Positions 1 through 64,000 of a DNA stretch of 64,000 bases are shown here, piece by piece. Every line of letters starts with the position of its first letter. Positions within the stretch are counted from its first letter, which is position 1. The position numbers and the translations under genes were made by a program. The notes under the pieces were generated by a model. The model searched no databases, was not told the DNA's origin, and worked only from the letters and a program-made list of their open reading frames with translations. The DNA is from an uncultured archaeon (GTDB taxonomy: Archaea; Thermoproteota; Bathyarchaeia; Bathyarchaeales; Bathycorpusculaceae). The DNA is taken from assembly GCA_963810275.1 (NCBI GenBank), contig CAWENF010000019.1:32001-96000 (forward strand). Reading direction: 5' to 3'.

Positions 1-1293
1 ATTCCGTTCATGACCAGTTCGGGGCGCGTCTGAATCAGGTACGGCAGACTAAGATACGCCGTCAAACCCGTCACCGCCAACAATCCCGACGACGCCCAAA
101 CCAACTTATTACGTAAGAACTCCAAGACGTGGTACCGCTTAAACAACCGAACCACGCCAACCGCGATGAAAGGAAACAGGAAAATCGCAGCCTGATACTT
201 AAAAACAGAGGCCACCAACACCAACAGTACAAACCCATCGTATTTCTCTCGAAAAAACAGGGTTACTGCCAACAACCCGAACAGAAACGCGATGGAGTCA
301 AACATGCCGTCCGCAGCGTAAATCACCAAAGTCACGTACATAATATAGAGGCCGACAAGCTTCCAGAACAGATGCAAATCATTTTTAAGAAAAACCTCCA
401 AAAACAAAAACAGACACACATGCGCAAAAATCAAAAACACAGCGATCTCAAGCTTATACACCAACACCGCATCAACTCCCGCCTCCAGCAGGGCGCCAAA
501 TGGTAAAAATACCGCAATACTCCCAACAGGATACAAGTGAGGCATCTCGGGCCAAGTTACAAACATATAAGGCGAACTGTCGCGGCTCGCCAGCATGTCA
601 AGCGGCTGGCTAAAAACTTCAAAGCCATCTTTTAGAAACAGGCTCGCCGTATAGGGATGGCGTGCGTGGTCAGTATACCAATTCTCAAACGTGCCCAGCG
701 GGTTAGGGTTAATGGCTAAAAGCACGAACCAAACCGTCAGCGAAGCAGCCACCAAAATCAGCAGTCTACGACGGTTAAGTCGGCTGATTCTGGGCAGAGA
801 CTTGCGTAACGTCTAAGGTTACAGAGCGGTTAACTAAACCAGTGTTCAAGAGCACCACAAAAGCGCCGGCTAAGCTGGCGATGCAAAGGGCTCTGGCTGG
901 TGTGCCAAGCCAACCCATCGGATGCACAATCTGGGGCTCAGTTGCGGTGACTTGAAAATCAACTTCCCCGCCGCCAGAACCGTCAGTGACGAAAACCGCT
1001 TCGTAATAGTCTGACCCCACAGAAAAACTGTAAGAAATGTCTCGGTCAGTGTAGTTTTCAAACCGAGATCCAGTGTAGGTGACAACTGAGAAATGCAGCA
1101 AGAAATTATCCTTATTGATGACCAAGATAGTTATGTTTTCTCCGCCTTGAAAAGCACCTATCCCTTGCCTGCGAACCTCATTTCCACCCATATTAAACTC
1201 GTTGCTGATTACTGTTTTAGACCGGACTTCGCCAGAATCAACAGAGAAGATGCTGGCTAAACCAAAGCAGACGGCTAAAATTAGAAAAACCAA
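1..1293 (-). CDS. Polytopic membrane protein, probable GT-C fold glycosyltransferase (frameshifted near 793, 3'-partial)
   Basis: ORF 775..1293 continues after a 1-base shift into a long hydrophobic frame (RRRLLILVAASLTVWF...WYTDHARH...PHLYPVG...DGMFD...FKYQ) that runs off the window edge. It lies downstream of a polyprenol-P-sugar synthase. Confidence 0.6.
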
Positions 1294-1397
1294 AGCTAAC
1301 CCTATAAGAACTTTAGCCCTATGTCCAAATGTAACCTAAAGCAACCCCCACTTCAACAAAAACTATTTGACTAAGTAACCAAAAAAGCGTTTCGATA

Positions 1398-2157
1398 CTA
1401 TGAACGCCAAACAGCCTTAACCGTGTAGGAGAGGAAGCTTTTGATTTCTGTCCAAGTCAACTTGGATTTGCCCTGTTTTCGGTTCACAAACAGCACAGGA
1501 GTCTCTTTCACCTGGAAAGCTCTAAGCGTCGCCTGCCGCACTGTCTCAATTTGAATCTCGTAAGTTTGGCTATGCAGGTTTCCTATGACCTCATGTAGAA
1601 ACTTCGTCGAGTAGCATCGAAAGCCGGCAGTGCAGTCCTGCAATTCCAATCCTAAGGAGGAGCGAGCGATAGAGTTAGCGGTTTTGCTGATTATTTTTCT
1701 TGAAAGTGGCCAGCCCTGTATTTTTCCGCCTTTGCTGTAGCGACTGCCTATTACTATGCCACAGTCGCATTCCCGCATTGTTGTAAGCAGTTTAGGCATG
1801 TCTTGGGGGTTATGGGAGTAGTCAGCGTCCATGGTAAAAACATATTTTGGGGGGTTTAACGTCGTTTAAGAAGAATCGGAAGCCGTCGGTTATGGCTGAG
1901 CCTAATCCGGATTTTTTTGGGCGGTTACATAAGACGATATTGGTGTATGTTTTTTGTTTTTCTTTTACGATGTTAGCGGTTTCGTCTGGGCTTGAGTCAT
2001 CGATTACTAATATAGTGGAGTCTAAGCTGAGGTCTTCTATGTCTTCGATTAACCTACCTATGTTTTCGGCTTCCCCATAAGTTGGCAGAATAATGCCGAT
2101 CTCGTATCGTTCAGGGGATACCCCAACTAGCACATTGCCCATAAAGTTTTGACTCAC
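1398..2157 (-). CDS. Polyprenol monophosphomannose synthase (DPM1-like GT2), frameshifted near 1846
   Basis: The N half has ILPTYGE, IDDSSPD and GLGSA; the C half has MDADYSHNP, GSRY and DCTAGFRC. One extra base in a 4-base run separates the two halves. Confidence 0.9.
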
Positions 2158-2206
2158 CTTGATACTGGGAAGTGTGTATTAATAAACCTTAACGGATTTG
2201 CCATGC

Positions 2207-3236
2207 CTACATTTTTCGTTTCTGCTTATTAAGGTAATACTTTAGCGGATGAAAGATTTTTCGGCATAATTCATCTTTGTTCCTGCAAACTCCATGGGTT
2301 TGTAGTACGGAGCACTGTGGGCAAGTGTAGCGAGTGCCTGAACCGCGTTCGCCTGCAATGTGCTCGATTTGGTAGCGTGTTAAGCGTTCATTATAGTCAG
2401 AGAAAGTTTTGTACATATCCGCAATCGCCTCCGAAGACATGCCAATGTTAACCAAAAAAGAAGTTAATGTGAAGCGCCCCATGTGGGAGAGGTGGTGTGC
2501 CGCTTTGGAATCCTCGATTAGCGCTTCGATACAAGGCGGAAAAGCGTCTTGCGAGACGGTTTTTGGCATCTCTTCGATTTCTTGCCCCATAATTTCTTGA
2601 GCTTTCTGAGTCAATTGGTAGGCGGCTATATTAATTTCCTCTGGCAAGTTCTTTAAATCCGAGGCGTCTAAGCGTTTTTCTACGCGTCGCTTAATTTCCT
2701 CTTGCAGGAGGCGAACAACTTTGTCTTTGTTTAAGTAAACGGTGCCGTGGTCAAGTATTTGGTTAACCAGTTTCCATTCTCCGCCATGTAGGTGTCCTGC
2801 ATTGTTGAGGTAAAAAGTGAAGCCCAATTTGTAGTCCTTGTAAGGTTTGCCGTCTGCTATATCCCAGCCGAAGTCCCTTGCTACGGCTATGATTTTTTGC
2901 GAAAGAGTCTGGGGTGACAGCAACTGTACATGAGCGGTTTTTGCCACTGCTAAAGCGTAACGTTTTTTTATCCAAACTTGTTTGGTGGCTAAAACCAGAA
3001 TCATGGATGCTGCAAAAGATGCAATTTCGGTTCGTTTATCTCTTGCGACATTGCCGACATCCACGTAAACAATGGCTTTTTCCACTCGTTCTTGTGGCTC
3101 GAGCAAGAATTTGACTGTTTTCTGGCGCTACAAGAGTTTCTATGGTTAAACCTAAATCTTCAATCTGCTTGGGAGCCAATTTGAGAAAAGGATATTTGGC
3201 AAAATCTTCAGAAGATAATGCCATTTCCATCTGCAA
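2207..3236 (-). CDS. priL: DNA primase large subunit, frameshifted near 3094
   Basis: AKYPFL N-terminus, FPPCI, HMGRF, TRYQIEHI and YTCPQC...C...C HPLKYY Fe-S motifs; adjacent to PCNA. Confidence 0.95.
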
Positions 3237-3243
3237 CTTTGGG

Positions 3244-3999
3244 TTACTCTGTTTCTATTCTAGGCGCCAAGAAGAACACAAGTTTACCTTCTTTGGTTTG
3301 CTGGAAGTCAATCCTCACTGGCATGTCCGTGGAGAATTCAAGTGTGGCGATTTCGCTGGTTGCGGAGGCTGCTTTAATTATTTCAGATAGATAGCTTAGG
3401 CTAAATGTTGCTTTTGCGTTTTCTTTAACTTCAAGGTCTAGAAGTGCGTCATTGCCTTTTTGGAGGGTGATGGTTGCGCCCATGATGTCGCCTGAGGCAG
3501 AGAGTGTTATTTTTTCGGGTTCTGCTTCGATTTTTACGTGGTCGCTAACGAGTTGGGCGTCTTCGATTGCTTGGCTTAAGCCGCTTGTGGTGGTTTTGGC
3601 TTTGACATTGAAGCTGATTTTGGGTGTGGGAACTTCTTCCTCAGATGGTTCGAGCATGCTCATAGTGAATTTGCGGGCATATTTTCCTGTGATTGTGACT
3701 AAAAGTTTGCCTGATTTATCGTCGAGTGCTAGTTCGACAGTTTCCTCTTTGCCTGCGCGTTTGAGCAGTTTGAGGAGTTCGCTAATGTTTAGGCACATTT
3801 TGCTGGGTTCAGGTGCTTCGTATTCTTGGAATATGGTTTTTGGCCATTCGAAGTCTATCATGGCGACACGGGAGGGATCCATAGCTCGTAATTTGAGCCC
3901 GTCGGGTTCTATTTTGAATGTTGCTTCGTCAACCAAAATTGAGATTGCGGTTGCCATATCCCGCAAGAGTTTAGCGTCAGACACCTTAAGTTTAAACAT
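3244..3999 (-). CDS. pcn: DNA polymerase sliding clamp PCNA
   Basis: AMDPSRVAM and FFLAPRIE signature motifs. Confidence 0.98.
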   Translation of the reverse strand: MFKLKVSDAKLLRDMATAISILVDEATFKIEPDGLKLRAMDPSRVAMIDFEWPKTIFQEYEAPEPSKMCLNISELLKLLKRAGKEETVELALDDKSGKLLVTITGKYARKFTMSMLEPSEEEVPTPKISFNVKAKTTTSGLSQAIEDAQLVSDHVKIEAEPEKITLSASGDIMGATITLQKGNDALLDLEVKENAKATFSLSYLSEIIKAASATSEIATLEFSTDMPVRIDFQQTKEGKLVFFLAPRIETE

Positions 4000-4176
4000 C
4001 TATCCTCTTCCTCGCCAAAGATTTCAGTATAATAGGGTATCATTACAGCTTTAGTTTATAAATTTAGTCCACCTAAACCTCTAAACGGTAACTTGTAGCG
4101 CTCTACCGTGCGGGATCTTGTTTGGGAACTAAGATATCAAAAAATGGTGATGAAAAACAAGAAAAGAAGAGATGGA

Positions 4177-5289
4177 TTAGTCTTCTCGCCACTTAAACAG
4201 CTTCACTGCCAAAGTGAAAATTACCCCTGTAATAACTGCTAGAACAACTATGTCAACGAGCGCGCCTGAGATGTTGTTATAAACCATGACGTTGTTTAAG
4301 CCTTCAGTGACGTAGAACAGCGGCAACACATGGGCGAACATTTGGAGGTAATCGGGCATACTGCTGATTGGGAAGAATGTGCCTGCTAGGAACATCATTG
4401 GGAAGGTGACGATGTTGCCGATGACACCTGCGGTCTCTGGGTTTTTGGTGACTGTTCCAACCAACATGCCGAGTGCTGCAAAGAGCATCGGACCCAAGAT
4501 TAGGAAGGGTATCAGCCAAAGCGACAGCGTCACGTGTGCACTGAAAGCGAACACGCCCACGCCGACCATCAAAAGCATACCGGCGACTGTCAACACGATA
4601 TACCAGATGACTTTGCTGGTTAACCACTCCATCTTTGTCAGTGGAGTGAGCGAAAGCTGCTTGAAGAGTTTGTTTTTCTTGTATTCGCTGGATATGTTGA
4701 CAAGAGAAAACATAGGACTTGTTAGGATAGAGAACCCGATTAAGCCTGGAATCAGGTAGTCGACGTATTGGGGTGACTCGGCGCTACTTAACGTAGCTGA
4801 TTTTATGCCTATAATGTTTGTGCCGTTGTATCTTTGCAAATTAAAGTATCCTGCGTATCCGTTGATTATGCCGCTTACTATACCACTGGTGCTCGACGCA
4901 GGGTTTCCATACACTGTAACGTTAACTTTAATACCTGCAATGTAGTCAACGGTGAAGTTCGCTGGAATAATTAAGCCATCAGAGGTTGAATGCGCAGCTA
5001 AGAAGTCTGGGAAGTTCTCCGAAGAATTAACAGTAATAATGTTCATTGAGCTGGACTCATTTAGCGCTGTAAGAAAGCTGTCGCCGATGTTTTGCCCGAA
5101 AGCTCCCGTATCCTTGTTTTGGGCGTAGACAGTAACTGAACCTGGTGACCCGCCGCCAGAAAAGATGGCGCCAAAAATCAAAATCAAGATAACTGGAAAA
5201 ATCAACCCAAAGAACAAACCGAACTTGTTCCTAAGGTAACCTACGCTGAATACTCTAAAATCTGAAAATATGCGTTTTAAACTTGCCAT
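4177..5289 (-). CDS. ABC-2 type transporter permease
   Basis: YVDYLIPG, LSLTPL and FLAGTFFP motifs; six TM segments plus an extracellular loop. Confidence 0.92.
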   Translation of the reverse strand: MASLKRIFSDFRVFSVGYLRNKFGLFFGLIFPVILILIFGAIFSGGGSPGSVTVYAQNKDTGAFGQNIGDSFLTALNESSSMNIITVNSSENFPDFLAAHSTSDGLIIPANFTVDYIAGIKVNVTVYGNPASSTSGIVSGIINGYAGYFNLQRYNGTNIIGIKSATLSSAESPQYVDYLIPGLIGFSILTSPMFSLVNISSEYKKNKLFKQLSLTPLTKMEWLTSKVIWYIVLTVAGMLLMVGVGVFAFSAHVTLSLWLIPFLILGPMLFAALGMLVGTVTKNPETAGVIGNIVTFPMMFLAGTFFPISSMPDYLQMFAHVLPLFYVTEGLNNVMVYNNISGALVDIVVLAVITGVIFTLAVKLFKWRED

Positions 5290-5291
5290 TT

Positions 5292-6251
5292 CTACCGTCT
5301 CCGTTTTTTACCTGACTGCACTTGCACAGGCTCGCCTCCATGCTCACCAAGCGGCTCATTAACCAGTTTGATGAAAACATCGTCTAAACTATCCTGGCGA
5401 GTTTGGATGTCCCCCCATTCCAGCCCCGATTGCTCCGCCGCCGCCAAAGCCGCCAACGCGTCGATGCGTTTCTCAAGAGGAACAGTTAAGATTTGTTTAG
5501 ATGCGTCGTATTCAACCTGTAACTCGGTGTTGGCTTTGATATATTCTGCGAGCTGCTGGCTACCTTGTATTTCTAGGCGTTCACCTGAACCGTGCTGATC
5601 GATAATTTCCTGCGTGGTGCCCATGGCGACAATTTTGCCGTGATCCATTATGGCAACGCGGTCACTTAGCTGCTGGGCTTCGTCGAGGTAGTGGGTTGTT
5701 AAGATTATTGTTTTGCCTTTAGCTTTGAGCTTCCGGATGACTTCCCAGATGGCGCGGCGTGCATTGGGGTCTAAGCCCGTGGTGGGTTCATCAAGAAACA
5801 GCAGTTCCGGTGAGTTAACTAGCGACAATGCTAAGCCGGTTTTCTGTTTTTGACCGCCTGAAAGATTCTCGAAAACATGGTTAGCCATGTCTTCTAAGAT
5901 AACTTCTTTTAGGATTTGTTCAACGTCAACTTTGACGTTGAAGAGTTTTGCATAGTAGTTTATGGCTTCCCTTGGCGTTGTTTTCTCGAAAAACGTAAAG
6001 TTCTGCGGAATGACGCCGATGCGTTTGTGGAGTGCGTAACCATTCTTCCACGGGTCAAGCCCCAAAATTTTGAGATAACCTCCGTCGCGTTCACGCAGTC
6101 CCTCCATCATTTCGATGGTAGTAGTCTTGCCTGCGCCGTTTGGCCCCAGCAACCCAAAGACTTCTCCTTGTTTAACCGTAAAGGAGATGTCGTCAACGGC
6201 TTTCAAGCTGCCATAATATTTTTTGAGCGAATTAACTTCAATAGGTAACAT
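5292..6251 (-). CDS. ABC transporter ATP-binding protein
   Basis: GPNGAGKTT, LSGGQ, LFLDEPT and TTH motifs. Confidence 0.97.
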   Translation of the reverse strand: MLPIEVNSLKKYYGSLKAVDDISFTVKQGEVFGLLGPNGAGKTTTIEMMEGLRERDGGYLKILGLDPWKNGYALHKRIGVIPQNFTFFEKTTPREAINYYAKLFNVKVDVEQILKEVILEDMANHVFENLSGGQKQKTGLALSLVNSPELLFLDEPTTGLDPNARRAIWEVIRKLKAKGKTIILTTHYLDEAQQLSDRVAIMDHGKIVAMGTTQEIIDQHGSGERLEIQGSQQLAEYIKANTELQVEYDASKQILTVPLEKRIDALAALAAAEQSGLEWGDIQTRQDSLDDVFIKLVNEPLGEHGGEPVQVQSGKKRRR

Positions 6252-6366
6252 ATGATGCTCCCCTGTTTCTGTAAATTATTTTTTGGCGTTTTGATTTAGC
6301 TATTCTGCATTCACATATAGCTTTCGTCTATAGAAACGGAACAAAACCAGGAAAAATTCAGATTTT

Positions 6367-6876
6367 TTATTGTAGCCCTTTTAGGATGATCTTCTTTAGC
6401 TGCCCATTAACCGCCCGTACAACAAACTCGGTAAGGTCTTCTGCGGAAAGATATAGCGGACCGCGTTCATGAAACACATGCACCTCTAAAGTGCCCCGTC
6501 CAAAAAGAAGCCGACACATAAAATAGTCAAACTTTAACGCCTGCCTGCCTGTATCGCTTTGTCGGTAGTAGCGTATGGAACAGAACAGATCCAGCGCCCT
6601 CACTTGATGAGAAGAAACGTAGTCGTGTGCTCGTTTAGCTTCGGCTTCACCTAGAAAGTTAAAGCCGTTGTCTTCTGCTAAGCCAAACTCGAAAATCACG
6701 ACACCGTTTGGGATAGTGGGAATAGAAACTTCCTCGAAAGAAAGCTCATGGCGGTTAACGGCAAGTAGCTGCTGGAGGATGTTTTGTTGCAGTTGCCTGC
6801 TGGATTTGGCGATGGAGGTATAGGTTTTGATGTAGTGGATGTTTGGAGGGAAGTTGCTGTAGATGCCAAGCGCCAA
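6367..6876 (-). CDS. Hypothetical protein
   Basis: 169-aa ORF starting 4 nt after the upstream gene on the same strand. Confidence 0.7.
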   Translation of the reverse strand: MALGIYSNFPPNIHYIKTYTSIAKSSRQLQQNILQQLLAVNRHELSFEEVSIPTIPNGVVIFEFGLAEDNGFNFLGEAEAKRAHDYVSSHQVRALDLFCSIRYYRQSDTGRQALKFDYFMCRLLFGRGTLEVHVFHERGPLYLSAEDLTEFVVRAVNGQLKKIILKGLQ

Positions 6877-6880
6877 GGAG

Positions 6881-7255
6881 CTAAGCCCTCATTTTCTTGA
6901 TTTTGTCAACGCTGTTTAGCAGCTCGCTAAGTGCAATGGTAAGTTTTTGGATTTCGTCTGTATCGTCGGTTTTCTCGATTTTTGCCTGTATGTTTTCGAT
7001 TTTTTTGTTTAGAGTGGCTTCGAGTTTGTCGTAGGCACCACCACTGCTTTTAGTTGGAACAGCCTGTTTTGGGGGTTCTTCGCCTTCCCTGACCACAACC
7101 ACCTTCTTCTGATCCATGCCACACCAAAGCGTACCATCCTGAAGCCGCAGAAGAGGCGAATGACATACAGGGCATCCGAGGTCGGTTAAGGTGGCGCCTT
7201 GCTGCAGCAGTTCAGCCATGCGTTTTATTGGATTTCTTTCTTTGTCCTGTTGCAA
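6881..7255 (-). CDS. UPF0148 / Sjogren autoantigen p27-like zinc-ribbon protein
   Basis: MAELLQQGATLTDLGCPVC...LWC motif; probable TTG start at 7255. Confidence 0.85.
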   Translation of the reverse strand: MQQDKERNPIKRMAELLQQGATLTDLGCPVCHSPLLRLQDGTLWCGMDQKKVVVVREGEEPPKQAVPTKSSGGAYDKLEATLNKKIENIQAKIEKTDDTDEIQKLTIALSELLNSVDKIKKMRA

Positions 7256-7332
7256 TATAAATCCCAAAGGTAAATACGTATAAATACATATATAATTGAT
7301 TACTCTGGCAGCAATGTAAAAGGGGAACATGT

Positions 7333-7611
7333 ATGGTCCGTAAAAAGAAAGCAGAAGAATATGAAGCTAAAATCAGGCAGGCACTGATAGTTTTAGGCGA
7401 AGTTTCCGAGGACAGCACAACTCCACGTAACATCCGCCGTTCTGCAAAGGACGCTATGAACGCTCTGCAGGGCACTGAGTACACAGCAGCGGTAAAAGCC
7501 TCCAATGCTGTTGCTTTGTTAGATGAGATTTTGCAAGATCCAAACATGCCGCCCTACACCAGAGTTAAGCTCTGGAACGTCATGAGCTTCATAGAAGCCA
7601 TAAAAGATTAG
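7333..7611 (+). CDS. UPF0147 family protein
   Basis: DSTTPRNIR, DPNMP and RVKLW signatures. Confidence 0.92.
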   Translation: MVRKKKAEEYEAKIRQALIVLGEVSEDSTTPRNIRRSAKDAMNALQGTEYTAAVKASNAVALLDEILQDPNMPPYTRVKLWNVMSFIEAIKD

Positions 7612-7648
7612 AATCCGCCTTGTTTTTTAGGCAGGCTGGATTTTCCAG

Positions 7649-7961
7649 CTAAACTTTAACATATATTTCTTGTTTTTCAACTCTCAAAGGGTTAGCTGAC
7701 TAAGTCTTCGATGCGGGGACGTCCCAGCGGCTCCTCAGGCCCGGAAACTACTTTACCGGAGGTGATATCAAATTTTGAGTCGTGATTTGGACAGGTGACG
7801 ATTTTGCCTTCGAGTTTGCCCTGCGAGAGGTCGCCGGCGTAGTGGGTGCATAGGGCGTCAACTGCGTAGTAGTTGCCGTCTACGTTGGCGATTAGGATTG
7901 GTATGTTTTCTGCCTGCACCATTTTCATTTGACCCACAGTCACTTCAGAAATGTTTGCCAT
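7649..7961 (-). CDS. Rieske [2Fe-2S] ferredoxin, frameshifted near 7692
   Basis: CTH...CPNH motif. Removing one base restores the C-terminus YPLRVEKQEIYVKV. Confidence 0.9.
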
Positions 7962-8047
7962 ACGGATATAGCTGGACTCCAAACAAAACCTCAATCAAAT
8001 GAGGAAACCCGCCAATAAAAGCGTTGGCATCCCCGCTTAAGTGGTTA

Positions 8048-8506
8048 TCAAGCTTCTGTTCTACATTGCTTGTATGATGCTGCGCAGTGGCTACAGCAAA
8101 ACGCTGTCTCGACATCGTCGATTTTTTCATGGTAAGCGCCTTCGTAGACTTTGCAGCCGCAATGGGCACACACGTCTAGGCTGGGTGCAATGGCTATGGA
8201 GACGAGTTCTGCGAAGCGTTTGAAGAGGCGGGTACAGAGCTGTTTGCCCTCTTCGGTTAAGAGAAAGATTTTGCGTTCTTTCTCGCCTACAGGTTCGATT
8301 TGGTGAGTGACGTAACCTTTCTCTTCGAGTTGCCCGAGGAAGGGGTAGACGAGGCTGGGGCTGATTTCTTTTTTGACTCGGCGTTTGAATTGGCTTATAA
8401 TGCGGTAGCCGTGCGTAGGTCCTTCGTAGAGGATTGTTAGGATGTAGAAGCGACTAAAATCGCTGATTAGTCCTTCCATGCCCCGCGTATTTTCATCGAT
8501 TGCCAT
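8048..8506 (-). CDS. PadR-family regulator with C-terminal Cys-rich (TRASH/YHS-like) metal-binding domain
   Basis: HGY, SLVYPFL and ERKIFLLTEEG motifs, then CAHCGC...FCCSHC. Confidence 0.9.
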   Translation of the reverse strand: MAIDENTRGMEGLISDFSRFYILTILYEGPTHGYRIISQFKRRVKKEISPSLVYPFLGQLEEKGYVTHQIEPVGEKERKIFLLTEEGKQLCTRLFKRFAELVSIAIAPSLDVCAHCGCKVYEGAYHEKIDDVETAFCCSHCAASYKQCRTEA

Positions 8507-8551
8507 GTTTGGTCATTTAGTAATGGCGGTTTTTGGTATTAAATGTTTTTT

Positions 8552-8563
8552 TAGATATATCTA
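8552..8563. promoter_or_regulatory. Palindromic operator candidate TAGATATATCTA in a divergent promoter
   Basis: Perfect 12-bp palindrome between the divergent padR and oxidoreductase genes. Confidence 0.4.
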
Positions 8564-8664
8564 TAAAATATATATTGCGGTGACTGTTCAGTTAAGGCTT
8601 TTTGGCACTAACAAATATATCCAACCCTTTGCACTTAATTCTGGGTTCCAGAGGGAAACTTCCT

Positions 8665-10047
8665 TTGAAATACGACGTAATCATCGTGGGCGCAGGTCCC
8701 GCAGGCATCTTCTCAGCACTAGAACTGACAGAAAAATCAAATCTCAACATCCTAGTAATTGACCGCGGAGCGGACATAGAAAAACGAAAATGCCCCTCGC
8801 AACGCGGTTTTGAATGTGTACATTGCGAGCCATGCAACGTTCTCAACGGCTGGGGTGGAGCAGGCGCATACTCAGACGGCAAACTCACCTTATCAACCGA
8901 AGTTGGCGGTTGGCTAAACCAGTATGTTTCCACAAAAGAACTCGAGGCACTCGTCAAATATTGCGACGAATCCTACATTCGATTTGGTGCCAGCAAAGAA
9001 GTCTTCGGTGGTGACAGCGAAGAAATAGACACAATCGCCCGCAAAGCCTCACTTGCAGGACTTAAACTCATAAAACAAGAAGTCCGTCACATGGGCACCG
9101 ACCGATGCCTTGAGGTTCTCAAAGAAATGCGCAAGTATTTGGATAACAAAATCACGTTCCTTCCCAAAACTGAAGTTAAGGGTCTACTCGCAGACGATCA
9201 CTCTATCAAAGGCGTCGAAACAGTAGCAGGCGACAAAATCTACTCTAAATACGTCATCATTGCCCCCGGTAGAGGCGGCGCAGAATGGCTTCAAACCGAA
9301 GCACAAATACGTGGATTGAAAACCGTTAATAACCCAGTAGACATCGGTGTCCGTGTCGAATTGCTTGCGGCGGTGACAGAAAAACTTACCAAAGTCCTCT
9401 ACGAGCCTAAACTGATTTACTTCTCACGTTCATTTGACGACCAAGTTCGCACTTTCTGCGTTTCTCCTCATGGTGAAGTTACAACTGAATCCTATGATGG
9501 TGTTTTGACCGTCAACGGTGGCAGTCACGCAGAAACCAAAACACTCAATACCAACTTTGCAATCTTGGTCAGCACGCAATTTACAGAGCCCTTCAAAGAG
9601 CCAATAGCGTATGGCAAATACATTGCTCGCCTAAGCAACCTCTTAAGCGGCGGAGTTATGGTTCAGCGTCTTGGTGACTTAATTCACGGCAGACGCAGCA
9701 CCCCCGAAAGATTGGCACATAGTGTGTTGGTTCCTTCACTTAAAAACGCTACCCCAGGCGATCTTAGCTTCGTTTTGCCATACAGGTATCTCACAGACAT
9801 TAGAGAAATGCTGGAAGCACTCGACAAAATCGCGCCCGGTGTCGCTTCACCCGAAACGCTACTCTACGGCGTCGAAGTCAAATTCTACAGCAGCCACCTG
9901 CAGTTAAACCACACACTGGAAACGAAGATTCAGAACATGTTTACAATCGGCGACGGCGCAGGCGTCACCCGCGGCTTAATCCAAGCCTCCGCCTCAGGTA
10001 TCATCGTAGCAAAGGAAATTCTCAAGCGTGAAAAACTGAAGGCGTAG
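8665..10047 (+). CDS. FAD-dependent oxidoreductase (COG2509-like)
   Basis: GAGPAG, GGAGAYSDGK, YGVEVKFY and GDGAGVTRG motifs; TTG start after GAGGG. Confidence 0.9.
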   Translation: MKYDVIIVGAGPAGIFSALELTEKSNLNILVIDRGADIEKRKCPSQRGFECVHCEPCNVLNGWGGAGAYSDGKLTLSTEVGGWLNQYVSTKELEALVKYCDESYIRFGASKEVFGGDSEEIDTIARKASLAGLKLIKQEVRHMGTDRCLEVLKEMRKYLDNKITFLPKTEVKGLLADDHSIKGVETVAGDKIYSKYVIIAPGRGGAEWLQTEAQIRGLKTVNNPVDIGVRVELLAAVTEKLTKVLYEPKLIYFSRSFDDQVRTFCVSPHGEVTTESYDGVLTVNGGSHAETKTLNTNFAILVSTQFTEPFKEPIAYGKYIARLSNLLSGGVMVQRLGDLIHGRRSTPERLAHSVLVPSLKNATPGDLSFVLPYRYLTDIREMLEALDKIAPGVASPETLLYGVEVKFYSSHLQLNHTLETKIQNMFTIGDGAGVTRGLIQASASGIIVAKEILKREKLKA

Positions 10048-10051
10048 ACTC

Positions 10052-10784
10052 ATGGCTGTAGCTCAGAACATTCGATGCTCGCACTGCGGCGCCCCCGTCG
10101 AGTTCAAACCTGGCGAGCTTGTAGCAACATGCAAGTATTGCGGATTCACCACAGTCATCGAAACTGGGCGGGCTTTTAACTTTGAGCATTCTGTTCTGCA
10201 AAATGTTTACAGCCCCGAACAGATGGATGGATTAATCAAGGACTGGATGCGCTCTGGATTTATGAAACCCGGCGACCTTGCCAAGAAATCCAAAATCATC
10301 GAGAAAACCCTTGTTTACCTCCCATTCTGGGTTATCCAAATCGAAGCTACAACCCAGTACAAAGGCATATTTGAACGCATCGCACCACCTATAGTTAAGG
10401 AAGGCAAAATCCAAAAGGAGTACGATTGGCTTGTTCTGGCTAGACAGGCGTCGAATTTCCCAACCCGTGAATATGATGTGCCTTTGGCAGGTAAGGTGCC
10501 GTATGACTTCCGCAAAATCGAGGGCTTCGCACAGGTTTTGAACAGTGAGATGGATCGGGAACAGGCTTTGGAGACAGCTAGGCAACAGATTGATGCTCAT
10601 CACCGTTTCCTGTTGCAGCAAGACATTGACCGAATCGTAGAAGAAACTACCAGTGTGGAGCTTAAGCAGATGGTGTATTTGCATGCGCCCGATTTGGTTT
10701 GTCAAGTACGAGTACAAAGGCAAACTCTACCAGATGCTAATTGACGGGGCAAACGGCATGGTTGTCAGGGGAGACATTCCCTAA
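10052..10784 (+). CDS. Zinc-ribbon protein (YdjG-like), frameshifted near 10690
   Basis: CSHCGA...CKYCG and VYLPFW motifs. Removing one C gives HAPIWFVKYEYKGKLYQMLIDGANG. Confidence 0.8.
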
Positions 10785-10862
10785 TGAATAGGTTTTAGTC
10801 TATTTGAACAACGTTTAAAAGCTACCCCTTTTTTAATCTGAAGTGCGAAAATACAGGGGAAA

Positions 10863-11408
10863 ATGGAAATGAGCGAAAATAAAGATGTTTATGCCCATGC
10901 GAAAAGCCAAATGCGGCTTTCCGAGAAAATCGCCGCTGCGCTGCCTGGGTTCCGCGGGTACAAAGAAAAGGAGCTCCGCCGCGAATCAGACAAACTTTTA
11001 CGCACTCATCTTTACATAAAACTAAGCAAAGCTAAAGATAACGTTAGAGATATTGCTCAGAAAATAAGCGATAAACGTTACTTCGACGTGATGGTTGAAA
11101 TGGACCGCCTAGTCGCCAAAACCGATACTATTGCCGAGAAAGTAAACCACGCCACATACGGGTACTCAGGCTTTTTCGACGCGGTTAAAATCAACGAAAC
11201 GAACCTTGACCGCATGATAGCCTACGACAACGGCTTAATCGATGAAGTCAACGCCCTTACAGACGCAATAGACACCCTCAAAGCGCATCTGTTGAGCGGG
11301 GATTTCAGTAACCTAAAAGACAAAATCCAAGGTATCGTTAACAAGCTTACTTTGCTTGATGAAACCTTTGATAAACGCCTAGAAGATATTGCAGGAGTGA
11401 CCGCATAA
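10863..11408 (+). CDS. Conserved alpha-helical hypothetical protein
   Basis: LPGFRGYKEKELRRESD and GYSGFFDAVK segments; its stop overlaps the next start (TAATG). Confidence 0.85.
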   Translation: MEMSENKDVYAHAKSQMRLSEKIAAALPGFRGYKEKELRRESDKLLRTHLYIKLSKAKDNVRDIAQKISDKRYFDVMVEMDRLVAKTDTIAEKVNHATYGYSGFFDAVKINETNLDRMIAYDNGLIDEVNALTDAIDTLKAHLLSGDFSNLKDKIQGIVNKLTLLDETFDKRLEDIAGVTA

Positions 11409-12391
11409 TGCCACAAGTACTTGAATGGACAAATGTAAAAGGAGAAGACATAGTTTACAGGCATCCAGAAGAAAACATCACATGGGGCGCCCAGCTAATT
11501 GTTAAAGAATTTGAGATTGCAGTGTTTTTCCGTGACGGAAAAGCCTACGATATATTCGGTCCTGGGCGCCACACCTTAACCACGCTCAACCTGCCCTTGC
11601 TAACTGGTTTGCTGACACGGCTGGCTGGTTTTGGCGGCAACAAACCCTTTAAAGCAACTGTCTTGTTTATCAGCACCAAAATCTTCGACGGAAAATGGGG
11701 CACAAGAGCACAAACCACCGAACTCGCACCACTACAAGTATATGGGCAGTTCTGGTTCAAAATAAAAGACACTACCCTATTCGTTAACCAAGTGGTCGGT
11801 GGACAGCAAGCCTTCACAACAAAAGGCGTCAACGACTTTCTCCGCGGTTTCCTAAACGAGAAAATCATTGACGAACTCAGCCACTACGACCTCTTAACTG
11901 TCTTCACACGCCTTGACGAAACCAGCGTAATCGTCAAAAACACCCTAATCGACTACTTTAAACGCGTCGGCATCGAACTAACTGACCTGCGTTTTGAAGG
12001 TATCGACACCACACCCGAGTATCGCGAACGACTCTTCTGGCTAAAAACAGGTCAAACTGCAGCCGGTGACGTGCTACGAATGGAAACAGTCAAATCCGCA
12101 GCTGCCAGCCTTGGACAAGGCGGAGGCGGCGCAGGAGCACTTGGAGCAGGTATGGTTCTGATCCCGCAGGTCATGAACCAGATGAGCGGGGCACCACAAG
12201 CGGCCCCCATAGCGGCACTGGTCATCTGCCCGAAATGCGGCGAAAAAGTGCCAGCCACCAGCAAGTTCTGCCCCAACTGCGGAACCAACCTCACACCCCC
12301 CAGTCAACAAGCCATGAAGTGCCCCAAATGTGGCAAATCAATCCCTGCCAACAGCAAATTCTGCCCTGAATGCGGACAAAAAATCGAGTAG
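11408..12391 (+). CDS. SPFH/Band-7 protein with double zinc ribbons (YdjI-like)
   Basis: QLIVKE...AVFFRDGK...FGPGRHTL, a Gly-rich linker and four CPxCG motifs. Confidence 0.92.
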   Translation: MPQVLEWTNVKGEDIVYRHPEENITWGAQLIVKEFEIAVFFRDGKAYDIFGPGRHTLTTLNLPLLTGLLTRLAGFGGNKPFKATVLFISTKIFDGKWGTRAQTTELAPLQVYGQFWFKIKDTTLFVNQVVGGQQAFTTKGVNDFLRGFLNEKIIDELSHYDLLTVFTRLDETSVIVKNTLIDYFKRVGIELTDLRFEGIDTTPEYRERLFWLKTGQTAAGDVLRMETVKSAAASLGQGGGGAGALGAGMVLIPQVMNQMSGAPQAAPIAALVICPKCGEKVPATSKFCPNCGTNLTPPSQQAMKCPKCGKSIPANSKFCPECGQKIE

Positions 12392-12407
12392 GGAGGGCAA
12401 ACAAGCT

Positions 12408-12752
12408 ATGAGTGGAGAAAACAGTCGATCGCTGCTGTCAATCGGCGTGTTCTTCATCACCATAGTGGTTGCTTTGCTGCTGTATTTGGCGGCTGTTGTA
12501 ACTGACTGGCTGCTGATTGTACCGTTGGTCATCATCTTCAATGGCTTGTGGTTCCTTGTGTTGGCCATTATACGCGTGGGTAGTACGGGGAAGTACGAAC
12601 GCAGCCCATTCAGCACTGCCGCAATAGGCTTAGTCGCCACCGCAGTTGGGGGAGCATGGTTCCTCTTCAGCTACAATTGGATATACTCGCTCATTGTGAT
12701 ACTACTGGTTGTTGCTGGGTTGGCAATCGCTGCAGCAATACAACACAAATAA
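12408..12752 (+). CDS. Four-TM membrane protein
   Basis: Hydrophobic ORF with a GGAGG RBS; last gene of the operon, followed by T-runs. Confidence 0.85.
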   Translation: MSGENSRSLLSIGVFFITIVVALLLYLAAVVTDWLLIVPLVIIFNGLWFLVLAIIRVGSTGKYERSPFSTAAIGLVATAVGGAWFLFSYNWIYSLIVILLVVAGLAIAAAIQHK

Positions 12753-13046
12753 CATTCACTTTTTTTAACATTTTTTCGAAGTTTCTGCATGCCTCACACC
12801 ACATCCGCAACTTTCAACATAGGAGCTATGTTGGCGTGTGCAAGAAAATCCCGGCACACAACTTCAGATAAATAAAAACACCCTGAACACAAAAAGCAGC
12901 CCCAGACACAATCAATCTTGTGGCGCTCGAGAAACAACACACCTACATAAAGGCAAAAAACAAATAGAAAACTAACCTCTCCAAAAGTTCTCCTCAGAAC
13001 ATTTTTTTATCTCCCTGTAATGCTAATCTGTCAGAAGGCAATCAGC

Positions 13047-14675
13047 ATGAGTGAAGAAATCGTCGGCATGGGCACATGGTACGACATGATGGCTAAGAAA
13101 GTCGTCGAAAGAGAGCAGTCATTAAAGAGGGATATGAGTCGAATACGCACTGAAATGGGACTAGGCGCATCTGGGTTCCCGCATATTGGCAGTTTAGGCG
13201 ATGCCAGCCGCAGCTATGCTGTCACTTTGGCTCTTAAAAACTTGGATTACAACTCGGAGCTTGTTGCCTTTTGCGACGACAAAGACGGACTGCGCAAGGT
13301 TCCCGCTGGGTTACCCGTCGATATGGCACAGAAGCTGGAAAAGCACCTCGGCTACTCCGTCTCCAGTATCCCCGACCCGTTTGGTTGCCACGAAAGCTAC
13401 GGCAAACACATGAGTTCCCTTCTGCTGGAGGCGCTTGACAGGTGTGGCATCCAATACCAATACTACAGCGCCAACGAGGTTTACAAGAATGGGCTACTTC
13501 TAAACGAAATCCGCACACTTCTAACTAACGCTAAACAAGTCGGCGAAATCATCAAGCAAGAAGTCGGGCAGGAAACATATGGCGAAGTACTACCATTTTT
13601 TGCGGTCTGCGAAAAATGCGGGCACCTATACACCACCCGAGCCTACAACTTCGATCCGAAAACCGACCGAGTCACTTACAAATGCGAAGGGCTAGAAATC
13701 CGCGGTAGAAGAATCTCAGGTTGCGGACACGAAGGCGAAGTCGACATCAAATCAGGCCAAGGCAAATTGACGTGGAAAAGCGAGTTCGCAGCAAGATGGC
13801 GCGCCCTTGACATCCGGTTTGAAGCCTACGGAAAAGACATCGCTGACTCAGTGCGCATAAACGACCGTATTTGCCGCGAGGTCTCAGAGTTCGAGCCGCC
13901 CAACCACGCCAAATATGAAATGTTTCTGGACAAAGGAGGCAAAAAAATATCCAAATCAGCGGGTAATGTATTCACCCCGCAGGTCTGGTTCAACTACGGC
14001 TCCCCCCAATCCCTGCTTCTGCTTATGCTGAAACGCTTCGTGGGCACCCGCAGCCTCGACGTCTCGGACATCCCCAGCTATATGAACGAGTTGGATTACC
14101 TCGAAGACGTCTACTTCGGCAAAAAACAGGTCCCCGAGAAGGAAGCTGCCAAACTTAAGGGACTTTTTCAGTACTGCTACGTCCTCAAGCCCCCCGACAA
14201 ACCCAGCATCCACGTGCCCTACAATTTGATGGCGTTTCTGGTCAAGATGGCACCCAAAGACTCCGTAAAGGAATATGTTGCTGATATGCTGCAGAACTAT
14301 GGCTACCTGAACAAAGGTCAGGGTATTGACGCCGGGTTGCAGCAGCGCATCGAGTATGCGTTGAATTGGGTTGAGGACTTTGAGGAAATAAAGGAATCAA
14401 AGGTCGAACTCAAAGCGGAGGAACGCAAAGCCATTACAGACCTCCTCGCTAAACTTCAGGTTGAAGATGACGCGGACAAAATCCAAAACGCAATATTCAG
14501 CAGCGCCAAAGACAACGGAATAAAACCAGCCGCGATATTCCGGCTACTCTACCAGATTCTGATGGGTGCACCCCAAGGACCTCGCTTGGGACCGTACGTG
14601 CTGGCGATGGGCAAAGACAACGTCATCGCCGCGCTGCAAAGGACTCTTAGCTCGCAAGAAACCCAAGAGGAATAA
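13047..14675 (+). CDS. lysS: Lysine--tRNA ligase, class I
   Basis: SGFPHIGS, GKLTWK, FEAYGKD, KISKS and QGPRLG motifs. Confidence 0.97.
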   Translation: MSEEIVGMGTWYDMMAKKVVEREQSLKRDMSRIRTEMGLGASGFPHIGSLGDASRSYAVTLALKNLDYNSELVAFCDDKDGLRKVPAGLPVDMAQKLEKHLGYSVSSIPDPFGCHESYGKHMSSLLLEALDRCGIQYQYYSANEVYKNGLLLNEIRTLLTNAKQVGEIIKQEVGQETYGEVLPFFAVCEKCGHLYTTRAYNFDPKTDRVTYKCEGLEIRGRRISGCGHEGEVDIKSGQGKLTWKSEFAARWRALDIRFEAYGKDIADSVRINDRICREVSEFEPPNHAKYEMFLDKGGKKISKSAGNVFTPQVWFNYGSPQSLLLLMLKRFVGTRSLDVSDIPSYMNELDYLEDVYFGKKQVPEKEAAKLKGLFQYCYVLKPPDKPSIHVPYNLMAFLVKMAPKDSVKEYVADMLQNYGYLNKGQGIDAGLQQRIEYALNWVEDFEEIKESKVELKAEERKAITDLLAKLQVEDDADKIQNAIFSSAKDNGIKPAAIFRLLYQILMGAPQGPRLGPYVLAMGKDNVIAALQRTLSSQETQEE

Positions 14676-14782
14676 CCCCCTCCCTTTTCTTTAACGCTGA
14701 GCCTGTTTGCAACCACTAATTTTAAGTTTAGGCAACGTATTTACTTCTCTGCCCTAACGTTTTCCGTTGGGCAAGGCAGGGT

Positions 14783-14861
14783 GGGCCTGTTGTATAGTAC
14801 GGATTATTACACCGGCCTGCGGAGCCGGAGACCCTGGGTTCAAATCCCAGCGGGCCCGCCA
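14783..14861 (+). tRNA. tRNA-Arg (GCG), CCA encoded
   Basis: GGGCCTG/CGGGCCC acceptor stem, CCGGC-CTGCGGA-GCCGG anticodon arm and CTGGG-TTCAAAT-CCCAG T-arm. Confidence 0.97.
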
Positions 14862-15204
14862 CTCTTTTTGCATTTAGAGCTTGATTCATTCTCTGGATTA
14901 GCGTTACAATATTCGGTAACGGCGTTACTATTTTCTGCAATGCTAAACCCTACACCCTGAAGCAATATCGCCGACTCGCGCATTTGAGCGCTTTTTGCAG
15001 TCATTCGGTGACGCAGCATAAACTGGTGTGCTGCTGCTTTAAACTTTTTAGAGTAATTAAAAAATTCCAATTCCAGTTCAACTTTGCTTTACACTTATTT
15101 TTACAAAGAGACAAGAAGGTGCTGGTCTACTTAATTTCCATTATAAGAATTATACAGCGCTCGCGAGGCAAAATTTGAAAAAATAAAAAAAGGAAATTTG
15201 AAAA

Positions 15205-15986
15205 TTACTTACGGTTTCTAGAAGCATAAATTCCAAAGCCTATCAGCATAGCGACGATTACTACAACAGGGCAATAATTATCCATGTTTCAAAACTCATG
15301 CCACCATTGTTTTCTGTAGGTGTTGATGTTGGCGTTTGTGTTGGTTCAGTGGAACCTACTGGAACGAATATCGCTTGGTACGAAAACGTGGCTCCATATC
15401 CATGATTAACATTGTATGGGTTGTCAGTCGGGTTGAAATTAGCTGGTGCTGCACCGTGTCCAGTATCTACACCATAAATCGTCCAATGAGAGAATTTCCA
15501 GCCGTTGTTTGGCATCGCTGTTAAATCTAGATTTTCTGCGTTTGCCAGGGCATAAGTTCCGGCTGGAGGCATAGTTATTCCGCCAGCTGAAGGTAAAACG
15601 ACGACGATAGCAGCTGTGCTCAAATCTGTTGGCAAGGTTCCTCCAGGAACTGAAGAGGGAATAATAAATACAGGGGTAATAGTGTATGTAACTCCGCCTT
15701 TTACAGTGAAAACCAATGGATTATCATACATGACCAGATCACCTGAGCCGTCACTTGGTGAAACTACCCAACTCCCAAGCACAAATCCAAGGTCTGGCAT
15801 GGCATTAATTGTAACTGATGTTCCATCTGAATATGTGTTAGTTCCCGTAATATCAGTAGTTCCATCTGCAGAATCTTGTATGATAACTGTAGCATCATCT
15901 TGCGCTCTAACTGTTGTAGTGCTGATGGCTGCTGTTAATATAAGTGCAAAAGTCATAGTCAAAACTAGAATTTTCATTTTAATCAT
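15205..15986 (-). CDS. Secreted, C-terminally anchored protein with two InlB-B-like repeats, frameshifted near 15262
   Basis: Signal peptide, two repeats (LTAMP..GWKFSHW...DNP type), a PT-rich linker, and a TM helix completed in the shifted frame (VVIVAMLIGFGIYASRNRK). Confidence 0.8.
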
Positions 15987-16293
15987 GTTAAAAATTCTCC
16001 GTTCATCCTTGCTTGATATTATTCACCGCTTACTTTATGAAAGCTTGTGGTTGTACCGCTACAAGAACAATTGTGACCGGAATATGCTTCCACTTTTTAG
16101 GTATAGGGCTAGCTAACAATAGAGAATTAAACTTCAAACACCAAAAATATCAACAATACACATCATCTGGTTTAGCAGAAACAAAACACGCAAATGATTT
16201 CCAGCAGGTACTTAGCAGTGAGCAATTGGAAAACCACTGTGGAGTATTAATTGTCTTCTAAATACCGCAAGCAACCGATAACCTCAACTTACA

Positions 16294-16380
16294 GACAGAC
16301 CTGGAGATAGTATTTGGTGGTCCAGATAATGGTGGTAGATGGCGTGAAAAGCACAAATCTCAGCCTTCTCCAGGTCTGTC
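16294..16380 (+). ncRNA. Candidate structured RNA or inverted-repeat element
   Basis: Perfect 14-bp inverted repeat GACAGACCTGGAGA/TCTCCAGGTCTGTC enclosing two smaller hairpins. Confidence 0.4.
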
Positions 16381-16460
16381 ACGTCCTTGTCAATGGTTAC
16401 AAACCTATCAAAGTATAGAATAAATAGAAAACCCAAATGATTCTGCCGCTTACGCGACAA

Positions 16461-17133
16461 TCAGTCTGTTAGTTTTTTAAGTAACTCACCGTTTCCTTTT
16501 TTAGGTCCTATTCTAAGATTCATAAAACTCGCTACTCTTGTCAGTTTTTCCGCGCTAACTTTTGAGGACAACCATTTTTTAGAAACTAACAACACGAGAA
16601 CCACGTTAACAGCTATCAGGTAGGTGGGGAAAGCGACTTCAGCAAACCGGATGGTAGCTGCGGCTAGAAAGCTTGTCATAGGGGCGAATAGGCCGATTAC
16701 GAAAGGGCCAGATGGATTCTGTTTGTGGGCTGTGGTGGGATTTTAGTATGGTTGGCACGGCAGCTAACCCATCGCTTACAATTGCTAATATTATCGCGAC
16801 ATCTGGGTTGTTGGTTACATACCAGAGCACCAGCGCCACTGCTGAGAGCGCACCGCAGAGTAAATCAAAAGAGGTCTGCTTCCAGTATGCTTCTCTGCTC
16901 AGAAAGGATGAAATGAAAATTAGAAACGGACAGAATCCTGACATAAACACTGGTAACACTGCCCAACCTACACCTTCTGAAACAGCCGCTGACGTCGCTA
17001 TGAACGGAGCCACGGACCACATGAACCAAGTAACACGGTTGGGTTTGGTTTCTCCGTGAAACATGCTTCGGATGTAGACTAAGGCGGCTGCTAGTGAGGC
17101 GGCGGCTGCGACAAAAACAAGGTACTCATACAC
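16461..17133 (-). CDS. PQ-loop-like membrane protein, frameshifted near 16702
   Basis: TKPNRVTW and PTILKS..P.TES repeats. Two ORFs join on removal of one base. Confidence 0.8.
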
Positions 17134-17280
17134 TTTGGTGATCCTTCTTTTTATGGAAAAGGTTTAGTGGGAGAGCTAAAAGGTTTCGGACCACTTTTTG
17201 AAAGAAAGGAGGTGGTTGGCGGCAAAGAAAGGTGTGCAAACTGCCTTTTGCACTATAAAGTAAGATAAAAATAAAATGGT

Positions 17281-17520
17281 TTAGCTAAGCCATTTTAAAG
17301 GTATATCTTGGAAGGTACCGTCCGGTAGTGTTCTGCGAATCGTGATCGGCAGTATGCCAACATCTAGCTCAGTTACGGCGATGTCTATGGGGTTTGTGTT
17401 TTCTTCTGCATCAACCAAGATTGGTGCTCCCATCGAGATCTGCAATGCGCGAGCGCCGACTATGCGTGCCTTCTCGAAGCGAGTGATTTTAGGGGGTCCT
17501 ACATTGACTTTTTGCTGCAT
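17281..17520 (-). CDS. rpoK: RNA polymerase subunit Rpo6
   Basis: [21 protein letters not shown] motif. Confidence 0.98.
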
Positions 17521-17523
17521 GTT

Positions 17524-19191
17524 CTACATCATTCCTGGCATGCCACCCATACCCATTCCGCCGGGCATTCCTCCTCCTGGTGGCATTGGAGGAGCCTTCA
17601 TCTTAGCAACGCTTATGACGTCATCGATCTTTAGAATCATTGATGCTGCTTCAGTTGCGGACTTTATTATTTGCTTCTTTACAGAAAGCGGCTCGTAAAT
17701 GTTAATTTTGGTCATGTCAGAGACTTTGCCTTCGGCTATGTTGATTCCAGCCCAAGTTTGGCCTTTCTCATGAGCTGCACGAAGCTTAGTCAATAAATCC
17801 ACAGGGTCTAAACCTGCGTTCTCCGCGATGGCGATAGCTATTTCTTCAAGCGACTCCGCATAGATGCGCACGGCAAACTGTTCTCTGCCTGAGAGTGTCT
17901 GGGCATACTTTTTGAGGACACCTGCGATTTCCATTTCGGGTGCTGCGCCGCCTGCAACTACTTTGGGTTCTTCAATGAGGTCTTTTATGACGCATAACGC
18001 GTCGTGGATGCTGCGTTCGGCTTCGGCTGTAAAGCGCTGGTTGGCGCCTCTGATTAGAAGCGTGACTGACTTTGGATTTTTGCAGCCCTCAATGTAGGTC
18101 ATTTTGTCATCGCCTGTTTTGCGTTCCTCAACTAGAGCGGCTGTACCGAGGTCGTTTTTGGTGAGGGCGTCGATATTTTGCACGATTTTGCCGCCTGTAG
18201 CTTTGGAAAGCTTTTCCATATCAGATTTTTTGGCTCTGCGGATAGCAACTATGCCTTTGCGTGCCATGAAGTGCTGTGCCATGTCATCTATGCCTTTCTG
18301 GCAGATAACGACGTTTGCACCCGAAGCGGCGACTTTTTCAATCATGGCTTTAAGCATGGCTTCCTCCTGATTTAGGAAGGCTTCAATTTGGTCGGGGCTT
18401 TCAATGTTTAGTTTAGTATCAAACTCTGGTTTCTCATTTTCCAGTGAAACGTCAAGAAGCGCTATTTTGGCTTTCTCCACGCGTTTTGGCATTCCACTGT
18501 GCACGATTTCCTTGTCAAGCACAATTCCGCTTATGAGTTTGGTGTCTGCTATTGATTCGCCTGCTTTCTTCTCCACTTTCACATCGTCGACATCTGCCTT
18601 ATACCCCTCCGCAGTTTTCTCTGCGACGGCAAGCATGGCTTTGACGGCTATTTCTGATAGGTACTCTTTGTGTTCAGAAACTATTTTGCTGCCCATGCTG
18701 GTTACGGCGACTTTGATTAGGTATTCTTTTTTTGTTGGGTCAATTTTTATAGCGATTTTATCAAGTGTCTCAAGGGCTTTTTGTTGCGATAGTTTGTAGC
18801 CTTCGATGATTATGATCGGATGTATGTTTCGATTTATAAGTTCCTCGGACTTTGCAAGGAGTTCTCCTGCGACTATGACGCTGCTGGTTGTGCCGTCGCC
18901 TGCTTCTTTATCCTGTGTTTTTGCGACTTCAACCATCATCTTCGCGGCTGGATGCTGAATGTCCATTTCGTCTAGGATTGTTTTTCCGTCGTTTGTGATT
19001 GTGACGTCTCCGAAGTTGTCCACGAGCATTTTATCCATGCCTTTTGGGCCTAGTGAGCTTCGGACGGATTCAGCTACAACTTTGGCGGCTGTTATGTTCC
19101 CATGTTGGGCGTCTCTTCCACGGTTGCGTTTGGTGCCTTCTTTGAGAACCATTATAGGTATTCCGCCTGCTTGTGTAGGTGCTGCTGACAA
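17524..19191 (-). CDS. ths: Thermosome (group II chaperonin) subunit
   Basis: [20 protein letters not shown] and a GGM-rich tail. Confidence 0.98.
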
Positions 19192-19813
19192 ATCTTATAA
19201 ACCTCCATTAATGCGAACAACAACATGACATCCTTAAGAATATAAGTATTTCTAGGAAACGCATAGCTATGTGGACAAATAGCAGGCATTTGAAGTCCAA
19301 AAACCAAGTTTTTTTGTTGTGGTGATAGAAGAGTCTGCGTGCACAACTACTTCTGGAATTTTGTGAGGCGGCTGCTTTTTGTGTTCGTTTATTTCTTTGT
19401 CTATTTTGGTATAACAGCAACTTTTTCTATTTAGATTCTTCATAGAAAACACTGATTGTTCTGTGGCATATGGCACTATGCAGAGCCTGCCTAAAAGTGA
19501 GGCTATTCGAACACCATTAATCAAAACGGGTTCTATAATTAATAGAAAAACAAACAATTAGTAAACCCTCCACTATATTTCCTAGAAACATAAAAAAAGA
19601 AAAGAGAAGTAGTCGTTTACAATCCGGCAGCTAAAAAAGCCACGGCAACAGATAATAACAAGATTTTTATGTTCAGCTCATTTTACCTCACCTATACTAT
19701 GGGTGGTTGGTTTGGATGTTGACTTAAACAAAAATCAAACAAAACCAAGAAACAATTGTCTATAGAAAGAGAATCATTTCAGGCTTATTCACGGATGATT
19801 GAGCTTCTGCACT

Positions 19814-20294
19814 TCAAGTGATTTTTTCCAATTTGCAATGTGCTTGAGCTAAGGTTTTCTGGATTTGTTTCCAATGCGCACCTTGCCAGTAAATTTGTCC
19901 GCAGTTTGGGCACCTATAGAATTGTCTGTAGTAGCGGTAAGTTTTCGGTCGCAACTTGTCTTCTAGCGCCTCTCTGGATATAGCTTTCACGGGCGTGTTG
20001 CAGATTGGGCACCGCATATTTTTCATGTCGATTTCCAGTGGGAACCCGAATCTGGCTGAGACTTCGGCTAGGCGGCTTGACTGGGTTTTGCCCGCAACAT
20101 AAAACGCCTCTAAGCCTCTTCTGAGGGCCCGGCGGTAAAGCTCTAAATCCCGTTGTCAATAGCACACGCGTTTCAGCTTTGGCCAAGCGTTGCAGCTCAT
20201 CATCGCCTAACTTGGTCGAGTAGGCAACATCATGTCCCATCATGCGTAGCCAACGTGCAAGAGTACCAAGCATCGCATCCAGCAGAAACTTCAA
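19814..20294 (-). CDS. Mut7-C RNase domain protein, frameshifted near 20155
   Basis: DAMLGTLARWLR, RCPICN and CPNCGQIYWQGAHW motifs. Confidence 0.9.
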
Positions 20295-21635
20295 GTTGTG
20301 CCTCCCCGCACAACTACTCCTGCTCCGCCTTTGGCGACAACTTCTCCTTCCTCGAAAACCACTGTACCGCCGACTATGGTCTTGTCGATTCTACCCCAGA
20401 GTTCCCACCCGTTGTAAGGGCTGAACTTGGCTTTGGACTTGAATTTGGATGCGTCAACCTTTACCTTGCAGTAATCCACTATAGTTAAGTCTGCAGTTTT
20501 ACCTTCCTCAATTTTCCCCCGGTCGGCTAAACCAAAGATTTCCGCCGGCTTCTCTGCCAAGAGCGAGACAAGCTGCTCGATTGAGAGGTTACCTTCTTTA
20601 ACCATGCTAAGCATAAGCGGCAGGGTTACTTCTAAGCCGGGGATTCCAGGTTTTATCTCCCAGATGCTCCTTGCAGTCTTCTCCTCTAATGACGTGGGGG
20701 GCATGGTCACTGCCTAAGGTATCAATTATGCCATCATGTATGCCCTGCCATAGCGATTCAACGTTTGTTCGGTCACGTAGTGGAGGCGCCACTATGGCTA
20801 AGCCGCCGTATACCGCAATACGATTGTTTGTAAGCATCAGGTGGTTTGGGGTTACTTCGCAAGTAATCGAGGCGTCGGCTTTTTTCGCTTCTGTAATTAC
20901 CTCTAAGCTCTTGGCTGTAGATATGTGGAGGAAGTGCAGGTGGACATCGATTTTCTTTGAAAGTTCGAGGACGCGTTTGATGGCTTTAACTTCGGCTGCT
21001 TCATTGTGAACTCGCAGGTAGTCAGCCGCAGTGATTTTTTGAGCAGCTTTATACTGCTCCGCTCTGGCGGCGACGGCGGCGTGGTCTTCGGCATGAACCG
21101 CCAAGGGCAACCCTGTGTCACCGATGGCTTGGAGGGCTTCTTTTAGAGCTGCGTCGTCATCCACGTTTACCCCACCCATCTGAGTATCCATAAACAGTTT
21201 GAAACCCACTGAGCCTTTCTCAGCGATGGCTTTGATTTCAGGCAACGTTTTTGGCAGCTCAGAGTAGAAGCCCACGTTGACAAAAATCCGTCTCTGCGCA
21301 AGCTCAATACGATTGCTCAAAGTCTTTGCACTCATAGTGACGGGCATGTTGTTTGGCATGTCCAATACAGTAGTGAACCCCCCTGCCGCAGCCGCCGAGG
21401 TCCCCGACATGAAGTCTTCCTTGTTCGCCTTGCCTTCGTCGCGCAGATGAACGTGCTCGTCAATTAAGCCGGGTAAGACGAGAAGATTGTGAAGGTCTGT
21501 TTTTTGGTCGGCCTTCGGCATGTGGGTTTCTCTGCCGACTTTAGCTATTTTGCCGTCTTCCATGGATATGGCGCAATCCACGATTTCGCCTTTGAAGTAT
21601 GCTTTTGCGTTGAGAAGCACGGAGTCAACAATCAC
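20291..21635 (-). CDS. pyrC: Dihydroorotase-family amidohydrolase, frameshifted near 20690
   Basis: HVHLRD, GGFTTVLDMPN, CEVTPNHL, SDHAPH and GIPGLE motifs. Confidence 0.88.
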
Positions 21636-21983
21636 TTTAATTCACGTCCATAGTGTAGAAAATAGTCTGTAATAAGTTTCATAGTTCCAAGCAAAAAACT
21701 TAACTGAATGCAAAGAAATATTTGCACAAGAGAAGGGATGCATATTAAAAAACAAAAAAATTAACAGGTTTTCAGAGATGTTCCTTCTCTTTATCTTGCG
21801 CCCCGTGGTTTACTCTAAATCTTCTTTTCTCGCCAAAGTAGCTTTATCCCTCTACGGGTTGATTCACAGCGTAACGGTGGTTTCCAGCAAGAGGTTCAGC
21901 GCATTAAAAAGCCTGCTGAACTACACGGCAGCCATAACACAGAAAAAGCTTGAGGCAAAAGACCAGAGATGAAGGAAGAAAAA

Positions 21984-22565
21984 TTATTCTTCTTGTTCAA
22001 GCTCGATTCTGCATTCGTCACAGATGTTTTGCCCGTCGACTTCTAGGAGGCTATCGGAGTAGGCTTCGCAACGGTCACAGTAACCCGACATGGGACTCGC
22101 ATCAACTTCCGTAATAGCACATTCGCCTTCTTCGATTCGCTGGTGCTCTTGCATAATCTCCAACAACTCAGGCATAACACCCAAGATGTCTTTACTGGTT
22201 ATGATACCAACTAGGTTTCCCTTATAGGTAACGCCAAGTCTTCTAATGTCAAGCCGAGTCATTCTTCTAGCGGCGTCGCTTATAGTGGCTTCCGGCTCAA
22301 TGGTGACCAGCGGAGTAGTCATAGCGTCTCTTGCTTTCACGGTATCTGGTTTGAGGTTTTTAGCAACAACCCGTTTGACGAGGTCACGTTCAGTGATTAT
22401 GCCGATGGAGTTTCCGGATTTGTTCTGCACGATAACAGCACCCAAGTCTTTCATATCCATGTTTTCAGCGGCGGTGTTACTCGTTTCGTCCTCGTCAATA
22501 GTGATGACTGGACTGCTCATGATGTCTCTGACTATCATTTTAGGTCTCAAACCGAGTTCAGACAT
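21984..22565 (-). CDS. CBS-pair protein with C-terminal zinc finger
   Basis: GIITERD and GIITSKD CBS motifs; GYCDRC...CDEC. Confidence 0.92.
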   Translation of the reverse strand: MSELGLRPKMIVRDIMSSPVITIDEDETSNTAAENMDMKDLGAVIVQNKSGNSIGIITERDLVKRVVAKNLKPDTVKARDAMTTPLVTIEPEATISDAARRMTRLDIRRLGVTYKGNLVGIITSKDILGVMPELLEIMQEHQRIEEGECAITEVDASPMSGYCDRCEAYSDSLLEVDGQNICDECRIELEQEE

Positions 22566-22776
22566 GATGTTTTACCTCGATAATTTAGTTCCGAATGAAA
22601 ATAAAAAGAACGCACGATTTAAGAGTTACTAACAATTAGAAATCAACACTTTAAACAGCGAAAAGGCTTAACTTATCTCCAGAGGCCAGGGTGTAACTCT
22701 CGAAAATTTTATGAGCACATATATAAGGCACTGAAGTTCATATTTGCAACAAAAGAATCAATAGGAGAACGAAAGA

Positions 22777-23070
22777 ATGCCATTTAAGCGAAAAAGCCGA
22801 GGAAGATCAAAAGGCAGCAAAGGAAGTAGCACACTAGTTCAATGCGTTAACTGCGGATCGATGGTGCCGCGTGATAAAGCTAAGAAATCCACACGCCGCG
22901 TCTCATTCGTCGAACCTCAACTTGCCAAGGAGCTTCGCCAAAAAGGCACATTTTTAGCTTCTTGGGTTGACACAAAGTATTACTGCATTTCATGTGCAGT
23001 GCACCGTGGCATCGTTAAGGTCAGAGCCGAGAACGAACGCCACACAAAATATAGACGTCAAAGATACTAA
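22777..23070 (+). CDS. rps26e: 30S ribosomal protein S26e
   Basis: VQCVNCG..VPRDKA and YYCISCAVH motifs. Confidence 0.97.
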   Translation: MPFKRKSRGRSKGSKGSSTLVQCVNCGSMVPRDKAKKSTRRVSFVEPQLAKELRQKGTFLASWVDTKYYCISCAVHRGIVKVRAENERHTKYRRQRY

Positions 23071-23089
23071 GCGGCAATTTACTGCTTAC

Positions 23090-23720
23090 TTACTTTTTCT
23101 TTAGTTCCCTGTAAACATGCCACACCCTCTGCAGAACGGTAATTATCGACAACAACGCAATTAACGCCACACCAAAGCCGAGGGCAGGCAACCAGAAAAA
23201 TGCAGCTATGCTGGCGGCAGCCAAAATCAACATCCGCTCCGCGCGCTCAGCAATGCCCACCGACTCCATTTTCACATCCATAACTTCGGCGCGAGCGCGG
23301 GTATAGCTGACAAGCATAGACGCAATCAAAGCCGACAAGGCAACTATAGTGCCCCAGTAAACGCTACCACTAAACGCGTAAACACATAAACCTGAAACTA
23401 TTATGCCTGCATAGGAGGCTGCATCTGCGAAGCGATCAAGAACGGAGTCAAAGAAGCCGCCGAAAGCTGAGGTCTGCTGGTATGTGCGGGCGACTATGCC
23501 GTCCATGGTGTCACTGAAGCCTGAGGCTAACATGAAAAACACTGCGAGAAGCAGAAGCCAAGGCATAGACGTGGAGGCTAATGGCGTAGCACACGGCGGA
23601 TGCAATGGCTAAGATGAAGCCGATTACGCTTATGATGTTTGGGGTTAACCCCATTTTATGTGCGATTTTGGCTTCGATTTGGAATATTTCTTGGATTTTC
23701 CTTTTAAATTGGGTAAGCAA
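23090..23720 (-). CDS. CDP-alcohol phosphatidyltransferase (archaetidylinositol-phosphate synthase-like), frameshifted near 23582
   Basis: TPN, DTMDGIVAR...GGFFDSVLDR, SYTRARAE and ERAER motifs. Confidence 0.92.
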
Positions 23721-23929
23721 ATTTATGCGTCTCGAGCGGTGTTGTAGCCAACTAGGGGGTTGGCTGTAGAAAAGCCTTTCTTAACTTGTCGTTTAGCCTT
23801 TTAGGCAGCCAAAGGGTTTTTTCAATGTACTTATTAGGGAGGAATTCCAATAGATGGCAGTAACGTTCCATGCGCCTTAAAAACGCAGTTTAGCGACGTT
23901 ACACAAAGATTCATAGGAAGTAAAATGAT

Positions 23930-24217
23930 ATGACTGAAAATGCAGACGTTATCTTCGTCGGAAACAAACCCCCAATGAGCTATGTTCTGGCAATTATCAC
24001 AAGCCTCTCCTCGGGCAAACTCAACGAAATCACCCTCAAAGCAAGGGGCCAAGCCATAACAACCGCAGTTGATGTAGCAGAGATCGCAAGAAACCGCTTC
24101 ATAAAAGACCTCAAAGTGACCAAAATCGCAATCGGAACTGCAGAGATGCCACCACGCGAGGGCGAGAACAAGTCCAGAATGGTTTCCACCATGGAGATAA
24201 CCCTTACCAAAAAGTAA
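23930..24217 (+). CDS. albA: DNA/RNA-binding protein Alba
   Basis: FVGNKPPMSYV and KARGQAITTAVDVAE motifs. Confidence 0.97.
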   Translation: MTENADVIFVGNKPPMSYVLAIITSLSSGKLNEITLKARGQAITTAVDVAEIARNRFIKDLKVTKIAIGTAEMPPREGENKSRMVSTMEITLTKK

Positions 24218-24475
24218 ACTGGAACTGGACATGTATTATAACAGTTTAAAATAACAAACCCACATCTTTATTTTTTAATTTTCTTTTGGAGTTTTTCATA
24301 TGGCTGCCTGATCTTCAGACTGTTTTACGCTTACAAAGAATGCGAGATTAACACCTGATTTTTTTAAACAAGTGCATATTTTGTGGGGACATCCTCCATG
24401 GCGGAAAACGGCTGTCTAGGAACACAACTTTAATAGCGCCATATGTTACTTTCAACAGCCAAAGGGGGAACACGC

Positions 24476-25753
24476 TTGGCTTTAGATGCAGTGCTAACCG
24501 CAATCGTAACTATCTGTATATTGGTCTTCTCAGCAAAGATACTGGGCGAAGTGTTCTCCTGGAGAAAAATTCCCTCGGTACTAGGCGAGTTGTTCGCTGG
24601 GGTGCTTCTTGGACCTTTCGCGCTTGGTTCACTTCTTGCCATCAATGGCACACAGCTTATAGAAATAAACGAAATAGTGCGAGCTTTTGGCGAAATCGGC
24701 GGCATCCTTATCCTCTTCATTGCTGGTTTAGAAATGACTTTTCGTGACTTCCGCAAAGTCGGAACCGCAGGCTTTGTAATCGGAACAGTCGGAGTAGTTG
24801 TCCCCTTCGTTATGGGTTATGGAATTACAATTTTGCTAGGCTATGACGTGATATCGGCACTAGTAATTGGTGCAGCGTTGGTCGCCACAAGCATCTCCAT
24901 TACTGCCCTTGTGCTTCAGGAAATAAATCAGACTAGACGCATCGAAGCCCGAATGATGATTAGCGCAGCCGTCGTCGACGATGTGTTAGGCTTAGCGATT
25001 TTAGGCGTAATCGTCTCGTTCATATCCACCGCCACCCCCATAACACCGTTAAACGTTGTCGTAGTTATCGCCACCTCACTGGGAATTTGGCTAACCATGA
25101 CCGTATTTGCCTCGCTAATTTTGCCGCGGCTAATCAATCTAACCTCAAAAGGCAAAACCGAAGGAACCGTGGAAGCCGCAGCTACTGCTTCATGCTTCGG
25201 AGCTTCAGCCTTAGCCGCAGCGCTTGGCTTGTCACCCATCGTTGGGGCATTTGCAGCTGGAATGGCAGTGGCAAGCTCAAAAGCCATAGATAAAATCCGT
25301 GACTACTCAAAAAAACTCAGTGTGGTCTTCTCGCCTGTATTCTTCGCTTTAGCGGGAGCTCAATTCGACGTAAGAGCCTTTTTGACTTCAGACTGGACAT
25401 TTTACGCTTTCTTTGCGATTATAGTTATAATTGCTTTTGCAAGCAAAATGATTGGGTGCGCACTACCAGCCGCGTACTTCCTTAAGAGCAAAAGCAAGGG
25501 CTACAAAGTGGGTTACGGCATGGTTTCTAGGGGCGAAGTCGGGTTAATTGTGGCTGGAGTCGCAATATCTGCCGGCGCAATAACCCAGAGCACTTACGCA
25601 GCCATTTTGGGTATGATTATGATTACTACGGTTTTGGCTCCGGTGCTGCTTAAAAGGTCCTACGAGAAGGATCATGAGAAAGCAGAGGAAGAAACTGAAC
25701 CCGAAGTTGATACTACTGCTCCTGATTACATCCCCACATACCCCTTGGACTAA
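24476..25753 (+). CDS. Cation:proton antiporter (CPA2)
   Basis: ATSISIT, AAVVDD, GAFAAG and RGEVG motifs; TTG start after GGGGG. Confidence 0.94.
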   Translation: MALDAVLTAIVTICILVFSAKILGEVFSWRKIPSVLGELFAGVLLGPFALGSLLAINGTQLIEINEIVRAFGEIGGILILFIAGLEMTFRDFRKVGTAGFVIGTVGVVVPFVMGYGITILLGYDVISALVIGAALVATSISITALVLQEINQTRRIEARMMISAAVVDDVLGLAILGVIVSFISTATPITPLNVVVVIATSLGIWLTMTVFASLILPRLINLTSKGKTEGTVEAAATASCFGASALAAALGLSPIVGAFAAGMAVASSKAIDKIRDYSKKLSVVFSPVFFALAGAQFDVRAFLTSDWTFYAFFAIIVIIAFASKMIGCALPAAYFLKSKSKGYKVGYGMVSRGEVGLIVAGVAISAGAITQSTYAAILGMIMITTVLAPVLLKRSYEKDHEKAEEETEPEVDTTAPDYIPTYPLD

Positions 25754-25832
25754 AAAGAGTAAACGCCTATGCAACTTTTTTCCCTTTCCTGGTACAGCTG
25801 AATCTTATTAGTTGCTAAAACCAGAAGGTTGG

Positions 25833-25976
25833 CTACGGCAAAAGACAGCATAGCAGGCAAGATAATACAGTTTCGTCTGCGCAAACATTGAATCTTCTAG
25901 AACCACAAATTCCCACACAAAACCGACAAATCAGGCCAGCCAAAACATGAAAAAACAGTAATTTGTGGTTGTTCAT
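25833..25976 (-). CDS. Small Cys-rich hypothetical peptide
   Basis: 47-aa ORF with 7 Cys; GGGTGAG just upstream of the ATG. Confidence 0.3.
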   Translation of the reverse strand: MNNHKLLFFHVLAGLICRFCVGICGSRRFNVCADETVLSCLLCCLLP

Positions 25977-26075
25977 ACTCACCCTTAGTTTCATTGGAGG
26001 GGTTGGCTGGTTATTAAGCTGACGGATCCCCAAAAATAGCTAAAAGTAAACTAAGTTGAAAAGAAGGTTGGATTC

Positions 26076-26744
26076 TTATTCTCTGCTTGAAAGCACCAAA
26101 ATGTAGTCTGCCGTGTCAGCGCACATGTCGGCTGCTTGCTCAATAAACTCGATAAAGTCATCAAAGATGACCAGTGCACCGCAGTTCATTGAGGCACCAT
26201 ACTTGACAAAGAGACTCTTTGAGTTGAGGTATTCCTCGTCTATGGCGTGTTCGATTTCGCCGACTTTTTTGGCTTCTTTGATGGCTTCGCCGGGGGCGAT
26301 GGAGATTTTTTCGATGCTGTTGCGAAGCGTCTGGGCGGTTTCCACAAGTTTAGTTGTCATGAAAACGGTTTTTTGTCCTAGTTCCTTTGGAATTTCGGTT
26401 TCACCCAGCATTTCTAGGCAGCGCGCTGCGTCTTTGGTGTGGTCTGCCAAAGTGTCTAGGCGCTTAACAAGGTGTAGGAGGTCTTCTCGGTAATCTGAAA
26501 CCAACGCGGCGCCTTTGGATAACTCCAGGAAAGTGTCCGTACGTAGGACATCAACTAATTCTTCGGCTTTGTAGAGGTTTTCAATGTACTTTTGCGCTTC
26601 GCTAAAATTTTGTTCAGAGAAAGCTTTGGTTGCTTTCTGTAACCAAGTGACTGTGTCAAACGCTTTTGTTATCTGTTCATGGGCGAGTTCTAAGCCTCTG
26701 CTTTTGCGGCGTTGCTCGAACCAGTCGTAACTTTTCTTTTCCAC
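26076..26744 (-). CDS. DUF47 / TIGR00153 phosphate transport regulator (PhoU-like)
   Basis: E..VD.LR, REDLL.L...LD.LAD, EH.ID and E..AD.C.D.AD repeats. Confidence 0.92.
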   Translation of the reverse strand: MEKKSYDWFEQRRKSRGLELAHEQITKAFDTVTWLQKATKAFSEQNFSEAQKYIENLYKAEELVDVLRTDTFLELSKGAALVSDYREDLLHLVKRLDTLADHTKDAARCLEMLGETEIPKELGQKTVFMTTKLVETAQTLRNSIEKISIAPGEAIKEAKKVGEIEHAIDEEYLNSKSLFVKYGASMNCGALVIFDDFIEFIEQAADMCADTADYILVLSSRE

Positions 26745-27115
26745 TACACCATCTCCAGTTATAAAGAAAATATCATATCCTTGAGATATAACCCTTGTCT
26801 ATACCCGCAGGTTAAATCCATAAAGTTTGATTGATTGGCACCCATTTCTTAATTGTAACAATCGGGTATAGCATAAACCAAGTCTACGAAGTCATATCTT
26901 GTTTTTGCTTGATGTTTACTTTTTGTATTTTGTTTCAATTTTTCCCCTCGAAGAAAAATTTAGATGTGGTCAAGCACCATACAAGTTCGACTTTTGCAAG
27001 ATGTTTTGTTTTTTGTTTTGCATGATACACACCACTTCAAGTAGATTTCGTTCCTATAGAGTAACCCAAATAATCTATATAGACTTAGGGAACCCTAAAT
27101 TATTATATTAAAAAT

Positions 27116-28045
27116 TTAGGCGTCCAGAACAATCTTCGCCAATGCTGTCTTATCCGCAAGCGACCGCATAACCGTATCAGCAATAATAACCTCAACTCCC
27201 AATGCTTTAACCCGAGGCGCCTCAGCAAAGTCTTTTTCATCAATCACAAACACATCCATAAAATCCGAGTAAAGCCCTGCCACACCGGCAGTGGATGCCT
27301 CAAAACCCATCGCCCTAAGCATGTGGTCTGCGGGACCCTTAATGGCTTTGCCCTCAACAATCGGACTAACCCCAACCACACGTGCAGATGTTTGCCGCAG
27401 CGCATCCCTGACTCCCTTGACAGAGAGGATAGTGCCCACGCTAACCAGAGGATTACTTGGGCAAACCACCACCAAATTTGCCTGCAAGATCGCCTCTAAA
27501 ACCCCTGGCGCTGCTGTAGCCGAGTCGGCTCCGTCGAATTCGATTCCTAAAATTTCAAGTTGAAACCGGTGTTTGACGAAGTATTCTTCGAAATTCATTG
27601 TACCAATATGGGTTTTGATTTTTGTTTGGAAGTGAGTGTTGCTCATGGGTAAAATCTTGTTTTTCAAACCTAAACGGCGGCTTATTTCGGTGGTGACTTC
27701 AGCAAGGGTTTTGCCCTGCCCTAGTTGGGTGGTGCGGTAGATGTGGGTGGCTAAGTCACGGTCGCCTATGTTAAACCATGCGTCCACACCGTAGCCCTTG
27801 AGTGCTTCAAGGAAGTGGAAGGTATCGCCTTTTATTCCCCAACCTTTTGCTTCATCCACGATGCCTGCCAAGGTGTAGGTGACGATATCTACGTCTGGAG
27901 AAATGTGGAGCCCGAAGAGTTTTATGTCGTCGCCAGTGTTGGCTATCACGGTTAAGTCTGCAGGGTTTATGTGTTGTACTAAGCCGGTTAGGAATCGGGC
28001 TGCGCCTACGCCTCCTGCTAGCGCTGTGACTTTCAAAGTTTTCAC
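27116..28045 (-). CDS. cofD: 2-phospho-L-lactate transferase (F420 biosynthesis)
   Basis: LAGGVGAARF, NTGDD, SPDVD, GDRDLATH, PSNP and KGPA motifs. Confidence 0.96.
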   Translation of the reverse strand: MKTLKVTALAGGVGAARFLTGLVQHINPADLTVIANTGDDIKLFGLHISPDVDIVTYTLAGIVDEAKGWGIKGDTFHFLEALKGYGVDAWFNIGDRDLATHIYRTTQLGQGKTLAEVTTEISRRLGLKNKILPMSNTHFQTKIKTHIGTMNFEEYFVKHRFQLEILGIEFDGADSATAAPGVLEAILQANLVVVCPSNPLVSVGTILSVKGVRDALRQTSARVVGVSPIVEGKAIKGPADHMLRAMGFEASTAGVAGLYSDFMDVFVIDEKDFAEAPRVKALGVEVIIADTVMRSLADKTALAKIVLDA

Positions 28046-28135
28046 TCCTCAAACGGGTTTGATAGAACAAGGAGTATGCTGCTTTGCTGGGTTAATATTT
28101 GTTTAGAATTAAAGGGAAAATAAAGGTTGGAGAAG

Positions 28136-28855
28136 TTATTCTACTGGAGCTTCAGCAGCTTCTTCTTCGGGCAGTGGTTCTGCTTCTTCAGGTTCTTCCT
28201 CTTCTTCTTCGAATTCCGCTTCGTCAGCGACGCCGATAGGTTGAACGGTAGATACTGGAATTTCTGCTGGAGCTTTGATAAGCTTGGATTTGCGTATGCC
28301 GACGTGACGTAGTGGAGCGACCAGTTTAGCTTGATTGTAGATATCTGAGGCGATTTTACCTAGCACCATTTCTTGCACGAACTGGTCTAGTGAGAGTGTT
28401 ACAGCTTTTTGTTTGATTATTTTCTCCATCATTTCGCGGATGATTTGTTCCTGTGAGGTTTTAATGCGTGACAGAGTAAGCGCTGAGACGGATATGCGGA
28501 GTTTGAAGCCGTCTTTGGTGACTAGGTTGAATAAGCCGTCCACCTTGGTGGTTCTTCTGCGCACAAGGCTTCTCAGGTAGTCACGTGAGTATTCGTGTCC
28601 TTTGAAGAGAGTCCGTGCGGTTTTGCCTTCTATGGCGTGAATTTGGAAGAACATTTTGAGGTAGTGGTGTGAGAAGTCACCGGTGATGTCGAATAATGTT
28701 GCCTCGACTACTCTGCCTATAAGCATTTGTTCTTCTTGAGCAGGGATGCTGCCGAGCTCTATGTTGCCGAAGAACGATGGCGCGATAACCATGTACCATG
28801 TCTTTGCGCGCCACTTATCGCGTATGTGCTTTGCTGATTTCGTTTTTGCGGACAA
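28136..28855 (-). CDS. rps3ae: 30S ribosomal protein S3ae (eS1)
   Basis: DKWRAKTWY, DYLRSLVRR and PLRHVGIRKSK motifs; acidic tail. Confidence 0.97.
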   Translation of the reverse strand: MSAKTKSAKHIRDKWRAKTWYMVIAPSFFGNIELGSIPAQEEQMLIGRVVEATLFDITGDFSHHYLKMFFQIHAIEGKTARTLFKGHEYSRDYLRSLVRRRTTKVDGLFNLVTKDGFKLRISVSALTLSRIKTSQEQIIREMMEKIIKQKAVTLSLDQFVQEMVLGKIASDIYNQAKLVAPLRHVGIRKSKLIKAPAEIPVSTVQPIGVADEAEFEEEEEEPEEAEPLPEEEAAEAPVE

Positions 28856-28908
28856 ACTTTATTTCTCCGAGACGAACCACAACATTCTCAAGCCAATATA
28901 TAAAACTT

Positions 28909-30198
28909 TTATTGCTTAGCTGTTATTTTTTCTCTGTTACCCATGTATTTTCGTAGCACTTCAGGGATATTCACTGTGCCATCCTCGTTTTGGTTGTTCT
29001 CCAACAGCGCAACTATGGTTCTGCCAGTGGCGATGGCTGTCGAGTTTAAGGTATGCAATGGCCCAACTGGTGGGGCGCCTTCTTTTAGTCTATACTTAAT
29101 GTTTAGACGACGGGCTTGATAATCGGTGCAGTTACTACAGGACACAACCTCGCGGTAATCGCCTTGTGCGGGCATCCAGGCTTCGAGGTCATATTTTTTG
29201 GCGGCTACTGTGCCGATGTCACCTGTGCAGACGTTAACGACGCGGTAGGCTAAGCCGAGTTTCTGAAGGATGTTCTCTGCGTTTGCCAATAGTTCCTCGT
29301 GTAGTGCAGGTGAGTCTTCAGGTTTGCAGAAGACGAATTGCTCGATTTTGTTGAATTGGTGGGTGCGGAAAATGCCCCGGGTGTCTTTTCCGTGGGCTCC
29401 GGCTTCCTTACGGAAACATGTGCTGACTCCAGCGTATTTGATGGGGAGGTCATCTATTTTGAGGGTTTCGTTCATGTACAGGGCAGCTATCGGATGCTCG
29501 CTGGTGGCGATTAGGTATAGGTCTTCGCCCTCGACTTTGTAGAGCACATCGGCAAAGTCCGCCAGCGAAGTAACACCCTCGTAGGCGGCTCTCGACATCA
29601 AGTAAGGCGGCACAACGGGGATATAGCCGGCTTTTGTGAGTTCATCCATTGCAAAACTCATCAGCGCCATGTCCAAACGCGCTACGTCGCCTTTGAGGTA
29701 GAAGAAGCGTGCACCAGCCACTTTGCCAGCTCGCTCCATATCCACCTGGTCCAGCGCCAATGCCAAATCAATATGGTTTTTAACTTGGAAACTGAACTGT
29801 GGCGGTTCGCCACATTTCTTAACCGTCACGTTATCCGCTGACTCTTTGCCGTAGGGCACGGTTGAGTCAAGCAGGTTTGGTAATGTGAGGAGATAGTTGC
29901 GGATTTGGGCTTCTTGCTGGCAGACTTCTTTTTCGGCCGCCTTGATTTTCTGGTCGACTTCAACGGCTTTTTGGAATTGGACATCGGCGTTTTGGCATGC
30001 TTTTTTGAGTGTAGCTATTTCGATTGTAACTTGTTTACGGTCGTGGCGCAGGTCATTTAGTTTGGTGCTGTTGGCGCGCCACACCTTGTCCAAGGCGATG
30101 AGGTCGTCTAGTATTTTGAGGCATTCAGCACTGTTGCGTTTAGCCAAGTTTTCCCTGACAATCGCCGGATTTTCTCTGATGAGCTTAATGTCTAACAT
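28909..30198 (-). CDS. serS: Serine--tRNA ligase
   Basis: LIATSE, FRKEAG, HQFNKIE, SCSNCTDYQ and HTLNST motifs. Confidence 0.98.
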   Translation of the reverse strand: MLDIKLIRENPAIVRENLAKRNSAECLKILDDLIALDKVWRANSTKLNDLRHDRKQVTIEIATLKKACQNADVQFQKAVEVDQKIKAAEKEVCQQEAQIRNYLLTLPNLLDSTVPYGKESADNVTVKKCGEPPQFSFQVKNHIDLALALDQVDMERAGKVAGARFFYLKGDVARLDMALMSFAMDELTKAGYIPVVPPYLMSRAAYEGVTSLADFADVLYKVEGEDLYLIATSEHPIAALYMNETLKIDDLPIKYAGVSTCFRKEAGAHGKDTRGIFRTHQFNKIEQFVFCKPEDSPALHEELLANAENILQKLGLAYRVVNVCTGDIGTVAAKKYDLEAWMPAQGDYREVVSCSNCTDYQARRLNIKYRLKEGAPPVGPLHTLNSTAIATGRTIVALLENNQNEDGTVNIPEVLRKYMGNREKITAKQ

Positions 30199-30602
30199 GA
30201 TGGGTCACGCAGGTGTGTTTTGTTACAGTGGAAAAGAGCATTTTAACTTTGCCATGCAGGCGGCTGTTGTGCCTCGGGCACTTTTGTGCTCTCTTCGATA
30301 GACGCCCTCGATTATGAAAGCAGAAGTATAGTTTTCTCTCTTAATGGATGTGTTTGGTCTTTACGCCACCACAAAGGGGCTTTAACGGCAAACTGCGTTT
30401 TGGCTCCTGCCGGTTTCTCAGCGCTTTACGTGATGTGGCAACAGAGTCTTCTTTGCACATGCGGCATGGAAACGATTGTTTGTGTGCATGGCGGCATTTT
30501 GTGTGAAACAATCTTTTTGGCAAGATAGCTTGTGCGGTGAGAATTTGCTTTAGGAAAATTTTAAAGCAGCATCTAACCAACTCTAATCAAAGGTGATATC
30601 GG

Positions 30603-30809
30603 TTGGGCGCTGAACGTGTAATCCACGCATCAATATTCTGCCTACTACTTGCAGGAGTGGGTGCATTGTGTTTTTGGGCAACCTCCAACTATGTGTCCTT
30701 CCAAGACAATCTCAGCCTTTTCATCGCTACTGTATCTCTCAGCTGGGGTATACTTCTGCTGGCGCTGTATCTAGTTTTCAGCAAAATGGACTGGAAATGG
30801 TGGATCTAA
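30603..30809 (+). CDS. Small two-TM membrane protein
   Basis: AGGTGAT RBS followed by TTG; two hydrophobic helices. Confidence 0.65.
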   Translation: MGAERVIHASIFCLLLAGVGALCFWATSNYVSFQDNLSLFIATVSLSWGILLLALYLVFSKMDWKWWI

Positions 30810-30969
30810 ATCAGCGTTTGCTGAGCTCTATACCTAAAGGAGTAAAGAAAAGGAAAATTGAACATTACACTATCGCAACGTAACTTTTAGAGCCCTTTCA
30901 GCCAACCCCGCATCCACTTCAATTTTTTTCCGTTCCATTCGCGGGTACAGACATTATTTTCAATTTTTT

Positions 30970-30997
30970 CTAATAAGCTTCGCTCACTTAACGTGAG
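30970..30997 (-). promoter_or_regulatory. Operator CTCAC-N5-GTGAG plus TATA-like box (copy 1)
   Basis: Same sequence and spacing as the element at 33853-33880. Confidence 0.6.
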
Positions 30998-31124
30998 TTG
31001 TGAAACCCACATCAAAAGGATTGTGTGAAATGGTAAAAACAGATAACTACAGAGAAACTCGAAGCGGTTGGGCTATGTTAAACAAAAAAAGAAAAGAAAG
31101 GGATTTTTGGTTTTTGTTGGGAAT

Positions 31125-33812
31125 TTAGTGTTTTCTGCTAAGCATAAGCATTATCGCCGCACCGATAATAACGATGACAACGATTATTGCCGCTATGCTT
31201 GGCATGAAATACTGATCAGTCACTGTTTCTTGTGGGGCGTCTGTTGGGGCTGGGGTTGCTGCTGCTGGGTCGACTGCGAAAGCTGTGGAGGCGGTTGAGC
31301 CATAGTAGGCGTTTGAGCCTGCAAAGGTAGCGATAACTGTGTATTTGCCGGTGATGTCGGGTGTCCATTGGTAGCTGTATGTTCCGCTTGCATCGCTTGT
31401 TGTTGTTCCGATTGTGCGGCAGTTTCCGTTTGCGTCTATAACTGAGAGTTCAATTTGTACGCCTGTGGCGTCTGTTGGTTTTATTGCTTGCTGGTAGACG
31501 TATTCCATCCATGTCCGTTGACTTTCATCAGAGACACATGGAACACCGTTGGGGAACCGTTTTGATTGTTCTTGTTGTGTTGTGCCTGATGCGATGTCAG
31601 TGATTGTTCCGCGGATTACTACGCTTTGACCTTCTGTGAGTGCTGCAGCGGGTGCGTCAACCGTTAGTTGAGTTGGACCTTTGCCGAGTGTGTAGATTTG
31701 CATATCGTAGATGTTTAGGAATACAAGATAGCCGTCAGCGACAATGTCGTTTTGACCAACATACATACCCGAGCCCATTCCTGTGAGTTGCCAGATTTCT
31801 TCGCCTGTAGTAGCGTTCATGCATGCGTATAAGCCGCCTTTGTAGAGTGGCTGATCAGGTGAGTGCTCTGTTGTTCCAACGTAGACTTTGCCGTCCGCAA
31901 TGACGTCAATGAATACTGGGTAGTGACCATAGACCGTGTTTAAGCCGGAGTATGTGCTGTTGCCTTCTCCGCCTCTGCCGTAAGTCCATTCCAAGTCACC
32001 GGTTGTTGTGTCATAGCAGTAGACTATACCGTCGTAACCTGCAGCATATAGGTTGCCGTATGCAATGAGTGTGTCTCTTCTTAGTGTGTCCCATTCAACC
32101 ACTAAAGTTTCGGCAGTCCATATGTTGTTGCCGTTCGTTAGACTGTAGCCGTTGAATTCTAGGGTTTCTTTGTCTTCTGTGATGAACACATTGGTTTCGA
32201 AGTCAACTCCAACGATAACGCGTGTTACGTTGTTTGGAGCTGGTGAATAGTGCTTTGTCCAAAGAATGTTGCCTGCTGTGTTTCCAGTTGCATCTAAGCT
32301 AACGCAAATAATGTCTGCGCCGGATCCTTCTGTTCTTGGTCCTGTTCCCATGCTGCCTTTGACAAGAAGTAATTTGTTATCAACTTGGACATCTCGATAG
32401 ATAGACCAGCCTTGTCCTGTAACGGTTGGCAATGATACATTCCAGTCATACATTACCGGATCAGAGGCATCAAATGATGTTGTTGGGTACCAGTTGCCTG
32501 CTCCGATTTGGCCTGGTGAAAGTTGTTGGTATTTTGATGAGTTCCACTGCATAAGGTAGTAGCTGGGGTCTGTTGTTGTACCGAGGTTTGCAAGTTGATA
32601 AATTATGTATTCGCCTCTTGGACCTGCTGCTGATGCGCCGTTTGCTGAGTTAGCTGCTAGTGTTGCTGATGCTGCTGAACCTGAAGGAACGTTTGTTAAG
32701 TTCATTCCTGTAAGTTTGCCAGTTCGAGCATCATATGCTGCCCAACAGGGAATACCACCGACCAACCTTCCCATAAAACCGGGTGTCCCACCTACTGTGT
32801 AGGGAACAATTAAGAGGCCGTTTGGTAAAACACCGTGCTGGTTGCCGTCTTCATAACAGTATTGATAGCCAAATGTTGGTACACCTGTTTCTAGAATTTG
32901 TTCACGGTCTATACGCCAGAGTTCTTCGCCTGTAGTTAGATCTACTGCGATGTAGTCTCCGCCGCTGCCTGAGTTACCGTAGGGTTCTTGGTAGTAGAGT
33001 CTTCCGTTCATGACTATTGCATTTGCGAATCTTGGGTTGTATGAGCTGCCTGTGTAGTAGCCTTCACCTAGGTTTGTGGTTGAAGTTCCGCCGACAACAC
33101 CGCCGTCTTGGATAGCTTTAGTCCACATGACGTGTGGAGTTTCAGGTCCAGCGCCGTCGGGTTGGTATCTGCCGTAACCTGCACCACCGGTAGCGGTAGC
33201 GCCACTGCGGATGTAGGGTGCGTTTAGCCAGTTAGAGGATATTTGGTACCATGCTGTGTTTGCGCCGTTTATTGGTCTTGTCCAGTATTCTGTTGGAAGA
33301 GGAGCACTGCTTAATGGGGCAGGAACTTGCTCATCTGTTACTTCGAGTACTGTCACTGCCTGCGCTGCTTTATGTACGTCGCTGTTAAAAGCGCCGCTCC
33401 AAGTATATGTTTGCTCTGGATAATCGAATGTCATTGTGTAGTTGCCTGTCATTTCGGGTGTGAAAGCGTATGCTTGGACGCCTGTTGTGTCTTCTACAAC
33501 GTCCCAGGTTTCGGTTTTGTTTGTACCGTCGGGTTGAGTGATAGTTAAGCGGTAGTCATGTCTTCGAATGTCATTATTTACCCCTGCACCCGATAAGGGC
33601 AGGTCAACCCACATGTAAATGTACACTGGTTGACCAACACCTGCTGGTGTTGGAGCTACAGAAATGTAAGCGAATGATTCAATAGTCCACGATGGTGTGT
33701 GAGCGTCTGCTGTTGAAAGAGAAGCCATTGGTAAAACCATTGATATTGCTATAAATAGTGTTACAATAGCCACAGTCCTTTTAGAAAAAATATTTTTTTG
33801 TTGCATTTCCAT
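31125..33812 (-). CDS. Large secreted PQQ-binding-like beta-propeller protein with C-terminal membrane anchor
   Basis: Signal peptide, repeated (D/N)xxTGxxxW blades, GPETPHVMWT, RFPNGVPCVSD, and a C-terminal TM with a basic tail. Confidence 0.92.
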   Translation of the reverse strand: MEMQQKNIFSKRTVAIVTLFIAISMVLPMASLSTADAHTPSWTIESFAYISVAPTPAGVGQPVYIYMWVDLPLSGAGVNNDIRRHDYRLTITQPDGTNKTETWDVVEDTTGVQAYAFTPEMTGNYTMTFDYPEQTYTWSGAFNSDVHKAAQAVTVLEVTDEQVPAPLSSAPLPTEYWTRPINGANTAWYQISSNWLNAPYIRSGATATGGAGYGRYQPDGAGPETPHVMWTKAIQDGGVVGGTSTTNLGEGYYTGSSYNPRFANAIVMNGRLYYQEPYGNSGSGGDYIAVDLTTGEELWRIDREQILETGVPTFGYQYCYEDGNQHGVLPNGLLIVPYTVGGTPGFMGRLVGGIPCWAAYDARTGKLTGMNLTNVPSGSAASATLAANSANGASAAGPRGEYIIYQLANLGTTTDPSYYLMQWNSSKYQQLSPGQIGAGNWYPTTSFDASDPVMYDWNVSLPTVTGQGWSIYRDVQVDNKLLLVKGSMGTGPRTEGSGADIICVSLDATGNTAGNILWTKHYSPAPNNVTRVIVGVDFETNVFITEDKETLEFNGYSLTNGNNIWTAETLVVEWDTLRRDTLIAYGNLYAAGYDGIVYCYDTTTGDLEWTYGRGGEGNSTYSGLNTVYGHYPVFIDVIADGKVYVGTTEHSPDQPLYKGGLYACMNATTGEEIWQLTGMGSGMYVGQNDIVADGYLVFLNIYDMQIYTLGKGPTQLTVDAPAAALTEGQSVVIRGTITDIASGTTQQEQSKRFPNGVPCVSDESQRTWMEYVYQQAIKPTDATGVQIELSVIDANGNCRTIGTTTSDASGTYSYQWTPDITGKYTVIATFAGSNAYYGSTASTAFAVDPAAATPAPTDAPQETVTDQYFMPSIAAIIVVIVIIGAAIMLMLSRKH

Positions 33813-33852
33813 TGTTTCCTTTTTTGTAAGTTACTAAGTTCCTTGTAAAACG

Positions 33853-33880
33853 CTAATAAGTCTCACTCACTTATCGTGAG
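33853..33880 (-). promoter_or_regulatory. Promoter/operator of the beta-propeller gene (copy 2)
   Basis: CTAATAAG-N5-CTCACTTATCGTGAG on the + strand, about 40 bp before the start codon. Confidence 0.65.
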
Positions 33881-33942
33881 CATAAAATATAGCTAATCGA
33901 GAACCATTAAACCATAAAACGGGCAAAAAACGGTGAGTACAA

Positions 33943-34626
33943 ACGGATCCATATTCCTATCAAACACTGCGAATTATCTATGAAGTTATTTCATTCATAG
34001 TATGTCTCGTTCTTGTAAGATTCATGATTAAACCCTACCAAGTCACGAAAGAAAGCAGGTACGTGGGATTACCTCTAGGATTCGGATTTCTTGGAGCAAC
34101 CTACCTTTTATCCGCAGTCATATACGCCCAGCCACAGATTTTTGGAAATTCAACAATCTACTTTCAGCTCTTCGTAAGAAACTTTGCGTTCATCTTCCTA
34201 TGTGCAACATATTATTTCTCAAGAAAAAGCCCAGAAAGTACCAGATCACTATGGAACATAACGTTTGGAGGGCTTTTTATAGCTATAATAGCGCTATTTG
34301 TAATACTTAACATACCCGAAATCAGTCTACCAGCCTATCGACTTACGAGTATCTACAGCAGATGTTTTAACTTAATTTGCATCGTTTATATCTGTGCCCA
34401 CACTATTAGGAGTCACTTAGAATCTTCCAATTTAGACACCCTCTGGACGCCTTTCGGATATATTTTTCTTGGAATAAGCCAATACTTGGTAATTATTTTT
34501 GCTTTAGATGGCAGCTTAGCATCGTTCTTCAGTGGCTTAGCATTCCGCTGGGTTGGATTCGCCCTGTTTCTTTACGTGTCCTTCAAATCATTTTACAGCC
34601 TTAAAAAAAAGGAGCGTAACAAATGA
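33943..34626 (+). CDS. Multi-pass (about 7 TM) membrane protein; start uncertain (first ATG at 34024)
   Basis: The frame is open from an ACG at 33943 after GGTGAG and adds a further hydrophobic helix. The stop overlaps the wHTH gene. Confidence 0.8.
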   Translation, partial: TDPYSYQTLRIIYEVISFIVCLVLVRFMIKPYQVTKESRYVGLPLGFGFLGATYLLSAVIYAQPQIFGNSTIYFQLFVRNFAFIFLCATYYFSRKSPESTRSLWNITFGGLFIAIIALFVILNIPEISLPAYRLTSIYSRCFNLICIVYICAHTIRSHLESSNLDTLWTPFGYIFLGISQYLVIIFALDGSLASFFSGLAFRWVGFALFLYVSFKSFYSLKKKERNK

Positions 34627-34904
34627 AAAAAGTCGCACGTAGAGACAAAATGAAGATCTACGGCGATTTACTGGCAGCTCTAGATGAAGAGGCAAAAAGC
34701 GAAAAAATTGTTCTAACAAAAGTTCAGGTTCGAATCAAAGTACCGTTTGACAGATTAAAGAACTACATTTCTGAGCTTATCATTCTCGAGTTAATAGAAG
34801 ACGAGTTCTCGCTGAAGCTCACAGAGAAAGGAAAACAGTACCTAAAAGAGTATGAAAAAGTTCTCGACTTCATGAAGCGAATGGGAATAGCCTATACCCA
34901 ATAA
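34623..34904 (+). CDS. Small winged-helix transcription regulator (ArnR1-like)
   Basis: RRDKMKIYGDLL, FDRLKNYI..L and LTEKGKQYL motifs. Confidence 0.88.
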   Translation: MKKVARRDKMKIYGDLLAALDEEAKSEKIVLTKVQVRIKVPFDRLKNYISELIILELIEDEFSLKLTEKGKQYLKEYEKVLDFMKRMGIAYTQ

Positions 34905-34961
34905 GTAAGGCTTCAAAGAATTGAAGAAAAATCCCTTAAAGGAAAAGAAAAGTATACTAGT

Positions 34962-35354
34962 TTATTTTGTGCGGATGATTTTGACTCTGCCAAGAACTTT
35001 CCAGTACTCTATTTCAGCACCGGCAACTAGTTTGTCTTTAAGGTCTTCTTCATCTGGGAACGGAGCATCAATGTACTCGTATGTTTCGAGGTCCATGATT
35101 TGGATGCCATTTGGGTTAACTGAGAACACTTGACCAGCGCGTTTGTCGATAATTGGGACTTCTGCACCGCCATCTACTGATTTTACGAATTGTCTTTTCT
35201 GATTATCAAAAACGCCTATTGCAACGATTCGTGCTTTAGCTGCGCCGTGTTTTCCTGGCTTAGATTTAGCTATGTCTACGATGCGGCAGGGCTCTCCATC
35301 AATCATCATGTAGCCGCCAACACGTAATTCTCCGACATCGACTGGTTTGCTCAT
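34962..35354 (-). CDS. eif5a: Translation factor aIF-5A
   Basis: SKPGKHGAAK hypusine motif. Confidence 0.98.
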   Translation of the reverse strand: MSKPVDVGELRVGGYMMIDGEPCRIVDIAKSKPGKHGAAKARIVAIGVFDNQKRQFVKSVDGGAEVPIIDKRAGQVFSVNPNGIQIMDLETYEYIDAPFPDEEDLKDKLVAGAEIEYWKVLGRVKIIRTK

Positions 35355-35622
35355 ATTTCATCACTTTTATTCTAACAAATGCATTCTCTACAACACCCAT
35401 ATATAGATTAAGGTGCCGTAGAGCTTATTGAAGTAGCATTTAACGCTTAAATTAAACGAGAAACGATAAAAACGTTCTGTTTTTCGGCGAACCTAAAAGC
35501 AAACACAAAACCTCAAGTCCCCTTGAGGCAATTAGCTCTGTGGGTAAGCATCTAACAAAGCTCTCTGCTAACTGCGAACGTTAATATAGACTAAAAATTA
35601 CCGATATAACTGAGCGTTCAAA

Positions 35623-36462
35623 ATGTTCAAAACCGTAGGTTTAGTCGCCCGATACGACCAGAAACCCGCGTTGGAACTAGCGGGCATGCTCGCAGATTAC
35701 CTTGCCAAGAAAGGTCTCGAAGTTTACATAGAAAACACACTTTATGATTTTCTCTCAGTTAAAGCACATTTTGTTCCGCTCACAGAAATGAAAACCGACT
35801 TCATAATCACCATCGGCGGCGACGGCACAATACTACGCACAGCCATAACAATCCCCAAACCCAACACACCTCTTTTAACCGTAAACAGGGGCATAAGGGG
35901 ATTTCTCACCGAAGTTGAACCCGAGTGCGCCTGTGAAGCCGTAGACCTGGTTCTCAGAGGTGAATTCAAAATCGAGAAGTCAGCCAAAATGTCAGTTACC
36001 GCAGGAAAAGAAACGCTTCCCGACGCCTTAAACGATGTAGTAATATCAACGGGTGAACCAGCTAAAATTTTGTATGCAGAAATCTGCAAGGACGACAAAC
36101 CTATCCTCAAATGCCAGGCTGACGGCTTAATCGTAGCTACCCAAACTGGCGCGACAGGGTACTCGCTGTCAGCAGGCGGACCCGTCTTAGACCCTAAGGT
36201 AGACGCTTTTGTTTTAACCCCCATATGCTCTTTAACTGTGTTTCACTCGCTGGTTTTCCCCACCGACTCAACAATAACATTTAACGTGTTGCGACCTCCG
36301 AAGATGCTGGTTTTAATCGACGGCAACTTTCGCAAGCTGATAAGCACCGACAAACTCGTAGTTACCGTAACCAGGTCAAAAAACGTAACTTCGTTTATCC
36401 GCTTCGAACCCAACTTTTATGATCGTCTGCGCAATAGGCTGCTTTTCAAGGGAACCGAATGA
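35623..36462 (+). CDS. nadK: NAD kinase
   Basis: GGDGT, ALND and DGLIVATQTGATGYSLSAGGP motifs. Confidence 0.96.
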   Translation: MFKTVGLVARYDQKPALELAGMLADYLAKKGLEVYIENTLYDFLSVKAHFVPLTEMKTDFIITIGGDGTILRTAITIPKPNTPLLTVNRGIRGFLTEVEPECACEAVDLVLRGEFKIEKSAKMSVTAGKETLPDALNDVVISTGEPAKILYAEICKDDKPILKCQADGLIVATQTGATGYSLSAGGPVLDPKVDAFVLTPICSLTVFHSLVFPTDSTITFNVLRPPKMLVLIDGNFRKLISTDKLVVTVTRSKNVTSFIRFEPNFYDRLRNRLLFKGTE

Positions 36463-36992
36463 GCACACCAAAGAAACCCCATCGTATTGTGGTTTTGGAT
36501 ACGTCGGCGTTTCTGGCAGGCTATGACCCCTTCTCCGCCACAGACAAGCAGATTACTGTGCCCAAAGTTGAGGAGGAGATTTTGCGTAACTCTATGGTTA
36601 AGATGCGGTTTGAAGCCGCACTGGAAAGCGGCAAAGTCAAGGTTGCTGCGCCCTCGGCTGAGGCATCGTCGGCGGCTAAGGCGGAAGCGGGCAGCTCAGG
36701 GGATTTTCACAAGCTTTCCGAAGCTGACATGCAGTTGCTTTCGCTTGCGTTGCAGCTGAAAATGGAGGGACAGAGTCCCCAGATTGTAACTGATGATTAT
36801 TGCATCCAAAATGTCGCCAAACAGCTCCTAGTAGAGTTTAGGGCTTTAGCTACTTTTGGCATTAAGCGCCAACTGGAGTGGGTACGTTACTGTCCAGCAT
36901 GCTACAAAAAATACCCTTCTCAGAGCAAATTAAAAGAGTGTCAAGTTTGTGGTACAGAGTTGAAGAGAAAACCCAAACGACCACCTTCCTAG
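36459..36992 (+). CDS. nob1: Nob1 rRNA-maturation endonuclease (PIN plus Zn ribbon)
   Basis: VLDTSAF, LSEAD, TDDYCIQNVA and CPAC...CQVCG motifs. Confidence 0.93.
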   Translation: MSTPKKPHRIVVLDTSAFLAGYDPFSATDKQITVPKVEEEILRNSMVKMRFEAALESGKVKVAAPSAEASSAAKAEAGSSGDFHKLSEADMQLLSLALQLKMEGQSPQIVTDDYCIQNVAKQLLVEFRALATFGIKRQLEWVRYCPACYKKYPSQSKLKECQVCGTELKRKPKRPPS

Positions 36993-38797
36993 AAAAGAAG
37001 AAGGAGCATAATCAGAAGCAACCCTTCCCCGCCGAAGATGGGGGCTGCTATTTTTTTGGCTTTATCTATTGCTTTATCAACGAGGTTTGAAATTGCGTCC
37101 AAACGTTCCTCGCCTATCACGCGCACTTTTGGGACGACGAATTGGATGCATCCTGCTTTGGAGTAGTCGAGCTTTTGGAGTGCTTTTTGAACGGCTTCTT
37201 TTATGCAGCCTATTAAAGCGGTGTGGTCAATGGCTTCTCCGACGGGGTGATACCCCTGTTTGCCCGTTACTATGCCGCTGACTTCATGTGTGTCAGTGGT
37301 GAAAACTTCGGCCATCGAGAAACCCACCGCCGCCAATTCGTTGAGGATTTTTTCTCTTAAGTAAGGAACCATGTTATTTCCGTCAATAACAATGTAAGCA
37401 GTCTTTTGACCTGCTACTTCAACTGTAATGGCGGTTACGCCGCCTGTACCCATGCCCTGCTTCGTCGTGAAGTTGGGGAAAACCGAGGCAGAACCAACCT
37501 TGAAGTTTTTCTTGGGCTGTGCAGCGGCGGCTTTTAGGCATTTTTTGGCGGCTTGCTCTAACTCGGCGATGTGTAGTCTTGTGTCATCCACGTCTGTTAG
37601 ACAGTTATGGGCGTTCACGACGATTATGTGACTTAGACCGAGGTTTTTGGCTTCCTCTTCAACAATTCGCCCCAGTTCCTGCGGCAGGTCTTCGGTGGTG
37701 TTGGGAGCAAGCGAGAAAGAAAGCAGAGCGGTGTCTCCAAATATTTGGCAGGAGGCGATGGCCGCTCCGTCGGTTTCTCTATTGAAAGCGGAGGCTTTGT
37801 TGTGGGCTGCGTGGAATTTGGCTTTGGAGAGGACTTCGGTTATGATTCGGCGATTTTGATCCTGAGATGCCAAGTCCAGTTCATGACCCAAGATGCCCAG
37901 CGGCGTGCAAGCTGAGCAGTCATACTCGGATTCAAAGTCATGTTTAAGCATGGAGGGAAGCAGGCTGCTGCCGATATTGCTAAACGGTCCCGGATGCACC
38001 AGCGGCATGACGATTGCGGCTTGGGGTTTGGTTGAGTCAAATTTCAGAAGGTTGACTGTTATATCTGCGTCTTCACCCATAGCCTCCAAGTGCGTTTCAA
38101 GAGGCTGGTTTTGATTTATTACCCAGTTGAGTAGAAAAGCTCTAAAAAGGGACATAGACGGCAGTTTGTAAGTTTTTCCTAGACGATCAATAAAGTTTAG
38201 TAACAGATAAACCGCGGTGTATCCGATTATGGGCGAGATTACTATGAAGGGTAGAAACTGTAGCATGTTGGCAGTTAAAGTTATCCAGAAAAAGAATAGG
38301 AAAACGCCTATGCATAGAGCAGGCTGAAGCAGGATTGATAGAATTTGGCGTGGCTTCGAAGATGTCGAAGTGGAAGATACCACTATGCTGCGAAGCGTTA
38401 TAACTGCAGCAAAACCCAGAAGAACAAGTTTAACCCAGAGCATCCATCCCAAAAACAAACCCAGCAATGCTCCGACTGCGGATAGGGCGATCCAGATTAG
38501 CCAGCCTACAAGCGAAATAGCTGCGGTTCTGCGCGTATTGAATATGGGGTCTCCTTTTAGGATTGCTTTTGTTACCAGCAAATCCGTCAGCGCCGTAACA
38601 GCAAAAACTGCAATACCTAAGGCTAAGCTTAGGATGTTTTGTGTTACGGCATAAGCGGTTATAGTTACGCCTATGAGGCATGTGGCCGCTACTAAGGTCA
38701 ACGAGCGCCCGTAGGAGGGCAGGGAGAATAGTGAAGAGTAGTGCTTTTTGGCATTGTCCATAGAGTTGCTCAAAGAACTTTGAATTTCGGGTTGCAT
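36989..38797 (-). CDS. DUF2070 family membrane protein
   Basis: N-terminal TMs; HPGPFSNIGSS, NAHN, DGNN and TTDTH motifs. Confidence 0.9.
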   Translation of the reverse strand: MQPEIQSSLSNSMDNAKKHYSSLFSLPSYGRSLTLVAATCLIGVTITAYAVTQNILSLALGIAVFAVTALTDLLVTKAILKGDPIFNTRRTAAISLVGWLIWIALSAVGALLGLFLGWMLWVKLVLLGFAAVITLRSIVVSSTSTSSKPRQILSILLQPALCIGVFLFFFWITLTANMLQFLPFIVISPIIGYTAVYLLLNFIDRLGKTYKLPSMSLFRAFLLNWVINQNQPLETHLEAMGEDADITVNLLKFDSTKPQAAIVMPLVHPGPFSNIGSSLLPSMLKHDFESEYDCSACTPLGILGHELDLASQDQNRRIITEVLSKAKFHAAHNKASAFNRETDGAAIASCQIFGDTALLSFSLAPNTTEDLPQELGRIVEEEAKNLGLSHIIVVNAHNCLTDVDDTRLHIAELEQAAKKCLKAAAAQPKKNFKVGSASVFPNFTTKQGMGTGGVTAITVEVAGQKTAYIVIDGNNMVPYLREKILNELAAVGFSMAEVFTTDTHEVSGIVTGKQGYHPVGEAIDHTALIGCIKEAVQKALQKLDYSKAGCIQFVVPKVRVIGEERLDAISNLVDKAIDKAKKIAAPIFGGEGLLLIMLLLLF

Positions 38798-39049
38798 TGC
38801 ACTCGTCTTTCACTATGAAGTCAGGGTGAACTATTAAAATTTAGCTGGGTTTGCGCTACTAGTTTTTGACATTTATAACAGGATTTTCTATAACACAAAC
38901 AGCGCAACTTCATGTTTCAACAGATATGCCGCAAACCTTTCCGCAGTAAAGACGTTTTTGCTGTTTCTGCATCAGAAATCAACATGCTCAAGCGGAGATA
39001 ACGTTTTAACACTTAACCGACATCATTATTGATCCCTGAAGTATAATCT

Positions 39050-39343
39050 ATGCCCGAGCAACAATTGCCCCCATCAATATTCCAAATGCTGGAACGCAAC
39101 GTGGGCAAAAGAATCAGAGCCATAATAGACCCAGCATACGGATATGAAGGCACTTTAGTAGCGGTAACGCAGCAGCCAGCAGGTTTATGGCTCGAAGAGG
39201 TAGAGGCAATTGTTTTGCGGTCCACCATTGCGCAGCCTATTCCCCAAGTTGCCAGTCGAGAAGAAAGCGGGGACCTGCTTTTGAATTTAATAACAGTTCA
39301 AAGAATCGAAGTGCTGCCCGCTACACCAACAAGAAGTAGATAA
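39050..39343 (+). CDS. Divergent Sm/Lsm-fold protein (tentative)
   Basis: L...VGKRI....YEGTL and LWLEEVE resemble Sm1; GDLLLNLITVQRI resembles Sm2. Confidence 0.55.
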   Translation: MPEQQLPPSIFQMLERNVGKRIRAIIDPAYGYEGTLVAVTQQPAGLWLEEVEAIVLRSTIAQPIPQVASREESGDLLLNLITVQRIEVLPATPTRSR

Positions 39344-39370
39344 ACCAAATAAACCCTAAGGGAAGAATGT

Positions 39371-39541
39371 TTAGAAAAAGATTTTTCCTAAAACTGAAAC
39401 AACAATCAGCGTGACTGATAGGGCAACGAGAAGTTCAGGGCGGACTTTTATGCCTTCGGTTTCTTCCTCAAAGAAGCGAAGCAAACCTGCGCTGGCTGCC
39501 GGCATTGGGCTACTATCTTTCTTTTTTCGTCTCATACCCAT
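39371..39541 (-). CDS. secG: Preprotein translocase subunit Sec61beta (not in the ORF track)
   Basis: Read from DNA: MGMRRKKKDSSPMPAASAGLLRFFEEETEGIKVRPELLVALSVTLIVVSVLGKIFF. Confidence 0.93.
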   Translation of the reverse strand: MGMRRKKKDSSPMPAASAGLLRFFEEETEGIKVRPELLVALSVTLIVVSVLGKIFF

Positions 39542-39746
39542 ACTATTTCATTCCTTATGGTTTCGCCTTTGCCTATGCCAACGTCAGCATATTAACCTTG
39601 TGTTGAGTATCGCTTTTTTACAAAGAATCCACAGTCAGACGGCTTGCTGGCTACGGAATCTGCGGCATTTATGTAATGACTTGGGGCAAAAAACTGCGTG
39701 TGACACGGAAACTCTTTAGTTTGGGAAACACAAATCTATGTGCGGA

Positions 39747-39869
39747 GCCGGGGTGGCGGAGTGGTTATCGCGCCAGCCTCGAGATCGTATTGAAGGGTGC
39801 CAGATTCAACTGGCGGGATAGCTGGTGGGCTTCGTGCTCGCAGGGGTTCGAGTCCCTTCCCCGGCGCCA
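39747..39869 (+). tRNA. tRNA-Ser (CGA) with a 36-nt intron (39784-39819) at 37/38; CCA encoded
   Basis: GCCGGGG/CCCCGGC acceptor stem, CCAGC/GCTGG anticodon stem, long variable arm, and a BHB motif (CTCG:CGGG helix with AGA and ATA bulges). Confidence 0.95.
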
Positions 39870-41043
39870 TCAACATACTTTTGGACAAATCCCTGGCGTG
39901 CACTGATTGTCTTCTTCTTTTAGAGAAGAAAAAGGGTCAATTTTTTCCAAGAATAGGTGTTTTTCTTCTTTCATCTACTAAATTATTCTCAAAAGGCAAA
40001 CACTTTCTTATAAAAGAAGAAATCCCTGCAGCAGCCTTTTTTCTTCTATTAGACATGCTAAGGTTCAAAAGAACAACAACAATTGTAAAAAATCGCTTGT
40101 GGTTGTTGTATCATAGTTACGAGAAACAATTTTGTCGTCGCGCTCTTAGGAGGACTATACTAAAGGCTATGAAAACCTGCGGGAATGTACCAGTACAAAA
40201 TGGGCGCCTTGGTTTGTTATTCCTACTATTAAAAGTGGGTTACACACGCTTTAATTGCAGATATAATTGCAAAGCGATTTTATCGCGTAAAATCAATTAT
40301 CATGAAGTAGATGAGCAGAAACAAAAGGTAATTGAAGTTGCTAAAAGAAAGTCCGAATCAGATAACCAAAGACAAAGAAGTATTACCAAAAAAGATTCAG
40401 GTGCAAAAAGTTGGGTTTTAATTCAAGTAATTATTCCTTGCTCTGCTACTTTTTGATGCCCTGTCAATGGCAAAGCAAGTGCACGTTGATATCACTTTGA
40501 AGGCGGTTAGCACCATTCTGGTTGCCGTGCCCTCGAGAGTTGAGGCTGTTTTTAATCCTGTTGTTTTCATACTTGTTTTGAGACTTGGTTTCATTTTGGG
40601 TTCTACTCCATGTGTTCCATACATAGACTAATATTTAGTATAATATAAAGCTGGTTAAGATTTGTTCATAACTTTTGTGAATAACATTGCATTTGACGAT
40701 TAAACATCAAACATTTTGGACATGACCTTCTTGTGTGGCTGCCGTAAAACAAAAATCGTTTTTCGGAAATATAAGGGTTAAAATCAGTTAATAAAACAAC
40801 ATGGCAAACTTGCAAGAAAAAACTAAACCTCACCACCAGCTACTCTGCAAACGGGTTACAGCATATCTTCTCCTTAAAAGCAGTCCGCAAACAGATGTTA
40901 CCTTTGAGGGTTAAACTTTGAGAACAATCCAGTTTGTGATAGGCATTGATTTAGTCAAAACGAAGCAATTTCTAAAAACAACCTCTTCAATACATGTTGC
41001 TTAATAGAAGTAAGATAGCTATTGGCTTTAGGAGAACTTTGCT

Positions 41044-41622
41044 GTGGCGAAAAGAATCTACCTTGCAGGCCCTGAAGTCTTTTTACATAACGCTAAAGAA
41101 GTTGGAGAACAAAAAAAGACGCTGTGCCAAAAATACGGGTTCACTGGAGTCTTTCCCATAGATGTAGAGGTAAACGTGGAAGGAAAAACCCCACGGCAAA
41201 TCGGGCTTGAAATAAGTTGTGTCAACGAGAACTTAATCAGAAGCTGCGATGCCGTAATCGCCAACCTCACGCCGTTCCGTGGTGTAAGTGCAGATGTAGG
41301 CACTGTCTTTGAGGTTGGGTTTGCACATGCGTTGAATAAAAGAGTTTTAGCCTATACCAACGTGGAGGCTAATTTCGCTGAACGCACAGCCAAAGCTTTA
41401 GGCGGAGAGGTTAAGCGTTGGGCTGATGGTAGGCTGCGAGACGGTTTGGGGCTGTTTGTCGAGGAGAATGAAATGGTGGACAACTTGATGGTGGACGGCT
41501 GCCTACATGCTAACAGCGGGATTTTGGTGGTGGAGCCCGCACCCGCAGGTGAGTTGCTCACTTTTTTAGGTGGCTTTGAGAAATGCCTCATAGAAGCGCA
41601 AAAAAAGTTAGCCGAAAATTAG
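41044..41622 (+). CDS. Nucleoside 2-deoxyribosyltransferase family protein
   Basis: IYLAGP, ANLTPFRG, DVGTVFEVG and NLMV motifs. Confidence 0.93.
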   Translation: MAKRIYLAGPEVFLHNAKEVGEQKKTLCQKYGFTGVFPIDVEVNVEGKTPRQIGLEISCVNENLIRSCDAVIANLTPFRGVSADVGTVFEVGFAHALNKRVLAYTNVEANFAERTAKALGGEVKRWADGRLRDGLGLFVEENEMVDNLMVDGCLHANSGILVVEPAPAGELLTFLGGFEKCLIEAQKKLAEN

Positions 41623-41793
41623 TTTTATTCTTTGAAAATCGAAAAAGGCCTGCTCAATAATACAGTGAGTTCATTTAGTTTAATAAATATTTAGTAAATA
41701 TTTGTAAACCAAAAGGACAACCGCTAGTTCGACAGATAGTTAGACCTAAGTCGGTTGTTTTAAAAAGCATCCAGAAAGGTGAAGCACACATAA

Positions 41794-41944
41794 CCTCAGA
41801 ATTTGGGTCTGCTGAGGCCCTGAATAAGGAGCAAGAGCAAATTGCAAAAGCTCTCTCACGAGTTTAGGGCAGATGATATCGTGAACTTAAGCCAGAGCCC
41901 CAGTTTCTCAAAGTATGAAACCATACTTCAAGACCCAAATTTTT
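41794..41944 (+). ncRNA. Candidate multi-stem non-coding RNA
   Basis: Terminal stem ATTTGGGTCT/AGACCCAAAT with nested hairpins, an upstream TTTTAAAA and a downstream T-run. Confidence 0.4.
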
Positions 41945-42095
41945 ATTGGAATTCAGAGTATATAGTTATTTCGATTATATAACCTTAAAAACAGAAAAAA
42001 GTAAAAACCCAACCCCATTTTTTTAACAATTTACGGAAATTAGAAAACAATTTAAAGGACAGCAAAAACACTAAGCAAAGGAACGCAGAGTCAAA

Positions 42096-43058
42096 ATGAA
42101 AATCGACCAAGTCAACTCGTTAATCCTCAAAGAACTTCTAATAGACGGGCGCAAATCTTTCACGGATATCGCACAAATATGCGGCGAATCAAAAGAAGTC
42201 ATTGCCAACCGGTTCAGGCAAATGAAAAACCAAGGCATCATAGTAGGAGCTACAATACAAAACAGCTGCGCCTGCTACGACAGCAACTTCGTAGCAGCAT
42301 TTCAGATATACACCAGAACACGCAAAGTAGACGAGGCGTATCAGCTTCTAAAAACTTTCCCAAATATAATTGAAGTTTACCCCGCAGGAATTAATCCTAA
42401 CTTAAATACAGTTTTCACAATTAAATCCATAGCTGAGTTAGAGCATACAAGACAAGCCCTAAAGGAATTACCTGGCGCTTTAGATGTGGAAACTGAAATC
42501 TGGGTTGGTATGAGAAACAATCCGAATAACCTATCAATCTTAAACGAGGGCAGGCATCTGAAAATTGAGGACCTCAAAGCCAACCCTAAGCGGGAAGACT
42601 ATCCTCAAATAGATGAAATTGACAAAGCCATACTTGAAAAACTAGTTAACGATTCCAGAGTGCCCTTCAGCAAAATCGCTGCTGAACTGAGAATATCAAC
42701 TGATACTGTCTCCAAACGATACGAGAGACTAAAACTAAACAATCACGTTAAACCCGTTATTCGAGTAAACCCCCTAAAAATAGGCTACAGAGCTTTTGCA
42801 CTTTTTAAATTGAGTTTTTCAGAGGACAGCTTAAACAGTAGTATAGATTCCCTCTCAGTGATCCCCGATTTTAACTTTATCCATAAAATCAGCGGAAAAC
42901 ATGACTGCTGGGCAAGCCTCATGATTAAGGACATTGACCAATTTACTGCGGTGCAAGGACAAATTCTGGAGATGGAAAACCTCAACCACATGGAGTTTTC
43001 AGTATCTAAATTGTTCAGTGCATGGCCTCTGCCAAGAGAGTTCACCTCAAGCTTTTAA
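42096..43058 (+). CDS. Tandem (duplicated) Lrp/AsnC regulator
   Basis: Two HTH-RAM units (DGRKSFTDIA and DSRVPFSKIA). Confidence 0.93.
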   Translation: MKIDQVNSLILKELLIDGRKSFTDIAQICGESKEVIANRFRQMKNQGIIVGATIQNSCACYDSNFVAAFQIYTRTRKVDEAYQLLKTFPNIIEVYPAGINPNLNTVFTIKSIAELEHTRQALKELPGALDVETEIWVGMRNNPNNLSILNEGRHLKIEDLKANPKREDYPQIDEIDKAILEKLVNDSRVPFSKIAAELRISTDTVSKRYERLKLNNHVKPVIRVNPLKIGYRAFALFKLSFSEDSLNSSIDSLSVIPDFNFIHKISGKHDCWASLMIKDIDQFTAVQGQILEMENLNHMEFSVSKLFSAWPLPREFTSSF

Positions 43059-43216
43059 GGTATTTTCAAACACCCGAAAAGAGATTTTGCCAGAATAGTG
43101 CCGCCTGCTAATTGGCTGCCCGTTTACCGCTAAAACCTTCAAAAGATGCCAGCACACTCATGTGGGGGAAAGATTACGGGAGTGTTTTTAAGGTTTCCAA
43201 AAGAAATAAAGAGAAG

Positions 43217-43954
43217 TCACGGGTGGTAGCTGTAGCTGTTTTGGATTATGGTGCCGTTTTGCAGCGTGCCCTGCCACATCATAGCTGGCGTGTCCCCTGA
43301 TAAGGTATAGTCCGCGTTTATTTTGTACATTGGGTTTGGCACCACTGGGTACTGCATGGTTACGTTCCATCCTGTGCTCTGGTAGTTGTAGGTTTCTGAA
43401 CCTACCATCATGCCAGAGTTAATTCTGCCGCCCATCCAAGACACATCATGCATGTAAAGCATTATCTCGTTGTGGTATGCGTAAATGTATTGCAAAGTCA
43501 AATCGCGAACCTGCTCCTGAGTTAAGGTAGTGTCTAATGGGAGGGTGCAGCGTATTTCAGCTATGACTCCGTTGGTGTATGTGCCCGTCCAATTGAAGGA
43601 GCCGTCACCAGAGTACTGGATGGCCAGATTGTAAGTTGGGTTGGGAACCACAGGGTACTCGATTTTGACTTTCCAGTCGTTGCCTGTGTAAATGTAAGTC
43701 TCTGCACCCAGCAGGCCAGATTCTTCTCGGCTGCCCGTCCAGTGGAATGCGGACATCTTGGGCAAGGTTTGAGTGTGGTTTGCCGCCACATAGGTTATTG
43801 CTTGGTCACGTATATCCTCTAAGCCAAATACTACGGGGGTTTGGGGTTGATTGTTGTCTTGAGATTGGTTTGTGAGGTAACTGTAAGCGATTGCTGCCCC
43901 TGCAATTACAACAATTAAAACTACCACTGTAACTGTTAAGAAAGCTTTACGCAT
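43217..43954 (-). CDS. Membrane-anchored extracellular protein with an internal duplication
   Basis: N-terminal TM; two repeats each containing RD....Y....H, G.ETY.Y and YPVVPNP.Y. Confidence 0.85.
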   Translation of the reverse strand: MRKAFLTVTVVVLIVVIAGAAIAYSYLTNQSQDNNQPQTPVVFGLEDIRDQAITYVAANHTQTLPKMSAFHWTGSREESGLLGAETYIYTGNDWKVKIEYPVVPNPTYNLAIQYSGDGSFNWTGTYTNGVIAEIRCTLPLDTTLTQEQVRDLTLQYIYAYHNEIMLYMHDVSWMGGRINSGMMVGSETYNYQSTGWNVTMQYPVVPNPMYKINADYTLSGDTPAMMWQGTLQNGTIIQNSYSYHP

Positions 43955-44097
43955 AGGTTGAGTCTCTACAAAAATATAGAGACAGATACATATATAGAAT
44001 CTTTGTTGCGCCAATCCCAAATGGAACTGAACCGCAGATACAGTTAATTGTTTTTTCTTCCGAAAAAGCGCTGAAATAGTAAAGAAAATAAAGGCAG

Positions 44098-44424
44098 TTA
44101 CATGCCCATCATGGACATGGGGTCACCGTGGTCGTGATCATTTTCGTTTTCTTCGGTGATGTGATGCCAAACGTGCAGCCCCAGCCCTGTTGATGCACCT
44201 GCGGCTAAGCCGATAAGCAGGTACGTTAACCAAGTGTAGCCGAACACCATGCCGACAACTGCTAAAACGTCAAAGATGATTGCCATAGCAAGATAGCCGC
44301 CGCACCAAGTTTTCATGCTCATGCCTCGAGGCTTGTTGATGCCGATGCCCCCGAGATATCCGAACATGATTATAAAGCCAACTAAAGCGAGAAGCAAGTT
44401 AATTATGTAAGGATCTAAAGCCAT
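44098..44424 (-). CDS. Small three-TM protein with His-rich C-terminus
   Basis: GAGGT RBS; LHVWHH...DHDHGD segment. Confidence 0.8.
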   Translation of the reverse strand: MALDPYIINLLLALVGFIIMFGYLGGIGINKPRGMSMKTWCGGYLAMAIIFDVLAVVGMVFGYTWLTYLLIGLAAGASTGLGLHVWHHITEENENDHDHGDPMSMMGM

Positions 44425-44570
44425 ACGTTCTACCTCAATGGGCTAAAATTGACTTTTAAGTTAATTAGCATATCGGAATCATGCGTTGATACCCAAGATA
44501 CATAGATAGTTGATGGTTTAATGCACTAGTGTTTTTTAACAGCCAAATTTAATCCATATCAACAATAAGG

Positions 44571-46739
44571 GTGTGGATCAAAATAGCAAACTTTGACGTT
44601 AGACACTGCCATAAATGGGCACAGCTTTTGGTTGAACGCAAAGCTAAACTTGACGAAGCCGTCGAGGGCGCAGAGAAAGGAGATTTTGACTCAGCTAAAC
44701 GCTTAACAAGCCAAATCTTTAGCGGTTTCATGGCGGGCAGACAAGCCGACCCAGGAATGGCAGGTTCGCTTCTGTACCACATGGCTATGGTTACAAAGAT
44801 GGAATCCGAAACCCAAGTGCTTCTGGATGAACTAAAAATCGAGGCACCCGACGTTTCGGCGCGGCTAGCCCAAATCTACGATGACTTCTACACCGACGCC
44901 CAGCAGCTAACCAAAGACGTCATGCAGCTAAAATACGACGCCAAAGTCGTAGCCGACACACACCATTTGAGCAGTGAAGAAAAAATTGCGCTGTTCAACA
45001 AACTCAAGGCCGAACAGAAACAGGTGGAGGGCATTCTCAGCCAAAAAGGCGCCTCCTCAATTGCTCAGCTTAGGAAAGTATTTGATGACTGGGCGCAGCC
45101 GGTTGCTTTAATGCGGCTTATTCAGGAGTACGAAACCATAAGAGGACTTCTGGTACTTTCTGAGTTAACAAAAACTTTGGGTTTCGACGCAGTTGAAGTT
45201 GCAATGGCAAAAGTTAAAGACTTATTTGGTCAGCAAACCGTAAACATTGCCCTTGACGTCACCCTTAAAGTTGGCATGCGTCGCGAAAAACTCCAATCCG
45301 TCATGCTGGCAGACCACTTCATCAAAATGCAAATGAGCGGAGAAAAACTTGATGGCAACATGGAGTTTCTCAACTGCCCAATCCACGGGGGACACAAATA
45401 CGCCCAAGACAAATATGGTATAGACCCCAAAGTTTCTCAGCTATTTTGCCGCCACTTCTGCTTCGCCCATGCAAAAGCCATGCTGGACACAGTACTGCCG
45501 TTCCCATTCACGCTATGGCAACCCAAACTCATGGCTTCCGACGAAGTTTGTCAGTACTACCTAAAACTCGCCTACTCACCTGAGGCTAAACAGGATGAAC
45601 GCTTTGTGCCGCTTGTCTTATCCTATAACGTGACACGGGAGTGCAACATGAAATGCAGCCACTGCTACATCAACGCCACCGAAAACAAACTCCCAAACGA
45701 GTTGTCCACCAAAGAAGCCAAAGAGCTTATGGATCAAATCGCTGAAGTCAGCCACCCCCTACTGATTTTAAGCGGCGGCGAGCCTCTACTGCGTGAAGAC
45801 ATCTATGAACTCATCAATTATGGTACCTCGAAGGGGCTGAAGATGGGTTTGGGCAGCAACGGCTACCTCATTGATGACGCAGTTGCGAAGAAACTTAAGG
45901 ATGCAGGCATCGCAACGGTTTCTGTCAGCATAGATTCCAGCGTGCCTCAACAGCATGATGAGTTCCGAGGCGTCAGTGGCGCATGGCAGAAAGCAGTCTA
46001 CGCATGCAAAGCACTGCGCCAAAATGGCGTGCTCGTCCAAGTCAACACCACCTTAACCCACGATAATTATGACCAAATCGACGACATAATGACTTTAGCT
46101 GAGTCGATTGGCGTGGAAAACTTCCATCTCTTCTTCCTGGTGCCAACCGGCAGAGGCAAAACGATTGACGACATATCCGCCCAAAAATATGAGGAAATGA
46201 TAACCAACACGTTTGCCAAAGTCCACACACACCGCCTAAACGTGCGCCCCAGTTGTGCGCCGCAGTTCATGCGTATCGCGCAGGGCATGGGTTTGGAGAT
46301 GCGGCAGTGGATACGCGGCTGTATCGCAGGCATGCATTACTGTAGGGTTTACCCCAACGGTGACATAACCCCCTGTCCCTACTTGCCGATTAAGCTGGGC
46401 AACATCCGCGAGAAGTCGTTTAAGGAAATCTGGTTCACCAGCGAAGTGTTCCAGAACCTGCGAAATCCCTGCACGCTTAAAGGGAAATGCGGTGAATGCG
46501 AATTCAAAGTTGTATGCGGCGGATGTAGAGCCCGCGCTTACGGGTTATCCAGCGACTTCATTGACTACTGCGGCGACCTTAATGTGCCCACAGAGCAGAA
46601 AAGCGACTATTTAGCCGAGGACCCATGGTGCATGTATCAGCCTAAAAAACAGCCAATTACCTCATCGGAGCAGGCAGCAGACCCAAATATTAGCCAACAT
46701 CCCAAAACAACCTTAGAAACTAAAAAACACCCAATATAA
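44571..46739 (+). CDS. Radical SAM/SPASM protein (AhbC/AhbD/NirJ-like) with an N-terminal extension of about 340 aa
   Basis: CNMKCSHCY, SGGEPL, FFLVPTGRG, CAPQF, GCIAG and GKCGEC...CGGCRARAY motifs. Confidence 0.9.
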   Translation: MWIKIANFDVRHCHKWAQLLVERKAKLDEAVEGAEKGDFDSAKRLTSQIFSGFMAGRQADPGMAGSLLYHMAMVTKMESETQVLLDELKIEAPDVSARLAQIYDDFYTDAQQLTKDVMQLKYDAKVVADTHHLSSEEKIALFNKLKAEQKQVEGILSQKGASSIAQLRKVFDDWAQPVALMRLIQEYETIRGLLVLSELTKTLGFDAVEVAMAKVKDLFGQQTVNIALDVTLKVGMRREKLQSVMLADHFIKMQMSGEKLDGNMEFLNCPIHGGHKYAQDKYGIDPKVSQLFCRHFCFAHAKAMLDTVLPFPFTLWQPKLMASDEVCQYYLKLAYSPEAKQDERFVPLVLSYNVTRECNMKCSHCYINATENKLPNELSTKEAKELMDQIAEVSHPLLILSGGEPLLREDIYELINYGTSKGLKMGLGSNGYLIDDAVAKKLKDAGIATVSVSIDSSVPQQHDEFRGVSGAWQKAVYACKALRQNGVLVQVNTTLTHDNYDQIDDIMTLAESIGVENFHLFFLVPTGRGKTIDDISAQKYEEMITNTFAKVHTHRLNVRPSCAPQFMRIAQGMGLEMRQWIRGCIAGMHYCRVYPNGDITPCPYLPIKLGNIREKSFKEIWFTSEVFQNLRNPCTLKGKCGECEFKVVCGGCRARAYGLSSDFIDYCGDLNVPTEQKSDYLAEDPWCMYQPKKQPITSSEQAADPNISQHPKTTLETKKHPI

Positions 46740-47037
46740 GGCATTTAATAAGCCACATTTTTTACTTTTTGAGGCAGAAAACTGAGGGCCGTATACAAAA
46801 GCATCAACCAAACCCAATCACAACCACACTTTTCGTAACACCCAACCCCAAAATACAGGCCACCAAAAAACCCACTGCTTGCTTTTGAAAAAAGAGGCTC
46901 ACAGCAACAATTAAAACAAAAACAGCAGGATACATAATCTATTTAAGCCAAAGCTGTCTTTCCAAAGTTCAACTGGTAGTTAATTGAGGCTTTGGCAGTT
47001 CGCACAGCTATATGTAAATGTGGACCGCCAAGGGCAT

Positions 47038-47163
47038 AGGGGGCGCAGCAAACGAGAAATGTCCACACACCGAAAGATTCTTTTGCCGTAACAGCGGCAA
47101 CCACACATATAGGCAGGCGACGCCCTCTCACTGAAACGCATAAAGCGGGAACTGCGTAGGAGG
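47038..47163 (+). promoter_or_regulatory. Structured 5' leader of the MgtE-like operon (candidate cis-regulatory RNA)
   Basis: Three stems between a TATA-like box and the AGGAGG RBS. Confidence 0.4.
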
Positions 47164-47207
47164 CCGCCGAGATAACTCATGCAGGCATCTCTAACAGCTT
47201 CAGTGGA

Positions 47208-48371
47208 ATGTTCAAAGAAACCTCGGTAGCATGCCTATTTGACTTAATCAGCTTAATCCCCGGTTTCATCATCGCTCTTCAGTTGGGCATTTTTAATTTG
47301 TCGCCTTGGGCTTTGGCGCTTTATCCCGCCGTAATAAGCGTCAAAGCCGTCATCACCGGACTCCTTACGGGACGGCTGAGCACTGCATTGCACTTGGGCA
47401 CCATGTATCCCCGGTTTTTCGGCAACACCAAAAGTTTCTACCGTCTAATCGCAAGCATGATTGTTTTGACGTTGGGTACTAGCGTCACCATAAGCGCATT
47501 TTCTTTTGTTTTTGGCACATTATTTTGGGGAGTCACAGTAAACGAGTTCTCTGCTATCCTCTCCGTTATGGTCGCCACACTTTCACTGGGGCTACTCGTT
47601 GCCCTGACAACAGTACAGTTAACATTTATCTCCTTTAAACGCAGCTTTGACCCCGACACAGTACTTTACCCTGCCGTCTCCACAGTCGCAAACATAGTCA
47701 TGACATTCCTCTACATAGCAGTACTTCACGTTTTCTTTTCAGGAACAAACGGTAAATGGGCAATAATTTTCTTCGGCTTAATCAACGTGTTCTTGGTTCT
47801 CTTCGTTTTGCCCCTAAACATCCGCAACAAAGAGTTCCGCCAAATCCTCAAGGAATCTTTACCCACCATGGTTTTGGCGGCGTTTATTGTTAACGTCACA
47901 GGCACACTGTTCAAAGCAATAGGGGATTTCGCGGCACCTAGACGGGAAATATACACGGTTTATCCTGCTATGATTGATATGATAGGAGACGCAGGGTTGG
48001 TAGTGGGTTCTGCGGCTACAGTGAAACTGACGTTGGGCCTGCTGAAGCCGTCGCTTGGGTCTATCAAAAACCATGTTAAAAACATCCTGAGTGCATGGGC
48101 TTCAACGCTGCTGCTGTTCATGGCTATGGGCGTCATTGCGTTGGCGATTAACGGAATATTCAATATTTGGGAAGTGACGAATTTGCTGCTGATTCTGTTA
48201 GTGGCAAATGTAATTTCCTTTGTGGCGATAGTTGTGGTTTCCTATGCAATAGCCATCTTAACCTTTAAGCGTGGCTTAGACCCGGACAACTTTGTCATAC
48301 CCGTCGAAAACTCCCTAGCAGACGCCATAACAACCGCCTCCTTACTCGCGGCCCTTTTGCTAATTGTTTAG
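47208..48371 (+). CDS. MgtE-family transporter with duplicated integral-membrane domain
   Basis: RLSTALHLG, FDPDTV and GLDPDNFVIP...LAD motifs. Confidence 0.9.
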   Translation: MFKETSVACLFDLISLIPGFIIALQLGIFNLSPWALALYPAVISVKAVITGLLTGRLSTALHLGTMYPRFFGNTKSFYRLIASMIVLTLGTSVTISAFSFVFGTLFWGVTVNEFSAILSVMVATLSLGLLVALTTVQLTFISFKRSFDPDTVLYPAVSTVANIVMTFLYIAVLHVFFSGTNGKWAIIFFGLINVFLVLFVLPLNIRNKEFRQILKESLPTMVLAAFIVNVTGTLFKAIGDFAAPRREIYTVYPAMIDMIGDAGLVVGSAATVKLTLGLLKPSLGSIKNHVKNILSAWASTLLLFMAMGVIALAINGIFNIWEVTNLLLILLVANVISFVAIVVVSYAIAILTFKRGLDPDNFVIPVENSLADAITTASLLAALLLIV

Positions 48372-48435
48372 AAGTCGCATAAACAAATTAAAATATCAAG
48401 GTAAGCAAGTATAGTTTCGGAGCGACCTAACAAAG

Positions 48436-49638
48436 TTGCGGGAATTTGAAAAAATAGAGTATAAACCTATCCCAGTCCGCCAATTACTTTTAGAAATGAA
48501 AAATCTCTCGGAGTTAATGATTGACCTCGCATACTCCTCTGCACTCTACAACGACAAAGACTTAGCAGAGGACGTGCTGGCGCTGGAGAGAAGAGTAGAC
48601 AACTTATCATACCTACTGGACATGGAAGTCATGGTTGCTGCACGCGACTCCAAAGACGCAGAACAGCTAATTGGAGTTTCCACCATGGCGGCTTCAACTG
48701 ACAAAATCAGCGACGCCGCAGCAGACATCGCCGCCATCGTAACCAGAAATATAGGCATCAACCCCATTGTCGGCTTCATCTTCGAAAAAGCCGAAGAACG
48801 CCTCATGAAAGTAACAGTGAAACCCAACTCAGAATTAATCAAAAAAGAAATCGAAGAACTCGACTTAGCAGCATCCATGGGAGTAGACATAATCGCCATA
48901 CGCAGAAACAACGACTGGATTTTGGACCCAGGAAAAAAAGAAAGAGTTTACGAAGGCGACATCCTAATCACCCGTGGAGACAACTCAGGCGTTGAAGAAT
49001 TCAAAGAAGCCGCTGAAGGCAAACTAACCACACTAACAACTGAGAAACGGGCTAAGTTCGAAGAAATTGCCTCCCGCTTTGTCGAGCTAAAAGATACCTC
49101 CGAATTGATGATGGACTTGGCGTATTCGTCGCTTCTGCTAAACAGTCAAGAGCTAGCAGAGGAAGTAGAGCAGTTAGAGGAACGCATGGATCAGTTGCAC
49201 ACGGATTTTGAGTTGCTAGCGTTAACTGCTGATTACCAGAACAGCGAAGCCTCCGGCATTTTAGGCTTGATTCGGCTTGGTATAGCTACAGAGAAAATCG
49301 CCGACGCCGCAGCAGATATGGCTGAAGTTGTCTTAAGAGGTATGGAGCCGCATCCGATTTTGGGGATGGCTATCGAGGAAGCGGAAGAAACTGTTATACG
49401 GGCATGCGTCACTGAGGATTCGCCGCTGGTCGGTAAGAGCCTAAAAGAGGCGCGGTTACACGATGAAACAGGCATGTGGGTTTTGGTTATTAAACGCGAC
49501 GACAAGTACCTGCGTCCAAGGACTGACCCTAAAATCTGGGTGGGTGACGTATTGGTGGCAAGCGGTTACGCGGAAGGTGTTGATGCCTTGCGGGAACTGG
49601 CGTCTCCTTCGCTTAGCTGCGATGTAGAGAACGATTAG
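48436..49638 (+). CDS. Tandem PhoU-TrkA_C (RCK_C) regulatory protein
   Basis: Two K..SELM.DLAYS units, each followed by an RCK_C domain. Confidence 0.92.
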   Translation: MREFEKIEYKPIPVRQLLLEMKNLSELMIDLAYSSALYNDKDLAEDVLALERRVDNLSYLLDMEVMVAARDSKDAEQLIGVSTMAASTDKISDAAADIAAIVTRNIGINPIVGFIFEKAEERLMKVTVKPNSELIKKEIEELDLAASMGVDIIAIRRNNDWILDPGKKERVYEGDILITRGDNSGVEEFKEAAEGKLTTLTTEKRAKFEEIASRFVELKDTSELMMDLAYSSLLLNSQELAEEVEQLEERMDQLHTDFELLALTADYQNSEASGILGLIRLGIATEKIADAAADMAEVVLRGMEPHPILGMAIEEAEETVIRACVTEDSPLVGKSLKEARLHDETGMWVLVIKRDDKYLRPRTDPKIWVGDVLVASGYAEGVDALRELASPSLSCDVEND

Positions 49639-49694
49639 TTCGTATTTCAGATTCAATAATATAAGCTCCCAAACCTTACCGTACGTTATGTCTT

Positions 49695-50032
49695 ATGGGG
49701 AAAAAATGCCTTCACATGCAGCAATCCAGCCTGTAAAGCCACGTTTGCCACTCCCCTGAAAACGTTGAATCTGCAGGATAACCCAGCGGACCCTACGACG
49801 CCTGCCCAGTTTGCCTCACACGTATTGAAGATGCGAACCTGAAGGTTTTGGATAAGCCCAGTCAAGTTAAGCATAAAAAGCATAAACCATCTGCGGCCGA
49901 GAAGCCTGCTGAGTGTCGCTATCACTTAGGTTACTTAGTGAGCGGGCTCAAAATGAGCAGATTCCCGAAGACTGTCTTTTATGCAAAAATATTGTTGATT
50001 GTATTCTTAAGAAGAAGCGGGACGACCAGTAA
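49695..50032 (+). CDS. Small Cys-rich zinc-binding protein (three frameshifts)
   Basis: Stitched frames give CSNPAC..F..P, YDACPVCL, CRYHLGYL and IPEDCLLCKNIVDC. Confidence 0.6.
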
Positions 50033-50118
50033 TTTGGGCTGACAAACGGCGTCTACCCAAGTTGCGATAATTTAGATAAATAAAATCGGGAAAAGTAAAA
50101 ATTAAGAAAAAAGAAAGC

Positions 50119-50430
50119 TTATTTCTTTTCCTCGGTTGCTTCGGTTTTATTGTCTTCGATTTCGGTTGTGATTTCTTCAATCGGCTTTGGCGGAGGTGTT
50201 GTTGCCATTGTCCATCCGATCCATGCACCTATGAAGAGGATTGCGACGAAGGCGATGAATACGGGTGCAGCTATAAGCCAGTATGATACAGCAGCAGTGC
50301 TTGGGAGCCATGACCAGTTCAGTATATCAACTATCCATGGATAACCAAATAATGCTACTATGTAACCTACAGCAACGATGACACAGACGGCGAGAATTGC
50401 TCCACCGATTCCTTGATCTTTGCTAACCAT
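50119..50430 (-). CDS. Two-TM membrane protein, DPM2-like
   Basis: DQGIG..I.AV...Y, PWI, LP, AP and LFIG.WI.WTM pattern; GGTGA RBS. Confidence 0.6.
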   Translation of the reverse strand: MVSKDQGIGGAILAVCVIVAVGYIVALFGYPWIVDILNWSWLPSTAAVSYWLIAAPVFIAFVAILFIGAWIGWTMATTPPPKPIEEITTEIEDNKTEATEEKK

Positions 50431-50510
50431 TTAGTGATTTCACCACTTTATTAGCCATTGTATTCGGTTAATCAATTTAAAGTTTGTCATGCTTCCAAGC
50501 GAGCCAACAA

Positions 50511-51767
50511 TCAAGTTGTACCCATTTCCCATGAGGAAAGATACTTTTTCTGCTCATCTGTCAACTCATCAATCGCTATACCCATACTCTGCAGCTTCAT
50601 CTCAGCGATTTTCTCGTCAATCTCTTTTGGCACGATGTAAACTTTGGTTTCCAGCTTGTCTGATTTGGTGATGTATTCGGCGCAGAGTGCTTGGTTGGCA
50701 AAGGACATGTCCATGACTTCGCTTGGGTGACCTTCTGCCGCTGAGAGGTTGACTAGCCTGCCTTCTGCGAGCAGATAGAGGTGTCTGTCGTCTTTTGTGG
50801 TGTACTCTTCCATGTTGGGACGCATTGTTCTGTGAGAAACCGCCATTGACTCCAGCGATGGCACGTCGATTTCTACGTTGAAGTGGCCGCTGTTGCAGAT
50901 GATTGCACCGTCCTTCATTTTTTCCATGTGTTCTTTGCGGATGACGTGGATGTCTCCTGTGGCTGTTGCGAAGATGTCGCCGATTGGGGCTGCTTCAGAC
51001 ATGGGCATGACGCGCAATCCATTCATGACTGCTTCGAGTGCGCGGGTTGGTTGGACTTCGGTTACGATGACGTTTGCGCCTAGGCCTTGTGCGCGCATGG
51101 CGATGCCTCTGCTGCACCAGCCGTATCCGCCTACGACGAAGTTTTTGCCTGCCAGCAGTACGGATGTGGCTCTTAGGATGCCGTCAATGGTGCTTTGGCC
51201 TGTGCCGTAGCGGTTGTCAAAGAGGTATTTGGTTAGGGCTTCGTTCACGGCGACGATGGGATATTTGAGGCTGCTGTCTACTTCCATGGCTTTTAGGCGG
51301 ACCACGCCAGTGGTGGTTTCTTCGGTTCCGCCTTTGATGAGTGGGATGAGGTCTTGGCGTTTGCTGTGAATCATGCCAACGACATCTGCACCGTCGTCCA
51401 TGGTTATTGTGGGTTTGAATTCAAGGACTTTTTCGATGCATTTGTAGTAGTCTTCGGTGTTTTGTCCTCTCCATGCGAAAACGTGCACGCCTTCATCTGC
51501 GAGTGCTGCTGCGACGTCGTCTTGGGTTGAGAGGGGGTTGGAGCCGCAGAGGGCGACTTCTGCGCCGCCGGCTATAAGGACTTTGATGAGCACCGCGGTT
51601 TCTTTGGTTACGTGTAGGCACGCGGATAGGGTTTGCCCTTGTAGAGGCTTTTCTTTTTCGAAGCGTTCTTTGATAAGGTTTAGGACGGGCATGTGTTTTG
51701 CTGCCCATTCAATCTGTAAGTGACCTTGAGGGGCAAGGTTCATGTCTTTAACTTGGTAGTTTTGCAT
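50511..51767 (-). CDS. ahcY: Adenosylhomocysteinase
   Basis: [27 protein letters not shown] and GHPSEVMD motifs. Confidence 0.98.
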
Positions 51768-51921
51768 TGGACGGTTCCTTCTGTTAAGAAGTTGTTTGTG
51801 GTTGTCCTTATTTAGAATTTACCTACATTTCATAAGGTGTAAAGTGTGGCGAGAGTTTGTTTGGGCTGGAAAAAGTTAAAGCCCGCCACAACCTCAAGTT
51901 AAACGTAGAGGGCATTACACA

Positions 51922-52521
51922 GTGAAAGAACCTTTCGCCGCTTTTGTAAAAAAACACCTAAAACCTGAGACTTTGGTGGTTACATGCGGGTTGCCTGCAA
52001 CCTACAAAACCGGAGTTGCAGAAGAAATCGCCAACATAAAGGTGTACCCTATTCTTCGTAGCGACCTGATTCGACTGGAAGTCCTCAAGGGTAAAGACAT
52101 TTTCGACACCAAAGTCGCGGGGAACATGAACAATCGCATGGCGGTTTATGAGGAAATGTTTCGACGTGCAGAAACGTTGGCTACCAAAGGAGGGGTTATT
52201 CTGGATGCAACCTTTGTGAAAGCGGCTCTGCGTGAAAGAGCGGCAGAAATAGCTGCAGAGAAGGGGCTGGCGCTTGCCATTTTTGAAACAAGCTGCCCCC
52301 AAGAAATCGCCTTAATCCGAATAAAAAACCGAACCAAAGAAAACTACCAGTCCAACGCGCTAACCGAAGAAGCTTACTTAGCCAACAAGAAAAACTTTGA
52401 ACCCGTAGACTTGGATGCTTTAAAGCAGCGGTTTCCCAGCCTTGAAGTTGCACACTACGTCGTAGATACCAGCGTGTACGGCATAGCTAACTGGACAGTA
52501 ATTAGAGAAGAGCAGAGGTAA
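51922..52521 (+). CDS. AAA_33 kinase-like P-loop protein with a degenerate Walker A
   Basis: CGLPATYKT, LRSD.IR and VILDATF motifs. Confidence 0.85.
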   Translation: MKEPFAAFVKKHLKPETLVVTCGLPATYKTGVAEEIANIKVYPILRSDLIRLEVLKGKDIFDTKVAGNMNNRMAVYEEMFRRAETLATKGGVILDATFVKAALRERAAEIAAEKGLALAIFETSCPQEIALIRIKNRTKENYQSNALTEEAYLANKKNFEPVDLDALKQRFPSLEVAHYVVDTSVYGIANWTVIREEQR

Positions 52522-52526
52522 AAGTT

Positions 52527-53387
52527 TTGATTGATTTGCATATTCACTCCAAAGCCTCAGATGGCAAATTCAGTACCCAAGAAATCATATCGGCGGCCAT
52601 AAACCGAAGCATCAAGGTCATGGCAATCACAGACCACGATAACATAAGCTGCCAAACCAAAGCCGCCGAAGAAGCAAAAAAAGCAAACATCAAGTACATA
52701 ACGGGCGTAGAGTTGAACGTAACTTTCTCGTACCCAAAATACAGGGAAGGCAAACCAATCTCGCTTGATTTCTTAGGCTACCAATTCGACCCCAACAATC
52801 ATGCGCTGGTTGACAAGTTGGTGTTGATGGCGAAGTATCGTATGGAGCGGGCAGAGAAGATTTTTAGTAACCTTAACGCGGAATTTGAAAAACAAAACAT
52901 ACCCGCCTTAACATCAGAGGATATGCGTAGAATTGAAGAAACTGTTGAAGGCTCTCTGGGCAGACCGCACATTGCGGATTACCTCGTCAAGAAGGGGATT
53001 GTTGCTAGTCGCCAAGAAGCATTTAACCAGTATTTAGTGAAATGCGATGTACCCAAATATCCCCTGCACCTGCCAGAAGCCTCAAGACTCGTCAAAGAAG
53101 CAGGAGGCAAACTAGTGATAGCACACCCAAACGACTCATACGGAACATCACTTTCGCCAATAACCAAGGATCTCTCCGAGCAGACGCAGATAATCAAAAG
53201 AACAATGCTTGACCACATTGATGGTATGGAATGTTTCCATCCAAGTCACAGCGCCGAATCGACAAGCCACTACGTTGCATTTGCCAAGGAGCAGGGTTTG
53301 TTGATGACGGGGGGCAGTGACTGCCACCAGAAGCCAGTTATAATGGGCTCGGTAGCAGTTCCCCACTGGGTTGCAGATCAATTCTAA
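52527..53387 (+). CDS. PHP-domain phosphoesterase
   Basis: DLHIHS.ASDG, ITDHD, GRPH, AHP and GGSDCH motifs. Confidence 0.95.
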   Translation: MIDLHIHSKASDGKFSTQEIISAAINRSIKVMAITDHDNISCQTKAAEEAKKANIKYITGVELNVTFSYPKYREGKPISLDFLGYQFDPNNHALVDKLVLMAKYRMERAEKIFSNLNAEFEKQNIPALTSEDMRRIEETVEGSLGRPHIADYLVKKGIVASRQEAFNQYLVKCDVPKYPLHLPEASRLVKEAGGKLVIAHPNDSYGTSLSPITKDLSEQTQIIKRTMLDHIDGMECFHPSHSAESTSHYVAFAKEQGLLMTGGSDCHQKPVIMGSVAVPHWVADQF

Positions 53388-53398
53388 AAAGTGGGAAG

Positions 53399-54409
53399 TT
53401 AGAGATTTTTTGCGTACTTGGCGGCTAGCTGCATATACGCTGAGGCTTCTTTGGTGGCGGCTACTTTTCCTTCTTGGTTAATGTTCTGGTCGTCAAGACG
53501 GAAGCTTACAACTTTGCCCCGCACGTAGGCACGGTAGCACTTGTAGAACGGCAGCAGTTTGGGTAGTTCTGTGTCTTTGGAGTATCCAATGTATTTCTCA
53601 AGGAAGTAGTCTGCTAAGTCAGAGCGGTTTTGGTAGTCAAGGTCCATGGCTAAGAATGCTACGTCGGCAGCTACGTCGCTGTAGCGGAAGCGGTCGTTGA
53701 ATTCGATGGCGTCGAATATGCAGATTTTATCCGTGACAAAGATGTTGCCGCTGTGGAGGTCGCCGTGGCAATCTCGGATGCGTTTGCCTTCAAGTCGGCT
53801 CTGGAAAAGAGCCGCGTTGTCGGCTATGAAGCTGTTGATTTTTGTCTGTATTAAATCAAAATCGTCTTGGGTGACGGTTTGACCAATGTACTTTTGGGTT
53901 TGGGCAAAGTTTTCGTCCCAGTTGAATTTGACGGTGTTTATGCCGCCGATTTCAGATATCTGCTCGTTGGTCAATGCCTCAGAGTGGAATTTGGCGACGG
54001 TTTTGGCTAATTCGTCGATGGTTTCTCTGCTGATTTTGCCTTCCCACAGCAGATATGTCATGATGCATTCTTGTGGCAGCCGATTCATTTTGAGGGCGTA
54101 CTCCACGGGTTCGCCGTCTCCGCCGAGCTTTAGTCCCCCGGCTTGGTTGGTTATAGGGACCACGGATAGGTAAATTTCGGGGCAGAGCCGCCTGTTCAGC
54201 GCCAACTCCTTCTCGCAGTACATCTTGCGTTTTTCCAGCGTTGAGAAATCAAGAAATCCAAAGTTAACGGGTTTTTTGATTTTGTAAACGTAGTTGTCGA
54301 TTAAGAACACAAATGAGATGTGAGTTTGGATCAACTCGATTTTGTCTGTGGGTTGAGGGTAGGTTTCAGGTTTAGACATGGCTTCGACTATGGGGTTGTT
54401 TGACTGCAT
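53399..54409 (-). CDS. Aminoglycoside-phosphotransferase-like kinase (COG2187 N-terminal type)
   Basis: QTHISFVFL, YKIKKPV, CHGDLH, FDAIEFN and YRAYVRGKV motifs; start at MQSNN. Confidence 0.92.
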   Translation of the reverse strand: MQSNNPIVEAMSKPETYPQPTDKIELIQTHISFVFLIDNYVYKIKKPVNFGFLDFSTLEKRKMYCEKELALNRRLCPEIYLSVVPITNQAGGLKLGGDGEPVEYALKMNRLPQECIMTYLLWEGKISRETIDELAKTVAKFHSEALTNEQISEIGGINTVKFNWDENFAQTQKYIGQTVTQDDFDLIQTKINSFIADNAALFQSRLEGKRIRDCHGDLHSGNIFVTDKICIFDAIEFNDRFRYSDVAADVAFLAMDLDYQNRSDLADYFLEKYIGYSKDTELPKLLPFYKCYRAYVRGKVVSFRLDDQNINQEGKVAATKEASAYMQLAAKYAKNL

Positions 54410-54632
54410 TCTCTGTTTGCCTCTACGGTAGTCTTTTGTTGTGCAAACCAATAAAGTTAGGGGTACCAAGCCGCCGATGAGGAAGGGTTTGGTTAACTGT
54501 ATATTTAACTTTGAAGGTGTTTTGTTGATTGCGATGCAAACGGAAGAGCACAACGACTTAAAAAGAAGCATTAATGAAACGTGGTTACAGCGGCATCTTG
54601 GCTTATAAAATATTTACCCATTATCTTAATAC

Positions 54633-55250
54633 TTACTTGAAACTTTTAACGTAAGCTAACACATTGTCTGCCTGCTCTTTTGAGATGCGTTTGTTTTGTT
54701 GTAGCGAAGCGACTACGTCGGTGATTTTTGATAGGGCATGCACTTGGTAGTCTTGTTTTTCTAGGTTTTCTTTGCCGCCGTGTTCACGGTTCACGACAAC
54801 AAGCATGTGGTGAACAGTTGCGCCTAATTCTTGAAGCGGTTTTACGCCTTCAATTTTGCTGAGTCCCTCGCTGACAACGTCGTCAAAGAACAGTATATTG
54901 TCGCCCTCTGCCACGTCTACACCAGCGGTTCTACCTGTGATGCCGTAGGCTTTAGCTTCCTTGCGCACTATGACGCAGGGCAAATCCAGTTTTATAGCGA
55001 TGCTAGGTGCAATTAGGGCGCCTTTGAGTTCGATGCTGGCAAGTTTGTTTATGGGGTCATAGGCTGATATTTCCCGGATTTTTAGGGCTGCAACTTCTGC
55101 GATGATGTCGAGTTGTTTGGGCGCTGCTAGCACGCGAGCTAAGTCGATGTAGTAGGGGCTGACTGCGCCTGATTTGATTTTGAAGCTGCCAAACCGGAGG
55201 CATCCAGAAAGATATAGGGCGTCTGCGATTTTGTCGGTTGTTGTGGACAT
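54633..55250 (-). CDS. pyrE: Orotate phosphoribosyltransferase
   Basis: FKIKSG..SPYYID, RKEAKAYG and FDDVVSEG motifs. Confidence 0.94.
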   Translation of the reverse strand: MSTTTDKIADALYLSGCLRFGSFKIKSGAVSPYYIDLARVLAAPKQLDIIAEVAALKIREISAYDPINKLASIELKGALIAPSIAIKLDLPCVIVRKEAKAYGITGRTAGVDVAEGDNILFFDDVVSEGLSKIEGVKPLQELGATVHHMLVVVNREHGGKENLEKQDYQVHALSKITDVVASLQQNKRISKEQADNVLAYVKSFK

Positions 55251-55543
55251 GTGGTTTCCCCATTTTGAATTGACGACTGCAAATTTAACCCTTTAGCAGG
55301 CTTGTCAGGATAATAGGGGGCTTAACATGACGCCACACCACACGGCGCTTATTCAACATAGGTTCTATGGTGGCATGTGCAAGAAAACGGCGTTGCCACA
55401 TGCGTCAGACAAACAAAAACAGCCCGAACCCAAAAGCAACCGTCTTAAGCGCCTATCTTGTGGTGCCCCAAAAAACCAAAACTCACATAAAGAGAGAAAA
55501 CATTTTTAACAAAAAGAGAAAACGGAGTCCCAAGCAACCGCCA

Positions 55544-56512
55544 CTAAACAACCAAATCAGCCATGTCTACACTACGCTCATAAATCTGCCGCAGAAAAGA
55601 CACCGTAGACAAAACCTCAGGCAACAGATCCACAGATGATTCCTTCGCCGCCACTTCAATACGCTGGCAGTTATCATCAATCGTTAATCTCATGCCACGC
55701 ACACCTTCTGCCTGCGAGATATCTCTGCTCAAAAACGATTTAAACGCTTGCTCGTTAGCGTCACAGCAGCTAACCTGCAACTCAAGCAGCAATTTACGCA
55801 AGTTCTCAGGAAGCTTATTTGACAACGTCAAAGTGTCAGATGCAATTTGCACGCAGGCATCCCCAATACCTTCTATGAAGCCTGCAGCCAAACGGTAGTC
55901 AAGACACTCAATTGGAGTGATTGCGAATTTTTCGCCAAGCCGCGGATTTTGCAGAATGGTCCTTAGGATTCTAACAAGCAGGAAATAGAATTTATTGTTC
56001 TCTACATCACGCTCAATAACGTTCTTTGCCACGTCAATATCCAAGTTAACAAAAGAGCTAGCCGCATCTCGAATCATACGAGCTGCGCTGGCGTGGTTGC
56101 GTTGCAGAATTTTGCCTGGTGAAGTGAAGGGTTGCTGCATAAGACACTGAAGCGTCATCATCGACGTTGTTTCCTCAACAATCATCAAGCCTGCCAGCAA
56201 GTTAACCGTGGATTTTACCTGGTTGCGAACGTTAGAGTCGATGCGGTCTTTAGCTTCGACGCGGATGATATCGTATCCAAGTAGGTAACGCCCGATGATT
56301 TCGCGGCTCAAGAAAGGTCCGATTTTCAGTGCGGATTCTTTAGGTTGGGGCTCAACGTCAAATTGAGTATCTATGAAAAGTTTACCATCACCTGTTACTT
56401 CCAAGTTGACTTGAGACCCTTTCTGAAGACCGTGTTCTTTAGCCCAATCTCTAGGCAGGCAAACAAAAAAAGTACCTGTGGGAGTCTGCTGGACTTTGCG
56501 AATATCACTCAT
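55544..56512 (-). CDS. AbrB-PhoU phosphate uptake regulator
   Basis: RKVQ...GTFFVCLPRDW, YLLGYD and EGIGD motifs. Confidence 0.92.
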   Translation of the reverse strand: MSDIRKVQQTPTGTFFVCLPRDWAKEHGLQKGSQVNLEVTGDGKLFIDTQFDVEPQPKESALKIGPFLSREIIGRYLLGYDIIRVEAKDRIDSNVRNQVKSTVNLLAGLMIVEETTSMMTLQCLMQQPFTSPGKILQRNHASAARMIRDAASSFVNLDIDVAKNVIERDVENNKFYFLLVRILRTILQNPRLGEKFAITPIECLDYRLAAGFIEGIGDACVQIASDTLTLSNKLPENLRKLLLELQVSCCDANEQAFKSFLSRDISQAEGVRGMRLTIDDNCQRIEVAAKESSVDLLPEVLSTVSFLRQIYERSVDMADLVV

Positions 56513-56723
56513 AGGGTTGCACCTTGATATAACGTATCTAAACATTTGTGTGCATATATAAATTGCTTAATGCTTAATCGTTAGAAAATAAAAAAATAAA
56601 TCAGAAACATCTTTTTACAGCTATCTGATTACTGGCGCAATTAAGGTAGCGAACAAAAAACAGTAAATAACTCATACACAATACTGCCTAACCATTAAAG
56701 TAACTTGATTATGGGCAGAGCGG

Positions 56724-58352
56724 ATGAGTTCACAAGAGAAACTTAAAGCGGCAATTGAAGCAACAATAACGGCAGGTTACCAGCTAAACAGCGAAGCCTT
56801 TGAGTTCCTAATTCAAAACGCCGAAACCAGCGACCCCTTAGCAGTTATGAATTTGGCGCTAGAAAAAATTTCTGGAATTGCCGATAAGCCGATGTTTATT
56901 GAAAAAGAATTTCTTGAAGCAATTATGCAGCAAGCCACCTTAGGATCCACCCAGGTAGTGGTCGAGCAATCCAGACCAGAGGCGCCAGCCTCACTAATGG
57001 AGGAATCCATACCCACTTCTGAGGAAACAGAGCCAAGTTACCAGCGAAAAATAGAAGATCTACAGGCGAGCGAGGTGGAAAACTCTTTTTTCCCCTACGC
57101 CAAAGACATCCCTTCAGAACTAAAAATAATCGACGACTGCACAGGCAAACTAACCTCAAACGGCAGTCTCGAAGAATACGCAGGCTTATTCCAAGACCGC
57201 TTCAAACGCGTCGAAAAAATACTACGCCAAAGAATGGATGTAAAAGCCGCCACGCCACTAACTGAAGCGCTTAAATCGCAGCCTAAAACCAAACTAAAAG
57301 TCATCTGCATGCTAACTGATAGACGGGACTCAAAAAATAACACAATGCTCTCAGTGGAGGACTTGGGAGGCAGTGCAACCATACTGGTTCCACAGAAAGC
57401 ACCTGAAGAAGTGAAAAAGAAGGTTCTTACCCTTTTACCTGATACGGTGTTCTGCGCTGCCGTAGTCAAAACACGCACTAACCTGCTTATGGCTGAAGAT
57501 ATAATTCTGCCCGAAGTAGGACGAAAAATAGTTCAGAAAGCACAGGAACCCATTTACGCCGTGTTAACCTCAGACATTCATGTTGGCAGCACAAAATTTA
57601 CCAAACAAGCGTTCAGAAACTTTATCCTCTGGCTACGCGGCAAATGGGGACAGCCATGGATGCGAGAAATCGCTGGCAGAGTAAAATATCTACTCATAGC
57701 AGGGGACATCGTGGACGGAGTAGGCATCTATCCCGACCAGCAAAAAGAGCTAACCATTCGCGACGTCACCAAACAATACAATTTTGCAATAAAGTATTTA
57801 GAAAAAGTTCCAGACTACATTGAAATCGTTCTTTCCCCAGGCAATCACGATGCCGCACGTAAATCTCAGCCTCAGCCAGCGATCCCCGAAAGCTATCTTG
57901 CCGCAATAAAAGGCAAAAAAAACATTTACTCTGTTGGCAGCCCATGCTACCTCAGCTTGCATGGCATAGAAGTATTGATTTACCATGGTGTAAGTCTAAA
58001 CGACATCATTGGCGTGGTGCCAGGCATGGATAGTAACTTCCCGCAGAAACCAATGAGTTTGCTTATGCAATGTCGACATTTAGCGCCAATGTATGGAGGC
58101 AAAACAATGCTTTCACCAGAAAACCGCGATTATTTGGTTATAGACAGAGTTCCTGACATTTTCCATTCAGGACACATTCACATTTTAGGCTACTGTAAGT
58201 ATCGCGGCGTGCTTGTGGTAAACAGTGGGGGCTGGCAAGATCAAACTGAGTACATGGAAAAAATAGGGTTGATGCCTACACCCGGTAAAGTGCCAGTCGT
58301 TAATTTGCAGACCATGGAAATTCGAGTGCTGGATTTCATGAAGGAACATTAA
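56724..58352 (+). CDS. polB: DNA polymerase D small (exonuclease) subunit DP1
   Basis: SDIHVGS, GDIVDGVGIYP, PGNHD, RHLAP.YG, HSGHIH and NSGGWQ.QT motifs. Confidence 0.97.
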   Translation: MSSQEKLKAAIEATITAGYQLNSEAFEFLIQNAETSDPLAVMNLALEKISGIADKPMFIEKEFLEAIMQQATLGSTQVVVEQSRPEAPASLMEESIPTSEETEPSYQRKIEDLQASEVENSFFPYAKDIPSELKIIDDCTGKLTSNGSLEEYAGLFQDRFKRVEKILRQRMDVKAATPLTEALKSQPKTKLKVICMLTDRRDSKNNTMLSVEDLGGSATILVPQKAPEEVKKKVLTLLPDTVFCAAVVKTRTNLLMAEDIILPEVGRKIVQKAQEPIYAVLTSDIHVGSTKFTKQAFRNFILWLRGKWGQPWMREIAGRVKYLLIAGDIVDGVGIYPDQQKELTIRDVTKQYNFAIKYLEKVPDYIEIVLSPGNHDAARKSQPQPAIPESYLAAIKGKKNIYSVGSPCYLSLHGIEVLIYHGVSLNDIIGVVPGMDSNFPQKPMSLLMQCRHLAPMYGGKTMLSPENRDYLVIDRVPDIFHSGHIHILGYCKYRGVLVVNSGGWQDQTEYMEKIGLMPTPGKVPVVNLQTMEIRVLDFMKEH

Positions 58353-59581
58353 GAATCTGTTTTACGCGTACCTTTAGGTGTATATGCCAGTAAGGGGGCG
58401 AAGCGTGCGTCTTCACTAAACACATCTTTTATGAGGCTGCGGCTGATTTCAAGGCGGATTTTTTTAGTTCTACCATACCTGCCCATGCTTACCACTTTGG
58501 CATTAACCAGTCCCATGGAATCCAACTCGTTAACTAACGTACCCAGTCTGCGTTGTGTAAGAAGTCCCGAGCCTGTTTCGCCACATAGTTCATTATAAAT
58601 GTCATAGATTTCGCCTGTAGTAGCGCTGGACTTGTTTAGATGATAAACACTTAATAGCACAAGTTTTGACTGGAGGGTCAAGTTTTTGAGGGCGTCAATG
58701 ACACGGTTGTGCTCTATGTGTTTTTCAGCTTGACGTACATGCTCTTCAGAGACCACTTTTAGTCCTTGGCGTTCGGCGACTTCACCTGCAACACGAAGCA
58801 AATCCAAGGCGCGACGTGCGTCTCCATGTTCAGCTGCGGCTAGTGCAGAAGATATGCTTAAAGCCGAGTCGGAGAGTGCACCTTCTTGAAAGGCTATTTT
58901 AGAACGTTCAAAGAGGATGTTTCTTAACTCGCCTGCATCATAAGGGCGGAAAACTAACTCTTCTTCACTCAGTGAACTAAACACACGGGGGTCGAGAAAT
59001 TCTTTGAGGCGCAGGTCATTTGAGATACCTATTATTGAGACTTTGCTTTTATGTAGGGTTTCGTTGATGCGGGTGAGTTCGTACATGAAGGAGTCGCCGC
59101 GGTCTTTGATTAAGGCATCTACCTCATCAAGCACTATTATGAAAATTATGTGTGATTGGTCCAGTCCACTTCGGAACCTGTCAATTACTTCACCTACAGA
59201 GAGGCCTGTAAATGGTATAGATAAACCTACACTTTGACTTAGACTGGCAAATACGCGGTACTCAGAGCCGGTCATGCGGCAGTTTATGTAGCAGAATTTT
59301 ATTTTGGCTCCATACTCTTTTGCTTTGGATTCAAGATGACTTAGAACATATTTTGTGACCGCGGTTTTTCCTGTGCCAGTTTTGCCGTATATGAATATAT
59401 TTGAGCATCGTGCGTCGCGAAGCACTGGCGCAACTGTGGAGCCCAAGAGCCTTATTTGGTCTTCTCTGTGAGGTAACTTTTCAGGTAGATAATCGTGTCT
59501 TAGAACTTCACGGTCTTTGAAGACTTTGGCGCCTTTAACAAATTTGTCGAATACGTCATCTAGTACATTTGAGTTACCCAT
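58349..59581 (-). CDS. cdc6: Orc1/Cdc6 replication initiator
   Basis: GKTGTGKT, VLDEVD, HGDARRALDLLR and GRYGRT wing motifs. Confidence 0.98.
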   Translation of the reverse strand: MGNSNVLDDVFDKFVKGAKVFKDREVLRHDYLPEKLPHREDQIRLLGSTVAPVLRDARCSNIFIYGKTGTGKTAVTKYVLSHLESKAKEYGAKIKFCYINCRMTGSEYRVFASLSQSVGLSIPFTGLSVGEVIDRFRSGLDQSHIIFIIVLDEVDALIKDRGDSFMYELTRINETLHKSKVSIIGISNDLRLKEFLDPRVFSSLSEEELVFRPYDAGELRNILFERSKIAFQEGALSDSALSISSALAAAEHGDARRALDLLRVAGEVAERQGLKVVSEEHVRQAEKHIEHNRVIDALKNLTLQSKLVLLSVYHLNKSSATTGEIYDIYNELCGETGSGLLTQRRLGTLVNELDSMGLVNAKVVSMGRYGRTKKIRLEISRSLIKDVFSEDARFAPLLAYTPKGTRKTDS

Positions 59582-59610
59582 TATCCCGCTTCCATTTTTT
59601 TCAGAGGTAC

Positions 59611-60189
59611 AACCGTTATTTCTACTGGAACAGATAAAGGCTGTAGTACAAAAAACTTGTTAAAAACAACAATATTTCTTAAAGAAGATGAAAATAACAA
59701 GCAACAACAAAGCGATGCACACACCCCAAGGTTTCGACTGGAAAAATCAGGTTAAATTAAATAAAATCCTATTATTACTCTATACAAAAACTATACTCTT
59801 TATAATAAATTAATTTTTTATATATTAATAATATCTATCCAAAAAATTAAACTGAATCACTGCAAAGTTTTTTTCTGACTTTCCTGAACTCTTTTTTGTC
59901 GCAAAATCCTCCAAAGGAAACATAGGGGTGTGCCTGTGCCATAAAAACCATTGAAAAAAGGGCTAAACTGTCCATGAACTTACTTGAACAACTAAACTAC
60001 TTATCCCTCTTTGTGTAAAACATCTTGAAGCCACTTACCTTGAATTTTTTGCACTGCTTCACATTCACAAAGTTGTGAATACATGTGAAATACCAAAAAA
60101 TCTGACAGCTTAAAACGGCTCTTTTCCTCCGAATTACTATTATTCTGTCACTTAACTGTGAATAAGCCACCCCTACGTTTCTACTGGAA
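59611..60189. promoter_or_regulatory. Replication origin oriC: four ORBs and an AT-rich DUE
   Basis: ORBs at 59611-59631(-) GTTCCAGTAGAAATAACGGTT, 59724-59743(-) TTCCAGTCGAAACCTTGGGG, 59909-59928(+) CTCCAAAGGAAACATAGGGG and 60170-60189(-) TTCCAGTAGAAACGTAGGGG; AT-rich tract at about 59752-59850. Confidence 0.92.
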
Positions 60190-60870
60190 AATCAAAACAG
60201 ACGCACAGCAATTGAGCTTTTTCCATTTCCTAAATTTGTGAAGCTTGTAAAACCAAAAAATGGTTAAATTATGGTTAAAAAGCATAAATAACAATGAAAT
60301 AAGCTTTTTACATTACCTTATTTCACCATCACAGTTATATCCTGTGAAACACAGAGTTTGTGAACAACCTATAGGTGAACGTATAGTGCCGGCCCGCAAA
60401 ATGCGCGTGGAGCTCTTCGACAGCGATGGCAATCGATATACCATTGCGTTTGAGGGTCAAGTGACCCGTGATAAAGCTCTGCGGCTGCTTGATCTTGTTG
60501 AGCTTTTAGGCGGCACTCAAGGCGAAGTACCTACGGCAAGCGCTCCAGCAATGCAGAATCGTTCGCTGTCGCGTTTTGAAAAAGTCCAGTTAATTATTCA
60601 GAAAAATTTCCCACTAATCTGGTTTAATTCGAAAGACATCCAATCTCTGTATGAACAGGAGCTAAAAGAACCCGTTAGCTTAAGCACAATTTCCACTTAC
60701 CTTTCCAGAATGGCCACTAAGGGGCTTTTGATGCGAACTGGGACATCAAACAATCTGAAATATAAAACTGCACCAAATATTCCAGTTGCCACCCTTAAAC
60801 AGCGAATAAAGTAGTTCACAACACTTCAAATTTACTTCACAACTGTTCACATCAAGCCTGTTTTTGTGAA
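60058..60870. repeat. Clustered GTGAA/TTCAC pentamers flanking the 60386 gene
   Basis: 14 intergenic copies, e.g. at 60058, 60064, 60075, 60085, 60344, 60360, 60815, 60836, 60846 and 60866. Confidence 0.65.
60386..60814 (+). CDS. oriC-adjacent protein with C-terminal winged HTH
   Basis: GGTGA RBS with GTG start; WFNSKDIQ..YE...VSLSTISTYLSRM..KGLL.R.G...KY. Confidence 0.85.
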   Translation: MPARKMRVELFDSDGNRYTIAFEGQVTRDKALRLLDLVELLGGTQGEVPTASAPAMQNRSLSRFEKVQLIIQKNFPLIWFNSKDIQSLYEQELKEPVSLSTISTYLSRMATKGLLMRTGTSNNLKYKTAPNIPVATLKQRIK

Positions 60871-60889
60871 ACCAAAAAAAAAGCTGAAA

Positions 60890-61690
60890 CTACTGGGAAG
60901 CCGCCGAGTTTTCAACCCGTTGCAGCAGTGCTTCCATCTCCTTCTTGATGCTATAACGGAAAGGAATCTTGCCGGCTTCCCTTTCCAAATATCCTTCCTC
61001 ATAAAGCTTCTTCATAAGCCGCGCCGTGTGCTCGCGACTAAGCTGTACCCTCTCCTTAATCTCTGGTGCAGTCTTTGAGCCCTCTTTTGAGAGCATCTCC
61101 AATACAACAATCTCCGTCTCCGTCAAAGCGGCTAGTGCTTTATCCCTCTTAATGGGTATAGGCGGCAACGCCATCTCCACCGGTGCAGTCTGCACCTGAA
61201 TCTGCGGCGGGGTCGCGGCTATCTTCTCAATTTTCTCCTCATATTCCGAGATTTTGAATTTGAGAGTTTCCTGAATAACTTCAATTTCTTTGAGTTTAGC
61301 CTCTAATCCCGTTAAGCCAGAAAGCACTGTGGCGTTGTTTTGCGTGTTTTCTACTAGCTTCTCTGTGACGGTCTGTGCCATGTCTTGGTAGGATATGTTT
61401 AGGCTGCTGATTTGGCTGGTTAGGGGTTCTAATTGTTTTTCTATGGATTCATATTTTCGGTAACTCAATTCCGAGGTCGTGAAGGCGCCGTCAACTTTAG
61501 ATGTCATAGAATCAAACTTTGCTGATTCTCGTTTAAGTTCACGGTCAAAACTCAGCACAATATCTTGGATGAAATCTCTAGCTTTGACATATTCTTGGTG
61601 AGCGAGGCGTATTTGCTTGTAGTATTGGTAGGCTGAAACTGCGGTTACAGCTAATAAAATGCTTAAGATTACTGGTGTGAGGTCAACCGT
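60890..61690 (-). CDS. Membrane-anchored coiled-coil protein with C-terminal winged HTH (start uncertain)
   Basis: The frame is open for 44 codons upstream of the listed GTG and encodes VILSILLAVTAVSAY. The middle is heptad-rich; the C-terminus has LTETEIVVL...SREHTARLMKKLYEEGYLER...PFRY. Confidence 0.85.
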   Translation of the reverse strand, partial: TVDLTPVILSILLAVTAVSAYQYYKQIRLAHQEYVKARDFIQDIVLSFDRELKRESAKFDSMTSKVDGAFTTSELSYRKYESIEKQLEPLTSQISSLNISYQDMAQTVTEKLVENTQNNATVLSGLTGLEAKLKEIEVIQETLKFKISEYEEKIEKIAATPPQIQVQTAPVEMALPPIPIKRDKALAALTETEIVVLEMLSKEGSKTAPEIKERVQLSREHTARLMKKLYEEGYLEREAGKIPFRYSIKKEMEALLQRVENSAASQ

Positions 61691-61845
61691 GATGTTCTCC
61701 CCCTGTGATTTTGCCGTGATTTAACCGTGATAACCATGTGATTCGCCGTGATTTCAACAGTTGCATCACACATCACATTATTTTCCATGAAAATATAAGG
61801 TTATCGGTCACTTAATCCAGTAATAACATGACATCACACATCACA
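61689..61845. repeat. Phased GTGAT array plus duplicated CATCACACATCACA
   Basis: GTGAT at 61689, 61705, 61716, 61727, 61738 and 61748; 14-mer at 61764 and 61832. Confidence 0.85.
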
Positions 61846-62002
61846 ATACTTTAACGTTTTATAAGTAGCCTAATATTAATGCTTACAGAAAGCTTGAATT
61901 AGCCTCATTTTGACTTTTAGAGCCTTTAAAAAGACGTAATTTTAGACATAATTTTCATCATAAAAAGAGGAAAAAAAGGATAGAAACCTGTGATTTGTGA
62001 CG

Positions 62003-62482
62003 TCACAAATCCTCTTTTGAGGGGCTAGAAAGCCGTTTTAGGCTTGTTTCGAGCTCATTTCGGATGATTTCTATGACTTTTATATGATCTTTTAGTTCCT
62101 CTTCCTTGCTAGGTACATCCTGGTGAGCCTCCACATATTCGTGCAGTTTATTGGCTATTTCGAGATACGGGTCAAGAGTTGTGGTCTCAAAAACCCCCAA
62201 ATAACCTAGAAGTAGCACTGTATAGATGGATTTAATGACGTTTTCACGGGACTGTTTTAAAGTCCTATTAAAGCTTCCGCGGCTTATTTTAGCCTTAGTT
62301 AGTCGTAAGGCTGCTTTTTCATCGTAATTTAGCTGTTTCCCTGATAAATTCTCCGATAAAACGTCAATAAGGAGTGTTTCTAACTGGGTTTTTGTTAGTT
62401 GGCTATTTTTAGCCAGTATTTGAACAATGGGGTCGTTTAATGCCCCGTTTAACCATGCTGTTACGCCGTCTCTTAGCTTCAA
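62003..62482 (-). CDS. Hypothetical protein with putative HTH
   Basis: GGAGG RBS; LTKTQLETL...ISRGSFNRTLKQSR resembles a sigma-r4/LuxR-type HTH. Confidence 0.8.
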   Translation of the reverse strand: MKLRDGVTAWLNGALNDPIVQILAKNSQLTKTQLETLLIDVLSENLSGKQLNYDEKAALRLTKAKISRGSFNRTLKQSRENVIKSIYTVLLLGYLGVFETTTLDPYLEIANKLHEYVEAHQDVPSKEEELKDHIKVIEIIRNELETSLKRLSSPSKEDL

Positions 62483-62844
62483 AGTGCCTTATTCCTCCAT
62501 ATGCAAAATGGATACAATTTTGTATACACTACTTGGGTTTTTAAATCTTTTCCGAGCGCTAAAACCATCATACCTGCTTTTAAAACACTTGAATTAACGC
62601 TATTCTCACTAAATAAACCTGGTGGTGACCTATTTGTTAGAAAGGAGCATAAATCAGTACAGTTAACATATAAACGGCTATTTCCTTGGTAATTTTTTCA
62701 ACAAAAAACCCTCAACTTTACACAAAAAATGCACTATCGCAAACACTCCAAAAATCTTCACCTGACATTTTTGACATACAAAGCGAAATAACACACACTT
62801 TTCAGCACTAATTTACCATTAAGACACACTTTCAAAGCCCAAAA

Positions 62845-62942
62845 CTCACATGTGACATCGCCAAAAACCCCGTGACCTCACCAAATCACGCCAAAATCAC
62901 CGTGATTTCACCCAAATCACAGCCTTGTGATGCACCTGTGAT
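62845..62942. repeat. Second ATCAC/GTGAT array
   Basis: (A/T)TCAC at 62885, 62896, 62907 and 62916; GTGAT at 62902, 62927 and 62938; GTGAC at 62852 and 62872. Confidence 0.8.
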
Positions 62943-62976
62943 ACCAAAAAAGTAAGCAGAGTTTATATGCAAAAGT

Positions 62977-63810
62977 CTAAATCTGCTCAGAAAGCTCATT
63001 GAGTTTCTCATAGAGTTCAGGCCGAAGATCCCGAATAGTCGGAATAAAAGTCTCCGCAGTTTTCAAATCACCAAAATCCACGTCAGTAACCACAAAATCC
63101 TCAACATCGTACTTAGCTATGGCCAAAACATCACCTGTTGGACCCACAAGACGGCTTCCGCCCCAAAACTGCAAGCCATCTTCCATTCCGCCAAGGTTCA
63201 CATAAGCCAAAAAGGCAGTGTTCTCTATTGCGCGGGCAGCGGTTAAGATTTCGAAGTAGCTTCTGCGTATGGCTGGCGACGCTGAAATGCAGATTAAGAG
63301 TTGAGCCCCCATAAGTCTGGGTAACCTGAAGACTTCTGGAAAGAATACGTCATAACAAATTGTTAAACCAATAGTCCCAAGTGAGGTCTGCAGAGCTGCA
63401 GGTTGGTAGCCGGGTCGGAAGTAGCGTTTCTCCTCGAACACGCTATGAGTTGGCAAATACATTTTGCGGTACTTCCCCACATAGCCTTCTGGGCTGACCA
63501 GCACGGCGGTGTTGTAGATAGTAGCTTGAGTTTTCTCGCTGACCTCAGGCATCCCAAAAACAACGTGCACGCCAGTAGCTTTGCTTAGTGCTTCAATTTT
63601 GTGCACGGAGGGTCCAGGGATCACCTCAGCCAGCTCATAGACTTGGTCGTGGAGAACGTAGCCTGTGAGGGACATCTCTGGGAAAATTGCCAAGTCTGCG
63701 CCCTGCTCTTTTGCCTTCCAAGTGAGTTCTTTGATTTTTTGGAAGTTAGATTGTTTGTCTTCTCTTTTTGGTGTAATTTGGCAGAGGGCGAGCTTGACCT
63801 TGTTTTTCAT
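62977..63810 (-). CDS. Carbon-nitrogen hydrolase (nitrilase family)
   Basis: FPE, YRK and ICYD catalytic triad. Confidence 0.95.
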   Translation of the reverse strand: MKNKVKLALCQITPKREDKQSNFQKIKELTWKAKEQGADLAIFPEMSLTGYVLHDQVYELAEVIPGPSVHKIEALSKATGVHVVFGMPEVSEKTQATIYNTAVLVSPEGYVGKYRKMYLPTHSVFEEKRYFRPGYQPAALQTSLGTIGLTICYDVFFPEVFRLPRLMGAQLLICISASPAIRRSYFEILTAARAIENTAFLAYVNLGGMEDGLQFWGGSRLVGPTGDVLAIAKYDVEDFVVTDVDFGDLKTAETFIPTIRDLRPELYEKLNELSEQI

Positions 63811-63822
63811 TGGTATTTCCTT

Positions 63823-64000
63823 CTAGTAGAAATGTCTGGGTAGTCTAAAATCATTTCCTACCGTTCGGAACCCCAATTTCGGCGCAAGTGGCATGCGGCG
63901 TTTGTGCTCGGTTGAGAGCCAGCGATCTTTGACTTGGCCGACGATTGCTTCTTTGATTTGCAGTTGCTCTGCAATTTCTTTTGGTTCCATGAAGCGTTCC
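63823..64000 (-). CDS. nadE: NAD+ synthetase C-terminus (5'-partial)
   Basis: Read from DNA: ERFMEPKEIAEQLQ...STEHKRRMPLAPKLGFRTVG. The HKR..P motif is typical of the NadE C-terminus. Confidence 0.75.
   Translation of the reverse strand, partial: ERFMEPKEIAEQLQIKEAIVGQVKDRWLSTEHKRRMPLAPKLGFRTVGNDFRLPRHFY

Follow-up and report, generated by a model that had tools for sequence, protein, structure and literature searches.

Organization of the locus

The stretch of DNA analysed here (64,000 nucleotides, referred to as the window) comes from a 2.26-Mb genome of the Bathyarchaeia. It carries an Orc1/Cdc6 initiator gene (cdc6), a spacer with the features of a replication origin (oriC) and three further genes, designated P1, P2 and P3, each of which is present in one copy in the source genome. 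Coordinates are compiled in Table 1.

Table 1. Genes, predicted promoters and repeats at the cdc6-P3 locus (window positions).
Feature	Position	Strand	Description or evidence
Orc1/Cdc6 initiator gene	58349..59581	-	Pfam Cdc6_C (3.4e-24), Cdc6_lid (2.8e-23), AAA domains
oriC (by sequence features)	59582..60388		ORB-like elements around AT-rich stretch (~59750-59850)
ORB-like elements	59619-59630, 59722-59743, 59909-59928 (inverted), 60168-60189		motif matches and conservation
Class A block inside oriC	60058..60089		TTCAC, then TTCAC-N6-GTGAA-N5-GTGAA; between ORB3 and ORB4
GTCAC and GTGAA	60147..60162		abutting the ORB4 C-string; sequence
P1 promoter region (predicted)	60238..60379	+	conserved blocks
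P1 promoter elements (predicted)			TGTGAAGCT 60238; TTCAC/ATCAC 60322-60332; TATA-like TTATAT 60334-60339; GTGAA 60344, 60360
GGTGA	60374-60378	+	probable Shine-Dalgarno sequence of P1
P1 (141 aa)	60389..60814	+	N-terminal beta-beta-alpha domain, disordered linker, C-terminal winged HTH (wHTH)
Convergent P1/P2 spacer	60815..60889		four Class A pentamers
P2 (about 267 aa)	60890..61693	-	N-terminal transmembrane (TM) helix, coiled coil, C-terminal MarR/TrmB-type wHTH
Class B array	61689..61752		six direct GTGAT over P2 start and 5' leader
P2 promoter (predicted)	61765..61844	-	ATCACACATCAC at 61765 and 61833, flanking TATA-like box 61793-61798 and GTCAC 61807
GTGATTTGTGACGTCAC	61990..62006		core of 20-bp palindrome overlapping P3 stop codon
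P3 (159 aa)	62003..62482	-	all-helical, putative divergent sigma70-region-4/LuxR-like HTH
ATACA-N4-TGTAT palindrome	62512..62525		between TATA-like box 62538-62545 and Shine-Dalgarno sequence of P3
Distal Class B array	62840..62942		360-460 bp upstream of P3; GTGAC, GTGAC, CTCAC, ATCAC (twice), GTGAT, TTCAC, ATCAC, GTGAT (twice)

The spacer between cdc6 and P1 is an origin by its sequence features. As in other archaeal origins, an Orc1/Cdc6 gene lies beside repeated ORBs, some of them inverted, which flank an AT-rich stretch (GC content of 0.377 for 59001-60000). Three of the four genomic copies of TTTC[TG]ACTGGAA are located in this spacer, as are all three copies extended by a C-string, which surround the AT-rich stretch. 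Blocks of the ORB region are conserved across 13 species of the genus. Inside oriC, TTCAC-N6-GTGAA is found as the single copy in the genome (reversed control, 0) and forms a conserved block among the 13 sequences of the genus, as does GTGAA.Aag.CACCCCTacgCTTCTACTGGAAAA. In AmoA-bearing genomes the repeat interleaved with ORB-like elements is GTTAAC, replacing GTGAA(C); two classes show P1-type repeats interspersed among ORB-like elements.

Properties of the three encoded proteins

Relatives of P1 start with MPARKMRV, which corresponds to the GTG at 60389; the first 43 codons of the 184-aa open reading frame are therefore probably promoter rather than coding sequence. A reading made beforehand from the sequence only (the sequence-only reading) had described P1 as a small protein composed of a compact N-domain and a wHTH, and P2 as a TM helix, a coiled coil and a wHTH. 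Both descriptions were borne out. In the AF2 model of P1 (mean pLDDT 69.9), the wHTH residues 62-127 scored 83-89 by 10-residue block, and the best Foldseek matches were MecI, BlaI and RosR (E about 1e-2). The match to Pfam Penicillinase_R (PF03965; E 0.011, 16.5 bits) was below the cut-off of 22.6; the same family is carried by 11-18% of the members in two Atlas clusters, and a PDB profile search matched 2k4b (E 0.029). No match to P1 was detected in the PADLOC or PHROGs families.

No ATG, GTG or TTG is present upstream of the TM helix codons of P2, and the probable start is a non-canonical ATC (61693-61691) inside the last ATCAC repeat. Residues 199-258 matched the Pfam families MarR (6e-08; 32.9 bits, cut-off 24.6), TrmB (1.9e-06; 28.0 bits, cut-off 25.6) and HTH_27 (1.4e-05; 25.7 bits, cut-off 22.2). 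An N-terminal 19-aa window with a KD value of at least 1.6 was found in 30 of 32 P2 homologues, in which the next 15 residues hold two to six K/R. A metatranscriptome contig of 246 nt is identical to positions 61055-61300 within the P2 gene. P2 does not qualify as a soluble MarR/TrmB dimer (just 51-60 residues match, the rest being TM helix and coiled coil) or as a member of the Lrs14 family (24.4 bits against an NCBIfam equivalog cut-off of 90), and the one helicase entry from PHROGs matched nothing but its wHTH (residues 198-258). The matches of P2 in PADLOC and PHROGs were solely at the wHTH level, to Csa3/CasR/CARF-HTH models, and none of the three proteins was assigned to an anti-phage defence or phage gene family.

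P3 is the most conserved of the three proteins (83-95% identity to the query in the loci of 80 relatives), and its profile matches 140 of 301 genomes of the phylum. Its description as a putative HTH protein is weakly supported: Pfam Sigma70_r4 was matched by two of 28 homologues (best 4.2e-05), and Sigma70_r4_2 and GerE by one each. An Atlas lead pointed to a Sigma70_r4 cluster (score 0.79), and the AF2 model was poor (pLDDT 60.9). The window's own P3 sequence had no match in Pfam, PADLOC or PHROGs, and its PDB profile search was empty.

Enrichment, classes and conservation of the repeats

According to the sequence-only reading, all four intergenic spacers are packed with GTGA(T/A)/(A/T)TCAC pentamers. 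At the genome-wide rate of 3.40 per kb, 9.8 copies would be expected between 60058 and 62942, but 38 were counted; the highest count in 500 dinucleotide shuffles was 22. Observed and expected numbers were 11 vs 1.1 in the ori-P1 spacer, 4 vs 0.26 between P1 and P2, 11 vs 1.1 between P2 and P3, and 8 vs 1.7 between P3 and the hydrolase gene. The five densest 120-bp clusters of the window are all inside 60058-63004. Such clusters are not common genome-wide: four of the seven with at least five pentamers per 120 bp are at this locus, including the top two of the genome (8 and 7 per 120 bp).

While this enrichment is real, the pentamers do not represent the single motif that had been described but at least three motif classes. 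Class A (GTGAA/TTCAC) occupies the P1 promoter and the gaps between ORBs. Class B (GTGAT/GTGAC) is located on the promoter and 5' end of P2 and on both sides of P3, and the third, ATACA-N4-TGTAT, on the P3 promoter. The composite sites ATCACACATCAC (two copies), GTGATTTGTGACGTCAC and TTCAC-N6-GTGAA are unique or nearly so in the genome, and the conserved spacer blocks in the 13 genus sequences are the ORBs plus exactly these composite sites. Among 86 Bathyarchaeia loci of relatives, 78 have TTCAC-N6-GTGAA in the cdc6-P1 spacer, 83 have at least two doublets of the ATCACNNATCAC type, and all 86 have GTGATTTGTGACGTCAC. Both genomic copies of ATCACNNATCAC are at the P2 promoter, where the doublets, set around a TATA-like box read on the minus strand, are the most conserved spacer blocks in the genus alignment. 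When the whole genomes of five relatives were searched with the 17-mer GTGAYNNGTGAYRTCAC, all eight matches were at this locus (reversed control, 0). ATACA-N4-TGTAT has two genomic sites, one of them upstream of P3, a position at which it is found in 56 of the 86 relatives; it is also present in another Bathyarchaeia family and in an AmoA-bearing genome.

The repeats are not all conserved alike. The array between the convergent stop codons of P1 and P2, to which the sequence-only reading had drawn attention, is present here but not conserved: of 67 relatives in which this spacer is short, 40 lack any Class A pentamer there. The distal array (nine pentamers in 62830-62945 vs 0.55 expected; shuffle maximum, 4) is conserved in the genus. 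In other families the same arrangement sits within the coding sequence of an aminotransferase, and the genus has kept the array though that gene is gone from this position.

The proposed 10-11-bp phasing is evident in the direct GTGAT repeats at P2, which start at 61689, 61705, 61716, 61727, 61738 and 61748 (spacings of 16, 11, 11, 11 and 10). The 86 relatives have from 0 to 9 GTGAY copies within 200 bp around their P2 start. Phased direct repeats of variable number would also be expected of an additional replicator of the iteron type, acquired from an extrachromosomal element, with the Class B arrays as iterons and one of the proteins as initiator, and inverted sites indeed flank an AT-rich P2-P3 spacer of about 135 bp (61850-61985). 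We regard such a replicator as very improbable, given that no Rep, primase, helicase or integrase domain was detected in P1-P3 (Pfam, NCBIfam, PHROGs, PADLOC), that the module, a single-copy one, has been retained vertically in the same position in different classes, and that a canonical Orc1-type origin is only about 2 kb away.

To assign proteins to sites, co-occurrence was assessed among related genomes, which are not independent of each other. Where P2 is present (33 loci), the top Class B cluster was beside P2/P3 in 25; where it is absent (eight loci), this was so in one. Of the 32 loci that have P1, 28 had their top Class A cluster next to it. At one locus, however, class-B-like sites are beside P3 with P2 absent within 10 kb. 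On the basis of co-occurrence, P1 would most likely bind the Class A sites on the P1 promoter and those that adjoin the ORBs or lie between them, and P2 the Class B sites in the phased array, the TATA doublets, the palindrome at the P3 stop codon and the distal array. P3 is the most likely candidate for binding of ATACA-N4-TGTAT at its own predicted transcription start.

Gene order in related archaea

The suggested linkage of the three genes to the origin was found to hold in Bathyarchaeia, where the order cdc6-oriC-P1-P2-P3 is intact in 95 of 100 loci (18/20 and 77/80), the other five being interrupted by contig ends. It also holds in an AmoA-bearing family (40 genomes from 27 genera; AmoA was found in both genomes tested), in which P1 divergently adjoins the best Orc1/Cdc6 gene in 38 genomes with a gap of 0.4-1 kb. 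In one of the remaining two, P1 and Orc1/Cdc6 are at opposite ends of a single-contig record, and in the other they are on separate contig ends. Strict coupling to the origin is not universal: in five genomes from four other families, P1 and/or P3 are 11-31 kb from the best Orc1/Cdc6 gene, unlinked or on another contig, and no more than 13 of 20 distant P3 loci have Cdc6 within 10 kb. P2 is absent beside P3 in eight of 41 loci, and a membrane anchor is therefore not an obligatory part.

The gene for the PolD small subunit and, within the order, those for a PhoU-like protein and a CN-hydrolase are syntenic as well. Together with the loosened linkage in four families, this might indicate that P1, P2 and P3 are regulators unrelated to replication, which owe their place beside cdc6 to a generally conserved gene order around the origin. 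This seems improbable in view of the 20 distant P3 loci compared across classes, of which 17 have retained P1 and/or P2 within the fetched locus and 13 have Cdc6 at most 10 kb from P3, as against two with the CN-hydrolase gene and three with the PhoU-like gene. Moreover, P1 is the divergent neighbour of Orc1/Cdc6 in 38-39 of the 40 genomes of the AmoA-bearing family, and the interleaving of P1-type repeats with ORB-like elements in two classes likewise speaks against mere hitch-hiking.

As the sequence-only reading had stated for the window, a ParA/SegA-type ATPase gene is missing: whole-genome searches with the CbiA and AAA_31 families yielded 11 and seven matches, respectively, none of them on the contig that holds the window.

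Possible function of the origin-proximal genes

Taken together, the trio is a good candidate for an origin-handling system, and, in keeping with the sequence-only reading, which called it undescribed, no published description was found in the literature searched. The interpretation given in that reading, in which the wHTH proteins would coat the arrays and P2 would connect oriC to the membrane or initiation would be regulated, is supported in part, namely by the domains, the rarity of such repeat clusters and the linkage to the origin. We tentatively propose, as a reading that comes close to being probable, that the three genes constitute a dedicated, self-regulated, origin-proximal nucleoprotein module in which P2 holds DNA at the membrane. 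The three single-copy genes would act on their own ~3 kb beside oriC and not on a genome-wide regulon. With a single N-terminal TM helix and K/R residues behind it, the coiled coil and wHTH of P2 should face the cytoplasm, and P2-coated DNA would therefore be held at the membrane. Just a few residues of P2 are predicted to be outside the membrane, as would suit an anchor better than a sensor. A site is positioned over the predicted start of each gene, and each is therefore probably self-repressed; in this way the amount of protein would be adjusted to how many sites there are. As output, we consider it likeliest that the origin region is positioned or tethered and/or that P1 gates Orc1-dependent initiation.

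Overlap of sites with each promoter would, however, also be expected of ordinary autoregulated transcription factors. The locus may thus be a purely transcriptional circuit of auto- and cross-regulated factors with multi-copy operators. Their true targets in the rest of the genome would then be single weak half-sites beyond the reach of the pattern searches, and their position at oriC would bring no more than an early doubling of gene dosage or be a frozen accident, with no structural role at origin or membrane. Conserved sites over the predicted TATA box or transcription start of every gene, wHTH and HTH folds typical of repressors, the location away from cdc6 in some families, and pentamer half-sites far too short to exclude other targets are in line with this alternative, which we consider rather unlikely. 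It does not readily account for Class A sites that reach up to 330 bp upstream of P1, lie between or abut the ORBs and are conserved like these, nor for the spread of Class B sites as far as the P3 stop codon and the distal array, which is internal to a coding sequence in other families. Further, the variable GTGAY number near the P2 start is more iteron-like than a fixed operator would be, and no sensing role is obvious for a TM anchor that hardly extends outside the cell.

A farther-reaching version of the module, which we deem unlikely, is that Bathyarchaeia and ammonia-oxidising Nitrososphaeria share a ParA-independent origin machine: P2 would polymerise 1.5-3 kb from oriC, on the phased GTGAT arrays, and pin each new origin to the membrane, P1 between the ORBs would gate Orc1 loading, and P3 would set the level. 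If true, this would be the first centromere or origin-anchor mechanism for these archaea, for which no segregation system was described in the literature searched. For the positioning and separation of chromosomes in archaea outside the Sulfolobales, and for control of initiation beyond Orc1/Cdc6, the locus offers a compact candidate set: three uncharacterised proteins and their probable sites, which in Bathyarchaeia are tied to the origin. The hypothesis would be directly testable in cultured ammonia oxidisers, should these have the genes as well. Even a mere self-regulating transcription circuit would define two families without a Pfam or NCBIfam model (P1 and P3), and the annotation of oriC is refined in two ecologically important classes.

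Comparison with known systems

ParABS and SegAB differ from the locus in that a ParA/SegA-type ATPase gene is absent here from operon and contig, and in that three different DNA binders, one of them membrane-anchored, take the place of one. With an E-value limit of 1, Pfam yielded no ParB family for any of the three proteins. The SegAB mechanism itself is not understood, according to a review (PMC7617429).

UBP, a non-initiator protein of Sulfolobus, is reported to bind a conserved motif (ucm) between ORBs and to be required for the origin to function (PMC12141716). Its fold is a beta-rich saddle, and it has hundreds of genomic sites and a gene that is not beside the origin. The predicted P1 sites resemble ucm in lying between the ORBs of an archaeal origin. 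The gene for P1, in contrast, is located at the origin and encodes a wHTH protein, and its putative composite sites are confined to this place. UBP was the sole archaeal precedent for an accessory origin binder in the literature searched.

Repressors of the MarR/TrmB/Lrs14 type share their DNA-binding fold with P2, and those of the BlaI/MecI/CopY type may share theirs with P1; as predicted at this locus, their sites overlap their own promoters. The MarR dimerisation helices are, however, missing from P2, which instead contains a TM helix and a coiled coil, the N-domain of P1 has no counterpart in BlaI/MecI, and the sites described here run well past the promoters, into oriC.

ToxR and CadC consist of an N-terminal OmpR-type wHTH, a single TM helix and a large periplasmic sensor. 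P2 likewise joins a DNA-binding domain to a single TM helix, which would place bound DNA at the membrane, but has only a few residues outside in place of a large sensor. In Bacillus subtilis, RacA, an HTH and coiled-coil protein, occupies clustered origin-near ram sites and fastens the origin to the envelope via DivIVA. P2 shares with it the combination of HTH and coiled coil and, by prediction, the clustered short sites near an origin. The two are without sequence relationship and belong to different domains of life, and the sporulation context of RacA does not apply. Whereas RacA has an N-terminal MerR-type HTH and depends on DivIVA for membrane contact, P2 carries a C-terminal MarR/TrmB-type wHTH and an N-terminal TM helix of its own.

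Organization of the origin-proximal locus

The source genome (2.26 Mb, 28 contigs) carries P1, P2 and P3, three small predicted DNA-binding protein genes, each in single copy, next to the gene for Orc1/Cdc6 (cdc6). The cdc6-P1 spacer has the canonical appearance of an archaeal origin (oriC): three of the four genomic copies of TTTC[TG]ACTGGAA lie within it, and the C-string-extended form is confined to it, in three copies (two direct, one inverted) arranged around an AT-rich region. Rfam recognised no known RNA in the long spacers (59400-63100, E ≤ 1). Contig C4 encodes a further Orc1/Cdc6 paralogue at 56718-57818, away from this origin, with 29% identity over 367 residues. Region 55544-58352 encodes the small subunit of PolD and a protein that joins an N-terminal AbrB/MazE-type domain to a PhoU domain, both syntenic with cdc6 across the order; PolD adjoins cdc6 in 10 of the 13 distant loci that hold cdc6.

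Features of the origin-proximal locus. Class A, GTGAA/TTCAC; class B, GTGAT/ATCAC/GTGAC; ORB, origin-recognition-box-like element of the cdc6-P1 spacer.
Feature	Position	Strand	Remark
PolD small subunit	56724-58352	+	named by reading the translation
Orc1/Cdc6	58349-59581	-	
cdc6-P1 spacer			807 bp, between Orc1/Cdc6 and P1
Class A block TTCAC-N6-GTGAA-N5-GTGAA	60058-60089		between ORB3 and ORB4
Class A GTGAA			abuts the C-string of ORB4
Class A box TGTGAAGCT			
Class A sites			flanking a TATA-like box just 5' of P1
P1	60389-60814	+	
P2	60890 to about 61693	-	
Class B phased array			over the P2 start
Class B doublets			two copies of ATCACACATCAC flanking a TATA-like box
P3	62003-62482	-	
Class B GTGATTTGTGACGTCAC			over the P3 stop codon
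Third element ATACA-N4-TGTAT			upstream of P3, after its TATA-like box and before its Shine-Dalgarno sequence
Promoter-like AACATATAAA	62663-62675		
Class B distal array	62840-62942		
Carbon-nitrogen hydrolase	62977-63810	-	

Predicted DNA-binding proteins

Since P1 homologues of relatives begin with MPARKMRV, translation of P1 probably starts at the GTG at 60389, and the upstream 43 codons of the long open reading frame are probably promoter. In the AF2 model (25 sequences, mean pLDDT 69.9) residues 3-41 form a β-hairpin and a helix (pLDDT about 65), followed by a disordered linker and, at residues 62-127, a confident winged helix-turn-helix (wHTH) with 10-residue block means of 83-89, in agreement with the small N-domain plus wHTH read from the sequence alone. 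Foldseek matched P1 to MecI, BlaI, RosR, ArsR and Fur domains at E about 1e-2, and its score against Pfam Penicillinase_R was under the cut-off. Neither P1 nor P3 has a Pfam or NCBIfam family over cut-off, and the nearest Atlas clusters of both are named 'hypothetical protein'. Prediction of a complex of Orc1 with P1 scored 0.00, which is no answer and speaks neither for nor against binding.

P2 had been described as a protein with a transmembrane (TM) helix, a coiled coil and a wHTH, and this architecture held. Residues 199-258 match a MarR/TrmB-type wHTH over Pfam cut-offs, the approximately 150 residues ahead of it match coiled-coil-like Pfam families only, and the frame is open upstream through a hydrophobic helix (LTPVILSILLAVTAV). 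Such an N-terminal helix is found in 30 of 32 homologues, other classes included, and the next 15 residues hold two to six K/R. By the positive-inside rule these residues would place the wHTH in the cytoplasm. The frame is open from a preceding stop codon, and ATG, GTG and TTG are absent ahead of the TM helix in this genome and most of the genus (region 61691-61723, minus strand); in most of the genus the conserved N-terminus reads (E/K)(N/K)ITVDLTP. For P2 of the homologous locus L030 there is a TTG preceded by a good Shine-Dalgarno sequence; in a hand alignment of N-termini this TTG falls on the ATC codon 61693-61691 of the present locus, which lies inside the last ATCAC repeat, 3 nt after a Shine-Dalgarno-like GGGGGAG run. 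A non-canonical AUC start at this codon is possible. As to RNA, one metatranscriptome contig of 246 nt, from a single run, is identical to 61055-61300 inside P2; it may stem from DNA carry-over and is uninformative on transcript starts, ends or strand. The remainder of the stretch has no cover in this run, which is equally uninformative.

In some relatives a 339-341-aa gene without Pfam match and a 515-527-aa HerA-type ATPase gene (DUF87, 5.3e-08) lie between P1 and P2 (L022 6979-9514, L023 7018-9595). Judged from the P1-P2 gaps, the insertion is present in seven of the first 20 loci, and among 77 further loci seven have a gap longer than 2 kb. Neither gene was found by tblastn in the source genome, and the two, considered as a HerA/NurA link, were left out of the module.

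For P3, proposed before as a putative HTH protein, weak support came from its relatives. Among 28 homologues, two match Sigma70_r4 (best 4.2e-05), one Sigma70_r4_2 and one GerE; in the alignment, LTxxQLExL precedes (V/I)S(R/K)G(A/S)FxRTLxQAxxN, and the homologue in L057 reads as an uninterrupted sigma-70 region-4-like HTH. P3 of the window itself matched no Pfam or NCBIfam family, its AF2 model was poor (16 sequences, pLDDT 60.9), Foldseek of that model against PDB returned nothing at E ≤ 0.001, and profile searches of PDB sequences gave no match. The HTH assignment consequently rests on the Pfam matches of homologues and on the alignment.

Repeats in the spacers

The sequence-only reading had the spacers packed with GTGA(T/A)/(A/T)TCAC pentamers. 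Between 60058 and 62942, 38 pentamers were observed where 9.8 were expected (maximum of 500 dinucleotide shuffles, 22), and the enrichment extends to every one of the four spacers. Within the window, the top five clusters by pentamers per 120 bp all fall in this region; genome-wide there are only seven clusters with at least five pentamers, of which four, including the top two, are at this locus, and hence such clusters are not common elsewhere. Chance or low complexity as source of the repeats is ruled out by the genome-wide and shuffle statistics together with the conservation of the sites. Phasing at 10-11 bp was likewise borne out, six direct GTGAT copies being spaced by 16, 11, 11, 11 and 10 bp. 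A captured iteron replicator would be another way to read repeats beside an origin; it fits the locus less well and appears very improbable.

The repeats are real, but they fall into three classes rather than the single motif originally described. This became apparent when the spacers of 14, then 13 relatives were read side by side. Class A belongs to the origin and the P1 gene region, class B to the P2 and P3 gene region, and the third element is the ATACA palindrome of P3. In the genomes searched, few or no further copies of the composite forms exist: ATCACNNATCAC occurs twice in the source genome, both times at this locus, and TTCAC-N6-GTGAA once. In the whole genomes of five relatives all eight matches to GTGAYNNGTGAYRTCAC fall at this locus, the reversed control giving none. 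The ATCACACATCAC pair is found there in three of the four same-genus genomes among these five; the fourth has ATCACATATCAC plus ATCACACATCAC, and the genome of another family has ATCACATATCAC and ATCACAAATCAC.

Over 86 distinct Bathyarchaeia loci, the P3-stop site is present in all, two or more doublets in 83, the class A palindrome in 78, distal GTGAYRTCAC in 65 and the ATACA palindrome, by a strict pattern, in 56. The array reported between the convergent stop codons of P1 and P2 is enriched in the source genome but, unlike the other sites, not conserved, the class A pentamer being absent there in 40 of 67 relatives. Close to the P2 start, relatives have anywhere from 0 to 9 copies of GTGAY. 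Across families the distal array keeps the arrangement GTGACGTCAC, 2-3 nt, ATCAC, 6 nt, RTCAC, 1-2 nt, GTGAT. In other families an aminotransferase gene is divergent from P3, and its coding sequence contains the class B array (...VTSLITEKSRVII...; in L040 at about 11380-11950). The source genus lacks this gene at this position, yet both the distal array and the promoter-like AACATATAAA are conserved, and a non-coding transcript across the array is therefore possible. A further block in the P2-P3 spacer (61880-61925, consensus aaTTaagcttaTTTT..ca.TTaa) is conserved in 13 sequences of the genus, outside all three motif classes, and could serve as terminator of P3 or as some other site.

Linkage to the origin

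At order level Cdc6, P1, P2 and P3 keep the same order in 18 of 20 loci, the other two being cut by contig ends, and all four genes are present in 77 of 80 further Bathyarchaeia loci, the remaining three being truncated at the locus. Among 301 genomes sampled from the phylum, the P1 profile matches 200 and the P3 profile 140. Twenty distant P3 loci, one per genome and of largely distinct families, were inspected. Thirteen of them have Cdc6 at most 10 kb from P3, and 17 have P1 and/or P2 inside the fetched locus (at about 7 kb from P3 in L043). Two of these loci keep the CN-hydrolase and three the PhoU-like gene; hitch-hiking synteny fits less well and is improbable.

Two of the distant P3 loci belong to complete genomes encoding archaeal AmoA, both with the order PolD-Cdc6-P1-P2-P3. 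In 41 genomes (27 genera) of the AmoA-bearing family, Orc1/Cdc6 and P1 were each found in 40. By coordinate comparison, P1 and the best Orc1/Cdc6 are divergent neighbours in 38, with a gap of about 0.4-1 kb; in one genome the two lie at the two ends of a single-contig record and in another on separate contig ends. Five genomes of four other families depart from strict coupling to cdc6. The distance of P1 and P3 to the best Orc1/Cdc6 is 22 kb in G135 and 18 and 31 kb in G058, and in G079 both are on a different contig; P3 is 14 kb from the best Orc1/Cdc6 in G065, with P1 far away, and 12 kb in G050, where P1 is 17 kb from an Orc1/Cdc6 paralogue. Taken together, the loci support the linkage of the trio to the origin.

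The Nitrosopumilus origin was reportedly mapped by Pelve et al. in 2013. Within a literature search that included the reviews PMC4010727 and PMC5333045, and whose scope stopped short of this primary mapping, which may describe repeats there, no account of these genes or repeats was found, in support of the view that the system is undescribed.

Pairing of proteins and sites, and a possible function

As indirect evidence on binding, site-protein co-occurrence was counted in 41 loci which are related to one another, so that the counts overstate independence. Where P2 is present (33 loci), the densest class B cluster, of four or more per 100 bp, is no further than 600 bp from P2 or P3 in 25; where P2 is absent (eight loci), this holds for one, L058, in which class-B-like sites stand at the P3 stop and P2 is missing within 10 kb. 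For class A, 28 of the 32 loci that carry P1 have the densest cluster no more than 800 bp from it. In AmoA-bearing genomes the repeat that is interleaved with ORB-like elements and precedes P1 is GTTAAC, not GTGAA(C). Thus in L055 (8000-8420) GTTAAC repeats stand among ORB-like elements (CCCCTTCATTTCCACTC), obvious ones that a generic ORB regular expression misses, between cdc6 and the P1 homologue, in the same layout as here with one letter changed. The P1 recognition helix reads LSIISTYLSR in this family vs LSTxSTYLSR in most clades, a suggestive, single case of covariation between motif and helix.

As P1, P2 and P3 each have a conserved site over the predicted TATA-to-start interval, the promoter-proximal sites are most simply explained by self-repression of each gene. 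The main rival explanation, which we regard as rather unlikely, is an ordinary self-regulating transcription circuit for which the origin position would matter for dosage only or not at all. Several features go beyond plain operators: class A sites lie between and against the ORBs, class B sites occur at the P3 stop and in the distal array, the GTGAY copy number near the P2 start is variable, and the distal arrangement persists inside the aminotransferase coding sequence and after loss of that gene. We tentatively favour a dedicated origin-proximal nucleoprotein module acting on the origin region. P1 would occupy class A sites in oriC and in its own promoter, membrane-anchored P2 the class B arrays and P3 its own palindrome, all three being self-limited; the system would act on the origin region itself, by positioning or tethering it and/or by controlling initiation. 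Tethering or segregation as the mechanism is put forward as a hypothesis, a specific one that could be put to the test in cultured ammonia oxidisers should these possess the module. The initial observation is confirmed and sharpened.

Comparison with known systems

A mobile element or defence island was rejected: PHROGs and PADLOC gave wHTH-level matches for P2 only and nothing for P1 and P3. The best ParA/MinD-like ATPase of the genome (contig C16 20247-20921, AAA_31 1.2e-21, 280-aa frame) is unlinked to the origin.

The closest functional analogue of the module is RacA/ram/DivIVA. P2 differs from RacA in its type of HTH, in domain order and in having a TM anchor of its own. ParABS and SegAB have a ParA/SegA-type ATPase, whereas none of this type is encoded on the contig, which extends the initial remark that the window lacks ParA/SegA, and the ParB domain of ParABS is absent from P1, P2 and P3 according to Pfam. 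In archaea, PMC12141716 provides a precedent for a non-initiator protein binding between ORBs, the UBP/ucm system of Sulfolobus; UBP differs from P1 in fold and has hundreds of binding sites.

Follow-up and report, generated by a model that had tools for sequence, protein, structure and literature searches.

In Bacillus subtilis, Noc and RacA combine a sequence-specific DNA-binding domain with a part that targets the membrane or the pole, and their sites are origin-proximal; the targeting part of Noc is an amphipathic helix, not a membrane span. Regulators of the ToxR/CadC type carry an N-terminal cytoplasmic winged helix-turn-helix (wHTH) domain, one span, and a C-terminal periplasmic sensor. 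In ArnR and ArnR1, the HTH is N-terminal, the membrane helices are C-terminal, and a sensing module lies between them. These two proteins of Sulfolobus acidocaldarius are described as membrane-bound DNA-binding regulators of archaellum and pili gene promoters (PMC6396743). Proteins with a membrane helix and a DNA-binding domain in one chain have been surveyed as transmembrane transcription regulators, or TTRs (Demey et al. 2023, PMC10269533); single-pass proteins make up the largest class, an enrichment is seen in Thermoproteota, and the survey treats TTRs as sensors of extracellular information. A non-initiator DNA-binding protein tied to the origin is described from the same phylum, namely, UBP, with its ucm motif at Sulfolobus origins (PMC12141716). 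It is soluble and saddle-shaped with beta-hairpins, has hundreds of sites, and contacts MCM. With regard to translation starts, reviews list GUG and UUG as permitted alternatives in archaea (PMC4705826), and in ribosome profiling of Haloferax, about 30% of the putative alternative starts were near-cognate and were set aside (PMC7261190). Initiation at ACG is described for eukaryotes and their viruses (PMC3105428), where, as at the locus reported here, the ACG lies in a favorable context and relatives have ATG. For archaea, our literature search turned up no description of conserved ACG starts.

The gene studied here lies in a 64,000-nt stretch of a bathyarchaeal contig, which is called the window below. 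Its predicted product has a membrane helix at residues 4 to 24 and a wHTH at residues 182 to 263, which is the reverse of the ToxR/CadC-type order and also of the ArnR/ArnR1 order; the part in between is a plain heptad rod. The join of DNA-binding and membrane parts is similar to that in Noc and RacA, but the folds are unrelated and the DNA sites here are candidates. Membrane placement is shared with ArnR and ArnR1 (PMC6396743). As in the TTRs, membrane helix and DNA-binding domain are in one protein; however, only about three residues would lie outside, which does not fit a sensor of extracellular information, and the family is further set apart by its long coiled-coil stalk and by its constant position next to oriC. 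It is not named in the sections of the survey drawn on here (PMC10269533). The wHTH core matches the MarR family (PF01047; PDB 2a61, 3bj6, 1z91), whose members are soluble homodimers held by flanking helices, whereas here a linker, a stalk, and a membrane helix are in the place of those helices. UBP, as described, has neither a membrane helix nor a wHTH (PMC12141716). No report of this membrane-anchored wHTH family was found in the literature.

The protein and its membrane anchor

The called ORF on the minus strand starts at GTG 61558 and encodes a product of 222 aa, and a protein database entry (P0003) has the identical 222-aa form. The stop-to-stop frame, however, extends over 60890..61720 (minus strand, 276 codons) and is open above the called start up to 61720; between 61558 and the stop at 61721-61723 it lacks any in-frame ATG, GTG, or TTG. 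The upstream part translates as ...GENITVDLTPVILSILLAVTAVSAYQYYKQIR-LAHQEY... (longer read, GENITVDLTPVILSILLAVTAVSAYQYYKQIRLAHQEY), which agrees with the translation given in an earlier, sequence-only reading of the window. This genome has one copy of the gene. The features assigned to it are as follows.

60890..61690, minus strand: proposed full CDS of a membrane-anchored coiled-coil wHTH protein, 266 codons plus stop (from the open frame, the orthologue alignment, and the start column)
61697..61703, minus strand: SD-like GGGGGAG; orthologues have GAGGTG, GAAGTG, or GAGGGG at the same position
61688..61690, minus strand: ACG at the start-codon column, the proposed initiation codon; other genera have ATG, GTG, or TTG here, and the spacing from the SD-like motif is 6 nt
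61619..61681, minus strand: predicted transmembrane helix, residues 4-24 (LTPVILSILLAVTAVSAYQYY), pLDDT 88-96
61556..61558, minus strand: GTG of the gene call; the codons at this column in 102 loci are GTG 51, GTT 23, GTA 15, GTC 8, ATT 3, and ATA 2
61214..61618, minus strand: basic juxtamembrane segment and heptad-rich helical stalk, residues 25-159, with helices to 115 and 122-159 (from alignment, AlphaFold2, and periodicity)
61148..61213, minus strand: Pro-rich flexible linker, residues 160-181, pLDDT 41; its end, PIPIKRDKAL, is nearly invariant
60902..61147, minus strand: C-terminal wHTH, residues 182-263, with the invariant LSREHTARLMKK (Pfam MarR/TrmB/HTH_27; Foldseek MarR and ArsR/SmtB)

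We consider this anatomy of helix, stalk, linker, and wHTH to be very probable. The anchor helix of the window protein consists of 21 uncharged residues with an acidic N-terminal tip and a basic C-terminal flank, and its Kyte-Doolittle 19-residue mean is 2.16, compared to 1.40 to 3.12 across the loci, which is in the membrane-helix range. All 94 distinct family-level orthologues begin with x-x-[D/E], the first three residues having a net charge of -1, and in all of them the uncharged run that follows is 21 to 25 residues long; the next 15 residues contain, on average, 5.5 K+R versus 2.7 D+E. The sequence-only reading had described a transmembrane helix followed by basic residues and, by the positive-inside rule, had placed the rod and the wHTH in the cytoplasm, and the charge pattern common to all 94 supports both points. 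An acidic tip, a long uncharged run, and a basic flank fit an N-out, C-in anchor and not a cleaved signal peptide. A signal peptide was rejected because a basic n-region is missing, the uncharged run of 21 to 25 residues is followed by basic ones, and the passenger is a DNA-binding domain, which has to be cytoplasmic. We infer, therefore, that the stalk and the wHTH lie in the cytoplasm and about three residues outside. About three residues precede the helix in every one of the 94, as expected from the earlier remark that there is essentially no extracellular sensing domain.

Beyond the family, the anchor helix is retained in 12 of 14 class-level loci, both exceptions belonging to a single family (f29), and in 8 of 10 phylum-level loci. 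Orthologues lacking a hydrophobic N-terminus, the outcome that the sequence-only reading had named as contrary to its proposal, are therefore confined to two loci at each of these levels, and most lineages have the helix. Since 4 of the 24 distant orthologues do without it, the anchor is dispensable in some lineages, which counts against a tether role.

The heptad-rich sequence, the Pro-rich linker, and the wHTH that had been read downstream of the helix were borne out by a shuffle test, AlphaFold2, and Pfam. The 3.5-residue hydrophobic periodicity of residues 27 to 159 was equaled by none of 2,000 shuffles, and residues 25 to 56 are the best-conserved part of the stalk. With an alignment of 48 full-length orthologues as input, AlphaFold2 predicted a helix at residues 5 to 115, a second helix at 122 to 159, a disordered segment at 160 to 181, and a winged helix at 182 to 263 (mean pLDDT 80, pTM 0.33; residues 10 to 60, pLDDT 96). 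Estimated from the helix lengths, the modeled stalk could span roughly 13 to 20 nm. Residues 190 to 240 passed the gathering score of Pfam MarR (PF01047) with 33 bits against a cut-off of 24.6. In Foldseek, MarR and ArsR/SmtB chains were matched over about 81 to 88 columns in the low-rmsd matches; for the MarR chains, which are 137 to 152 residues long, E was about 2e-4 and the TM-score on the target 0.45 to 0.51. The MarR dimerization helices are absent: the linker and stalk precede the wHTH, and only three residues follow it. Dimerization of the protein is presumed, and a homodimer prediction for the full protein, with a score of 0.14 against a mark of 0.42, counts neither for nor against a dimer.

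Origin neighborhood, repeat arrays, and possible action on DNA

The gene was found in 109 of 121 sampled genomes of the family, including 67 of the 68 high-quality ones, and nearly all full-length matches in the family search begin at query residues 1 to 16. Across the class, matches were obtained in 100 of 151 Bathyarchaeia genomes, and 14 distant class-level loci show 25 to 56% identity to the window protein over the aligned part. The gene lies 0.7 to 1.3 kb from the replication origin, which is placed between orc1/cdc6 (58349-59581; Pfam) and orf184, a small wHTH-like gene (60260-60814); the PolD small subunit gene comes next after cdc6. This interval contains ORB-like repeats at 59619-59630, 59722-59745, 59910-59932 (inverted), and 60168-60191, which flank an AT-rich stretch at about 59770-59850. 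The order in most of 80 loci is CN-hydrolase, orf159, this wHTH gene, orf184 (convergent), oriC, cdc6, and the gene for the PolD small subunit; orf159 is a neighbor in 79 of the 80, orf184 in 76, and cdc6, within 4 kb, in 71. All 14 class-level loci have cdc6 or the PolD small subunit gene at most 15 kb away. Even at the phylum level, 8 of 10 loci, the same eight that have the anchor helix, have the wHTH gene together with orf184, cdc6, and the PolD small subunit gene, and 6 of these 8 also have orf159. Co-occurrence with orf159 is not strict, since orf159 is present in 120 of 151 class genomes, including families in which the wHTH gene was not found.

One phylum-level locus, from an ammonia oxidizer, has an ORF identical to the NCBI entry "winged helix DNA-binding protein [Nitrosarchaeum koreense]". 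This entry, 201 aa long, starts at an ATG and is annotated with the helix included; 3,685 relatives are found for it at E <=1e-10. In a BLASTP comparison with the window protein, only the wHTH aligns (42% identity, E 1e-11).

The DNA upstream of the gene contains a set of repeats and promoter-like elements, and a second array lies farther upstream.

61689..61752, minus strand: six direct ATCAC repeats with spacings of 10, 11, 11, 11, and 16 nt; the ACG codon shares bases with the last copy
61760..61776, minus strand: conserved element GTGATGTGTGATGCAAC, two inverted repeat copies, about 15 nt after the TATA-like sequence
61791-61798, minus strand: TATA-like TTATATTT, upstream of the conserved element
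61828-61844, minus strand: degenerate second copy of the conserved element
62852..62942, no strand assigned: second array, with 8 GTGAY/RTCAC sites in 90 nt, on the upstream side of orf159 (62003-62482, minus strand)

ATCAC/GTGAT occurs here at 9 sites in 150 nt, compared to 0.21 expected, and this is the sole place in 2.26 Mb with at least 7 sites per 150 nt. Across 94 distinct upstream regions, the spacing was 11 nt in 124 of 223 cases and 10 nt in 28; the arrays have two to seven copies and grow in steps of about 11 nt. The motif is also found upstream of the ammonia-oxidizer orthologues, where the start reads GTG ATG. A spacing of one helical turn and an invariant word argue for protein binding on DNA rather than an RNA fold. 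A search of Rfam with 59500-62100 gave no match, which leaves room for an RNA element. In distant Bathyarchaeia, the arrays flank orf159 and follow it as much as they follow the wHTH gene, remaining at orf159 where the wHTH gene has moved. In the loci L123 and L128, the arrays stay with orf159 and the region upstream of the wHTH gene itself has no site or one. Because the arrays stay with orf159 in distant families, orf159 could be the binder; judged from the sequences, the array could thus be bound by either the membrane-anchored wHTH protein or orf159.

How might such a protein act? Because it lacks a sensor domain, we read it as acting on DNA from its place in the membrane, and an anatomy with nothing outside means that it can act only on DNA that comes to the membrane. 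The best explanation of the locus as a whole, to which we give about an even chance, is a single-pass anchored wHTH protein with an ACG start that acts on origin-proximal DNA from the membrane. It would belong to a family retained across Thermoproteota, in Bathyarchaeia as well as ammonia oxidizers. Such a protein of 266 residues would have about three residues outside, a 21-residue span, and, in the cytoplasm, a stalk of about 135 residues, the linker, and a wHTH of MarR/ArsR type. Its translation would begin at ACG 61690-61688, a weak near-cognate start placed 6 nt downstream of the SD-like motif. Its likeliest sites would be the phased GTGAY arrays at its own promoter and that of the neighboring orf159, and binding there might keep down its own synthesis and, in doing so, hold origin-proximal DNA at the membrane. 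The last of these roles, that of a tether, is a tentative and rather doubtful reading of the sequence data. The sequence-only reading had favored a membrane-to-DNA tether over a one-component regulator; the place beside oriC and the phased arrays fit a tether, and are just as compatible with plain autoregulation.

An ordinary transmembrane one-component regulator is a serious possibility in this regard, although on the whole an unlikely one. The protein would then regulate itself and a few genes, including orf159, receive a membrane or partner-protein signal through its conserved juxtamembrane helix, and have no structural role in holding DNA. Proteins with transmembrane and DNA-binding parts are common in archaea, with 1,384 in 367 species and an enrichment in Thermoproteota (PMC10269533). 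The arrays, moreover, overlap the promoter and the 5' region, as simple autoregulation predicts, and the high conservation of residues 25 to 56 within the stalk suggests a specific contact. However, there is no sensor domain; the only strict ATCAC/GTGAT cluster of the genome is at the gene's own locus; and synteny on the origin side at phylum depth is unusual for a plain regulator.

The start codon

The anchored form requires translation to begin upstream of the called GTG, and the likeliest reading is that it does so at ACG 61690-61688, which we consider probable from the comparison of 5' ends. These were examined in 29 loci from the family search and 80 from named Bathyarchaeia assemblies. 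All orthologues share one layout, in which a TATA-like box is followed by the conserved element GTGATGTGTGATGCAAC, by ATCAC repeats numbering two to seven, and by an SD-like sequence (GAGGTG, GAAGTG, or GGGGAG); the start codon comes 6 nt later, then x-[D/E] and the helix. Among 100 classed loci, the start column has ACG in 54 (one row, L088, being misplaced), TTG in 19, ATG in 13, GTG in 13, and CTG in 1; 10 loci are unclassed, 8 missed by the patterns and 2 lacking the D/E landmark. The sequence-only reading had correctly recognized the N-terminal extension and the GGGGGAG ribosome-binding site, which is present as the SD-like motif at 61703-61697. Its start, written "(M)V" at GTT 61687, did not hold, since the comparative data place the start one codon upstream, at the ACG. 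The family repeatedly has weak start codons (TTG, GTG, CTG, ACG), with which limited synthesis would be in keeping.

Several observations bear on the ACG. First, of the 53 true ACG loci, 45 lack an in-frame ATG, GTG, or TTG between the upstream stop and the ACG, and only 8 have a canonical start in frame farther 5'. In nine loci, a stop is just two codons 5' of the ACG (e.g., TAA AAC ACC ACG in L070). Second, the ACG is kept in all 53 distinct sequences of the clade (the window and 52 others). In the same genes, five other conserved Thr columns have ACG in 63 of 265 codons (24%) and draw on all four Thr codons, so that coding for Thr does not by itself account for the fixed third base at the start column. 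This comparison is confounded in the present gene by the overlap with the ATCAC repeat, since the G could be conserved in part as a constraint on the DNA. The codon after the ACG varies (V, I, F, A, T). Third, a quick maximum-likelihood tree of 94 proteins puts the ACG rows in one clade of 55 (SH-aLRT 93), whose sister clade has TTG or ATG starts. Three ATG rows are nested separately within the ACG clade, one of them (L044) as sister to an ACG row (L036), and are read as reversions.

Two other accounts of the 5' end were rejected. The upstream ATG used by some gene calls ("MCDATVK...") is a translation of the conserved element GTGATGTGTGATGCAAC, and the stretch that follows it, ITG/NHG/KSR, is the three frames of the ATCACGG repeat with indels; this ATG is out of frame in the window and closed off by stops in most loci. 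A frameshift or assembly error at 61680-61700, a region whose reads the sequence-only reading had proposed to check, was rejected on the basis of contigs from two other DNA runs, X1 (61511-61836) and X2 (61284-61702), which are free of gaps and listed differences there, although the runs are perhaps not independent of the source sample. The layout is also identical in the 52 other distinct sequences. The sole contig from an RNA library (X7, 61055-61300) is internal to the gene and ends short of the start.

Other genes of this genome also have ACG at the start column. A scan for ORFs of at least 150 codons with at least 20 start-less codons at the head returned 298, and the Thr codons behind an SD-like word in the start-less extensions were ACG 9, ACA 6, ACC 1, and ACT 5, a distribution that is only suggestive. 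The best candidates were compared with their orthologues. An ABC ATPase gene (C15) has ACG at the column read as TTG in 10 other genera and as ATG in 3; a stop lies four codons upstream, and the next canonical start is beyond Walker A, which it would delete. A second gene (C26) has ACG in this genome and in G016 of the same genus, TTG in G030, and ATG in G051, each 6 nt after GGTGA; its 26 remaining rows were not aligned at the start column by the ungapped rule. Two paralogous secreted proteins (C28 and C27) have ACG compared to ATG in G016, and read from the ACG they have a typical signal peptide at the N-terminus. Finally, a membrane protein in the window, called from ATG 34024, has ACG at 33943 (TGA GTA CAA ACG, with GGTGA 6 nt upstream); the alignment is less exact here, the ATG of its homologues being two to four codons away. 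Initiation at ACG is the likeliest reading because ACG occupies the orthologous start column in at least four more genes of the genome. This means that it is not peculiar to the origin-side gene, and the objection from the ATCACG repeat is weakened. A crude genome-wide count of codons behind SD-like motifs gave 0.90-fold for ACG; the count has low power, since even ATG, GTG, and TTG, the true start codons, reached only 1.45- to 1.5-fold. A pattern search of the genome sequence for the 16S rRNA 3' end found nothing, and the anti-SD was thus not read.

An improbable alternative is that the genomic ACG is not read as such, either because the mRNA is edited from C to U to give AUG or because initiation occurs at ATC 61693. 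Start-codon editing in chloroplasts gives the same pattern, with ACG in several genes where relatives have ATG (PMC9845219), and the codon before the ACG is ATC in 46 of 53 sequences. In the other seven, however, that codon is AGC, AGT, GAC, ACC, or ATT; the ATC is only 3 nt from the SD-like motif; and other genes with an ACG start have no ATC before it (TCA ACG, CCA ACG, GAA ACG). We know of no mRNA editing in archaea.

Possible released or soluble forms and implications

The full-length protein might also be a membrane-sequestered factor whose wHTH is freed by cleavage, in the Pro-rich linker or in the membrane helix, and only then acts on DNA. Release of such factors by cleavage is known from other systems, and a disordered linker of 22 residues does separate stalk and wHTH here. 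Against this, the neighborhood has no conserved protease gene and the nearly invariant end of the linker looks like part of the DNA-binding unit, so we regard release as quite improbable. A soluble coiled-coil wHTH protein made from GTG 61558, with the upstream frame untranslated, has hardly any likelihood: this GTG is the first canonical start, but with GTG at its column in only 51 of 102 loci it is not a conserved start, and the protein sequence of the 43 upstream codons is conserved at phylum breadth while synonymous sites vary; in other genera these codons follow a canonical start.

Returning to the anchored protein with its probable ACG start, its annotation suffered because gene callers do not accept ACG as a start and so cut off the anchor. 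The protein as called is without its membrane anchor, and several other genes lose a Walker A motif or a signal peptide by the same cause. Should ACG work as a start codon in these archaea, gene-finding programs must allow for it. Predictions of membrane and secreted proteins in Bathyarchaeia would then be biased, with anchors, signal peptides, and catalytic N-termini systematically truncated, and conserved ACG starts would make start selection in archaea look more like that in eukaryotes.

Found on the origin side across the phylum and lacking a sensor, this family is a concrete candidate for a factor that positions archaeal origins in the cell. It may represent a minimal origin-anchoring system in Thermoproteota, Bathyarchaeia and ammonia oxidizers alike, a speculative idea that we hold to be unlikely as it stands: the rod and wHTH would dock on arrays 1.5 to 3 kb from oriC, the origin would be held at the membrane, and the dosage would be kept very low by weak starts, the ACG among them implying that archaeal ribosomes accept a second-position mismatch as eukaryotic ones do. 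Because the ammonia-oxidizer orthologue is identical to a protein of a named organism, binding sites, localization, and membrane association are directly testable there.

Probable ACG start codons in other genes and possible unusual starts among orthologues

ACG codons were found at the probable start positions of further genes, one in the window and four elsewhere in the source genome (G000), where ACG occupies the start column, that is, the alignment position at which orthologues carry their ATG, GTG or TTG start.

33943-34626, + strand, window: membrane protein, called start ATG 34024
C15:21815-22831, - strand: ABC ATPase, ACG at the start column
C26:69199-70401, - strand: gene with ACG at the start column
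C28:1444-2646, - strand: secreted protein (paralogue of the C27 protein), ACG at the start column
C27:68688-69887, + strand: secreted protein (paralogue of the C28 protein), ACG at the start column

The membrane protein probably starts at ACG 33943, which lies in the 5′ context TGA GTA CAA ACG with GGTGA 6 nt upstream. Starting at the called ATG 34024 removes the first hydrophobic helix, and the homologues have an ATG start 2 to 4 codons from the ACG position. For the genes on contigs C15, C26, C28, and C27, orthologues have ATG or TTG where G000 has ACG, and canonical starts in the G000 genes would remove the Walker A motif or the signal peptide. Contigs C2 and C3 of G000 hold more candidate ACG-start genes.

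Possible unusual starts also occur among orthologues of the anchor gene itself. In L140 and L146, two orthologous loci outside Bathyarchaeia, the frame opens directly after GGAGGTGA, reading TTC CTC ATA GAC; no canonical start precedes the helix, the earliest being a TTG within it. The start there may be another non-canonical codon, such as ATA. L022 has CTG at the start column; in L025 and L027, to which it is closely related, TTG occupies that position.

Anchor and stalk variation

Four orthologue-like proteins (L129, L134, L142, and L145) have the coiled coil and wHTH without a hydrophobic N-terminus, their maximum Kyte-Doolittle 19-residue means being 0.12 to 0.87; L129 and L134 both come from one Bathyarchaeia family. 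Either the anchor was lost in these lineages, or the proteins are paralogues. In the alignment of anchor-gene orthologues, P0020, P0042, and P0070 have a longer stalk, owing to 1 to 3 additional tandem "EYEKAN"-like units that immediately follow the membrane helix.

The neighboring orf159, probable origin, and TTCACAA cluster

62003-62482, - strand: orf159, small protein

This gene, bordered on both sides by GTGAY arrays (helically phased repeats), was detected in 120 of 151 class genomes, with 74 to 95% identity to the window copy across the 79 family-level loci holding it. It matches no Pfam or NCBIfam family; by eye, its central part looks HTH-like.

Between orc1/cdc6 and orf184, the sequence at 59600-60200 is a probable replication origin, with ORB-like repeats of the pattern CACCCC..GTTTC[GT]ACTGGAAAA.

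59619-59630: ORB-like repeat, short copy
59722-59745: ORB-like repeat
~59770-59850: AT-rich stretch, flanked by ORB-like repeats
59910-59932: ORB-like repeat, inverted copy
60168-60191: ORB-like repeat
60064-60870: TTCACAA/TTGTGAA, 7 copies
60064-60079: palindrome TTCACAAAGTTGTGAA, part of the TTCACAA/TTGTGAA cluster

The TTCACAA/TTGTGAA cluster is the sole site in the genome with at least 4 copies per 300 nt. From the anchor-gene stop to cdc6, the motif's density is 2.93 per kb compared to 0.20 outside, and this interval is enriched in 66 of 66 orthologous loci. The cluster may be an orf184 operator or an origin element.
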